The position numbers were made by a program, and so were the translations under genes. A stretch of DNA of 64,000 nucleotides from Raja brachyura (taxonomy: Eukaryota), in NCBI GenBank assembly GCA_963514005.1, contig OY740782.1:86118001-86182000 (forward strand), read 5' to 3'. Each line of letters opens with the position of its first letter. Positions within the stretch are counted from its first letter, which is position 1. Shown here piece after piece: positions 1 through 64,000 of this stretch. The notes below the pieces were generated by a model. It made no database searches. It had not been told where the DNA came from and saw only the letters and a list, made by a program, of their open reading frames with translations.

Positions 1-72
1 CCCTTGTTCTGGACTCCCCCAACATCGGGAACAATCTTCCAGCATCTAGCATCTAGCTTGTCCAACCCATTC
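1..72 (-). mobile_element. CR1 LINE ORF2 3' fragment
   Basis: cccttgttctggactcccccaacatcgggaacaatcttcc closely matches the CR1 copies at 5541-5610 and 23260-23330. Confidence 0.75.
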
Positions 73-350
73 TCGCTGGATTCTCGCTGGACTGGGGGAA
101 TTGGTTTTTCTATGCCTTCCCCCCGTTTTGCCTCATCAGTCGGGTATTGCGAAAGATTCAGGCAGATGCTGCCAAGGGCATCCTTATTATACCCGACTGG
201 CCCACACAGCCTTGGTATCCGGTGGTCTTTGACATGCTCAACGAACCTTGGGTCCTTTTGAAGGGTTGCCCACAATTGGTTACTCACCCTGTCTCAGGGG
301 AGCCACATCCCTGCCACAGCTATTTAAATCTGTTGGCTTGCAGGTTCTGA
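73..350 (+). pseudogene. C-terminal Dam-like methyltransferase domain of the DIRS RT-RNaseH ORF
   Basis: Translates YAFPPFCLISRVLRKIQADAAKGILIIPDWPTQPWYP, the (F/N)PPF ... P.WP.Q.W signature of DIRS1 pol C-termini. Confidence 0.8.
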
Positions 351-388
351 ACAGGCCGTTAGTCCAATACGGCCTCTCGGCTCGGACC

Positions 389-1327
389 ATGGATACCATC
401 GAGGCGTCGTGACGAGAGTCCACAAGGCGAAGATACCGCTCGCATATTAAGAAGTGGGAAGCCTACTGCAGCCGCTCTCGCATCACGTACGATGACGTGA
501 CAATAACCGACGTCCTGGAATTCCTCGCGGGGTTGCACCATGATGAACACTTAAGTTACAGTGCCATCAACAGCATCAGAAGTGCGCTATCATTCTACCT
601 CAATTTTGGGGTAGGATCCAACAGGCTAGTGTCCAGACTCATGCGGGGTATATTCAATATGAATCCGCCTACACCACGCTATAATATCACCTGGGATGTC
701 AGGGACGTATTAACCCTGCTCAGGACGTGGTCTCCCATGGAAGGGCTCCAACTGGACCAACTCACCATGAAGCTGGTGATGTTACTAGCGCTGACTTCAG
801 CTCAGAGGGTACAGACACTACACAAACTTCGTGTCGACAGAATGACTTCTACCCCTACAGAAGTAGTCTTTTTCATTGACGAGCTACTAAAGCAGCATAG
901 ACCTGGGTGCACAGGGCTGCAGCTGAAGTTCCCGGCATACCCCGCAGATGCTAGGCTATGTTTAGCCTCACATATCCGCCACTATGTCAAGGTGACGGCA
1001 CGCATCAGAGGAATGGAGAGATACCTGCTTGTCACTCATAAGAGACCTCATCATCGAGTGACAGTCCAGACGATATCCAGGTGGCTTCGAGTCGTCTTGG
1101 GTAAGTCAGGTATCGACACTAATGTGTTCAAATCTCATTCCACCAGGGCTGCATCGACGTCAGCGGCGAGGGTCATGGGGGTGCCCATGGACCAAATTCT
1201 CGCCACAGCAGGATGGGCTAATGAAGCTGTGTTCCAGCGTTTTTATAACAAGCCTGTTGCTGCTCCTCTACAGTTCGCAGAAGCCGTGCTGAATGCAGGT
1301 CAAGAACGTGGAGATGTCCCCGCATGA
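389..1327 (+). pseudogene. DIRS tyrosine recombinase, with one in-frame TGA at 410-412; open 497-1327
   Basis: Catalytic set R (SAQRV), HSTR, AGW, RFY is present; the upstream in-frame MDTIEAS*RESTRRRY...KKWEAYC resembles the N-terminal integrase domain. Confidence 0.85.
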
Positions 1328-1503
1328 GGGGTTTTTGATTTGTTATTAATAACTCTGCTCTTGTTTTGCAGTATGAACTGTTGAGCAAGTTTGTTCCTCC
1401 CATCCATCCCTGGTAGTGGTGTGTCAGCATGGACGTGGTCCAGGGCGTGTAATCACAGAAGCTTTGAAGTCTTCACGAAGTCACTCACGTGACTCCGAAA
1501 TGA

Positions 1504-1828
1504 AATAGTAAGATTGAACGAGAACTTACCAGTTCGAAGGTTGATCTTTATTTTATGAGGAGTCGAAGTGAGGGATTTCGTGCCCTCCTCGCCCAACCCT
1601 CAATCACCTCCTCGCCCAACCCTCAATCACCTTCATCTGGTAATCTTAGTCACTTCAATCTTACTATGCGAAGTCATTTCTTTTGTTGGTTTCTGTGATT
1701 CCACGCCGCTACTTTGAAGTATGTCGAGCATGCGCGCCGGCGGGCTCTTCACGAAATCCCTCACTTCGACTCCTCATAAAATAAAGATCAACCTTCGAAC
1801 TGGTAAGTTCTCGTTCAATCTTACTATT
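1504..1828. repeat. 79-bp perfect inverted repeat (1504-1582 / 1750-1828), DIRS ICR / right terminal repeat; 23-bp tandem duplication at about 1584-1632
   Basis: aatagtaagattgaacgagaac...agggatttcgtg is the exact reverse complement of cacgaaatccct...caatcttactatt. Confidence 0.9.
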
Positions 1829-2261
1829 CTCTTCACTCAGGTTGACAGTTCATTGAATGCATTTCAATTGAACACTTATTTTACAGCTGAATGTGTCAAG
1901 GCCCAAATAGATATTTTCAACTTCTAAAAGTAAAGGGTTCATGGTTTTTGAGAGGAATATATAAAATATGACACCAAAGAGGTTCAATATGCTGTCTTTC
2001 AATAGCACAGAACTTCTGCAATTCACTTCAGACAGTCATACAACGGTCTGAGAACAAATGAGAGGAAGTGAATTTACCAAGATGAAAATGTCACATGCTA
2101 TTGCTGTGAATACATGAGCTCTGCTATTTCTGCAACTGAGAGCTCTAGGCTGTACTGGAAGGCTGCTATCATGGATTATATTTTCAGAGGCTATAGGTGA
2201 TTGGTTGTATATTGCATTTAACACATGATCACGATGTGAAGGTCTGCAGTAAGCTCAGTTA

Positions 2262-3039
2262 AGGGCCTGTCTTGCTTAGGGTATTTTTCAGCGGACTGCC
2301 GGCGACTGTCAAGTTCGCGGCACTCACCTGAAAAAATGGGAACTGGAACGGCGACTGTCGGAGTGGAACACACACGCGCACACGCACACGCACACGCACA
2401 ACCACATCGCAAAGGCGGGGGCCAGGGAAAGCAGGAAAGCGCTGTCTGAAATTCACATGGTGCAAAGCCAAGGTGATACAGACACACGCCGCGATGAACA
2501 GGAAGGTTAAGACGGCTAGCACAGTGTACAGTAAGTCCTTTAAAAGGGGGGGAGGGGAGAAGGAGTGGAGACCCTTTTAAGAAGCCAGACAACTTTTAAT
2601 AAGCCAGAGGTACACAGCTGTGAATTTAACATTACCAGTCGGTTATCCTTGGTTCTGAAAACTTGTGCTTATGTTTTTTTACCCAATGAGCCAATGAAAA
2701 TGCCCGGTCAGAAAAGGCGATTAACTAAACCTACCTACGACTACCTTGACTACCCATAACTACATGGCGACCCCACTACAACTGCACCTACGATTACAGG
2801 ATTATCGATTTTCTCCATGGCGACCAATTTTTGGCCACAGATAAATTTTCAACATGTTGAAAAACTTGCGGCGACCATACTGAGGCCGCGACTAATGCGG
2901 TCGCATTCCCAGAATGCGGGAACTCCTCACGATCATGAAGGAGACTCACCAGAGACCACCAGCGACCATGTGGTAATCATGAGGTGAGCGCAGAGTCTCC
3001 TGCACTCGCCTAAAAAGACATCAAAGTGGGACAGGCCCT
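2262..3039. mobile_element. PIF/Harbinger-type non-autonomous element (MITE)
   Basis: TIRs AGGGCCTGTC.. / ..GGGACAGGCCCT, TTA target duplication on both sides (2259-2261, 3040-3042); related copies at 41339 and 60434. Confidence 0.85.
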
Positions 3040-4807
3040 TTAGGCAGGACAAGGGGAAAAGACCTGAATCACCTGATAGAAGCAACTTCCCTGAATTGTT
3101 CAAAAAGCCATTACCACGATATCCATTCAAGTTCCCAATTTTAAAACTCAACACAACTGCAACATGACCTCCCAACTTCTATACTTCTGTAGTCCGTTCT
3201 TGGATTTGCTCTCAAAAGGATCCATGAGTTAGGATCGTGGCTTCCATGCCATCGTGGAATTAAAACTAAATTCTGAGATTAAACAACGACGAGGTTTCTC
3301 CACAAGTCCACTTGGTTGGTGAAGCAGAAGGTTCTTGTGAGTTGAGAAGAGTCCAGTTCAAATGCAGGCTTTCCTCTTTCCAGATGAAAGAGATGGTTAT
3401 CAGAGGTATATCTCTGCCATGTTTCAGTACTTTGAGTCCACCCAGAGGCTCTGTGGTTTGTCACCTCTTACCCCAGCATAGCTCACTTAACTCACTTGGC
3501 CATATGTGTTTCCACAACAGATTATAACTACAAAAGGTCTGAAATGGCTGCCGAAACTGTTCTCATCCTGCCAAATGCATAAACGGGCAGTGAAAAGACA
3601 GGACACCAAGTGAGGCTGTCATGCTTCTCCTATTGTGTTAAACCTTGCTAAAATTTATGTCGCCACAGTGCTAAAGGAATCTGTCTTTCATTTCCGCAAA
3701 CAACTTTCCCTCATGAATTAAAAGGAAGGAAACGTAATTAATTGCATTAAAGACCATTAAGAGCCACAGTCATGTAACATAGAAACAGGCCTTTTGACCC
3801 ACTGATGCTACTCTGAGCATCAACTTGATCAAGTATCCATTTACACTATTCCTACACGTCTCCCATTTTGTTTTTCTCTCAGCTCCTAACTCCATCCTCC
3901 ACTTCCACCACTCACCAGCCCTACACACTAACTTACTGTGGCCTTGTAACTAAGTAACTTTTATGTGGCAAGGAGAAGCCAATAGAAATTATCACATGCT
4001 GTCTGTCAGAAGATGCGAATGAGAAGAAATTCTGTGCCTGGAACGAAACCCACCACAGGCACTCAGCAATGCAAGCAACAAAAAAGCTTGCATGGGATGA
4101 ACAGGAAGCCAACAAAGAGGAAGCTTGGATAGACACAAAAAGCTGGAGTAACTCAGTGGAACAGGCAGCATCTCCGGAGAGAAGGAATGGGTGGCAGAAG
4201 CTTTGATGTAAAGTCAGTGGTAGAAATGGGAAATTGAGGAAAAGTAATTTACTCCAGAAAAGAGGTGAGGATGTAGGTCTGTCTAAAGGGTTGATGAAGC
4301 AGAAAATCATAAAACTTGAATGAACTCGGGAAGAGCCATTCTGCGCGTAGTCAAGTATTGGGAGGTGGGAAATAGGATTATCCTGAAAAACTGTACTTTG
4401 GTTGGCATGGACACAATGGATTGTCCTCCTGTGCTGTAAATCTGCATGATTTGATGATTCTGTAAATGTGATGGGGAACTAAGAGACAGATTCCTTCAGC
4501 CCCCTAGCTAGACAAATCTCTGCAAGATTTAGCATGAGGACAGATGCCAGTCAACTGTGGACACCCATGCCTGGCCATGCATCAAGCAAAGGACCCAATG
4601 ATCTCCTCCAGGATTAATCAACCAGCCTTCACTTGGATGAAATGACAGCAGTATACAGAGGCAGCAGAGTTTCAGCTCCTGGAATGAGATAACATGTTTC
4701 ATCTTAATTTCCTTGTCTTCTCGTGCATGACTGCTATGGTTTCTGAGTACACAGTGAACCCTCATTATAATGGACCACAGGGAGGGGGAACAGTGTCCAT
4801 CATTGAT

Positions 4808-5242
4808 AAGCATTTGATAAAGTCCCACATATGAGATTAGTGGGAAAAATTAGGGCACATGGTATTGGGGGTAGAGTGCTGACATGGATAGAGAAGTGGT
4901 TGGCAGACAGGAAACAAAGAGTAAGGATTAACGGGTCCCTTTCAGAATGGCTGGCAGTGACTAGTGGGGTACCACAAGGCTCGGTGCTGGGACTGCAGCT
5001 ATTTACAATAAGATCAATGATTTGGATGAAGGGATTCAAAGTAACATGAGCAAATTTGCAGATGACACAAAGCTGGGTGGCAGTGTGAACTGTGAGGAGG
5101 ATGCTATGAAAATGCAGGGTGACTTGGACAGGTTGGGGGAGTGGGCAGATGCATGCCAGATGAAGCTTAATGCAGATAAATGTGAGGTTATCCACTTTGG
5201 TAGCAAAAACAGGAAGGCAGATTACTACCTAAATTGCGTCAA
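4808..5242 (+). mobile_element. CR1 LINE RT fragment (host copy, left part)
   Basis: AFDKVPH, GVPQGSVLG and SKFADDTKL motifs, with frameshifts. Confidence 0.9.
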
Positions 5243-6048
5243 CATAGAAACATAGAAATTAGGTGCAGGAGTAGGCCATTCGGCCCTTCGAGCCTGCACC
5301 GCCATTCAATATGATCATGGCTGATCATCCAACTCAGTATCCCATACCTGCCTTCTCTCCATACCCTCTGATCCCCTTAGCCACAAGGGCCACATCTAAC
5401 TCCCTCTTAAATATAGCCAATGAACTGGCCTCAACTACCCTCTGTGGCAGAGAGTTCCAGAGACCCACCACTCTCTGTGTGAAAAAAGTCCTTCTCATCT
5501 CAGTCCTAAAGGATTTCCCCCTTATCCTTAAGCTGTGACCCCCTTGTCCTGGACCTCCCCAACATCGGGAACAATCTTCCTGCATCTAGCCTGTCCAACC
5601 CCTTAAGAATTTTGTAAGTTTCTATAAGATCGCCTCTCAATCTCCTAAATTCTAGAGAGTATAAACCGAGTCTATGCAGTCTTTGTTCACAAGACAGTCC
5701 TGACATCCCAGGAATCAGTCTGGTGAACCTTCTCTGCTCTCCCTCTATGGCAATAATGTCCTTCCTCAGATTTGGAGACCAAAACTGTACGCAATACTCC
5801 AGGTGTGGTCTCACCAAGACCCTATACAACTGAAGTAGAACCTCCCTGCTCCTATACTCAAATCCTTTTGCTATGAAAGCTAACATACCATTCGCTTTCT
5901 TCACTGCCTGCTGTACCTGCATGCCTACTTTCAATGACTGGTGTACCATGACACCCAGGTCGCGCTGCATCTCCCCTTTTCCTAATCGGCCTCCATTTAG
6001 ATAATAGTCTGCTTTCCTATTTTTGCCACCAAAGTGGATAACCTCACA
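5243..6048 (-). mobile_element. CR1 LINE 3' fragment inserted antisense into another CR1
   Basis: VRPHLEYCVQFWSP..LYSLEFRRLRGDLIETYK and FFTQRVVGLWNSLP; (TTTCTATG)n-type tail at 5243-5258. Confidence 0.92.
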
Positions 6049-6778
6049 AGTTGGGAAAAGGGGATCTGGGGGTCCTTGCACATCAGTCTATGAAAGTAAG
6101 CATGCAGGTACAGCAGGCAGTGAAGAAAGTGAATGGCATGTTGGCCTTTATAACAAGAGGAATCGAATATAGGAGCAAAGAGGTCCTTCTGCAGTTGTAC
6201 AGAGTCCTAGTGAGACTACACCTGGAGTATTGTGTGCACTTTTGGTCCCCTAATTTGAGGAAGGACATTGTTGCTAATGAGGGAGTGCAGCGTAGGTTTA
6301 CAAGGTTAATTCCCGGGATGGCGGGACTGTCATGTGCTGAGAGAATGGAGCAGCTGGGCTTGTACACTCTGGAGTTTAGAAGGATGAGAGGGGATCTCAT
6401 TGAAACATATAAGATTGTTAAGGGCTTGAACACACTGGAGGCAGGAAACATGTTCCCGATGTTGGGGGAGTGCAGAACTAGGGGCCACAGTTCAAGAATA
6501 AGGACTAAGCCATTTAGAACGGAGACGAGGATACACTTTTTCTCACAGAGAGTGGTGAGTCTGTGGAATTCTCTGCATCAGAGGGCGGTGGAGGCAGGTT
6601 CTGTGGATGCTTTCAAGAGAGAGCTAGGTAGGTCTCTTAAAAATAGCGGAGTCAAGGGATATGGGGAGAAGGCAGGAACGGGGTACTGATTGGGAATGAT
6701 CAGCCAGCACCACATTGAATGGTGGTGCTGGCTCGAAGGGCCAAATGGCCTACTCCTGCACCTATTGTCTATTGTCAT
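6049..6778 (+). mobile_element. CR1 LINE 3' end (host copy, right part)
   Basis: ORF 6051-6689 is a CR1 ORF2 C-terminus continuing 4808-5242; 3' UTR ends ctattgtctattgtc. Confidence 0.92.
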
Positions 6779-7784
6779 TGCTAATTGTCCGCTATAACCG
6801 AACAAGGGATTACTGAGGAATAGAGTATCATTGCACAAGTAGTGAAAACAAGGAACTGCAGATGCTGATTAATACATAATAGGGCACAAAGTGCTGGAGT
6901 AACCAAGTCAGAGTGAAAGGACATTGACCTTAATTGTTAACTCTGTTTCTCCTTTAAAAAAACACTAACCTGCCTAACCTGTTGAGTGTACAAAGTTATT
7001 TTTACCATCTAAGAATGTATTTTTGTTACTGCAAGCTAAAAATACTAAATGCTGTTTTTGTTACATTGTTTAATGTAGTTAAGTATTGCTCAAAGCAATT
7101 GCTTGTCAATTTTGATGGCTTCTGCAGAGTAACTAGCAGCCTGTGTTCTTAAAGAGAATGTGGTCTCTGAATATTGTGGGGCATCTGTCCGCTATAAGCA
7201 AAATCTGTTATAGAAAAGTCAATAATAATGAGGGTTTACTGTATAGTGACTGGATTTTTCTGGAGAGAAAAAATCAGTGGTGTTCCTCTGTTAAATTTAG
7301 AGAACTAAATGAAAGAGTACGGTAAAACCGGATCGATGCCACCTACCGGGACTAGTTATTCACACAATTCTAGAATTTATAGAGACTTTAATATGTTGAA
7401 ACACATAGTTGGTTAGAATTATTAAATCTGCTTTTACATTGAGAAATCATTGGGGATATAAAGATGAGACCAAAACCTTATGGAAAGTTTTAAGAATCAT
7501 CTTAAATAAGGAGAGAAAGCTGTTTATTAAGGGAATTCTAGGAGCTGATACAGTAAGGGAATTCTAGAGCGGTAGGTAGGTAGCTCTTGGCATGTCCTCC
7601 TATGGGTGAAGCAAAAATGATACAGGAATGACTAAGACGTCAAAGCTGGGAGAGAGCAAATATCAGAAGGCCCTAGGAATGGAATAAAAACAGAAAATGT
7701 TGGAAAAACCCAATGATTCAGCCAATGTAGTAAGAAATAAAGTTAATGTTTCAGAACAGAACTGAGGAAAGAAATGAATTAATA

Positions 7785-9155
7785 GAGTCATAGAGTGATA
7801 CAGCGTGGAAACAGGTCCTCCAGCCCAACTTGCCCACACTGGCCAACATGTCCCAGCTACACTAGTCCCACCTGCCCACGTTTGGACCATATCCCTCCAA
7901 ACCTGTCCTATCCATGTACCTGTCTAACTGTTTCTTAAATGTTGGGATAGTCCAAGTCTCAACTACCTCTTCTGGCAGCTTGTTCCATATACCCACCACC
8001 CTTTGTGTGAAAAACGTACCCCTCAGATTCCTAATAAATATTTTTCCCTTCACCTTCAACCTATGTCCTCTGGTCCTCAATTCACCTAATCTGGGCAAGA
8101 GACTCTGTGCATCTATCCATACACCTCTATAAGATCACCCCTCATCCTCCTGCACTCCAAAGAATAGTACCAGCCTACTCAACCTTTCCCTCTAGCTCAG
8201 ACCCTCTAGTCCTGGCAACATCCTCTTACAGTAAATCTTCTCTGTACCATTTCCAGCTTGACAAAATCTTTCCATGATTTGGCCTCACCAATGTCTTATA
8301 CAACTGCAACATGACATCCCAACTTCTATACTTAATAATCTGACTAATGAAAGCCAATGTGCCAAAGCCTTTTTGACCACCCTATCTACCTGTGTCTCCA
8401 CCTTCAAGGAACCATGCACCTGCACACCTAGATCTCTCTGCTCTACAACACTCCCAGGGCCCTACCATTCACTGTGTAGGTCCTGCCTATGTTAGACCCA
8501 AAATGCAACACCTCACATTTCTCTGTATTAAAATCCATCAACCATTCCTCCGCCCACCTGGCCAATCGATCAAGATTCTGCTGCAATTTTTCACAACCAT
8601 CTTCACTGTCTGTAAAACCACTCACTTTTGTATCATCAGCAAACTTGCTAATCTTGCCATGTATGTTCTCATCTTAATCATTCATATAGATGACAAACAG
8701 TAACCAGCCCAGCACCAAACCCTGAGGCACACAACTAGTCACAGACCTCCAGTCTGAGAAACAACCTTCCACCATCACCCTCTGCTTCCTTCCATCAAGC
8801 CAATTTTCTATCCTTTCAGCTATCTCCCCTTGGGTCCCATGCAATCTAACCTTCCAGAGCCTACCATGCGGTACCTTGTTGAATGCTTTACTGAAATGCA
8901 ACATCTACAGCTCTGCTCTCATCGACCTTTTAGGTCACGTATTTTAAAAACTCAGTCAGATTTATGAGACACAACCTCCTGTACAAATCCATGCTGACTA
9001 TCCCTAATCAGCCCTTGTCCATCTAAATTCCCGTATATCCTATCCTTCAGAATACTCTCTAGTAACTTTCCGCCTACAGATGTTAAGCTCACTGGCCTAT
9101 AGTTCCCAGCATTTTCCTTGCAGCCCTTCCTGAATAGAGGCAGAACATTTGCCAT
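7785..9155 (-). mobile_element. Degenerate CR1 LINE (RT to 3' end)
   Basis: NYRPVSLTSV, SQHGF, KAFNKVPH, VPQGLVLG and FFTQRVVGIWNKLP across several frames. Confidence 0.9.
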
Positions 9156-11314
9156 CTATTAGGGAGAGGATAAGATCTGATAACACTTCCGTGGTGTAAT
9201 GGATTGCCAATATTTTATACTGTTTTATTTCAGATATCTAACATCTGCATTTAATTTTCATCCTAGGCCTGGAATAATATACAGAAATCAGAGACGCAAA
9301 ACAATGGTTGGGTTTGAAAAGAGAGATAATAATTTTAACCATGCATCTTGGCAAACCAAGGACCAGTGTGGTTTGCAAGTATTAGGAAGATGCATAACTG
9401 GAACAGTTAATTATGAATGGGTAAGATTTTATATGTGTAACTTTAAGTAGGATGGAGTTTGTGGTGGTTTATTGGGAGCAACTAAAAGGCAAGAGAGGAA
9501 CATTGGAACAATCATCTGAAATAGCAAAGGATTAGATGATTGGTTCTGCAGCATGTGTGGGCCATTAATTCAGGGCTGAAAACATAAATGGAAGCAGGAG
9601 ACTGAAATAAATAAGCATGGTTTAGGGAGGGAATTTCAGAGCTTTGCCAATAATGTTTGTAGGCTCTAATTATCAGAGATTTAAAAATGAAATACACCTG
9701 TGTGCAGATAATGAAAATTGCTTTGAAAGTCTTCCTTCCCGAGGAAAACAGAAATAGAGCTGTACACACGTCTTCTAGTTGATCAGATGATACTTCCTGC
9801 TAAAGAAACTCTGCTGGTGGCAGACAGGCTATATTGTGATTTATGCCAATGTATCAATCTTCATTACACCATCAGTCTTTCAATTGTTCTTTAGCAGACG
9901 GCTGTTCAGAGTGAGCCCAATATTCATGGGAAAGAAGTAAAGAACAAGAGAGGCTGGTTTCATGCTTGAGAAGCCATACATAGGAGAAACGTGGAGGTCC
10001 ACCAAATTGCAAAGCCGCATGAATTATTATTTCATTTCTAACTTGCTGACAGCTAGATCGGCAGGCTGATCAAATGCCAAATGCCAGGTGGAGGGTGCCT
10101 GCCAAGGGAATATTTCTGAGCATGATTGACGGAGAGTGTGGTGTGGTTGGCAAGGGCAGGTTTCTGTACATGCCAGCAAGAGCGGAGCAAGGGAGAAAAA
10201 GGGTTGTGGTTTGGTGGTGGTGGGTAGCCTGATCAGACGAGAGAGTATTGTTAGGAGGTTTGCTTGAGGAGCCACACCTGATCCTGCTCCCCTCCCCCAA
10301 AACCACTCCATATAATGCAGTTACCTACATGCTGAGCTGCTCCCATTCCCATGTGGCTGCTAGTTTCCAGAGGCCTGGAAACAAGTGTCAAATGACCATT
10401 AATGCACACAACGTCTTCAGGCGGATACTGCGCATTGACTGAAAGCATTCCTGACAAAGTCTAATCGCAGGGAACAAAACCCGTGAAGAGTAACCACACC
10501 AAGTGACTCAAACAGGAAAGTGGCACATAAACAGACTGAGGCACATAAACACAAACAGTTCTAAGGAAATCTAATGTCCGAGTGTCTCTTAAGTGTTATG
10601 TAAATCCCTTGCTCCATCATTTACACCCTCTTAAATATATATGGACTTTACAATTATGGTCAGGCAGCCCCCTTGTATCAGTTTAGATAGGTCCTGAATA
10701 TTTTGTCGTGGATTTAGCCTATAATGTTACGAGGGAAGCTAAAGATAAAATTAGGTTTTTAAAAAGTTGAATAAATGTTGCCAGGAAGAGAGGATTGAGG
10801 GTTTGGAAATTTCAGAATTCAGCAAATGTCATTAATGAAGAATAGGAAAATAGAATATAGAAACAGACTGTAAACAGTTCTGCAAATACAGTAAATAGGA
10901 ACGATTAATTAAGATTAAATTGGATCCCTTAAACAGTGAGAGAGCACAACAATGTCTCAACATTCCAGGCCGGGATCTGTAGCCTGCCCCTTCTGCTGAA
11001 ATTGTGGAGAAAAGGCAAGAAAGTGGACAATGGAGAAATGTATAAGAACAGATAAAAACAAGAGCAAGAGTATATCACTCGGACAATCCAGCCTCCCACG
11101 CCAATAAATATTTTCGTCAGGCTTCATTCAGCTCTTCAGAGCAAGTTCCCCATAGGCCTCTATTCCCTCATTCAAAACAGCATAAATGTTGCCAAAGAGC
11201 AGTCTGAATGTCCTGCAACTGGGCCAACTGAAGTGGGAGCAAGCCTTGGCCTGTACTGATCACAGCAGGCCCAGTCCCTGGTGTTCTGGGCTATGGAGAG
11301 GGCTGTCCATGTAA

Positions 11315-12539
11315 TCTATATAATTAAAAGTATCAACTTGACCACTTCCTGTCTGCGCTGTGTATTGATTTTAGAAAAAACGCTAGCATATATCGCTATG
11401 ATTTTTAACCATCTTACTCACAGTCTTCCTCTGCTGAGCAGGCCCCGATGAATTTTCTCATTGTTGAAAAACAAAAAAGTTATGAGTGTTTAAAAAACCT
11501 TGAGAGCTTCTCGCCTGTTAATTACCGCGATGAATTGACAGGCGGGGGGGGATGCCTGGACATGACTCATTCACTCTGCAAGATTGCAAAGGGAGAGGCC
11601 ACAACTCTCATTCTAAGCTGTGAATCAACTGAACTGTGAGTCTGCAATATACTTGCAATAAATGATTTGTTAGCCCTAATGGAAATGAAACGAGCTGTTT
11701 GGCCTGCCCTGTGCTTGAAACTGCAATAGCAATGGAAATGAAATGAAAATGCAATAAGCTGTATGGCCTGCCCTGTGCTTGATATTGAAATGGAAATGAA
11801 ATTAAATGAGTTTTTTGGCCTGCCTGAAACACTAATTTCAGCCCACAATGCCCCTATTAGCTGAGAAACGTCCCTTTTGTACAAAATGCCCGTATTAGCC
11901 CAGTAGAAACATTTTGGCCCAAAAGGCCCATGCCAGGCCAGGTAAAGGCCAGTAAAACTGCCTTTCACTGAGATTTCACTCATTTTTTTTTAAAGAGCCT
12001 CTTCAGCCCATGAGGCCTGTACTAGCCCAGGAGGAGTCCCTTTGGCCCATCAGTAAGTATTCCCCCTGCAAGTATTAAACCTCACCCCAGTATTATTCTC
12101 CCTTCCTTCAATGGCTCCCTGTGAGGTCCAGGCCAAAATAGACTTTCCTCCTTTATTGATGTGATCTGCAGAAAAAAAAAGAAAAAATCTAAAATTGTTT
12201 CTCCACCCTCTCCCTTGTCTCTCTCAAAGAGTCTCTCACCTGTTTTGGGCAGAATTTCTGGCAGTTTCTGAGCTGCCAGTCCACCAGGCCTGACTGACTG
12301 TGCTGCCAGCCCATCAGGCCTGAGTGACTGAGCTGTCAAGAATCAATTTGGCCCACAAAGTCCATACTAGCCCTCTGGAAGCCAGTCCCTTTGGCCCACA
12401 ACACCCATACTAGCCCCCCATAAAGCCCCCCCTCCCAACTGGCCACCAATATTGGAATTGCTGGGGAGGTGGAATATTGTGTTGGGGGACGAGCCCTCCC
12501 GTGTGAACATGGGACCCAACGGGTTCCACTTAAGTCCAG
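11315..12539 (+). mobile_element. Non-autonomous Helitron-like element
   Basis: Starts a|TCTATATAATTAAAA; ends with a subterminal hairpin GGGACCCAACGGGTTCC then CCAG|t (CTAG variant); no TSD; shares both ends with 24877-26194. Confidence 0.65.
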
Positions 12540-13872
12540 TAATTATATATAAACCTCACAAAGTGAAAGATCACAAACTCAAAAATAATACCTGTGTCGG
12601 AACCAGTTGGCAGGAAATCTGCTGGGAATGTAATAATCAATTAAAGCATATTGGATTTTTCAAATCCCAGCCTATTGATAATCAGAGTTAAAAATACAAA
12701 TGTGCTTATTGTCTGTAATGTGGACCTTCATATTAAATCTATTTAAGCCTATCATTCCTTTGTGCTTGTGTTTGTATCATTAAAGCTTAAGATATCATAT
12801 CACCTATAATGAGACGTGATTTACCGTACACAGATAATTGTGCCTGGCATGAACGTCTACCAACCATACTTCATTCTCACTGGATCAACGTAACTCTCTG
12901 TCTTGTTATTATTCATGCATTTATCTAACTTAATTTCACTAATTAGATACAAGAAACTGCACATGTTAGAATTTTGAGCCAAACCACAAAGTGCTGGAGA
13001 AACTCAATGGGTCAGGCTGCATCTGTGGAGGAAGTGAGTAGGCGATGTTTTGGGTAGGGTCTCTTCTACAAACTGGCTCTAAGAATGTGTCTGATTTACA
13101 AAAATGTAAACACCAATGTCACCAAAGTAGGGGCAATTTGAGTGTCCTGCAACTGGCCCAACTCATTGTCCTAAGTTTTGCTGCATCAGAATGCATTCTG
13201 ATCACTCCTAATTTCTCCTAAATTCACAATTTGACGTTTAATGACAAATATTTTCAGCTCAATAGAAGGAAGGACCTGCAAAGGTTGATACTCTGTACTG
13301 CCACTGGTAGTATGACCAGCCAGAACCTTATTTCAGTGGCACATGGAAGTATGAGTGGGAGAATACTTTTGCATAGTGATCATAATTCAGTTAGGTTTAG
13401 CATGGCCATGGAAAAGGACAGAGATGCAATGGAATATGTGCTCAAGTGAATCTTATTGAACTAAGATCTGGAGGGGGAGGGTGATGGATGGGAGCAAATA
13501 ATGGAAGCAAACACTTTGATGGTCATCTTGAAGGAATGGATGGTATTTAAGAAGGAGATTCAATTTTTTCACGGTAAACAGTCTCTCAAAAATTAAAAAA
13601 AAGTTGGGACAACCAAATCCAGAGCTCAATTCCAAAATGAATCGAGGAAGGATCCGGTGAAAAGGGGAAATTGATGACTGACATCTGGAGCTTACCAGAG
13701 CATACTACCTGAAAGAGCATGAAAAGCACAAGAGTTAAATTAAGAGGGAAATAGGGAAAGCAAATAAAGAATATAAACAAATAGGAAGTAAAATTAAAGA
13801 AGATACAAAAATGTTTTGTAAATATATAAAGAGATGCATGAAGCAGGAAACAAAAAGCTTATTAGGATCTAA

Positions 13873-14215
13873 TAGAAACATAGACATAGAAACATAGAAA
13901 ATAGGTGCAGGAGTAGGCCATTCGACCCTTCGAGCCTGCACCGCCATTCAATGTGATCATGGCTGATCATCCAACTCAGTATCCCGTACCTGCCTTCTCT
14001 CCATACCCCCTGATCCCTTTAGCCACAAGTGCCACATCTAACGCCCTCTTAAATATAGCCAATGAACTGGCCTCAACTACCTTTTGTGGCAGAGAATTCC
14101 AGAGACTCACCACTCTCTGTGTAAAGAATGTTTTCCTCATTTCGGTCCTAAAGGAATTCCCCCTTATCCTTAGACTGTGACCCCTTGTTCTGGATGTGAC
14201 CCCTTGTTCTGGATA
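13873..14215 (-). mobile_element. CR1 3' terminal fragment
   Basis: FFTQRVVSLWNSLPQKVVEASSL...GYGEKAG plus a (CATAGAAA)n tail; preceded by older degenerate CR1 sequence at about 13370-13870. Confidence 0.9.
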
Positions 14216-14226
14216 ATAAGGTAATA

Positions 14227-15532
14227 CAGTGCCCTCCATAATGTTTGGGACAAAGAACCATCATTTAATTATTTGCCTCTGCACTTCACAAATTGAGATT
14301 TGTAATAGAAAAAAAATCACACATAGTTAAAGTGCACATTGTCAGATTTTATTAAAGGCATTTTTTATAGATTTTTGTTTCACCATGTAGAAATTACAGC
14401 TGTGTTTATACATGGTCCCCCAAGTTCAGTGCACCATAATATTTGGGACACTTGACTTCACAGGTGTTTGTAATTGCTCAGGTGTGTTTAATTGCCGCCT
14501 TAATGCAGGTATGAGAGAGCTCTCAGCACCTACTCTTTCCTTTAGTCTTTCCATCACCTTTGGAAACTTTTATTGCTATTTATCAACATGAGGACCAAAG
14601 TTGTGACAATGAAAGTCAAATAAGTCATTATGAGACCGAGAAACAAGAATAAAACTGTTAGAGACATCAGCCAAACCATAGGCTTACCAAAATCAACTGT
14701 TTGGAACATCATTAAGAAGAAAGAGAGCAAGGTGTGCTTACTAATCGCAAAGGGACAGGCAGGCCAAGGAAGACATCCAAACACCTGTCTGACAGATCAG
14801 AAACACACTTCAGGTGTGGTTTTGACAGTAACCAATGGCCAAAGAAGGCTTCATGAACAGAAATACAGAGGCTACACTGCAAAATGCAAACCACTGATTC
14901 GCTGCAAAAATAGGATGGCCAGGATACAGATTACCATGAAGTACTTAAAACAGCAACCACAGTTCTGGAAAAAGGTCTTGTGGACTGATGAGACGAAGAT
15001 TGACATATCAGAGTGATGGCAAGAGCAAAGTATGGAGGAGAGAAGGAACTGCCCAAGAATCAAAGCATACCATCTCATCTGTGAAACACGGTGGTGGGGG
15101 TGTTATGGCCTGGGCATTTATGGCTGCTGAAGGGACTGGCTCACTTATTTTCATTGATGATACAACTGCTGATGGTAGTAGCATAATTAATTCTGAAGTG
15201 TTTGACACATCCTATCTGCTCAAGTTCAAACAAATGTCTCAAAACTCATTGGTCGGCGGTTCATTCTACAGCAAGACAATGATCCCAAGCATAGTGCTAA
15301 AGCAACAAAGGAGTTTTACAAAGTAAAAAAATGGTCCATTCTTGAGTGGCCATGCCAATCACCTGATCGGAACCAAAATGAGCATGTCTTTTATATGCTG
15401 AAGAGAAAACTGGTAGGGACTAGCCCCCAAAACATGCATAAGCTAAAGATTGCTGACAAATCTCAAATTGCGGAGTACAGAGGCAAATAAATAAATGATG
15501 GGACTTTGTCCCAAACATTATGGAGGGCACTG
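14227..15532 (+). mobile_element. Tc1/mariner (IR/DR-type) DNA transposon with a decayed transposase
   Basis: TA|CAGTGCCCTCCATAATGTTTGGGACAAAG ... CTTTGTCCCAAACATTATGGAGGGCACTG|TA; inner DR copy at about 14427-14450; transposase remnants KSTVWNII, VLWTDETK, SVKHGGGGVMAW, QQDNDPKH. Confidence 0.93.
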
Positions 15533-16718
15533 TATGTGGAGGTATAATTTGAAATGACTATATCATGATGACTGTCTTCACAATAGAGAGGGAGGATGCT
15601 TGTTTTATAGTTAAGGTGATTATTTTGGTGCTATTGAATGGTGTAATTAGAGTCCAAGTGAATATACTCAGTTCTCCATCATCATTGAAAGCACATTTTA
15701 TTTGCTAGGCCCAGAAGAAATATAATCCAGGTTCTTAGAAGAAGGAAAAGAGAAAATTATGGAAATCCGCAACCCACTGTGGCAGCAGGAGCAGTATCAG
15801 AGGATTGGAACATTGATAACATCTATTACATTGTGAAGTGGAGGAAGAGGAGTAATGTGTAATCATAGGCCAGGATTAATTTTGCTAGGACTATATTATG
15901 GGAATACATTTTCAGGGTCTGTATAAACCATAATTGAGATTGGCAGAGATGAATCAGGGACAAGCAGCATTCGAAGGTCATGTCTGATGAACTTGACTAG
16001 ATTCTTTGAAGACCTAACAAAGTTGCTAAAAGAAGCAAGAGAGAAAATTACAATAAAGTTTGTGTGTTTGATGGAATGCAATAAGATTCAACTCGAAACA
16101 CCTGTGATGGCATGAAGCAAAGGATAATGTGCGATACATGTTTTAGTAACCAAAAGGCTATTACCAGAGGTTCCACAGGGCTCAGTACATCAGGGCTGCC
16201 AACATTGGGTGAGAGTTGGGAGTGAGTTGGGTGTGAGAAATTGGTATGGATATTTTGCATTTTTCAGCTTGAAATTTTGCAATCTGGTGCATACTGTAGC
16301 GAGTCTTTTAACTTATACTTGAATGCAATATTTATGCTTTACATTTAACTAGCTATGAATAAGGTTAGGCTACATTACATTCCTAATTACATTCCACATT
16401 ACAGCCAGGCTCTAATCAACAGGTGCAGCATATGAATGATCTTACTGTATTCATGTATGGAAATCAGATTATAATCAAGCACTTGGCCCATGTTGACCAA
16501 CCTGGGTCTCACTGCACAACTGGTACTACTCCTGAACCTGACTCCAGTTGCATACCTTCTCTCATTCCTAACCCTGAGTCCAGCCATACACCTATCCCCC
16601 TATTCTGCCCTGATCATAGCTGCTTACCTGCTTAGGTTCCCAGTGCTGAACACTCCCATTGTCACAGGATTGACTGCACACGTAGTATTATTCCAGACCT
16701 TGACTCTGGATGCACACT

Positions 16719-19165
16719 TCAGATTCAGATTCAGATTCAATTTTAATTGTCATTGTCAGTGTACAGTACAGAGACAACGAAATGCATTTAGCATCTCCCT
16801 GGAAGAGCGACACAGCAAATTATTTGAATAAATAACAATAAGTGTCCGGGGGGGGGGGGGGGGTGATTGGCAGTCACCGAGGTACGTTGTTGAGTAGCGT
16901 GACAGCCGCCGGAAAGAAGCTGTTCCTGGACCTGCTGGTTCGGCAACGGAGAGACCTGTAGCGCCTCCCAGATGGTAGGAGGGTAAACAGTCCATGGTTG
17001 GGGTGAGAGAGGTCCTTGGCGATGCTGAGCGCCCTCCGCAGACAACGCTTGCTTTGGACAGACTCAATGGAGGGGAGCGAGGAACCGGTGATGCGTTGGG
17101 CAATTTTCACCACCCTCTGCAATGCCTTCCGGTCGGAGACAGAGCAGTTGCCATACCAAACTGTGATGCAGTTGGTAAGGATGCTCCCGATGGTGCAGCG
17201 GTAGAAGTTCACCAGGATCTGAGGAGACAGATGGACCTTCTTCAGTCTCCTCAGGAAGAAGAGACGCTGGTGAGCCTTCTTGATTAGAGTTGAGGTATTG
17301 TGGGTCCAAGAGAGGTCGTCGGAGAGGTTGACTCCCAAGAACCTGAAGCTAGAAACACGTTCCACCTCCGTACCGTTAATGTGGATGGGGGTGTGCGTGC
17401 CGCCCCTGGACTTCCTGAAGTCTACAATGAGCTCCTTGGTCTTCTTGGAGTTAAGGGCCAGGTTGTTGTCAGCGCACCATGCTGCTAAGTGCTGGACCTC
17501 CTCCCTGTAGGCCGACTCATCGTTGTTGCTGATGAGGCCAATCACCGTTGTATCATCTGCATACTTGATGATGGTGTTAGTACCATGTACAGGTGTGCAG
17601 TCATAGGTGAAGAGGGAGTAGAGGAGGGGGCTCAGCACACAGCCCTGTGGAACGCCGGTGTTCAGGGTGAGGGTTGAAGAGGTGTGCTTGTCTAACCTAA
17701 CAGACTGGGGTCTGTTGGTTAGAAAGTCCAGTATCCAGTTGCAGAGGGAAGGAGCGATGCACAGATTACCGAGTTTGGCGATCAATTTTGATGGTATAAT
17801 GGTGTTGAATGCTGAGCTGTAATCGATGAACAGCATTCTTACGTAAGTGTCTCTGTTGTCGAGGTGGGAGAGGGCGGAGTGAAGTGCCGTTGAGATGGCA
17901 TCCTACGTACTCCTGTTCTTGCGGTAGGCAAACTGATAGGGATCCAGTGTGGGGGGTAGGCAGCTTTTGAGGTGTGCCAGGACCAGCCTCTCGAAGCACT
18001 TGGTGATGATGGGGGTAAGTGCAACTGCGCGGAAGTCGTTGAGGCTTGCCGCAGTGGAGTGTTTTGGCACTGGCACGATGGAGGTGGTTTTAAGGCACGT
18101 GGGGACAACTGCCAGGGCAAGTGACAGGTTGAAGATATCAGTCCAGACGTCTGCCAGCTGCGCCGCACAGACCCTGAGCACGCGCCCGGGGATGCCGTCA
18201 GGGCCAGCAGCTTTACGTGCATTAGTCCTACTCAGTGCCACGTATACGTCATAGGGGGTGAGTGTGAGGGGTTGGAGATCGGCAGGTAGCACAGCCTTGA
18301 TGGCTGTCTCTAGATTGTCCCTGTCGAAGCGGCCATAGAAGTGATTGAGCTCCTCAAGGAAGGAGGCGTCGCTGGATGTGGGGGTGGTGTTAGCGGGTCT
18401 GTAGTCCGTGATGGCCTGGATGCCTTGCCACATGCGTCGGGGGTCGGAGTTGTTGTTGAAGTGCTCCTCAATCCTGAGCTTATGGCAGTGCTTGGCCTTC
18501 TTGATGCCCCTCTTCAGGTTAGCCCTGGCTGAACTGTAGGCTCGAGCATCGCCTGACCTGAAAGCGGTGTCCCGTGCTTTCAGCAGTAGCCTGACCTCGC
18601 TGTTCATCCATGGCTTCTGATTCGGGAATATGGTCACCTGTTTGAGGGAGGTGACACTATTGATGGTGGAGTTTATAAAGTCCAGAACAGAGGATGTGTA
18701 GGAGTCAATGTCCATGTGGGAGTCAAGGGTGGCCTGGGCTGCAAACGCCTTCCAGTCAGTGTTTCCAAAACACTGCTGAAGTGTGAAGTCCGCTTCCTCT
18801 GACCAGACTTTAACTGTCCTCACAGTTGGTTTAACCCGTCTGATGAGTGGGGAGTACTTAGGGAGCAGGAACAATGAGATGTGATCAGACTGACCAAGGT
18901 GGGGGAGGGGGATGGCTTTGTAAGCTTCAGCCACGTTGGTGTAGACTTTGTCCAGTGTCTTGTCTACTCTAGTGGGGAAGGAGACATGCTGGTGGAATTT
19001 GGGGAGTACAGTCTTCAGGTTAGAGTTATTGAAGTCACCCGCAACAATGAAGGCTGCCTCGGGGTTGTGTGTCTGTTGATTGCTAATGGCAGTATGCAGC
19101 TCTTTCATTGCAAGCTTGGCATTAGCATCAGGAGGGATATAGGCTGCAGTCACAACTGGCCTTGG
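16719..19165 (-). mobile_element. Rex1/Babar-clade LINE, 5'-truncated; APE-RT ORF broken by one TAG at 17903-17905
   Basis: [49 protein letters not shown] and C-terminal LPSGRRYRS...NSFFP; (CTGAAT)n tail at 16719-16740; ORFs 17903-19222 and 16874-17836 share a frame. Confidence 0.92.
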
Positions 19166-19935
19166 CCTTGCTCCTAGCCCCTCTGCACTGACAATATATC
19201 TGACCCACACATAAAGCCCCATATCTGACCCCCTGGACTTAACCTATTACATTCAAGTCCACAGGTGCTTATCTAATGTGGTAATCTTTTAAGGGGCACT
19301 TCATGGACCAAATTTTGTTTAACAATACATCCATTGGCTTCCCCGTTATCTAACATGCTAGTTACTTTGTTAAAGAAGTCATCAATTGGTTGAACACAAT
19401 TTCTCATCCATAAAATTATACTCATTCAGGTGTATGTATTCTGTTACCATTTCCTTTTTTTCCCCTAACAAACAGTCTTGAAGTCATTTTCACCCCCAAT
19501 ATTTCCAGTATTTTGCTGGCTTCCCCTCAGCTGGGACTTTTCCAAAATGCAAAGTCCAATAACTATATATTTAAGCAATAATATTCTATTTAATGTGATC
19601 TCGAGAGTACATAATATTTTCTGTGGCATTCATAACACAACAATGATAAAAAGATCTTTATTTCAATTGCACCTTTCAACATGCATATGTTATTATATTA
19701 CAGTTAATATGTACCAAGGGCAAATTTTTGTTACAGTGCTCCCCATTCCCAATTACTTTTACATTGAAGTGATTGAAATTCAAGTGGTTTAAATGGCATC
19801 AGAAAAGTAAAACCTCTGGATTGGATGATATTCATTCATTGGTTGTTTGGAGTCAGTACCAGCACAATTACTAAATTAAACTTTGAATCTTCAGATGTCC
19901 TGGTTCAAGCTAAAACTAAAGTCAAATAATAACCT

Positions 19936-20084
19936 TGTTGGGTATGTGATATGATTAGCATATGTGATGTTTTGTGCAAGTACGCATGTGCAAGGGAGAC
20001 TGAAGGTGGCGTCCTGGAATAAAGAAGCTTGTTAGTTTACTCCCGGTTATTTTAAGTCTGTTCCAAGCACCCAAAGACACAACG
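19936..20084 (+). repeat. 5' LTR (about 149 bp)
   Basis: TGTTGGGTATGTGATATGATTAGCA...AATAAA...CACAACG; direct repeat of 24340-24501. Confidence 0.88.
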
Positions 20085-20086
20085 AT

Positions 20087-20098
20087 TGGCGACAAGGA
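20087..20098 (+). promoter_or_regulatory. Primer-binding site, tRNA-Ser(GCU)-like
   Basis: TGGCGACAAGGA (second copy TGGCGACGAGGA at 24504) is complementary to the ...TCCTCGTCGCCA 3' end of vertebrate tRNA-Ser(GCU); lies 2 nt after the LTR. Confidence 0.75.
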
Positions 20099-21652
20099 TA
20101 AAAGAACAGAAAAGAAAAGAACAAGGACAGCCAAGAAAAACAAAAACAAGTTAAAATAGAGGTTGTATTTGGAAACAAAGTGGAACAGCACCAAGCAAAA
20201 AGATTTGCCGCCAAATGGTTTTGAATTGGCGCCAAAGGGAATAAAAGGGTTGGAACGGGAAGCAAGAGTGCGGGGAAGCAAGAGCGCAAGGAAGACAAGC
20301 GGGGCAGTAAGGGTCACCGAACGTAGATTAATGCTAGGAGTGACGGTGTCAGCTTACCTGGAACATTTTCCAGGGCTGTGCAGCCCACAGCCAGGCCCAA
20401 GCAGCAGCCACAGATGTCGGGTGAGGGCCTAGTACCGTGTACGCCACGGGCAGGTCCGGAGAAGCCACTGACGAAAGAGGACCATGTAGCCCACGGCCAG
20501 CCCCAGTAACAGCCACAGACGTCGGGTGAGGGCTTAGTACCGTGTAAGCCACAGACAGGTCCGGAGATGCCACTGACAGAAGCCGAGTCTTCAGCCCGCT
20601 CGGGAGCAGAGTCAGCCCAGTCGGGGGAGAAAGCAGAGAAAGCCCGGTTGGGAGCAGAGTCAGCCCGACCGTGAGCAGAAAAGAGGGTCCGGCCGCGCAA
20701 GGGAAGCGGACCGGCCACGTGGGAAAGCCAACCGCGAGAGAGAAGCGGAACTGGCCGAGTGAGAGAGGCGACCGCGAGAGAAGAGTGGACCAGGCCCGAC
20801 GAGAGAAGCGGACAAAAGCCGAGAAGCCGAGAGCCGAGAAACCACGGTCGCAAGAGACGGCTGAGAGTGGGGAAAGCCCAGATGTGAGAGGAAGTCCAGC
20901 CCCGACTGAAGAGTGGGTCCGCACAAGAGAAGTGGGACACAGCGCTTAGCCAGCCCCGACAGCGGGGCACAGTCCCGACACGAGAAAAAGCCAGCGACGA
21001 GCCGAGCAGCGGGTCTAGCAGCAGACAGGTGGGCCGTGGAGCCCGTGATGAGCCGAGCAGCGGCGCCCAGCAGAGTGAGGCCGTGCTGTGGAACCTCGAC
21101 GGGTGGTGCAGATGGGGAGCCAGAGACTTACCTTCCGCAGCGCGTCCATGGGAGACAACAGGCGAGTCAGCAGAACAGCAGGAGTCGACTTGGCAGGCGG
21201 AAACAGCAACGGATGAGCCAGCGGTAGTAGAGGAGATCCGGAGTGGCTAGCAGCAACAGTGTCCTTGGGAGAAGCTCTGGAGAATCCAAGAGGTCGAGGG
21301 TGCACCGGAGGCCGTAGGCCGACAAGCTGGACCGGTGAAATCCTTCACAATAAAAGCACTGTTTGAATGTTATGCATTATTCATTATTCCTTCACAGTAA
21401 AAGCAGGACTGTTTGGATGTAATGCATTGGTCACTGTTATTAATAGTGAATTTGTGCATAGCAGGAATATGGTTTAAAATGTTCTAGTTGGCTGTTAACC
21501 TGAAATGTTCGTTATTTGTATAAATCTATTATTATAAGATTAATTAATAGTCAGTGGGTTGGATAATCTCTTAGAATGTAAAAGGATTAAGTCCAGGGCA
21601 GAAAACACTGTGAGAGAACAGAATATAGTGCACCTGAATAGCAACAGGGAGC

Positions 21653-22510
21653 ATGGCTATTCAAATGGTAGGAAAGTTGCCCCAGTTAGATTCTGGGTGT
21701 AATTTTGAGAAATGGACTGAAGTCTTGAAGGCTTCGTTCATTTCCAATGATATCACTGCAAAGGAGAAGAATAGAGCATGGTTCATATTAGGCTTAGGAA
21801 GAGAGGGTTATCACACCTTACATATGTTACTGCAGCCAGCAAAGCCCACGGGTATGTTTTACGAGGAGTGTAAGGAGGCATTAATGGCTCATTTCTCGCC
21901 AAAACCTCCAAGTGCATCCAGAGGCAAAGAGCCTGAACGAAAGAAGGCAGAGAGTCCCTCAAAGGACAAAAGTCAAGGGCAAAGTGACAAAAGTCAAGTG
22001 CCAAGTGACGAAGGCCAAGTGCAAAAGGCCAATGGTCAAAGGGAAAGGGAAAAAAGTCAAATGCAAAGGGAAATTGCCATCCAGAGGGCAACCCTAACTA
22101 TTCAAGCTGCATTCAAGGGTATGAAGGTACGGAGAGAGATCTGGAACACACAGAAGGCAGCAACGGTAATACAAGCAACATTTAGAATGCACAGAGTAAA
22201 CCGTCCATACAGGGCCATGAGATTGGCAGCTATAATAGTACAAACCCATTACAGGGCACACCTTCAAATGGAAAGTGATTGCAAAACTTACAGGAAGGTA
22301 CGCAGCAGCGCTGTGCTGCTTCAGGCTGCCTACCGAGGAATGGTTATTCGAAAGCAATTGCGGTGCATGCACAAATCTGCCAAGGACATACAGACTTATT
22401 ATCAGATGCATAAACAGCGTCAGTATTTCAAGAAACTACGCTGGTCTGCCATTGCGGTACAGCAACGATACCGAGCTTGCCAGATAAGAGATGTCCAGGT
22501 GCAATTATAA
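21653..22510 (+). CDS. Chimeric ORF: Gypsy Gag N-terminal domain + linker + ASPM-derived IQ repeats (285 aa)
   Basis: aa 1-86 (...FEKWTEVLKASFISNDI...GYHTLHMLLQPAKP...YEECKEALMAHFSPKP) resemble a Gypsy Gag N-terminus; C-terminal half has tandem IQ motifs IQAAFKG, IQATFRM, VQTHYRA, LQAAYRG, IQTYYQM, VQQRYRA. Confidence 0.8.
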   Translation: MAIQMVGKLPQLDSGCNFEKWTEVLKASFISNDITAKEKNRAWFILGLGREGYHTLHMLLQPAKPTGMFYEECKEALMAHFSPKPPSASRGKEPERKKAESPSKDKSQGQSDKSQVPSDEGQVQKANGQREREKSQMQREIAIQRATLTIQAAFKGMKVRREIWNTQKAATVIQATFRMHRVNRPYRAMRLAAIIVQTHYRAHLQMESDCKTYRKVRSSAVLLQAAYRGMVIRKQLRCMHKSAKDIQTYYQMHKQRQYFKKLRWSAIAVQQRYRACQIRDVQVQL

Positions 22511-23806
22511 TAGTTTGAGAAAAGCAGTGGTTTGTATTCAGGCCTTCTACCATGGGATTAAAGCCAGAGAATTGGTTGAGAAAATCAAGGCAGCACGCCA
22601 TATTAAGTCATTCATAATGATGTGCATTACAAGAAAACATTTCTTGATGCAAAAGGCGGCTGTAGTCACTCTGCAAACTGCATACCGTGGTTACCGATCA
22701 AGGGTACGCTACATAGCTATGTGACAAGCAGTCATTTTGATCCAGAGATGGTACAAAGCATTCAAAATAGGGCATTCCCAGTTTGTACAATATCAGTCAA
22801 TTAGGGATGCAAGTATTACCATTCAGGCTGCCTACAAGAGTATGGTGGTTAGGCAATGGGTTAAGCACAAGAGAGCTACTATAAAAGTGTAGTCAGTACT
22901 CCGTATGAGTTGGTATAGGAAAGACTTAAGAAAACAAATAGATGCACAACAGAAAAGGCTTAAACATAGACATAGAAAATAGGTACAGGAGTAGGCCCTT
23001 TGGTCCTTCGAGCCTGCAACGCCATTCAAAATGATCATGGCTGATCGTCCAACTTGGTATCCTGTACCTGCCTTCTCTCCATACCCCCTGATCCCTTTAG
23101 CCACAAGAGCTACATCTAACTCCCTCTTAAATATAGCCAATGAACTGGCCTCAACTACCTTCTGTGGTAGAGAATTCCACAGATTCACCACTCTCTGTGT
23201 GAAAAATGTTTTTCTCATCTCGGTCCTGAAAGATTTCCCCCTTATCCTTAAACTATGACCCCTTGTCCTGGACTTCCCCAACATCAGGAACAATCTTCCT
23301 GCATCTAGCCTGTCCAACCCCTTAAGAATTTTGTAAGTTTCCATAAGATCTCCCCTCAATCTTCTAAATTCTAGCGAGTACAAGCCGAGTCTATCCAGTC
23401 TTTCTTCATATGAAAGTCCTAACATCCCAGGAATTAATCTGGTGAACCTTCTCTGTACTCCCTCTATGGCAAGAATCCAACTATTACCATTCAGGCTGCC
23501 TACAAGAGTATGATGGTTAGGCAGTGGGTTAAGCAAAAGAGAGCTACTGTCAGTCAGTAGTCCGTATGAGTTGGTATAGGAAAGACTTAAGAAGACAAAT
23601 AGATGCACAACGGAAAACCGCTTAAACGATACAAAAGGCTTAAATGATATAGGAAAGACTGCCTCAAACTGAAATATATAGCAATTGTAGTGCAGTCTCA
23701 CTATCTTGCTCATGAAGCTAGAACACTGTACAGAACACAAATCAAAGCCACTGTTATATTGCAAAGACAATATAGATCCTACTTCTTGATGAAAAACCAG
23801 AAAGGT
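22075..23806 (+). pseudogene. ASPM: Captured ASPM IQ-repeat fragment (frameshift at about 22505, stops, CR1 insertion, internal duplication)
   Basis: More than a dozen closely spaced IQxxYR-type motifs with the alternating pattern of the ASPM IQ region (IQAFYHG, LQTAYRG, IQRWYKA, IQAAYKS, VQSHYLA, LQRQYRS). Confidence 0.78.
22966..23478 (-). mobile_element. Young CR1 3' fragment inserted in the captured ASPM/TLK2 region
   Basis: ILAIEGVQRRFTRLIPGM...GYGEKAGTGY plus a catagacatagaaa tail; near-identical to 5243-5760. Confidence 0.93.
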
Positions 23807-24175
23807 GACTTAAGAAGACAAATAGATGAACAACAGAAAAGGCTTAAACGATACAAAGAACGGTTAAATAAATGTGTGACAATGAGTAAAAAGCTGCTAA
23901 TAGAAAAGTCTAAAGAAGAGAGGCTTGTCGGTCAAGACAAAAGTATGCAGGACCGATTGCGATTAGGACACTTCACTAGAGTCCAGCATGGAGCCTCCTT
24001 CACTGAGCAATGGACAATTGGTTATGTATTGCAGAATCCCATTAAACAGCAAGAGCAGATAAATACGCAGCAAATGGAAATTGAACAACGGAAGAAGCTG
24101 CTAGAAAACGAAAACTTGCAGCCATGGGTCAGATCCCACCTACAAAGAGGAAAACAAAGCAAATACATGAACCAG
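23807..24175 (+). pseudogene. TLK2: Captured, intron-free Tousled-like kinase (TLK2-like) coiled-coil fragment
   Basis: [38 protein letters not shown]...[27 protein letters not shown]..., then (frameshifted) [12 protein letters not shown], matching the recalled TLK2 [11 protein letters not shown]...[24 protein letters not shown]...KRKPPAMGQAPP. Confidence 0.88.
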
Positions 24176-24339
24176 AAAATTAAATGCAGAATATCAGGAA
24201 CAGGAAGAAATTGTGTAAAAGGGGAGGAATGCGGTGTATGTAATAGAAATGGTATTACCTGCCTCCAAGTTAAAGGGGGAGGAGTGTTACATATGTAATA
24301 GAAATGGTGCTACCTGCCTCCAAGTTAAAGGGGGAAGAT

Positions 24340-24501
24340 TGTTCGGTATGTGATATGATTAGCATATGTGATGTCTTGTGCAAGTATGCATGCATGCTCG
24401 GGGGAAGCTGAAGGTGGCATCCTGGAATAAAGAAGCTTGTTGGTTTACTCCCAGGTCTGAGTGTTCTTTTAAGTCTGTTCCAAGCACCCAAAAACACAAC
24501 A
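24340..24501 (+). repeat. 3' LTR (about 162 bp) preceded by a polypurine tract
   Basis: AAAGGGGGAAGA-T-|TGTTCGGTATGTGATATGATTAGCA...CACAACA. Confidence 0.88.
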
Positions 24502-25169
24502 ATTGGCGACGAGGATAAAAGAACAGAAAAGCACCCAAATACACAACAGACCTCCCCACACATTCCCCTGCAAGTATCTCTGTCACTCCTTTAAAATATG
24601 CCCCTTCTTTGAACAAGCTCTTAAGCATCTGAATCAGTTTCCATCTGATTACACTCCTTGAGAAAGTTCATCTACATGTTCAATTAATAAAACAATGAGA
24701 TTGGGGACATTTCTATCCAATCTGACAAAGGAATTTGGGGGGGGGGGCAGTTAGATATAGTCGTTGAGGTAAACAAACACAATAGTGCTACCTTCCTAAT
24801 AATTAACTGAAGGGAATAATGGGTTATCGGGGCTGTATGTTGCTTCAAAATCAAGTGGTTGAGTATTATTGCCATTCAAGATTAAGTGGGACCATTGGGT
24901 CCCAGCTTCACACAGGGGTGCTGATTTGCCAAACGCAATATTCCACCTCTCCACCAATTCTAATATTGTGGCCAGTGGGGGGGGGGGGGCATTCTGGAGT
25001 GCTAGTATGGGTGTTGTGGGCTGAAGGGACTGGTTTCCAGAGGGCTAGTATGGACATTGTGGGCCGAATGGATTCTTGGCCTGGCGGCTCAGTCACTCAA
25101 GCCTGGTGTGCTGGCAGCTCACTCACGGCAGTTGAGCTGGTAGTTGACTCACGGCTATTCCTTGAAATT

Positions 25170-25408
25170 CCTTGCAAGGCCACCAAATTCAAGTGCAGTT
25201 TCATACCATTTCGAGCAGGGTGCAAAGCCCCCAAATTCATGCAGTTTCCTACCATTTCAAGCAGGGTGCAAGGCCACCAAACTCAAGTGCAGTTTCATAC
25301 CATTTCAAGCAGGGTGCAATGCCATCAAATTCAGGTGCAGTTTCATACCATTTCAAGCAGTCTGCAAGGCCACCAAATTCAAATGCAGTTTCATACCATT
25401 TCAAGCAG
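25170..25408. repeat. 48-bp minisatellite, about 5 copies
   Basis: tgcaaggccaccaaattcaagtgcagtttcataccatttcaagcaggg units. Confidence 0.9.
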
Positions 25409-25482
25409 AGACTGAGCCACGCGCACACTTCTGGGTTTTATAGTCCCTCCCCCTCCCACTGGAAGGGGCATGATCTTTGTGG

Positions 25483-25802
25483 CACTTTTGCATTTTCAAA
25501 CCAACCCACTTTTGCATTTTCAAACCAACTCACTTTTGCATTTTCAAACCAACCCACTATTGCATTTTCAAACCAACCCACTTTTGCATTTTCAAACCAA
25601 ACCACTTTTGCATTTTCAAACCAAACCACGTTTGCATTTTCAAACCAAACCACTTTTGCATTTTCAAACCCAACCACTTTTGCATTTTCAAACCAAACCA
25701 CTTTTGCATTTTCAAACTAAACCACTTTGGCATTTTCAAACCAAACCACTTTTGCATTTTCAAACCAAACCACTCTTGCATTTTCAAACCACATTTTCAA
25801 AC
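25483..25802. repeat. 24-bp minisatellite, about 13 copies
   Basis: cacttttgcattttcaaaccaa(a/c)c units. Confidence 0.95.
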
Positions 25803-26199
25803 TACATTAAGGGCACTCAGAGGTCAGTAAAACCACTCACAGTTTAGTAGACCACTGTACAGTTCAGTGTTATTCACAGCTGAGACTGAGAGTTGTGACC
25901 TCTTGCAGAGACTGAGGCAGTCCACACTTCCGGGTTTATAGTCCCTCCCCCACGCACCGGAAGGGTCGTGGCCTTCATGACAGTGATTGACAGGAGAGAG
26001 AATCTCAACATTTTAAAAAAATTAATAAGTCTTTTATTTTTCTTCGATGTGAAAAATCCTCTTGTCCTTCGCAGCGGAGGGGGACTCTGAGTAAGATGGC
26101 CAAAAATCACAGCCGTAAGTGGTAGCGTTTTTTTCTAAAATCAATATGATGTGCAAACAGAAAGCGGTCAAGATTTGAGTTTTAATTATATAGATACTC

Positions 26200-26550
26200 A
26201 AGCATAGAAACTTAGAAAATAGGTGCAGGAATTGGCCATTCGGCCCTTCAAGCCAGCACTGCCGTTCAATATGATCATGACTGTTCATCTAAAATCAGTA
26301 CCTCTTGTAAAGTGTTTTTTCCCTTTACACTTGATTTCGCTAGCCCCAAGAGCAAAATGTAACTCTCTCTTTAAAATATCCAGTGAATTGGCCTCCACTG
26401 CCTTATGTGGCAGAGAATTCCACAGATTCACAACTCTCTGGGTGAAGAAGGTTTGTCCTCATCTCAGTCCTAAATGGCCAACCTCTTATTCTTGAACTGT
26501 GTGACCCTGGTTTTGAACTCCCCCAACAGCGGGAACATTTTTCCTGCAGT
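26200..26550 (-). mobile_element. CR1 3' fragment
   Basis: catagaaacttagaaaataggtgcaggaattggcc... like the other CR1 tails. Confidence 0.8.
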
Positions 26551-26558
26551 TACAGTAA

Positions 26559-27032
26559 AGGGCCTGTCCCACTAGCGCGCGATTAGACGCGACAAGCGCG
26601 ACAAATTCGGACGCGGGGGTCGCGTGGGGGTCAGGCGATCCCGGTGCGAGTGAAGGGCCTGTCCCACTAGCGCGCGATTACACGCGCGACGTCCGAAGGA
26701 AGGACGTTATTTTTCATCATGTGACGATGCGCATGAGCATGCGCGTTGCACGACGTCGGGCAGTGACGTCATCACGCAACGCCACGCTGAAGACGCACAA
26801 CGTTAGAACGTCATCACGTTAATCACGTTCTGCGCGACAGGATTTTGCCGCGCGTAATTTTTTAAGCAGTGTCGGTTTTTGGACACTACGCGCGATGTCG
26901 ACACCAGCTACACACAACTCGACAAGACTCCGGCGATCGCAGTGGGACAGGGTCACACGAGGCCGGGCGACTAAAGCGACCACGGTAGGTCGCGCTTGTC
27001 GCGTCTAATCGCGCGCTAGTGGAACAGGCCCT
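26559..27032. mobile_element. Young CpG-rich Harbinger-type MITE
   Basis: About 44-bp TIR AGGGCCTGTCCCACTAGCGCGCGATTAGACGCGACAAGCGCGAC, TAA TSD on both sides, internal TIR copy at about 26654. Confidence 0.9.
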
Positions 27033-28744
27033 TAAGTGAAAATCTAGCAGGCAAGCAGGATGCTTTCTCCAACCACCCCCATTTAAAGGCCACTATCTAC
27101 CACCGCTTCTACCCGGTGCTTGGTACTTACTTCCAGCAGCCACTGGTTGTCCTCCAGGATGCACCAAGCCGCAGCCTGGTCCATGCCAGTCACCAGGGCG
27201 AATTCAGCGCAAAGACACGGCAGCGGCGCAACGCTTCCGACGCCTTCGACAGCCCGGTACTCTTGCAGTGAGGCTGCTCCATGGCCAGAGCCACAGCGAG
27301 CGACTCGCCAGCCCAGCAAACACTCGCCAGCCCCGGCTCCCCGCCCGCATCTGCCCCCGCCACTGCTTCTGCTTCCATACCTCCCTTCGCCTCAGCTCTC
27401 CAACATCCGCGGCCCATGCAGTTGATGTTAGTTTTGAAATTCTCGTTGATCACAGAATTTCTCACAACAAACCGTGAGAAATTTGTGATCAGCGTGAGAG
27501 CGTGAGAATTGGGCCAAATGCGTGATTCTCACGCTCAATGTGTGAAAGTTGGCAGCTCTGCAGTACATGGGCGTGCGTGGTCTACAATATGTACATATGA
27601 TGGTACACAAAAGGCTGGAGAAACTCAGCGGGAGCAGCAGCATCTATGGAGCGAAGGAGATAGGCGATGTTTCGGGTCGAGATCCTTCTCAATGATTGGA
27701 TCTGAATGAAGAAGCATAAAAAAATATGTTAAACATAGAACAGCACAGCATGTGATATACATTGGCCCTTTGGTAACAGTGAGGAGGAACGTTATAAATT
27801 GCAGGGAGGAACGGATGGTTTGGTGAACAGGACCAAAGAATAGCAAATTGATTGTAATTTGGAGAAGTAGTATGCTGTACATTCGGAAAGCTTTTGAAGG
27901 TAAAAGAAAATTAGGAAATTGAGTTGTGTGGCTAAACAGAAGACCTCTAAGGTAACAGTATTGGTAAATAAAATGGCTAAAATGGGCACAGGAAGTGCTT
28001 TTGCTTATTATTTGAGAATGTAAGGGCAGGGAGGCTCTGCTCAACAGCACTTAGTCTACAGTTTAGGTACTGCACAATTCCGTGTGTTTAAAAAAGCAAT
28101 GGTCTGCAGGGCCATGGTGCAAGTACTGGAAGGGGGAATTGGGATATTTTTATTTTTTATTAGCCCGCACATGAAGAGCCGAATCACCTCTCTCTGTATC
28201 GGAATTATTCTAGGATTCAATTATTTCCAGTCAGCTTAATTTTAATGTCCTGGTATTGTTAATACATTTAGTGGGAGTTTGTCACCTTTGGGGCCTGAGA
28301 CATTGTTTGTTACTTCAAAGCACGGTGAAATAGAAACCCACTATATATGGTCAACCAATCTCGGACAGCTCCGTGCCCCGGTAGATCATCGGGACTCCGA
28401 ATAGGAGTGAAGTCTACTTTGGAAACATGTACCTAAGTTAACGTGAAGAGTGTACTCTGTCCCACGGGAGTGATGAAGGACGTGAGGGCCTAGTATTTAC
28501 TCGTTGGGCCGAATTAGCTGCTTATGGACGGCGAAGTTTTTATAATATCGAAGATAGACACAAAATGCTGGACAGGTAGCATCTCTGGACGGAAAGAACA
28601 GGTGATGCTTCGGGTCGAGACCGTTCTTCAGCCCTGCGATAGATTACAACAATATAATTCCAACCGATCTTTACGGTTTGAAAGGCGTACTTGACTGCAA
28701 TAATTTATACTCGATCGCCATTATCCTGGCACAGATACTGGATA

Positions 28745-28945
28745 GTTACACAAACAGCTGGAGAAACTCGGCAGATGCAGCAGCATCTAAGGAGCGAAGG
28801 AGATAGGCGACGTTTCGGTCGACACCCTTCTTCAGACCCCAAAACGTCGCCTATCTCCTTCGCTCCTTAGATGCTGCTGCATCTGCCGAGTTTCTCCAGC
28901 TGTTTGTGTAACCCTCGATTCTCCAGCATCTGCAGTTCCTTCTTT
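28745..28945. repeat. Palindromic Penelope-type short repeat (perfect 71-bp arms 28745-28815 / 28842-28912)
   Basis: Arms are exact reverse complements; the loop holds a CTTCTTCAG hammerhead-core remnant. Confidence 0.85.
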
Positions 28946-28984
28946 AACACAGATACTGGATAACCTGCCCGCTGTTGACTTGCA

Positions 28985-29225
28985 AGTACTTCCGTGTTTT
29001 ATAAAGTGTCGGCGTAAATGCGCAACAGAAACGAAACAACCGTAAATAACAAAAGCCGAGGGAGAATCGAAACTGAAGGTTTTTGTAATCCCAGCACTTC
29101 CGCGGACCGAGGCAGATACGCAGCAGCGATGGCAGGAGCTCTCTCTCCCAACCCACCGCTGCCCGCTCTATGAGAGGATTGGGACCTCTGATACTGAAAG
29201 ATGCAGGGCGCTGGAAAAGGCCCAG
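28985..29225 (+). promoter_or_regulatory. Candidate SAMD9 promoter and non-coding first exon
   Basis: CpG-rich unique segment with ISRE/IRF-like GAAACGAAAC (29028-29037) and GAATCGAAACTG (29064-29075), two ETS ACTTCCG sites, and a splice donor CAG|GTCAGT at 29225/29226. Confidence 0.55.
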
Positions 29226-30175
29226 GTCAGTTTCTATGATTCACTTATATGGTTGAAATATGTTTGTTTCAATTGTCTTGAATTATCCCGAAGACACCGG
29301 GAACTGCAGATGCTGGAATCTTGAGAAAGACACAAATTGGTGCAGTAACTCAGCGGGACAGGCAGCATCAGGGGAGGAAATGGACATAAGATGTTGCAGG
29401 ACGGGACCTTTCTTCAGACAGAGTGTCATGGCAGGGGGAGGAGGGGGCGGGATGCTGCAGACCCGCTGAGCTACTCCAGCATTGGATCTTGAACGATCCA
29501 ATGCTGGAGTAAAATTTCCTTTGTAAAACCACCAATAAGGGGAGGCGTGAGAGCATGGGCCACCGCTTTGTTTGTGTTTATCATAAGTGGTATATTATAT
29601 GTGCCAGGGTGAGGGATAAAATGGCTGAATAGCAATGTTGAAACAAAGAACTGTAGGTGTTGTTTACAAAAAAAATGACACAAAGCGCTGGAGTAACTGG
29701 AGAACGTGGGTAGGTGATGTTTCGAGTCGTGCCCTTTCCCCAGACCTCTTCAGTACCTCGTCTCTTGAGTGCAGGGGGGAGGTCGGGAGTTTGCGCAGAA
29801 CTTGTGTGTTTCTGCTGCAATAACTAGGGAATGCTGCAAATGCTGAGGAAATTGTTCAGTGGAGAGAGATGTAGACAAAGAAATGCACTCGTGCTGGTTT
29901 ATACTAAAGATACACACATAGTGCTGGAGTAACTCAGCAGGTCAGGCAGCATCTCTGGTGGAAAAAGGACCGGTGATGTTTTGGGTCGGAAAAACTCTCC
30001 AGACTGAAAACTCTCCAGACTGAAGGGGTTGTAGGTGAAGACCTGGAGCGCCAAAGGCGAATCAAACCCATCCACAAATGTCCTGGGCTGGGCGGTGCCT
30101 GGTAGATCCATTGTTGGCTGGGAAGGTGCAGTCTCAAAAGAAACAATACAGATAACTGTGGAACTGGTAAAATGA

Positions 30176-31500
30176 CTAGGAAGAAGGGAGGGAGGAGTAT
30201 GAGATGAAGTTACTTAAATGTAGAGAATTTATATTCATACGGCTGTTCCTCTGGCAAGGGAGGTGGTCCAGGCTGGAAAGGTCAGTATGGGAATGTGAAG
30301 GGGAGTTGAAATAATTGGCAACCGTGAGATCCAGTAGGCCTAGGTGGACTGAGTGGTGGTGTTCAGTGAAATGGTCGATATACAGGAGCGCACATCGAGA
30401 ACACTGGATACAGTAGATAAGGTTAGAGGTAGTACATGTGAACCTCTGTCTCACCTGAAAGAACTGTAGGGCTCCCTGGATGGAGTCAAGAGAGCAGGTA
30501 CCAGGACTGGTTGTGGGGGGCACTACCTGGGGAGGCGATGGTGTGGGTGGGAAGGGACGAGTGAACCAAGGAGTTGCGAAGGGAGTGCTCCCTGTGGATG
30601 GTGGAAAAAGGTGGAGATGGGAAGATGAGTTTAGTGGTGGGATCCCTTCGAAGATGACAGAAATGTCAGAGGATAATGTGTTGGATGTGGAAGCTGGTGG
30701 GATGAAAGGCGAGGACCAGAGGAACTCTGTCTATGGTGCATCTGGGGCGGTGAGGAGTGAGAGCTGAACTACAGGACACAGAGGAGACACGTGTGAGGGC
30801 CTCATCTACGACAGAAGAAGGGAATCTATGTGAGCTGAGGAATGAGGATATCTCAGGTGAGGGCAGGGTGAAAGTTAGTGGTGAAGTTAACAAAGTCCAT
30901 GAGTTCTGCACGGGTGCAGGGGGTTGCCCCAATGCAGTTATTGATGTAGCAGAGAACGAGTTGAGGGATAGGGCCAGTGTCTGCCTGGAATAAGGACTGT
31001 TCGACATAGCCGACAAAAAGACAGGCATAGCTTGGGCCCATGCCAGTGCCCATGGCTACGCCTTTGATTTGGAGAAAGTGGGAGGAGTCAAAGGGGAAGT
31101 CGGTGAGGATGAGGACAACTTCCACTAGGTGGAGGCGAGTGATAGTAGAGGGAGATTGGTGGGTCTTTGTTCAAGGAAGAAACAAAGGGCCTTGAGGCCA
31201 TCTGGTGTGGTATGAAAGTGTAGAGGGATCTAACGTTCATGGTAAAGATGATTAAAAGGGAGCCTGGAAACCAATAGTTATTGAAGAGTTGAAAGGCATG
31301 CGAGATGCCCTGGATGGGAAAGGATTGGACAATGGGGGATAGGATAGAATTGAGTGATGTATATATAGTTCCTGAGAAGAGCTGGCATCTGGCCTCAGTA
31401 CAGTGGAGGTCAGCCCACCAGACTACAACGGCACCTCCCTTGGCAACAGGTTTGATGATAATGTCCGGATTGTTGGGATTGTTATGAAGTGAGCGGAAGG
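30176..31500 (-). mobile_element. Penelope-like element, degenerate RT + GIY-YIG endonuclease
   Basis: IIIKPVAKGGAVVV, GVAMGTGMGPSYACLFVGYVEQ and FTCTTSNLIYCIQCSRC..LYI. Confidence 0.88.
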
Positions 31501-31599
31501 GCTTTGCGCTTGTAGGGGATGAGAATTGGTTTATGTTCAGGGTCAATGACATCCTTTAGATGAGGATTTCCTATTTTATTTCAAATTAGCATATGTAAT

Positions 31600-32445
31600 C
31601 GTTCAAGGTTCAAGGTTAGTTTATTTGTCACATACACCAATTGGTGTAGTGAAATGCTTCTTGCCATGCAGCACATAAAATAAAGAATACAGACACAACA
31701 CTAATAAAGAGATTTAAACATAAAAACATCCCCCCACAATGGTTCCCATTATGAGGGAAGGCACAATGTCCAGTCCCCAACCCATGTCCACCCATAGTCA
31801 GGCCTATTGAGGCCTCCGCAGTCGCCTTCACGGAGGTCCGATGTTCCAGGCTGTTCTCGCCGGGTGATGGTGCTCCGGCGTCGGGAGAGTCCTCTCAGCG
31901 GCTTGGGACTCCCGGAACGGCCGCTTCCTGCTGGAGTCCGCGGCTTCCAGAGCCGACAAGGCCGCGCTGAATGGAGCTCCTCCCTGGCTCCCGATGTTAA
32001 GGTTCAGCGCCGCCGCCCGCAGCCGGCCGCTCCACAGACCCGCGGCTCCGCGATGTTTGTCTCGGACGGTCCCAGCTCACCGGAGTTACAGCGCGGCGAC
32101 CCAGGCAAGGCATCGCCCGCTCCGTCCCGCGATGGCGCTCCAGCGCTCCAGCACTCCGCCGCTGTCGAAGCCGTGACTCTGGGTGTCCCCCCAGGAAATG
32201 CCGCTCCAGGCCCACTGGTAGGCCGCGAGGACGGGTCGGAGTTGCCGCCCGGAGAAAAGCTGCCTCTCCGACCAGGTAGGGACCAGGAAAAGCAGTTTCC
32301 CCCTTCCCCCCCCCCCCTCCCTCCCACATAAAAAAGAATAGGCTCCAAAACAAAACACTTTAACACACTAAAAAAAAAAGAAAAGAAGGAAAGACATACA
32401 GCTGCAGGCTGGGCAGCCATACCATACAGGACGGCGCCCCTGTCT
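31600..32445 (-). mobile_element. GC-rich non-autonomous retro-repeat (family with 44327 and 46914)
   Basis: Shared blocks acatcccccca, ggggaaggca, ggcctattgaggcctccgcag, gacccaggcaaggcatcgccc, ccccttccccc..cacataaaa; microsatellite tail gttcaaggttcaagg. Confidence 0.65.
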
Positions 32446-33552
32446 GGGGACAAAAAATTTCATTTCTCAGATTTGGTGGTTCCTTGAACCAGCTGTCACA
32501 ATGGAATGGAAATAAATAAATTGTCAGTACTTGTTTACAGAAAAGGTCAGGCAGCATCTCTGAAGAATATGGACAGGTTGCATTTTGATTCTTCTTTATT
32601 GAATGTAGGTAGTGGAGAGAAAGCTGGAAAATGAGATAGGGGGCAGACAAAGCCTAGCATGTGACGGGTGGGTTGAGGTAAGAGGGATTTTGATTTGTAG
32701 ATAAATGGACAAAGGCTAGAGAGAGAAAAAAGGTGTAAGGTAAGGAGTGAAGAGAATGAAATGTGAAGTCAGAGGAAGGGATATATGAGGAAGAGGGCGG
32801 GAGAAGGGGCAGGATAGTTGGGGAAATGGGTGCATATCCAGGCAGGACGTAGGAAACAGAAAGGGGAAAGAAGTATCCATTTTTCCCACTGTCCCACTCT
32901 AATGAAATAAGGTTGGAAGATATGAATATATTCACAAAAAATGTCAGTAGAGAGTAATACATTCACAAACATTCAATAGCAGTGAAAGACACAAAGCGTT
33001 AATCTCAGCAGTTTGAAAGGCATGCGAGGTGCCCTGGATGGGAAAGGATTGGACAATGGGGGATAGGATAGAATAGGCAGCATTCCTGGAGAACACGAAT
33101 AGGTAACATTTCGGGTCGGGGCCCTTCTTCAGACTCAGACTTCTGAAGAAGAATCCGACCTGAAATGTCACCTATCGATGTTTTCCAGGGATGCTGCCTG
33201 ACCCGCTGAGACACTCCAGCATATTGTGTCTTTCCTGGTAAACCAGCATCTGCAGTTCCTTGTTCCTTCAATAGTAGTGACTGCTTTGACAGCTGGTGAG
33301 CTTAGGGTGGAGCAGTACCAGCTGTGTTCTGTGTGAGCAGCGGATTGCCTTGCTGAAGCATCTTCTGGAGTGCATCCACCCTGCTGAATTGCCCAGTATC
33401 CAGCATTTGGAGCAAGCAACCACGATGACCCAGGGCAGGGTCAGGGCAACAGATGACCTGCCTTGATGTAAAAAGTACAATTGTATTTTTTTTTTAAATG
33501 ACAAAAAATAACCTGCAGAAATTGTAATTTAATTCAAGGTGAAGAAACAAAG

Positions 33553-36500
33553 ATGAGCGAATCCTGTGATCTACCAGATAATATGACTGAGTGGACCAAA
33601 GAGCACGTAAAATCCTGGGTGATTGATCAACTGACACTTGATCAGAAATATGGAGATATACTGTACAATGAAGATGTCAGCGGAGTGGTGTTGATGGAGA
33701 TAACAAAAGTAGACATAAATGAAATGGGCATAAAGGCTGGACCAGCCTCCATGATGATACGTAAACGTGATGAATTCATCAAACGGTCAAAGAAAGCGAC
33801 AAAGTCAACGACTATTGAAAGTCTCCTTCCTACAGGCGCAGATGGTTCTGCTTGCAAGACACCTGAGGTTGGTGATGCAGAGGACCAGAACAATAAATCA
33901 GTTACCTCTAATTTAGAAATGAATCTCTCACAAAAACATCACAAGATGAAGAGTAGACCTGGATCCAGCTCGTCAAAATCAGAGAAAAGTAAGATCAAAG
34001 GGCAAGAATGTACACAAGGGACGATTGATGCTGTTGCAATGACACAGTCTGACGCTGAATCAGGAGCCAGAACATGTAAATTGCAATCAAAAGAAAACAT
34101 CTCAAAACCACAGTGTGAACCATATCCATTTGACCAACGTCACATAGGTTCAAGGTATATACAAAACCATATCCTTCCTCCTGAAACCGGGCCCTCCAAT
34201 CTAATAGACCCAGTGCATGAGTTTAAGCTTTTTAATTTGCCCGAGAATGTAACAAGTGTAGAGGTGAAGGAAGATATGATGAAGAAGTTTAGCAATGAGG
34301 TTTTTAGATTCTCAGCTGCATGTATGAATAGCAGAACAAATGGGACCATCCATTTTGGCGTAGGAGACACCAAAAGTGGATACGGACATGGTGAGATTAT
34401 TGGTGTATCTGTGGAAAGCACAGAAAAATATGTTGATTGCCTTTCTGACAGTTTTGTAGTTTACTTCGATCAGAAGGATGTTGCAGATGCAAAAAATTGC
34501 ATTCGACCACCCAGATTTGTGGAAGTTTTGAATCCAGATCAAACTTTGTTAGGAAGGTTTGTAATTGAAGTTGACATTGTACCAAGCTCCTGCATTTGTG
34601 AGTCTACGTTTTATTATATTCACATGTTGAATAAAACTGACAAAAAATGGATGAGGAGTAAGGAGAAACATTTTTTCATACGTGATGGAAGCAGCTCCAG
34701 AGATATACTGGGAAATAAAAATATCACAGAGAGAGACGCAGAGCACAAAAAAATTCTCATTGAGACATCGATAGACTTGGTAAAGAGACGAATAATTGCT
34801 GAAGAGAAACCACAAAAGCCAACAAAGAAACAAGAAGGCTACAAGTTGACTAGAATGATTACAGGTGGATCAGACATGCTCGATTCATCCTATTACCAAT
34901 GGTACATATTGGTAACAAACAAATCATTGCAGTATCAAACTCAGCATTTTGAGTTTCTAAATGAAATTAATTGGTTTTGTGTTTTGGAATATGATCCTGA
35001 TTCTGTAACCAGAGGTACGTGTCATTCTTATCGTAAAGTAAGAATTGCGAATCTTCACTTCCCTCGTCATTTTCAAGATATTGAAGCTTCAATGAGTGAA
35101 AACATTGAAAAACTAAAATTGTACAAGCAAACGAGCTGGATATTTTGTAATGGAAGATCAGACTTTGAAGATCAGGCATTCAAGCCTCTGCCGCCCAAAC
35201 AGTGGTATAAAGAACAAGCTGCAGACGTCAGGAAACTGGTTTCATTTCTGTGCCGACCAGATATCATGCCAAAGGGGAAATTTCTGGTAGTATTTTTGCT
35301 TTTATCTAAAGTAGAAGATCAAAGAGATCCTTTCCATGAAACTTTCTGTTCATTTTACCAAGAACTGAAAGGGGCAGAAGACATAATATGCATCTGTGAA
35401 AGTGAGCAGATATTCTTGCGCTGGAAGGACCTTATGCAGTGCACATGTGATTCACAGGAAGTTACAAATAGATGTGTTTCTGCCTTAAGCATTAAAGAAG
35501 TCAATGATACAGTTCTGAAATTAAAATCAGTCACTCGGACCACAAGGCGATTCTTACCCTCAGCATCTTCAGGGTCTATCATTCTTCAACAGAAAGATGA
35601 GGAACTGTTGACTGCACTGGAAGTCCTGTGTGAAAATGAATGCGAGGGCACAGATATAGAAACCAATCAAAATCGGTTTAAGGAATTTCAAAAATCCATG
35701 GAAGAACAATTTTACAGAGGTGGGAAAGCATCGTGGTGGAATTTTTACTTTTCTACAAAAGTACCGTTTATCAAACGAGACAGTTACGACCCTCTTGTTG
35801 AATTAATTAATGCAACATCATCCTCTGAAAAATGCGTGAAGATTATCAGTTTGTTTCATCATCCAGGCTGTGGTGGGACAACTTTGGCCATGCACGTTTT
35901 GTGGGATTCAAGAAAAAAGTTTAGATGTGCTGTACTTAGGAACAGTAAAGAAGACTTTATAGAAATTGGAAGACAAGTTATTGATCTGGTTACAAATGGT
36001 GCTTCCTGTAACTCTGATTACTTACCTGTATTACTTTTGGTAGATGACTTCGAAGAATATGAAAATGTGCAGGTGTTGCAGAACTCAATTCAAATTGCTG
36101 TTGCAGAGAAAGGTCTACGGATTGAGTGCCCATTGGTAATTATTTTAAACTGCATGCGATCACAGGATCCAGCAAAAAGCTCAAAAATGAATCCGTTGGA
36201 GAGTATTGCTCTAAAACATAAGTTGACTGTTGCAGAGCAGCGATTATTTGAGGTAAAACTTGAGGAAATTGAAAAGCAACATACAAAACCTGAAGATTTC
36301 TACTCGTTCATGATCATGAAGAGTAATTTTGACGAAAAGTACATTGAAAATGTAGTCCATAACATTTTGAAAGACTTAGATATTGCAAGCAAACAAGCAC
36401 AGCTGATCTCATTTTTGGCTTTGTTAAACTCACATGTTAAAGATTCTTCAATATCAGTTTCAAAATGTGAAGAATTCTTGGAATTTGGACAAGTAAAGAA

Positions 36501-38445
36501 TACATTTTGGGGTCCTGAAAAGTTTGAAGATGCGATAGGCATTTACTTTACCCTACTAATTCACACGGAAGTGGAAGAGTATGGAAGATACCAGGGAATT
36601 CGGATCATCCACCCACTGATTGCAAATCGCTGCTTGGAAGAATTGAGAAGTGCTTACAATCTTCCCAAGAGTAAGATCACCACTATGTTGCTAAATACAA
36701 ATATCTTTCTCCAACGTGGAATTGGAAAAGAGAAACTCCAACAAGACACATACAGTATGTTGCTCACCAGACAGCGAAAAGAACATGGAGATGAAGCAGA
36801 TACTCTGTTCTCTCCTTTAATTGAAGCAATACAGAAGGAGGAAGGAAGTGATCAAGTCATAAATGTTTTGACTGAAGCATCAAACAAGTTTGACCAAAAT
36901 CCCTTCATTTCACAGGCCTTGGCAAGACACTTATATCTGATTAAAAAGGATTTTGACTCAGCACTGGAATGGGCTTTAAAGGCCAAGGGTAAGGCAAAGG
37001 ACAATTCATTTATAAGAGACACACTGGGCCAAGTTTTTAAAAGCAAGTTAAAATACAGGATGGAATCGGTTGAAGCTGACAAGCAAACTGTGGTGACTCC
37101 TAATCAGCTGAGAGAGTTCCTGGACCTTGCGCAATCTGCTTCAGAAGCTTTCAGAGAATCACAGCAACTGACAGCAATGAAGGAGGATAGAGCTAACTGG
37201 CAGGAACGGAGGAGCAGATTAAAATCTGATGTTTACAATACTTTAGGTTATTTAGGAGAGATCGAAGTTGGTCTGTACGTTATAGACATTATCAGAATGA
37301 TCCCATTCTTCAGTGGGAACGATAAAATAAATAAATTGCAATTAATGTGTTTCCTCTCGGGGAACATGAATCTTCAGCACATTGAAAAGGAAAACGAAGT
37401 TGATGAAGAGTTATGTTCAATGATTGCAGAATATAACCGATACCTGATAAATATTCAGATATCTATGAAAATGGCTTTTGACTTTTTCGAAGATTATTTT
37501 GTCTATTTTAAAACGAAGAACATTGAGAGAGAAGCAGCTGAATTTAGGATTCGCAAAAAAGTTTCAGATTGTTTTCATAAATACACTGAAGTATTTTATT
37601 TATCACAGTTGGAAAACATCTCAGCAAGGAAGTGCAATCCCAAACTCAGTCTACCACTGGAGCTGGAAGATCACAAGAAGTTCTTAGAGCTCCACAAAGC
37701 AGACCGCTTTGCCGGTTTGCTTGAGTTCCTAAGGAATAATCATGACAGAGGGGATACAATGGAAGAAATTGTTAGGAAGTACAAATTCATTCTCCAGAAT
37801 TCAGCAAAGAAAAGATTATCAAAAGAGAAACAGAACTTCATCTTGGCCAACATTGTGCTTAACTGTGTTAAACCAAACTCCAAGAAAATTGAAACTTATG
37901 ATAAACTTAAAGAACTTTTGAAGGAAGTTCTGCAAGATGTGGGGTTTGATTGTGGTCACGTTGAACCATATTTCTTGGGTTCCTTATTATTTTGGCCAAC
38001 AAACCAAAAAGAAACTGATGAAGATTACCGATTTCTTCTGAAATGCATCACAGCAATCAAGCTGTCATTTAGAGGGCGCTATGCACGAATGAGTCATTCC
38101 AAACATCCTGTTGCACATTTCTACCTCTGCAAAAGAGGAGGGTTGAAGAGATTTGCTCACAAAGCAGAAATTGATCAATTTTTCGGCAAGGTGCGACACC
38201 TCAATTCCTTATGGCAATCTGGAGAGATCTGGAAAGAAAATGAGGTCAAAACGCTTCTCCTTGGCATGAATGGTAGAACAGGCGAGGATAACAAGGTGCA
38301 TATTGAGTTTGGCAATATCAAAATTCCTGTGAGACCTGTACATTTGGGCAAGCTCAGAAGTGGTCTAAGCATTGAGAATGTATCCTTTTACTTGGGATTC
38401 TCGATGGATGGACCTATAGCATATGACATTGAGACGGCAAATTAA
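33553..38445 (+). CDS. SAMD9L: Sterile alpha motif domain-containing protein 9 / 9-like (SAM - AlbA_2 nuclease - SIR2-like - STAND NTPase - TPR - OB), 1630 aa, single coding exon
   Basis: N-terminal SAM ([11 protein letters not shown]...EDVSGVVL); [16 protein letters not shown] and [22 protein letters not shown] (AlbA); [16 protein letters not shown] (Walker A); LLLVDDFE (Walker B); C-terminal [17 protein letters not shown]. SAMD9 versus SAMD9L orthology cannot be resolved because that duplication is mammalian. Confidence 0.95.
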   Translation: [1630 protein letters not shown]

Positions 38446-38619
38446 GAGTTCCAGATATGGAGTGTGGGTTAACATTGGTGCACCAACTCTTACATAATTT
38501 TCTTCTGACAGATACAATATTGATATATATTTTCAAATAATAATAGTGCATGACCTGAAGGGAACCTGTGGATGGTGGTGTTCCTCTGTATCTGCTGCCA
38601 TGGTTCTTCATATGATAAT

Positions 38620-39800
38620 AAATCATAGGAGAAGAATTAGGTCATTTGACCCATCAAGTCTACTCTGTTATTTGATCATGGCTGATTTATCTTTTCCTTT
38701 CAACCCCATTCTCCTGCGCCCTTCGCCCCCACCCCCCCCCCACCCATAATATTTGACACCCTTACTAATCAAGAATCTGTCAATCTCCGCTTTAAAAATA
38801 TCCAATGACAGCCTCCACAGCCATCTGTGGCAATGAATTAGACAGATTCACCACACTGATTAAATAAATTCCTTTTAATCACCTTTCTAAAGGTATGTCC
38901 TTTTATTCTGAGGCGGTGACCTCTAGTCATGGACTCCCACTAATGAAAACATCCTCTCCACATTCTCTTATCCAGGCCTTTCACTATTTGATAAGTTTCA
39001 ATGAGGTCCCCCCTCATCCCCCTAAACTCCAACGAATACAGGCCCAGTACTGTCAAACGCTCATCTTACATTAACCCAATCATCCTCGGGATCATTTTCA
39101 TAAACCTCCTCTGAATCCTCTCCAACCCAGCACTTCCTCCTCAGATATGGAGCACAAAACTGCTACACAATACTCCAAATACAGTTTGACCAGTGCCTTA
39201 TAAAGTTTCAATATTATATCCCTGTGTTTATATTCTTGATCTCTCGAAATAAATGCTAGCATTGCACTTGCCTTCCTTCTGATTCAACTTGCAATTAACC
39301 TTTTGGGAATCCTGCACAAGCACTCCCAAATCCCTTCGCACCTCCGTTTTCTGAATCCTTTCACCATTTAGAAAATAGTACATGCTCACCCAAACTGTCC
39401 AAGTTCTGCTTCCTTTACACTACCAGTTCCTCCACCTATGTTAACATCATCTGCAAACTTGGCCACAATGCCTTCAATTCCCTCATCCAAATCATTGATA
39501 AACAACGTGAAGAGTAGTGGCCCCAACATCGATCCCTGCGGAACACCAATCTTTGCCTTCTGCCATTCAGCCAACCTCATATCCATGCTGGTATCTTCCC
39601 CTAATACCATTGACTCTCATCTTCCTCAGCAGCTTCACATCATGCACCTAATCAAAGGCCTTCTAAAAATCCACATAAACAAAATCTACTGACATCCTCA
39701 TCCCCTCCTTTTTCTATCCTGCTGTTTACTTCCTGAAATAATTCCAGCTAATCCATCAGGCAAGATCTCCCCTTCAGAAAACTATGCTGACCATCCTATT
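38620..39800 (-). mobile_element. Degenerate CR1 LINE just downstream of the SAMD9 stop
   Basis: GVPQGSMLGPLLFTLFINDLDEG..KFADD on the minus strand plus a CR1 3' UTR. Confidence 0.85.
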
Positions 39801-41338
39801 TTATAATGTACTTCCAAATATTTGGAAACCTTATAATTTACAATCTGTGGTTGCTGGAACAGCAGTCATTTTACTGGGCCTAAAAATAATATGGCTAAAT
39901 TGTGTTTAAATTAGAATTGTCTTAGGTGTTGGAAGATCCAGAATACAATGCCTAGTCCATTGTGCAAATCAGCTTTCATCTACACTTTGATGCTGTCTCG
40001 TGAAAACTGCCAACATAATCAAGGACCGCTCACGTCACAGTCATTTTCTTTTCTCCCCTGAAAGCACATAGCATCAGATTCATGAACCGCTTCTTCGCCA
40101 CTGTTATTAGACTCTTGAAGGGACCTCTCATACGCTAAGGAGGAATTCCCATTCTTCCAATCTACCTCGTTGCAGCCTTTTAACTTTGTTATTTGCACTT
40201 TCTCTGTAGCACTTTATTTTACACATTGTTTATTTTGGCGTTTGTACTGCCCGATGGACTTGGGGATAGTATGATTTGCCTCGCTAGCATTTATATTATT
40301 GTACATGTGTCAATAATAATCTAATACCAATACAATGATGTACTTGTTGATTGTTCATCATTTGCTTTCTGGTTTTAAGAATCACAGGAAGTGTGCAACA
40401 GATCACTTCAGTACTTCAAAAAGAAAAGGCATGTTACCAATTTGGGTATCATTTTTTATCACAGCTTCATCTAAAGCAAAGCCAAGCATAATACTTTCAG
40501 CACTTGCAGTTTTAATTCCATGTTGTGGGATCGGTCTTTGGAAATTACCGGGGATATAATTTTTTATTTCAGCAAGATTTTCCGGGTCAGGGTTGTATTT
40601 TTTACTGAATGTGTTACAAGTGAAAGGTATAGTACTGGTGTCCAATGCCTGGAACTTCAAGGCAAGTAATATGGCACGGGGCAGCCCAACATGTAGTCAC
40701 CCGGTACAAAGAGGACAAATTATTGAATTAGGGTCTAATATCAATGTGACATGACCCTGGACAGGTAAACCAGTGCACAATCATTTCTAATAGTTGTACT
40801 TGTAGGAAGGGCTCAAGTGGACCTGCCTTGGGACCTCCAGTCCACCTTCCCTGAGATCATGGGCAGATTCTTCCCAATTCTCTGTCCTCCACTGTAAGGA
40901 ATCTTCCCTTTTAGTGCTGATAATCATTTAGATGCTTCTGGTGCTTGAAATGCTGCCCCACTAATTTTGTTAATACTGGGAACAAGCAGATATATGTTGA
41001 AACAAAATCTGTTATCTTGGCACCAAGACCATGTTATCGGACTGTGCCTAATCATTCAAATGTACATTTTACAACCATTTTTCATAAAGCTTATAAAACA
41101 TACTGTAATATACGCAATTTAGTTTTGTAAGATGCATTCTTTGAGAAATGTTTTCTTTGTGTGTTTTAGTTAACATGATATAACCAGAATGTACTTGTGA
41201 TAGCTACTATCTAGTTTTAAAATTAAAGACAGATATATCATGTTTTTATAGCAGGTGATTGAATTATTGTATGTGTTTTAATGATGTCAGAAACCATCTT
41301 CAGAAATGCCATAGATTCTGGAGGCAGTGACGCTATAA

Positions 41339-42227
41339 AGTGCCTGTCCCACTTAGGCAACTTCTTTTGCGAGTGCAGGTGACTGTCATAGTCTTGTTGA
41401 ATCGCTGAAAAAGTGAATGTATTAAACGCATCCTACGACTATGTAGGACAAGCTTCGACTATCTACGACTTAATCGCCGATGCACTCGTGACAAATGGCG
41501 ACCCAATAGTGGGGACTGAAGATGACCACCTTTGACTTGCAGACGAAGGTGGTCGTCTGTAAGTTTGTGTGTGTTTCAATGATCTAAATATATGAGAAAT
41601 GAAATATGAGATATAAGTGATGACATGAGGGACTACTATGAAAAATAATAATATTCATACATCAATTTGAGGTTAAAAAGTCAGGGATTTCCTTTATTGG
41701 TAATGAACCATACAAAAGTCTTGTAAACTGGGGTGGGTGGTGTTGAGGGTTGTGCCCTGTCCCTGCGCTGAAGCCTTCTCCTCAGAGCCATGTCACACAC
41801 CGTCTGATCCACTGAAAGAAAAATTGCACAATGACCGCACACTGGAATGACAGCGCATCACGTGCTGCTGTTTACATACCTTTTTTTTCGCAATAAGCCA
41901 ATTAAAATGACCGGTCAGCAAAGGCAATTAACTAAGACTACCTACAACTACCTACGATTACCTACAATAACATGACGACCTCACGACGACTAGACCTACA
42001 ACTACAAAAGTTTCGATTTTCTCCATGGCGACCAATTTTTGGTCGCAGAAAATGTTTCAACATGTTGAAAAGTTTTTGGTGATCATACGGAGGTCGCGAC
42101 TAGTTCCCAGAATGCGGGAACTCCTCGCGACCATGAAGGAGACCACCAGCGACCATGCGGCGACCATGCGGCGATCTTGTGGCGAGCGCAGAGTCGCCTA
42201 AGAAGTCGTATAAGTGGGTCAGGCCCT
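41339..42227. mobile_element. Harbinger-type MITE
   Basis: TAA|AGTGCCTGTCCCACTTA ... TAAGTGGGTCAGGCCCT|TAA; right part homologous to 2690-3039. Confidence 0.85.
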
Positions 42228-42529
42228 TAAGAATGGCAGTCCATTTCTCAATTTAGATCAAACATTTTGAAATTCAGCATGGTTACAAGTAGTTTGAAAA
42301 TCTTGAGATATTGCCATTTCATTTGAATTATTTGTTACATTATGCATAAAAACTTACTCCATGAAGTTTGAAATAATAATCGATTTTATTCTTTTTCTGA
42401 TATACAATGGTATTTCCAACTGGGTGGTATGGCTTTGGTAGAAAGCTGGGATATAGAAAGGTATTAGCTAAAACACTGGGTTCACCTTAATCAAACGATA
42501 AACACCATCATTAGCACGTCACTGAATGG

Positions 42530-42825
42530 ACAGCACAGCTGGTAAATCTGCTGCCTCACAGCTTCAAAACCATAGGTTTTATCCTGACCGCGGGTGCTGT
42601 CTGTGTGGAGTTTGCCCATTCTCCCTGTAACTGCATGGGTTTCCTCTGGGTGCTCCAGTTTTCTCCCACATCACTAAGTCTGTAGATTAGTTGGCCTCTG
42701 TAAATGTATAGGGAGTGGATCCGAGAGTGAGCTAACATAGAACTTGTATGAACAGGTGATGAATCGTGGACGTGGACTCAATGGATCGAAGATTTCTACA
42801 TTGTATCTTTCAATCAATTCAATTA
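42530..42825 (+). mobile_element. Degenerate tRNA-derived V-SINE (HE1-like)
   Basis: gctgcctcacagc..ggttt(t)atcctgacc..gtctgtgtggagtttgc..ttctccc..gggtttcctc. Confidence 0.7.
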
Positions 42826-44326
42826 ATCAATTAGCAAGACTTTAGCAGGATGAAGTGAAATCCTATTCAAGAGACCCAAGTATACTTTAGTCAGTGGAGA
42901 CTTAAGGGTTAAGGTGTAAGAATGTTTGACCCACCATCTGGTAATTACTGCTGTCATTGTTGGCACTTACTGTACCTTCCTTTGGATCAAAAATGGCCAG
43001 GCTGAGCTTAAGAGCACCAGCTCTCCAGCAAAGTTGGTCTCTTATTGCAGATGGATGAGTGATACTCCACAAAGGAACATAGCCTCTGACCGTCTGGGTC
43101 ATGTGGGTGGGATGGCAGAGGAAGGGATGGGGGAAAAGGGATCGATGATGATTTTGGGAGGAGTAACCCTTACGGGTACAGGGTAATACAAGGCTCTATA
43201 TAAATTTAGTAAATGTGATTTTTTTTTAAATTTCATATGAATTTGTAAATGAGATTTTGGTAACATTGGAAGATTGACTGTTACCAACTAATAAAGTAAT
43301 GGCAAAATTATAATTGTACTTTTCATTTATTTAAAAAATTAAAATAATACATATATAAATGATCTGTACATATAATTGCATGTTATTAGAATGTCTTTCA
43401 TATGTAATAAACTTCGTTTTTGACAAAACTGAATTACATTTTATCTCATTAGACAAACAGAAAATTAGCTTTTCAAGGAAGGAAGCTAGTTCATTAACAA
43501 TGCAACTATTGGAGGATGGGATGGTAGTGAAGATTTGATTCCCACATGAATCAAATATATAAATGAAAAGGCCTTTAAATGTAAGGAAAATCTTAAAATG
43601 ATTGTACTCATAGCTAATTTCTGTAATATTCATTGGTCCTCAAGGTTTTTGGCACATGGTGTGAAATAAGTTGCATGTGTGACATTCACAATTAGTACAA
43701 ATACCTCTAATTCCACTAAATGCTAGGTCCTAGGAGATTCACTAAATGGCTTTCATTACAAACAGAATTGCTCAGGGTGCACCAATTTTATTGTGGACAA
43801 TTTGCCAAAAGAACTGCATCTATCCATCAGGTCTCGTATCTTCAGATAAATTAGTTCTGCAATAAATTAGGAAGTATTTAGACTATAATTTCTGCTTAAT
43901 TACACCTGGACCTTCTTCTTCTTCTTTTGTGTGGCGTGCACAGCCTAAAGTTGTTGGACAACTTGTTCTATTTGATCTTCCGTTTGTGCACGCCGAATTG
44001 ATTGCATTAGTCGAAACAGGGCGGACCACATGAAGGTTGCAATCTTCCACCCCACACCTGGACCTCTGGAGAGTTTAACAATTATTAAATCAGCGTGATG
44101 TCTCTTGTAGAAGAGATGGGGAAACAAGATTCCACCTTTGTCTCAGGGTTGATAACTGGTTTGGTTTCCATGTTGACCCACATGAAAAACAAACTGCAGG
44201 AGGACCTCAGTAGGTCAGGCAACATCTGTGGAGGGAAATGGAGAGATGATGTTTCAGATCAGGACTCTCCTTCAGACTGATTCCAGGATCTGCAGTCTCT
44301 TATATCTACATAAAACTCTTGTAAGG

Positions 44327-45120
44327 AAGTAAGTAAGTAATTTTTATTTATATAGCACTTTTAAATCAAATCACGTTGAAGCCAAAGTGCTTTACAGAGA
44401 AAAAAAATTAGATTACCATACAACCATATAAAATAAAAAAAAGAAGAAAAATAAAGACACAATACACTATAAGATTCAACATGAACATCCCCCCAACAGC
44501 AGAATCAACATTTTCCACTGAGGGAAGGCACCAAAAAGTCTAGTCCTCCTCCTCCTCCTAGTCTACCCGAAGTCGGGGCCTATTTGAGGCCTCCGCAGCC
44601 AGGCGCCGCAACTGCGGCCCAATGTTATAGGACCTCCTGCCGGGAAGCTGGAACACTGGCGTTGGATGAACACTCCTCAGCGGCATGGAAATGTCTGGAG
44701 CGCCTGCTTCCTCCCCGGAGACCGCGGCGCCCGTAGTCCTCAGGCGCGCTAGTTGGAGCTCCGACTCTGGTGACCTCAGATCCCAGGTGTTTTAAATCCA
44801 GCGGTGCCTGTGGCTGGACGCCCCGCAGCCACAGCTCCGCGATGTTGGAGTCGGCGGTCACAGCATTCCGGAGTTTACCGCACGGTGACCCAGGTAGGGC
44901 ATCGCCCGCTCAAGATGGTGTCGCAGCACTGTGCCCCCACGGAAGCTGTAGTCCCGGCCGGTCCCGGCAGGAATCACCGCTCCTGTCCCGACGATAGGCT
45001 GCACGGAGAGGCCGAACATGCGATTGGGAGGAAAACCGCAGAAATAAAGTTTACCCCTTCCCCTCCCACCACATAAAAGAAGACTTACAACAAACATTTT
45101 GGTTTAACAGGACTAAAAAG
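44327..45120 (-). mobile_element. GC-rich non-autonomous retro-repeat with (TTAC)n tail
   Basis: aagtaagtaagt-ttttattatatagcac end; homologous to 46914-47781. Confidence 0.7.
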
Positions 45121-46656
45121 TAGTGCAATTAAGTCTCCTTGGACATTGGTAATTAACTTGGTCTTCATTGACATGAACATTCAATTTAACAGGAGATGAG
45201 CAAGATATGGAAATTCAAGTATACCTAAAAATAACTGCATCCATGCGAGATTATATACCACCCGTAATTTGAGGTTTTAGTTTTCATTGTCCACCTTGGA
45301 AATAGATGTAGGTTTGCCTGGCATGGTTTAGAGTCATGTTGGATATGGGCTATCCATGTAATTTGATTTTGCAGGTCATAATATATTTTACAGTGTGCCC
45401 AATGCCTAATTTCTTGTCAACAGCAATGTGTGCGCATTTGGTGGTCCAGGTGTACATTTAATGCCTGAAAGATGGCAGCCGGTGTTTTGAGCTGTTAAAG
45501 TTGCCAACATAGACTTAAGATCTATTTTACCCTATTGCTAGCTCTAGCTAAAGCTACATGCTGTGAAACAATAGTGTTATTTGATTTGTATGCACAATAT
45601 AGGCATCACTACTGGGACCTGCATTTGTTGTCACTCTGAAATAACCTTGTGAAATTGCTGATAAGTCGCTCGCTTGGAAGTCTGTGGTGTGTGTGTGTGT
45701 GATGAAAGTGGTCCTTTATAGTCGATGAAGTGATACAGTTGGGAATGAGGGAAAAGCGAGATGTTTAACTGCCTTAATAAAGTAAATGATAAAAGGGCAG
45801 AGTGCCCAGCCTGAGCTGGGCAATGGATTCAGTCACATCACATTCACTCTCAGGTCTAATGACCTGGAAAAGTTCTCCACATGACACCTGCATGCAGTGA
45901 TCTAAACTGGGAGAACTTAACAGTAGACTTGTCAAGCGAGTCACTTTTCAGCCAACATCCATCACACTCCCTGGGGATTTCCTGCCCCAACATCAGGACA
46001 AACCCACCAGAAGTGAGAGTGCATTAAATGAGTGTCAATAAGTTGCGAATACTGGAAATCTGAAATAAAAAACAAATACTTTAAATGCTCAGTAGGTCAG
46101 CCAGCATCATTGAAAAGAGAAGAAAGCTAACATTTCAGCTGAAAATCCTTCATTGTAACTGGGAACAGGGAAAAACAATATTTATGGTGTGCCTTGTTAC
46201 AATGATACATAGGTCGTGCAGTGTTCTGCAGCTTTGCAATCTTGTTAAATGGGATGGATTCTGAACAAAGTTGGCAGTTCACTCTAGCGGACAAACATAG
46301 AAGTGCAGACTGCTCTAACCTGTCACCTCAAGCCTGGCATAGTGTCTACCATTTACAATGAAGCCATGGAATTAACCTTGGTTCATTGGGAAGTGCAGGA
46401 GATCATGTGGGTGCAGCACCAGGCATATCTAAAAATGAGCCTCCAAACAGCATCGAATGATCAGGGCAAAGTGTTCCCTCAAATGATCAGATCTATGCTC
46501 TGCAGTACTGTCATATCTTTAGTTTATGTAGGAAAGAACTGCAGATGCTAGTTTAAATTAAAGGTAGACACAAAATTCTAGAGTAACTCAGCAGGATAGG
46601 CAGCATCACCGGTGAGAAGGAATGGGTGACGTTTCGGGTCGAGATCCTTCTTAACT

Positions 46657-46913
46657 TTAGTTTAGAGATACAGCGTGGAAACAGGCCCTTCAGCCCAACG
46701 AGCCCACGCCGACCAGTGATCCCCATACACTAACACTATCCTACATGCTAGGGACAATTTACAATTTGTTATTGAAGCCAATTAATCTATAAACCTGTAC
46801 TTCTTTGGAGTGTGCAAGGAAACCGGAGCGCCCGGAGAAAACCCACACAGTCATGATGTGAACATACAAATTCAACAGACAGCACCTGGAGTCAGGATCG
46901 AACCCGGGTCTCT
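46657..46913 (-). mobile_element. HE1-like V-SINE, truncated by the adjacent insertion
   Basis: tttagtttagagatacagcgtggaaacaggccc...ggatcgaacccgggtctctg. Confidence 0.8.
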
Positions 46914-47781
46914 GGTAAGTAAGTAAGTAAGTACATTTTATTTATATAGCACGTATAAATCAACTCGCGTTGCAACCAAAGTGCTTTACATAGAAGAAAT
47001 AATTAAGTTTCCATACATCCATAGAAACATTAAAAAAAAGAAAAGTGACACAACATCATTATAGAGTTCAACATGAACGTCCCCCCACAGCGGAATCAAA
47101 AATTTCCACTGTGGGGAAAGGCATCAGAAAGTTCAGTCCTCTTCCTCTATGATCACCCGAGGTCGGGGCCTATTTGTTGCCTCCACAGCCAGTCCGGTGT
47201 TTTCAGGCCTTCTTGCCGGGAAGATAGAACTCCAGTGTCGGGTGAACACTCCTCAGTGGCTTGGAAATGTCTGGAGTGGCCGCTCCCTCCCCGGAGACCG
47301 CGGCACCCGATGTCCTCAGGCTGTACTGGTTGGAGCTCTGACTCTGGCGATCTCGGATCCCAGGCTCCGGGGTGTTTTAAATCCAGCGACACTCCGCAGC
47401 TACTTCTCCTCAGATGTTGGGGTCGGCGGTCACAGCACTCGGGAGCTTACTGCACAGTGACCCAGGCAGGGCATCACCGCTTCGTGATGGTGTCCCAGCG
47501 CTGTGCCGCCGCCGAATCTGTTGTCCCAGCCGATTCCGACAGGAAACGCCGCTCCAGTCCGATGGTCGGCCGCGAGGAAGGAGCGAAGAAGCAGCTTGGA
47601 GGAAAGCCGCCTCTCCAACCAGGTAGAGACAAGGAAATAAAGTTTTCCCCTTCCCCTCCCCCAACCCACCACATAAAAGACCTGCAACAAACATTTTATT
47701 TTTAACAGGACTAAAAATAAAAATAAAAAAGGGTGAAAGGACAGACTGCGGGCAGAGCAGCCATACACAACGGTGCCCCAC
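46914..47781 (-). mobile_element. GC-rich non-autonomous retro-repeat with (TTAC)n tail
   Basis: gtaagtaagtaagt..tttatttatatagcac tail; far end gccatacacaacggtgccccac matches the 32415-32440 end. Confidence 0.7.
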
Positions 47782-48014
47782 TCCTGCAGTCTGCCATCAC
47801 ATGGTGTCGTAAGGCAGCAACTCAACTGCTGCACCACTGCACTAGTCAATATTAAACAGCAAATGGGGGAAGAGGTCTCCAAGACGATCTCTATACTCAA
47901 TGATGAGAAACGTTTGTGCTAAAGACATGGCTAAAGTATCTTCAACTAGATTGCCAACAGATGATCCATCCAGACTTCTTGAGATCATCACTGATATAGA
48001 AGCCGTTGTACATT

Positions 48015-48230
48015 AGTGGTGAGTCTCTGGAATTCTCTGCCACAGAATGTAGTTGAGGCCAGTTCATTGGCTATATTTAAGAGGGAGTTGGATGTAGCCC
48101 TTGCGGCTAAAGGGATCAGGGGGTATGGAGAGAAGGCAGATACAGGATACTGAGTTGGATGATCAGCCATGATCATATTGAATGGCGGTGCAGGCTCGAA
48201 GGGCCGAATGGCCTACTCCTGCACCTAGTT
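48015..48230 (+). mobile_element. CR1 3' terminal fragment
   Basis: gtggtgagtctctggaattctctgccacag...cctactcctgcacct. Confidence 0.88.
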
Positions 48231-48424
48231 TTCAAATATTTCTATTGTCTCGGCCGCTCCCTGTGTTTTTCATGTCGTTCAGGGCTATAACAATCTGAGA
48301 GCAGCATTCTCTTCCAGTCTTTTCAGCAGCCTTTATTTCAGTCATTTGCAAGCATAACGTTTTGTACTTTGTTTCCTAAGTCTATCCCTTTTGTAGCATG
48401 TCATTAGGTTTGATAAAGCTCTTT

Positions 48425-48677
48425 TAGTTTTGTTTAGTTTAGACATACAGCACGGAAACAGGCCCGTTGGCCCACCGAGTCCACACTGACCAGCAATCCC
48501 CACACATTAACACGATCCTACACACACTAGGGACAATTTAAACTTTTACCAAGCCAATTAACCTACAAACCTTACGTCTTTGGAGTGTGGGTGGAAGATC
48601 AAAGACCGAAGATCTCGGAGAAAACCCACGTGGTCACAAGAAGGCAGCAACTCTACCGCTGCGCCACCATGCCGCCC
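48425..48677 (-). mobile_element. HE1-like V-SINE (internally deleted)
   Basis: (TTTAG)n tail to ...ctaccgctgcgccaccatgccgcc head. Confidence 0.8.
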
Positions 48678-50834
48678 TCTTGTGGAATGCTACAGAGCAA
48701 TTAACTGCACTAAAAGCACCTTAAACATTCAAATAGTTAAATATTTAGATGCTGCTGCACCCGCTGAGTTTCTCCAGCTTTTTGTGTAACCCTCGATTCT
48801 CCAGCATCTGCAGTTCCTTCTTTAACAACTAAATATTCAAACACCTTGCCAATGGTTGCACACGCTGTCTAGTCCACTATTATATTTTGCTATAGTTGGA
48901 GAGTCTCACGCAAGGAGATGTGTTTATAAGGAAAGGGAATGTTTGTCAAGATACCTTGGAATTTCTTTTGAATCTCTAGAATTCTCAGGCCTGGGGGATC
49001 ATGGAGGCTGGCTCACTGAGGGAATGTAAGGAGGAAGTAAATTATTTTTTGTACATTGAGGAATTGAGGAAGTAGACATAGAGTCATACAGCATCGAAAC
49101 AGGCTTCTTGGCTCAACTTGTCCATACCGACCAAGATGCCTGGGACTGATCTGCCATGATCACATTGGACATCAGATCAGACGATGGGCCAGATTGCCTA
49201 CTCCTTCTCCTATTTCCTGCTTTCTTCTGTCTGAGATTTTCACTGCAGCAATTCACCAAAACATTTCAATAGCACTTCCCACCACCCAGAAAGAGAAAGG
49301 CATTGGTTAACAGAACTTGGAAATGCTTTAATTTCCAAGTACTGAAGTTAAAATACAATTTCTGTTCCTCATACTTTGCCATTGATTTGTTTGTTAGCAT
49401 GTCAATATCCTTTTTATCATTACATGGTAGCAATAAAATAACCATATTTTAAGGGAAGGGGGTGGATATTAAATTTTTAAAAGCACCTGGAGGAACACAA
49501 TATGTCAGGCAGCAACTATGGGGGAAATGGACAGCTGACATTTCAATTTGAGATTTTTCATTTGACTGAAAGAGTAGAGGGGAAGTGGCCAATGTAAAAA
49601 GATTGGTGGAGGAAGAGTGGGGTTAGATCTAACAAGCAATAGGTTCATATGGGTGAGGAGGAGTTCATTGGCAAACAACAGTGTATGAGAGAAGGGTAGA
49701 GACAGCAACAGAGGCTGGGAAGTGGAGAACAACAGGCTGCAGGTTCTGGAATCTTACAGGAAAAGAAGGTAAAGAATGGAACTGAATGAGGGGTGATGGC
49801 AGATTGGAACAACAGAGGGAGCAAAAGAGAATGTAGTGCGGGGAGGAAATGTATGGAGGAAAAGGGATGTGTTGGGGCATCTAGGGCTACCTGACATTGG
49901 AGAATTCAAAGTACACGCCATTGATTTGTAAGTTACCGTGGAGGAATATGAAGTGTTTCATTTTTGATGACGAGGTTGGGATTGGTGTGGAGATTTGTGC
50001 ATTTGCGGAAGGGGAGGGGATAAAGTTGGAGTGTGTGAGGGGAATGGAGAAGTCAAGGCAGTTGATATCACATTGACAGTTAGAAATGAAAAATTCACGT
50101 GAGGGTAAAAGACCAGAGAGATATTAAATGTTTGCCTTGCTGTCGATAACCATATTCTAATAAAGTGAAGGTAAACCTTTGCTGGGATCAGGACTAGGGT
50201 CACCACTGGGTGATAGGAGTAAATTCAAGTCAAATAATTCATTGTTAAGAAACAAGGAACTGCATATGCTGAAATTTTGTATATAACAATAAATGCAGGA
50301 ATAACTCAGCAGGTCAGACAGCATCGCTGGTGGACATGGATAAGTGAGGTTTCAGATCGGGATCCCTTTTCAGATTCCTTTAATAATTCATAATATTGCA
50401 AGTAACAACCTAATTAACCAAAATAGTCAGGCATGCAGGAGTTAAGATCTTAAAGTGAATTCTACTGCCAATTTAAAAAATCCAAAACGGTTCAGTTTCT
50501 AATTTGAATTTAAGAATATGTTAAAAATCAAGGGGGAAAGAAATGAATCCCAGAAGTGAAGATCAAGAAATAAAAGCTATCTTTAATTTTAACATCTCTA
50601 AAACTGAAAGGACCAGCCCCCAAAACAAACAACCCAGAAATTCTGAGATTACTTTTTTTTAAAAAGGAGGGTGGCACAATAGCTCAGAGATAGAGTTGCT
50701 GCTTCGTAGTTCCTGAGGAAACATTGGACATTTTTAAATAGCTTTAAACTCTGTTTTTTGCAGAAAATTATTACCGTACTGGAACTCATGATTGCAATCT
50801 ATTCTTTGTCATACACTGGAAAATAATTATTTAA

Positions 50835-51565
50835 GGTAGACAAAAATGCTGGAGAAACACAGCGGGTGAGGCAGCATTTATGGAGCTAAGGAAATAGGCG
50901 ACGTTTCGGTTCGAGCCCCTTCTTCAGTCTGATATGAGGGTGGGGGGGGGCGGGAAGAAGAAAGGAAGAGGCGGAGACAGTGGGCTGTGTGAGAGCTGGG
51001 AAGGGGAGGGGAAAGAAGGAGAAAGCAGGGACTACCTGAAATTGGAGAAGTCAATGTTCATACCGCTGGGGTGTAAACTACCCAAGCGAAATATGAGGTG
51101 CTGCTTCTCCAATTTATGGTGGGCCTCACTCTGGCCATGGAGGAGGCCCGGGACAGAAAGGTCGGATTCGGAATGGGAGGGGGAGTTGAAGTGCTGAGCC
51201 ACCGGGAGATCAGGTTGGTTATTGCGAACCGAAATGAGGTGTTGGGCGAAGCGATCGCCAAGCCTACGTTTGGTCTCACCGATGTAGAGCAGCTGACACC
51301 TAGAGCAGCGGATGCAATAGATGAGTTTGGAGGAGGTGCAGGTGAACCTCTGCCGCACCTGGAAAGAATGCTGGGGTTACACAAAAAGCTGGAGAAACTC
51401 AGCGGGTGCAGCAGCATCTAAGGAGCGAAGGAGATAGGCGACGTTTCAGGGTCTCGACCCGAAACGTCGCCTATCTCCTTCGCTCCTTAGATGCTGCTGC
51501 ACCCACTGAGTTTCTCCAGCTTTTTGTGTAACCCTCGATTCTCCAGCATCTGCAGTTCCTTCTTT
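50835..51565 (-). mobile_element. Penelope-like element 3' part (GIY-YIG) with terminal repeats, one forming a hairpin (51374-51534)
   Basis: RQRFTCTSSKLIYCIRCSRCQLLYIGETKRRLGDRFAQH..VAQHFN..LEKQHLIFRLGSLHPSGMN; 74-bp arms with 1 mismatch. Confidence 0.9.
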
Positions 51566-51600
51566 TACAAGAATTAAATGCTTGCAGTTTCTTTGACAAA

Positions 51601-51616
51601 ACACTAGATGGCAGCA
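51601..51616 (+). promoter_or_regulatory. Candidate CTCF site
   Basis: ACACTAGATGGCAGCA is close to the CTCF core CCACYAGRKGGCRSY. Confidence 0.4.
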
Positions 51617-52829
51617 GCGTGTTTGTAATTGAAGCCAAAATTGATTTAACAGCCTGGTTTGCAAGGATAAAGTTTACAAACTTGGATCCTGGTGAGCATT
51701 ACAAGAATTTATGTGATGAGATCACTGATCCCTGTGGGAGATTTGCTCTATTAAAATTAGTTGGCATAGCATTGCTTTTGTAGTCTCCACCCCAAATCCT
51801 CATTTGTACTGGCACCATGTAAAATGTAACACCTACGCTATTTTGTGAAATTCTGCTCCGAGGGCCTCAAAGTTTGTAGCCAATGACTCTCTGCGGTTCT
51901 TTCATCTGTGTTCCAATGAAAGGAAAACCATGCATTCTGGAAACGCAGGCTGGGAAATTTGTGCTTACATGGACTAGCTGCCCAATTCTATATGAATGCT
52001 TGGACATTTGGGGAGTTTGGCCCATCACCCTCGCTTCACAACTTGATCTACATCTTACTCAATGCAGCCCCGTGGCCTGGTTTCAATCCCCAGTCCTCCC
52101 CCACCTTACCAGCTTGCCAGCATTTACCTTTTCCAGATGCAGAGGGTCAATCTACCTGACCCACAGGCACCCCGGAGAAGAAAAGCTCTGTACTCTGGTG
52201 CCATATCCTGAAGTCCCAGCCTGGAGAAGGAATTGACTGCCTTTGCAAATTCTCAATTGTCAAATGCCTTTTGAACTATTTTTAAATATCTCTGCTGGTC
52301 AAAGGGCGAACACATCCCCACTTTGTTTTCTGCCAACACTGCCAAGGTTTTGCAATGATTTAAAATCTGCCTGGCACTCAGAAACATTCAAACATTACTG
52401 AGAATTAAATAAGCAAACACATTTTAAAAAAGTAATAGTTTAGGAAAATATAAATAAAATCACTTAAAGTGCTATTAAATACTGAACACATTGCTGTAAA
52501 CAGCTAAGACGTTTAACTAACCTTATTATTTAGTTCAATTGCTGCAATAAAATCTGCAGTCACAGGATCAAAGCCGATTTCCCCACCATAAATGTCGGTA
52601 GAATTTCGGCAATTTTCCGTTCCACCCTTGGACCAGAGACAGATTACAGCCCAGTAAATATGCACCAGATCTCAGCCAGTGATATCCATATCCGTACAAG
52701 ACTCCTACAGTGATGGTGAGTAAATGCCAGCAGTCCTGTGCGGAACTCCTAGCAAGAAAGATCCCAGGAAGATTGTGTCCCTCTTTGTCAAAAACCAGGC
52801 CGCACACCAGATACCAACCAATTTGTGGA

Positions 52830-53102
52830 TTACCATTTAAAAAAAGGTATATTCTTCTTAAACTCAGCAGATTTATTTGGGGACAGGTTCAAAATGGTGG
52901 AGTAACTCAGCGGAACAGGTAGCATCTCTGAAGAGAAGGAGAGTGTGACGTTTTGGGTCGAGACTCTTCTTCAGTCTGAAACGTCACCCATTCCTTCTCT
53001 CCAGAGATGCTGCCTGCCCTGCTGAGTTACTCCAGCATTTTGTACCAGTCCCCAAATAAATCAGCTGAGTTTAAGAAGAATATACCTTTTTTTAAATGGT
53101 AA
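52830..53102. repeat. About 270-bp fold-back: Penelope-type palindrome with an extra 55-bp outer inverted repeat
   Basis: ttaccatttaaaaaaaggtatattcttcttaaactcagcagatttatttggggac pairs with gtccccaaataaatcagctgagtttaagaagaatatacctttttttaaatggtaa. Confidence 0.85.
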
Positions 53103-54170
53103 CCTTTTTTCCCCATTCCTCCTTAGCTCAGGACCCCGGACAGGGGTTGCTCTACCAAGCAGGTTTTGTTTTGAGCCATGATTTCAAAGGTGAAATCAAG
53201 CACGGCGCAGTGTGTGCCAAGTCCCCAACGCCATGGCCACAGATCAGTCGACTTATCAGAAGCAGCTGAAATGCAGGAACCAGCTGCTGAACAAGGGGAC
53301 AGTTGCAGTGAACCAGATGCTTGGGAACCAGAGAATCTGGCTAAGATTCATTTTGTTAACTAAGTACAACTTCAGTGCCAAGCAAGGCCTTGGCAGCTTG
53401 CTTAGACCCTCTGCAAGGTGCCCATCAGGATCCAATGATAGCACAAAGGCCTCTGAGTTGGAAGTTTGATGGCTTGGGCCTCTTCCTCAGTGGAAAGTCC
53501 ATGCTGACATGACAATGCAGTACAGTGCAGGAGGGTGACCTATCTGATGAGACATTAAACTACAATTCAGTCTGCCTCGTCAATGGACATAAACAATCTC
53601 ATGCACCTAACTGCTTCCTCAACCATTTTCAGTGAAATGGGTCACTTGGTTGATGTTTGTGTGACCTTTCTATATGCTGTGTTTTCTGACATTCAGCATC
53701 TACCAACTGTAGAGCGCTCAGTGAAGTAATAAAAGGAAGAAAGACAGGACATAAACACAATGCTCAGAAGAATCTATCTCTCATTTTGAGAGAAAAGGGT
53801 AGCTTTCGTGTTGGTTTCATTGGGATTTCAGCAGTACCAGGAACAGGTGTGGAGAGGCCTAATCCTTGAAAATGCCAAAGGAGGATGTGAGATGAAATTA
53901 TTTTGTAAGAGTTTTCCAGAAATACTACCATTTCCATTCATCCAAGGAGAAGTGGACATAAGCAGTTGTTACAGAGGTACCACATATTCTGTAAGGATAG
54001 CTCCAGGCAATCACGGAGGCATGGACTGCCTTCTTGGGGCAGTTAAGGATACCGTGTTCTACCCCAGAGACCTGACCACAAGACTCTGACTTGACGCTCC
54101 ATTGAGCCACCAACTTTGACACTGCTGTCTTCCAGATGTACCGTTAAATGCAAGCCCATTCATGTGAGAC

Positions 54171-54305
54171 NNNNNNNNNNNNNNNNNNNNNNNNNNNNNN
54201 NNNNNNNNNNNNNNNNNNNNNNNNNNNNNNNNNNNNNNNNNNNNNNNNNNNNNNNNNNNNNNNNNNNNNNNNNNNNNNNNNNNNNNNNNNNNNNNNNNNN
54301 NNNNN
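54171..54305. other. Assembly gap
   Basis: Run of N. Confidence 1.
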
Positions 54306-55595
54306 GAGGGAGAGGGAGGGAGGAAAAATTGAAGGTGAGGACGTGAGGAAAACCAAATGGGGAAGAAATGAGAGAAGATAACCAAATGGAAGCAAAACCA
54401 TGGAAAGAGTCTTCCACAGAGGATCTGGGGGAAAAATGGAGGAGAGAACTGAGAGAAGTTAGGGATGGTTGATGTCAAGAGAGAAAGCGTGCTGAGGATA
54501 CTTGCATGGATTTTTGTCAATGAAGAGTGAGGAGAATAGAACTGAGGGCAGGAAGAGTAAGGGTGGGGATAACAAAGTGAGAATAATTGAGGAGGGTATT
54601 CTTGAGATATATCTTTGACTGGATAGCATGCAACACACAAGATTTTCAGTGCACCTCAGTACCCGTGACATAAATAAACTAAACTAAATCAGTTCTTCCA
54701 TCAAACAGCTTGAGTTTTATTTCCCTAATGCTGAATCATCTCTTTCTGGCATTTCTTAATCCCATATTCCAGTCCCCCCTGCACCCCACTAACCACCCCA
54801 TCCGTCCTTGAAGGTATTTTTTCCCCAGTCTCAGCCTCCCTGTGTCCTCATATTCCACTTCACCCTCTCCAATTATCCAATTCGGCCTTTTCCCACCTCG
54901 TACATTTACACAGCCATTGATGACAAATTTCACTGAAAGTTTTCCACTTTGATCAAAGAACTTAGTGATATTCTTGGCAGGAAACAAGGATTGAAAGAAC
55001 TAACTGAACTGTCGCTGACAATTTACATAATGTGCTTGACAAAGATATTTCAATTACTCTCCTGGGGAGAAAGAAAAGCCTTTTGTTTTGCGATTGGATC
55101 AAGGGAATAAGACCTTTTCCAGATTAGGACTTTGAGGGAAAATACGGTGAAAGAAGATATTCAAATAATTATTTGCACAAAGATTTTTAAACTGTGATAT
55201 TTGTCACTGGAAATTTGCATAACTGAAAGCTGTTAAATCGATAAGCATCAACGTAGTGATGGAAAAGACTGTTGACAATGGACAGGATGTCATTATCAAC
55301 AGTCTGAATTATAGTTTAACAGTATATTTAAAGATTTTTTTAATGAAGAAAAGCAACCGGCGCTAGTATCTGTGCCAGAAGAATGGGAAAGATAAGACAT
55401 AGAGCCACAGTAGATCATTTCACAAGTTGACAGGATCATAAAAGTGCAATTCCTGCCAAGATGAAACAGGAAGTAGTTGCCTCGTAAAGCACTGGATCAG
55501 CAGGAAAACACTTACACAAATCGGAAATTTCAGCAGAAGTGAAAAGCCATTGACCGCAGGCAGAGAAAACATCTTCTACAGCACCGGGACACAAG

Positions 55596-55905
55596 GGGGC
55601 AGCACGGTGGCACAACAGCAGAGTTGCTGCCTTACACTGCCAGAGACCTGGGTTTGATCCTGATTACGGGTGCTGCATATACAGAGTTAGTACGTTCTCT
55701 CCGTGACCTGCGTGGGTTTTCTCCGGGTGCTCCGGTTCACTCCCACACTCTAAAGATGTACAGATTAGTAGATTAATTGGCTTTGGTAAAATTGTAAATT
55801 GTCCCAATGCGTCAGTGTGCGGGAATAGCTGGTCGGCGTAGACTCGGTGGGCTAAAGGGCTTGTTTCCACGCTGTATCTCTAAACTAAACTAAACTAAAC
55901 TAAAC
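55596..55905 (+). mobile_element. HE1-like V-SINE, full length
   Basis: Pol III A/B-box-like head ggcagcacggtggc...gggtttgatcc, V-domain-like core, (CTAAA)n tail. Confidence 0.85.
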
Positions 55906-55968
55906 CAACATGTCCCCTACAGAATTAGCCAAAGCACTTCAGTCAGTGAAGTATTTACAAAGGCAATT

Positions 55969-56268
55969 GTTTAGTTTAGTTTAGAGGTACATCGCAGAAA
56001 CAGGCCCTTCGGCCCACCGAGGCCGCACCGACCAGCGGTCCCCATACACTTACACTATTCTACACAAGAGGGACAATTTACGGAAACCAAATAACCTACA
56101 AACCTGCACGGCTTTGGAGTGTAGGAAAAAAATGGAGCACTCGGAGAAAACCCTCACGGTCACAGGGGGAATGTACAAACTCCGTACAGATGGCATCTGT
56201 AGTCAGGATCGAACCTAGGTCTCTGGCGCTATAAGGCAGCAACTCCACGGCTGTGCCACCATGCCACC
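55969..56268 (-). mobile_element. HE1-like V-SINE, full length, tail-to-tail with the previous copy
   Basis: Reverse complement of the same consensus. Confidence 0.85.
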
Positions 56269-57595
56269 CAACTGACTTTGTAATGTAGGAGACATAGACA
56301 ATTTCTGCACAGCAAAACCCCACAAGCAGTAATGTGATAATGGTTAATTAAGTTGTATTTTTTGTTGGTTGAAATGTTAATATTGGCAAAGACACTGGAG
56401 ACAAACCCTCTGCTCCGATACAATATATTGCCGTGGGATCTTTCACATGCAGTTCAGAAGATGAATGGGGCTTCAATTGAACGTGCTGTCCAGAGGACAA
56501 GGCAACTCGGAAGTGTTCTGGAGTGTCGGCCCAGATGCTGGTCTCTAAATGCTACTTAATGACTCGGAGGCAAGAGTGCTAACTGAACAGCATTGAATAC
56601 ATTCCACAGGTAAAATACACCCATGTAATAGGATCTGATCACATGCACATTCATGCTTCATTCAAGTAGAATGCAAGTATGTTAGAAGTTTGGAGAAAAC
56701 TGAACAGGCTTTTAGAACTCTTTGGCTGGAGTGGCAGTATGCAGTCTATTAACATAATTAGAGACGTAAATAAAGCTGATGTAAATGAGTTCGTTAATTT
56801 GGAGAATGAGAGTAAATTAAACGGTCATTAAAAAAAAGCCTTTAGTTACGTAAAGGTTTTTATATCCTGCAGAATGTTGGTTTTGTGGAATGGTTGATAT
56901 CTAACATGTCAAGTAGGAACTATATTTGGTCCAGCTGTGGCCTAATTAGTTTATTTTATATATACAGTAGAGACAAAGAACTGCAGATGCTGATTAATAC
57001 ATGCAGTGCTGGAGTAACTCAGCAGGTCAGGCAGCATCTATGGATAGGCGACGCTTCGGGTCGAGACCCTTCCTAAGACACAGTTCATTGCTCTTGCATT
57101 CCATGCCTCAGCCAATAAAGACAAGATTCCTGTATTTGTCTTAATTTGTCTGTGAAAAACCTGTAGACTTGCTTGGCAGAATCTATTCTCAACTCTTCTT
57201 TGTATCCTACCTTGTCTTGTGTGTGCCATGCTTCTTTGCCTTCCACAAATACATTACCTAATCCTTTTCTAAATTGAATTGTACATGTCCCAGTCTAATC
57301 AGTCCATTAATATCTTCCTGAAGCTAAAACTTACTATCGACCACAGTGTCCATTATGATATCAACACCCAACACTGTTATCATCACCCTTGCATTTAAGT
57401 CCAATTTTCCTGGCATGAATTTCAAACCTTCCACCCTCCAACAGGAAAAAGCACACTATTTACCCAATTCCACAGAGCACAGTCAGTAAGGATCAAGGAC
57501 TGGGATCCCCAGGTACAATAAACCTTTCAAAATATCAATGCACTTTTACTTCTGGCATCTTACTCACACATAGATTTATTTATTCCATTGTTGAT

Positions 57596-57751
57596 NNNNN
57601 NNNNNNNNNNNNNNNNNNNNNNNNNNNNNNNNNNNNNNNNNNNNNNNNNNNNNNNNNNNNNNNNNNNNNNNNNNNNNNNNNNNNNNNNNNNNNNNNNNNN
57701 NNNNNNNNNNNNNNNNNNNNNNNNNNNNNNNNNNNNNNNNNNNNNNNNNNN
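57596..57751. other. Assembly gap
   Basis: Run of N. Confidence 1.
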
Positions 57752-57949
57752 GTACTTCAAAATACGACAAAATTAGGAGAGCTATTCCTGATCAGTGCAA
57801 CCAAAACAAGTCCAAACAAGACAAAGTCACATCCAATACATTCAATACGTTATTTTGCACAGGGAGAATATTACACTTAAATTAGTAAATACTTTAGTAT
57901 ATAAAAGTATATTAGTATATAAAAAAATAAAATAAAATAAATAAAAGAA

Positions 57950-58405
57950 TTAGTAAATACTTTTAAATAATTTAAAAAAAGTAGAAATATTAACTGATTG
58001 GTCTGTTTTATAGTGGAATTGATGACAGCATTCTCTTGTTGTGTGGATAGTTGAGGAATTTAGAGTTCTAATGGGCCACGGAAAGAAACTGTTCTTGAGT
58101 CTGTTTGTCCGGCTTTTGATGTGCCTGTAGCTCCTACCAGAGGGCAGGAGGTTGAACAGTGACTGTCCTGGATAGAAAGGGTCTTCGATTATTTTCCTGG
58201 CTCTACGGAGGCACCAAGAGCTGGAGATGTCATCCAGGGAAGGCAGAGGGCAGCCGATGATTTTCTGGGCAGTTTTGATCACTCTGTGCAGTGCTCTCCT
58301 TTCTGCTGCTGAGTACCCGCATACCACACTGTGATGCAATATGCCACCACACTCTCGATGGTGAAGCAGTAGAAGGTCACTAGTAGCTTCTCCTCTAAAC
58401 TATTC
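57950..58405 (-). mobile_element. Rex1/Babar LINE 3' fragment
   Basis: RALHRVIKTAQKIIG..LLPSGRSYRHIKSRTNRLKNSFFP. Confidence 0.85.
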
Positions 58406-60433
58406 AAAAGCCCTCATCACAGAAATTCCTCCCTAAAAACTTATGTCTCTCTCGATGACATTATTTATTTATGATTATAAGGCACAAAATGCTGGAGAAG
58501 CTCAGCGGGACAGGCAGCATCTCTGGATAGATGGAATGGGTGATGTTTCGGGTCGAGACCCTTCTTCTTACAGGGAAATGAGAGCTATAGAATGGAAAGG
58601 TGTGAAAACTAGATATCAAAGAGGACGAAGCCTGAAGAAAATGTAGAATACATCATTGTTAGCTAGGGAAAGATTACAACGAGGCATACAATGTAAAATA
58701 CATACCACTTGGACCAAGGTTTATTCATCTGCCCTAATAACGTAGTTATTTTGTTTTTTTGCACGGTATTGTTTAAATGGTTCTATTCAGTTTATCAACA
58801 AGAAGCATCTTTGAGCTTCTCAATCTTTATCCAGGAAGGCCATATTATTTGTTTGCAAACATGGTTATCAGAATCCACGCCCGCCCCCCAACAATCAGTC
58901 TAAAGAAGAAGTCCTTGGCATGAAACGGCACCTGTCCATGTTCTCCAGACATGTTGCCTGACCCATTGAGTTACGCCAGCACTTGTGTCTATTTCTGTTA
59001 TCAGATTCATGTTGCCTGTGGAGTAGAGTGGGAGAGCAGAGAATACAGTTTCCTTGACTATTTGAAAATGATACAATCCAGTTTTTGTTCCGGCATTTAA
59101 AAGCTGACAGGATTTAGAATTATCAACAATATATGGATTATACATCGCACTGTTCATCGCACTGTTAGACAGACCTGCTCTCAGGTGGAAGCCACCTTTG
59201 CAGAGTTCACTACAGTTTTAGCATCTGATTCCTCAAATCTTTGAACAGTGCCCTTTTACAACACAGCAATTGTAGTTTTTTGGTTCTTTCCATGCATTGA
59301 AATCACATTTTTATCATGTGCAGCTAGTCAGCTGCTAGTGTAGGTCAAGGAAACACAAAGCATCACTCTCATCCGTTTGCTGAAAGCACTAAACAGCTGT
59401 AATCAATGGCATTTCCTTACTCAATGAAATACTATTTCAGCATATTTTAGTTATTTGTTATCACCAAGGAGGCAGACCATGTTTTTTTTTTATATCTTAA
59501 ATTTGCTTATTTTCCAACTAAATAAACAATTGAGAATGTAAAAAAGTATGAGAATATTTTAATGTTATTCCCATTTCCTGTTTGCTTCAACCGGGGTCAT
59601 AAAACACACATCAAAATAGTAAATTAAATTTCACAGCGATTTTGACCACTGACTTATACAACTGTGTAAAGCTGTTAGCTTTGAACATGGGGCTGCCTTT
59701 CCAGAGTATCAACAGCAAACACTTACAGCCAGAGAGCTTTTCTCCATGTTGTATGTCACCATCACTCTATGATCTTAAATATAGACCCAAAAAACTAAGG
59801 GAATTCCATATTCCATATAAGATCTTGTTGCAAAGCAAGATCTTATATTTCAATATTTCAAACCAATACTCTGAAAGATGGCCATCAACCTGAAATTATT
59901 CTAAAAAGTTAACATGCAAGAACCTGCAGGTAGGTCAGCACCTGTCCAGAGAAAACTAGAGTTGATGTTTAGGTACATCAGACTTTATCAGAACTAGGCC
60001 GGCAACCCGAAACATTAACCCTGTTTCTCCCTGCATAACCCCTACCCAGCCAACAAATAATACCAAGCTTTCTGTTTCTCTTCCAGAATTGCCAGCATCT
60101 GCCATCTTTAGATTTTTGATTCCAAAACATTAGCTTTGTTTTTCTCTCTACAATACTGTGCATTTGTGGAATATTTCCAGCATTTCCCTCGTGCTCTCTA
60201 TTTTTTCCATTGTAGTTCTTAAGATTTTGAGTCAGCTAGTGAAGTTAGGCTCTGGGAGAGGTGTAACAAACGGGAGAGAATCCAGAAAGCGGAGGTAAAA
60301 AGGGAATTGCGAGTGCTGGTGCAGGATTCCCAAAAAGTGAATCTGCAAATTGAATTGGTAGTAAAGAAGGCAAACGCAATGCCAGCATTTATTTCAAGAG
60401 GGCTAGAATACAAAAACAGGGATGTAATACTAA

Positions 60434-61786
60434 TGGGCCTGTCCCACTTAGGCAACTTTGCAGGCCTGAAAAACCAGCGACTGTCAGAGTGAAACACACA
60501 CGCACACACACATTGCTTCATTCACCAGCCTGTTATGCTGGCGGGGGACAGGGCAAGCGCTGTCTGAGTGAAATTGACACGGTGCAAAGCCAATGTGATA
60601 CAGACACACACTGCGATGAACAGGAAGGTTGGCGCTGTAATTAAGATGGTGAAAGCACAGTGTACGGGAAGGGTCACGTAAGTCCTTTAAAAGGGGGGGG
60701 GGGGGAGAGGGGGAGAAGGGGGGAGAAGGAGTGGAGACAACTTTTCAGAAGCAAGACATACACGGCTGTGAAGCTCGGCGGACATTAACATTACTGGTCA
60801 GTTCTGAAAACTTCTGCTTTCGTTTTTTTTCCCATTGAGCCAATGAAATTCACTGGTCAGCACCGGCTACAACCTACGACAACCTATGACAACCGTCGAT
60901 CTCCTGGCAACCCACTACCACTACACCTACGGCACGTGAATTCTCGCTAATCTCCATGGCGGCTTCATATTGGTTGCCGCTAATTTTTCAACATGTTCAA
61001 AAATTTGCGGCAACCATAATGAGACCTCGACTAGTTCCGAGAATGCGGGAACTCCTCACGACCATGAAGGTGACTCCCCTGCAACCAGGCACGGAAATTG
61101 CTATCAAAATATGGAGGGGACAGGGGGGACACAATTTTTTGGCGGCCGCGCACGCATGCGCGCACTCACACACACACACGCGCGCCACTTCGGAGGCTCA
61201 ATCCAGCGTTAAATGCAGCTCAACTCAGCCTGTCTCACTGGGTTAACCTACAGCCCTGATTGGACTGACGGGACACCAGCGCTGCTTCTCCGTGCTGGCT
61301 GTGGGCCTGGGGGCACCGCTCCCGTCTGAGTCCCAACCTCTCTGGCCACTGGTGGAGGGGGTGGGCACTTGGGTGGGGACGGGACAGCGCCGGGGAGCCG
61401 GGATCAATCCTGGCTGCGGATGAAGCGCAGGTCTGTGCCGAGAGTGTTTTGGCACGTCTCCCTCCTCCAATCACTGCGTTGAATCATCATGTCCCGCTCC
61501 CATTGCCTGCTGACCGACGTCTCTCTTGTCCAATCGGCGCCCTCGATCAGCGGTCCCACCCCCACTGTCTCGCGGAAGGTGGAGATTTCACCGGGTTTTA
61601 AAATCCGGATTACAAAAACGTGGGGCGGACTGTTCCCCACCTCTCAAAACAGAGGGGGACGTGTCCCCCCCTGCCCCCCGGGATGTTCACCCCTGCCTGC
61701 AATCACCCGCGAACATGTGGTGACTGTGTGGCGACTGCATTGTCTCCTGCAGTCACCTAAAAAGTTGCCTAAGTGGGACAGACCCA
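60434..61786. mobile_element. Harbinger-type MITE (family of 2262-3039)
   Basis: TGGGCCTGTCCCACTTAGGCAACTTT ... AAAGTTGCCTAAGTGGGACAGACCCA; flanks TAA/TTA. Confidence 0.85.
61086..61695. mobile_element. hAT-like non-autonomous element nested in the Harbinger MITE
   Basis: CAGG...CCTG ends; 8-bp flanks CCTGCAAC / CCTGCAAT; the MITE sequence resumes after it. Confidence 0.7.
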
Positions 61787-63799
61787 TTAGGCTCTATAAG
61801 GCGCTGGTCAGGTCACATTTGGAGTATTGTGAGACATTTTGGGCCACATATCTGAGGAAGGATGGGCTGGCCCTGGAGAGGGTCCAGAGGGGGTTTACAA
61901 GAATAATCCCAGTAATGAGTGGGTTAATTTATGATGAGCGTGTAATGGCACTGGGCCTGCACTCGCTAGAGTTTAGAAGAATGAGGGGGGACCACATTGT
62001 AATACCGAATAGTGAAAGGCTTGGATAAAGTGGATGTGGAGAAGATGTTTCCACTAGTGGGAGAGTCTAGGACTAGAGTTCATAGCCTCAGAATTAAAGA
62101 ACATTCCTTTAGGGACATGAAAAGCATTTCTTTAGTCAGAGGGTGGTGAATCTGTGGAATTCTTGGCTACAGAAGGCTGTGGAGGCCCTCAATGGATATT
62201 TTTAAAACAGAGATAGATAGATTCTTGATTAATAGAGGAATGGGGTTAGGAGGGAGAGATAGATCAGCCATGATTGAATACGAGTATTCAAGATGAGCTG
62301 AATGACGTAATTCCGCTCCTCTAACTTATGACCTTATGACCAATCACTTACAGTAATCTGGAATAGTAACTTGGGGTCTCCATTATTGAGTGTATTGTTT
62401 GAATGGAAAACGTACTATGTCATTGCAAATATCATCTAATAATGCTGGAAAATTGGATCCCCTAAAATTAACTGGTATAGCAGCGATTCACAAAGTGTGA
62501 GCCATAATAACAACAGCAAGTCCAAAGCATTTTGGTCAGAGCAGCTTAGCTAGCTGTCACTGTTCCAATGGCCAACACAAAACTCACTCCTTTTAGGTTA
62601 ATGCAGCTTGTTTCATTTGCCAAAGGAAAGGCTTTCACTTCAGAGCCTGCGGAACCAAGGCTGAGACAAATAGTGAATACAATTCCAAAGGCAGCTCTAA
62701 ACAACAATATTAAGAATGATTTCAGAGAATGGAACTTCATTCAAACAATGCGGCACGAGTTTTCACAGTGCTGATGTCACAAGCAGGAGCAGTAATGACA
62801 GACAGACTTTGCAATACTGGAGGATACACAAGGAATTGCTGAGCCTGGTTTACCAAAAAACACACATTGTGCTGAACTAACTCAGCAGGTCAGGCAGCAT
62901 CTCTGAAGAATCACTCTGGAGAATGTTCCCGACCTATCCATGTTCTCCAGAGATGTTGGCTGATCTGTTAAGTTACTCCAGCAATGTGTGTTCTTTTTGC
63001 ATAAAGGTGTTGCATCACAATCAGTCATTGACAAGTTAACTTCAACTCCTGTAGATTGTTTGATAAATAGCCATTGAACCATTCTAGTAAATTCAGCCAT
63101 AAACATTGATGGCAAGCACTCTGCAACTGAATATCTACTCTGGTAAGTTTGTACTGATATGAAAGCAAATAGAATATCCAGTATAGCTCAATGGATAACC
63201 ATTCAACATTTTAGCAGACCATGAAAACAGGCCAACATTAATGGGGAAGAACTGGTCGGGACACGACTAGATTGGAAGACTTTCAAGTCACATTCCGGCA
63301 CAGTAGGGATATATGTCCGAAGACAGCAATACTGCATCACAGGATCCATACGCACATTGTATCGGACCAGATGCAAAGCTGATCCAATGCAAACTCTCAG
63401 TCCAGTATGTTCCACAGAATCATGTTCAGAAAGAACTGGGTGGGTTGGATCGGCAGACTCTGCCACAGATAGAACAGTGCAGCAGTGTGTATGTGGGCGA
63501 TAAGATTCACGTGCTCTCCTTGTTCAGCATGATACTGAACACATGACACTTCACTATTGAATGCTGAGTCTGGAGTAACATTTGAACACTCATTTAGTGC
63601 CAGGGACTGTGTCAACAGGGTGGATAAGTGTAGAGATCTTTAACTTCAAGGGGATTGCTGCCTTCAATGTAATGCCCCTGCAAGGTACTTCTCCTTCCAA
63701 ACACTTTTAATATTCTAAATGGACCATTCCTATTCCAACTCCCAGGTTCACTCTACCACCAACATCAACACTCACTTCCCTTCTCACGACCACTGTCCA

Positions 63800-64000
63800 G
63801 TACCTGTTACATGTACCATCATGAAACACTTTGAGAGACTGGTGATGGTGCACATTAACTCCAGCCTCCAACCAGCCTTGATCCAAGGCAGTTTGCTTAC
63901 CATTGCACAGCAGGTGCCATCTCCCTGACCCTAAACATATCTGGGGAACACGTGGACAAGGACTCCCATGTCAGACTCCTATTTATCGACTACAGATCTG
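63800..64000 (+). mobile_element. Rex1/Babar RT fragment (degenerate, runs off the window)
   Basis: IMKHFERLVMVHINSSL..., followed by the LLFIDY motif. Confidence 0.7.

Follow-up and report, generated by a model that had tools for sequence, protein, structure and literature searches.

A pol-less Ty3/Gypsy family of skates assembled from gag, ASPM and TLK2 pieces, with a reading frame probably kept open by a need for translation

Acutely transforming retroviruses have helper-dependent genomes in which gag is fused in frame to host sequence derived from spliced RNA. LTR-mediated capture of several genes at once is already known for retrotransposons: as described by Tan et al. 2016 (PMC5131818), partial mRNAs replace the internal ORFs between two LTRs, often in frame, with microsimilarity at the switch points and with several parent genes in one locus, and such retrocopies can be copied again and are seen in zebrafish, chicken and mouse. 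The same source reports maize Bs1, which has pieces of several unrelated host mRNAs and switch points found in all copies. Pol-less elements with a gag described as intact are wheat RLG_Quinta (PMC11302176), the ORF of which adds a domain of unknown function, and TR-GAG (PMC8704663).

The 4.6-kb element at 19936..24548 of the window (the whole stretch of 64,000 nt of Raja brachyura DNA that was analysed) is one dead copy of a high-copy pol-less family. Like the retrocopies of Tan et al. this family shows mRNA capture, microsimilarity, several parents, frequent in-frame joins and re-copying, but those are described at single or few loci whereas the skate family has more than 200 candidate sites, subfamilies, an apparent frame filter and a stepwise history that can be traced. 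With Bs1 it shares unrelated host mRNA pieces inside an LTR element and common switch points; Bs1 is reported with 1-5 copies and three parent genes, in contrast to a vertebrate family with far more copies and a weak amino-acid constraint. As in Quinta and TR-GAG there is no pol, the LTR ends and PBS are those of an autonomous partner and the ORF begins with gag, but the intact gag described for these elements was not found in the skate family, in which the capsid C-half is deleted, most copies are without zinc knuckles and two host mRNAs have been added. The sequence-only reading had likened the element to acutely transforming retroviruses, and for the capture mechanism this is apt, with an in-frame gag-host fusion from spliced RNA and a helper needed. 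The likeness ends there: no infectious helper with env was found, the retrotransposition is germline, the kinase domain and with it any catalytic domain is absent, and constraint on the protein is weak and not clear. An oncogene-like role of the chimera is unsupported.

The order of parts is LTR, tRNA-Ser primer site, gag N-half, ASPM IQ repeats, spliced TLK2 exons, PPT and LTR (Table 1), and the paired LTRs with TG...CA ends, PBS, PPT and target duplication are those of a Ty3/Gypsy LTR retrotransposon. All these signals, including the near-duplication AACCT/GACCT, had been named from the letters and could be located; the proposed outer limits also stand, except that the 3' LTR ends at 24501 and what follows is an aberrant end. 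The two LTRs are 93% alike, and LTR length in other copies (about 150-380 nt) is set by which polypurine tract was used. In the gag part the capsid half meets the pre-knuckle spacer across a deletion of ~340 nt, seen likewise in the copies aligned to the parent, the knuckles being lost in this subfamily, and the number of 21-nt linker units varies among copies in frame-keeping steps. A LINE fragment bordered by a ~155-nt duplication (22807-22966 / 23475-23628) splits the ASPM part. The gag frame from the ATG at 21653 enters the IQ motifs stop-free, as had been claimed, in a frame of 290 codons (Pfam IQ E 6e-13). A frameshift near 22505 disrupts this copy, as do stops near 22722 and 22890, and Pfam found no PR, RT, RH or IN in the 8 frames scanned, in keeping with the earlier claim. 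Contigs of four public runs join both flanks and skip 4618-4619 nt, in agreement with the element plus the 5-bp duplication, although the flank is itself a repeat and these contigs may be other copies of it.

Table 1. Features of the element and its target site, in window coordinates
Feature	Position	Strand	Details
5' target-site duplication AACCT	19931..19935	.	partner GACCT 24549-24553; sequence and empty-site joints
5' LTR, 149 nt, TG start	19936..20084	+	67-80% to LTRs of autonomous relatives
PBS for tRNA-Ser(GCT)	20087..20099	+	13 nt here; 18 nt in one subfamily
Long leader with short internal repeats	20100..21652	+	differs from copy to copy
gag N-terminal ~85 codons (first capsid half) and spacer before zinc knuckles	21653..21965	+	
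21-nt tandem linker	21960..22071	+	resembles ASPM sequence just upstream of captured piece
ASPM IQ-repeat piece, part 1 (last repeat unit of giant exon)	22054..22927	+	87.9% over 876 nt
LINE 3' fragment, presumably CR1-type, later insertion	22962..23476	-	missing at that place in other copies
ASPM piece, part 2, up to ASPM/TLK2 junction	23648..23812	+	88.5% over 165 nt
Spliced TLK2 coiled-coil piece	23805..24211	+	4 host exons here, 5 in most copies
Three tandem polypurine tracts, spacing 55 nt	24217..24339	+	PPTs at 24217, 24272, 24327
3' LTR, 162 nt, TG...CA	24340..24501	+	
Aberrant end: second PBS, 15 nt leader, 20-nt LTR-end copy, closing CA	24502..24548	+	

Both proposed donors, host genes of cell division, were borne out. 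The IQ part is 87.9% identical to the giant exon of host ASPM, and the TLK part matches human TLK2 (PDB 5o0y, E 9e-43) and is 86-97% identical to host TLK2 exons; TLK1 was rejected as donor (76-77%). The TLK2 piece is spliced relative to the species' own gene, as predicted, with exon junctions at 23908/9, 24045/6 and a third near 24185 in the window copy; where five exons are fused, host introns of 5.1, 2.1, 1.1 and 1.3 kb are absent. In a basal copy, L108, the insert is longer: it crosses an ASPM exon junction and takes in three further TLK2 exons, eight in all, and so both pieces came from mRNA, which rules out a DNA-level capture of ASPM. The captured pieces are thus partial and intron-less, with five to eight exons for TLK2 and the one junction for ASPM. 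The long form is a single copy and is out of frame; a search for a second gave six candidates, all of which were L108 and host exons. Microsimilarity judged by eye at the switch points amounts to ~7 nt for gag/ASPM, 4 nt for ASPM/TLK2 and ~12/14 for TLK2/parent. No ancestor with ASPM or TLK2 only was seen, loci without one piece looking truncated or interrupted.

An autonomous Ty3/Gypsy parent, of the kind the sequence-only reading had told one to look for, is present in the same genome and resembles the chimera in the gag start (72-80% at the nucleotide level), LTR, PBS, 3' UTR and PPT; the chimera lacks its own pol and has its cis signals in common with this partner. Translations of L083 and L080 give gag and then pol in the order PR-RT-RH-IN; Pfam PR, RVT_1, RNaseH and rve were found in parent-type loci L073, L080 and L081, and Retrotrans_gag in L079. 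The RT is nearest to that of Ty3, and the best PDB matches include Ty3 Gag-Pol (E 1e-46). No env was found in L080 and L083, where integrase is followed by a short 3' UTR and the LTR. All autonomous relatives examined bear stops or frameshifts. The short LTRs, tRNA-Ser or -Leu PBS and mostly 5-bp target duplication are traits tabulated for Mag elements in PMC3286476, and the parent may be called Mag-like, a clade name taken from features alone. An Atlas search gave gag-type neighbours alone (DUF7041, Retrotrans_gag, Ty3_capsid); the predicted fold of the parent gag has a pLDDT of 38.8 (6-row alignment), and the reading of the capsid as two halves rests on Pfam spans and alignment.

Searches with the gag/ASPM junction gave 245 candidate sites and with the ASPM/TLK2 junction 226, of which 40 were scored in each case, and among the 68 loci analysed ASPM is present in 67 and TLK2 in 62, so the family has spread to dozens of confirmed sites and probably to hundreds in all. 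Target duplications with at most one mismatch flank 17 of 26 two-LTR copies against 11/130 in the control, giving the distinct insertions that had been expected, and switch points common to many copies mark secondary retroposition. That TLK2 runs up to the PPT had also been stated; this holds in the window copy only. In other copies TLK2 is ~110 nt longer, and the parental 3' UTR contributes 250-400 nt. Zinc knuckles are present in 9/68 loci, and the capsid C-half is missing in all aligned copies. The copy tree is star-like. The junctions also occur in contigs of five other labelled organisms. No RNA record was found among the listed holders; two runs guessed to be RNA cover the stretch and are not separable from DNA, with host ASPM/TLK2 transcripts and DNA carry-over as confounders.

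An assembly chimera, or genuine exons of local ASPM/TLK genes, is refuted for practical purposes, with host ASPM on C10, TLK2 on C34, TLK1 on C7 and the window on C2, and with junctions that recur at dozens of loci, in the other organisms and in a Leucoraja erinacea RefSeq model; nothing was found in its favour. It is unlikely, if far less so, that the insert is a neutral stuffer, the element having been moved by cis signals alone and the open frame being left over from an in-frame capture, with quick bursts from few masters leaving little time for stops. The short internal branches of the tree would suit this, and in-frame capture is common, having been reported for 14/17 young Drosophila cases (PMC5131818); moreover mini-Ty elements of yeast are mobilised in trans although they lack coding sequence (PMC4974528), and so translation is not a general need. 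Against it, among changes shared by copies none of 102 makes a stop in the fused frame, as compared with 67/1124 among rare changes seen in 1-2 copies (p=0.005, frequency classes standing in for internal branches, and a test resting on about 100 changes because the internal tree length is short, 0.28 vs 2.88 terminal), whereas for shared changes read in the other two frames stops arise at the neutral rate (6/96 and 3/99). One stop in the shared class falls in gag. Another, carried by 25/47 copies at a CpG codon close to where the TLK2 piece ends, was excluded from the count by the CpG filter. The frame is kept in other ways: the large indels that copies share in gag and ASPM (3 nt, 21-nt steps, 72 nt) leave it intact, ASPM-TLK2 is in frame in 28/31 copies and gag-ASPM in 23/43, and independent frameshift sets of different subfamilies cancel to multiples of three, the commonest sets in the TLK2 tail summing to -30, -3, +3 and -24. 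That tail is net in frame in 29/47 copies, and the frame entering it is open for a median of 59.5 codons vs 8 in the other frames. Four copies with a -25 indel set and three with a lone -1 are out of frame there, and in ASPM two frameshifts of 3 copies each have carriers scattered on the tree.

That the fusion protein itself aided the element or the host seems quite unlikely as well. Its Gag N-half would join partner capsids, and the calmodulin-binding IQ motifs and the TLK2 coils would oligomerise, localise in dividing germ cells or interfere with the parent. The kept frame, with the gag ATG retained in 53/58 aligned copies, is as expected from this, as is the amplification of the in-frame form but not of the longer one, of which there is a single copy. 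In each shared class for ASPM and the TLK2 5' part omega is below 1 (0.59-0.87), and shared amino-acid changes reach IQ core residues half as often as rare ones (5/94 vs 74/730). IQ arrays and coiled coils tolerate substitution. However the IQ core difference has p=0.19, ~70% of shared changes are non-synonymous, major subfamilies read the TLK2 tail over long stretches in a shifted frame, the capsid C-half and mostly the knuckles are gone, and no open full-length copy was found among the 39 first checked. Omega is 0.73-0.79 for shared and 0.91-0.94 for rare changes (N:S difference p=0.23), and N:S shifts gave p=0.05-0.23. Purifying selection on amino acids, tested in four ways, was not accepted, lower values being reached only by one small class, the TLK2 5' part (48 copies, p=0.016), and one pooled threshold (p=0.049). 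Such constraint as there is on the captured amino acids is slight and short of significance (omega 0.7-0.8). It is accordingly rather improbable that the family owed its spread in the germlines of skates to a new protein made of capsid N-half, the IQ array of the spindle-pole protein ASPM and dimerising TLK2 coils, which might for instance have carried its RNA or partner capsids to structures of dividing germ cells; were it true, this would be the retrotransposon counterpart of gag-onc transduction at genome scale.

With shared changes free of stops, frameshift sets that cancel and amino acids hardly constrained, selection seems to have acted on the open frame and not on the protein, and what was kept is likely the frame and not ASPM or TLK2 function. 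The reading favoured here, and held to be probable, is that of a pol-less Ty3/Gypsy family with a frame kept open by a need for translation and copied in trans by its parent. Reverse transcriptase template switching likely assembled the chain, jumping from gag (after the zinc knuckles) to ASPM mRNA, to TLK2 mRNA and finally to the last pol codons of the parent. A deletion of ~500 nt at a TGTG match would then have joined ASPM to TLK2 in frame, and that form would have been amplified; a founder-type Gag-IQ-coiled-coil frame, such as had been suggested for the ancestor, was recovered. In later subfamilies the knuckles would have been lost, the 21-nt linker and an in-frame duplication of 72 nt gained, and frameshifts in the TLK2 tail offset by others. 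The chimera likely spread, copied in trans by the autonomous parent, because copying lineages had to keep one long frame open, and source copies may have been filtered for a frame of ~650 codons reaching near the 3' UTR. Such a frame would shield the RNA from decay triggered by premature stops and/or, through the Gag N-half, tether it to assembly sites during translation. On this view ASPM and TLK2, taken from mRNAs abundant in the germline, would be no working host proteins but a tolerated filler with an open frame.

No description of the skate ASPM-TLK2 family was found in literature searches, the main text of two 2026 VGP preprints being without 'TLK2' or 'ASPM', nor one of such a chimera with this copy number and with constraint on frame without constraint on protein. 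In contrast to the usual one-off retrocopies, a two-gene chimera has here grown into a successful mobile family of a vertebrate, with the intermediates still present in the genome, namely the parent, the long spliced form, a form with knuckles and the late subfamilies. These copies amount to a natural test of whether a non-autonomous LTR RNA must be translated to be copied. They also bear on annotation: RefSeq already lists one copy in the little skate as 'TLK2-like, partial', and through copies of this kind the number of ASPM and TLK2 genes in skates can be overestimated.

The pol-less element is real, and its copy in the window is dead. Its two LTRs, of 149 nt and 162 nt, are 93% alike, and the primer site of the family corresponds to the 3' terminus of tRNA-Ser(GCT). 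An 18-letter pattern of this site matched 24 places, at three of which, the three checked, ARAGORN called tRNA-Ser(gct). The reading of the gag N-terminus in frame into the IQ motifs, claimed from the sequence alone, is borne out by a stop-free frame. The copy carries inactivating damage (a frameshift, two stops and a LINE fragment) and has lost its TLK2 end and 3' UTR. The direct duplication on both sides of the LINE fragment, which lies in the ASPM part, is much longer than the usual LINE target duplication. Flank-to-flank joints in contigs of four public sequencing runs skip 4618-4619 nt and so match the proposed element ends, although the flank is itself repeated and the joints may therefore come from other copies of it.

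Positions of the element, its damage and its neighbours in the window
Feature	Position	Strand	Details
Tyrosine-recombinase frame	413-1324	+	Pfam Phage_integrase
LINE	16877-19243	-	RVT_1 and ALKBH8_N matches; ~700 nt from element 5' end
Element	19936-24548		bracketed by AACCT (5') and GACCT (3')
Stop-free frame, gag through IQ motifs	from ATG 21653		
Frameshift	near 22505		
Stops	near 22722, near 22890		
LINE fragment	22962-23476		inside ASPM part
Direct duplication around LINE fragment	22807-23628		~155 nt
Tandem arrays	25173-25791		48-nt units x5, 24-nt units x13; directly 3' of element
Single 1647-codon open frame	33502-38442	+	weak Schlafen/AlbA_2 match, E 1.5e-4, below cut-off

Both proposed sources of the insert, ASPM and TLK2, hold up. 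The host ASPM gene was located on contig C10 via its ASH domain, and within its giant exon the final repeat unit is 87.9% identical over 876 nt to the IQ piece; the next 165 nt of the ASPM piece match that exon at 88.5%. This exon (G000 C10:10603230-10609226), a 1999-codon frame, contains four near-identical IQ repeat units of ~657 nt. For the TLK piece the human match is TLK2 (E 9e-43), and two host TLK genes were found, on contigs C34 and C7. Successive exons of C34 align to the piece at 86-97% identity, as against 76-77% for the C7 gene; the closer match of the C34 gene to TLK2-type sequences suggests that it is TLK2. The introns are gone, which gives the anticipated crossed exon junctions, and AG/GT borders are present on all five host exons.

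The hunt for a parent covered 20 loci chosen by gag start, and an autonomous partner of the kind foreseen was found in the same genome. Most of twelve relatives (L073-L084) are gag-pol elements that have a gag start in common with the chimera (72-80% nucleotide identity) and, where these parts are present, its LTR (67-80%), PBS, 3' UTR (up to 87%) and PPT. PR, RT, RNase H and integrase were recognised by Pfam in L073, L080 and L081; no pol was seen in L074 and L078, and in L080 and L083 integrase is not followed by an env. Ty3 is nearest to the parent RT among solved structures, and by its features a place in the Mag lineage is likely: the LTRs are short, the primer is a serine tRNA and the target duplications are 5 bp long, all of which fit that lineage (PMC3286476).

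The copies preserve something of how the chimera arose. Every chimeric copy aligned is missing the second capsid half of gag, ~340 nt, and the zinc knuckles are kept in 9 of the 68 loci, all near the tree base, with the switch to ASPM directly after the knuckles. The longest insert is that of a basal copy, L108 (3' UTR 92% identical to parent elements), in which the giant ASPM exon is spliced to the next exon and followed by eight TLK2 exons, and so both genes were captured from mRNA. In L108, the sole copy of its type found when a second was sought, ASPM and TLK2 stand in different frames. The other copies lack ~500 nt that lay between a pair of TGTG matches, and 28/31 of them carry TLK2 in frame. 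The switch from TLK2 back into the parent sits at the final codons of pol, where ~12/14 nt match, and the switch points bear the template-switching marks set out by Tan et al. (PMC5131818).

Searching with the gag/ASPM junction gave 245 candidates, 40 of which were scored (the 39 besides the window at 84-93%), and the ASPM/TLK2 junction gave 226, again with 40 scored (the others at 91-95%); candidates do not equal copy numbers, and suggest a family of a few hundred copies. The 68 loci analysed, window included, came from the top of the search listings and are a non-random sample, with ASPM present in 67 and TLK2 in 62. The expected further copies with target duplications exist: among 26 two-LTR loci the 5-bp duplication is exact in 12 and has one mismatch in 5 (17/26, against 11/130 controls), the window's own end being scored as no duplication by the script because of an odd extra 47 nt. 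Identity within LTR pairs is 88-98% (median 95%) and the copy tree has terminal branches with a median of 0.045, and so the sampled copies are old. Contigs bridging the ASPM/TLK2 junction came from source organisms A, D, C, F and G, with E borderline, and the junction is present in XP_055497199.1 (Leucoraja erinacea), best of 232 hits; this little-skate RefSeq model, 'TLK2-like, partial', is a copy of it. The host is probably a skate or a ray. One locus (L091, G000 C1:42.70-42.72 Mb) holds three family copies in tandem with a period of ~6.45 kb, and L026, L052 and L085 have their 3' LTR region in the opposite orientation to the body. In L022, L024, L032, L034, L038 and L051 the LTR is about 150, 210 or 380 nt long, tracking which tandem purine tract primed plus-strand synthesis, and target duplications agree with the longer LTRs.

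What was copied many times is thus a pol-less element with the cis signals of its partner, which would supply capsid, RT and integrase. More likely than not, source copies also needed a long open frame. An RNA with an early stop, and 1.5-2 kb untranslated behind it, would be prone to decay. In Ty1/Ty3 translation and packaging draw on a single RNA pool, which Gag stabilises and localises; mini-Ty elements move without coding sequence, and so a need for an open frame is not a general rule (PMC4974528). With substitutions against the host gene binned by number of carrier copies and CpG sites excluded, changes internal to the family (carried by at least 5 copies while the host letter remains in at least 3) include 0/102 stops, as against 67/1124 in 1-2 copies (Fisher p=0.005), a test resting on ~100 changes; in the other two frames stops (6/96 and 3/99) are similar to those of rare changes. 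Large shared indels of gag and ASPM (3 nt, 21-nt linker steps, 72 nt) preserve the frame. Shared frameshifts are numerous in the TLK2 tail, the commonest sets totalling -30 (n=8), -3 (n=7), +3 (n=4) and -24 (n=3), together with the sets -25 (4 copies) and -1 (3 copies) that are not multiples of three; the tail is net in frame in 29/47 copies, its entering frame is open for a median of 59.5 codons versus 8 in the other frames, and from the ATG to the common stop there are ~650 codons (27 copies). Against an open-frame requirement stand one shared stop in gag, two ASPM frameshifts each in three scattered copies, a stop at a CpG site close to where TLK2 ends, in 25/47 copies, and gag-ASPM in frame in only 23/43, across a repeat-rich linker. 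Pure chance is an unlikely alternative.

A working Gag-IQ-coil protein is rather unlikely as well. Unlike the frame, the amino acids drift: omega, the nonsynonymous/synonymous measure, is 0.73-0.79 for shared and 0.91-0.94 for rare changes (N:S p=0.23), and shared and rare changes at IQ core residues give p=0.19.

Capture of several genes by LTR elements is known, fish included (PMC5131818), as are gag-keeping non-autonomous elements in plants (PMC11302176, PMC8704663). The maize multi-gene capture Bs1 reached 1-5 copies, in contrast to the few hundred suggested here, and the family's success, its preserved intermediates and a probable constraint on frame only are what is notable. Among the openly accessible papers listed by literature searches none described the family, and the main text of two VGP retrocopy preprints names neither ASPM nor TLK2, although their supplements may list such retrocopies.

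Of the neighbours in the window, the 1647-codon frame lies ~9 kb downstream of the element and resembles a SAMD9/SAMD9L-type gene, and the tyrosine-recombinase frame presumably comes from a DIRS-type retrotransposon.
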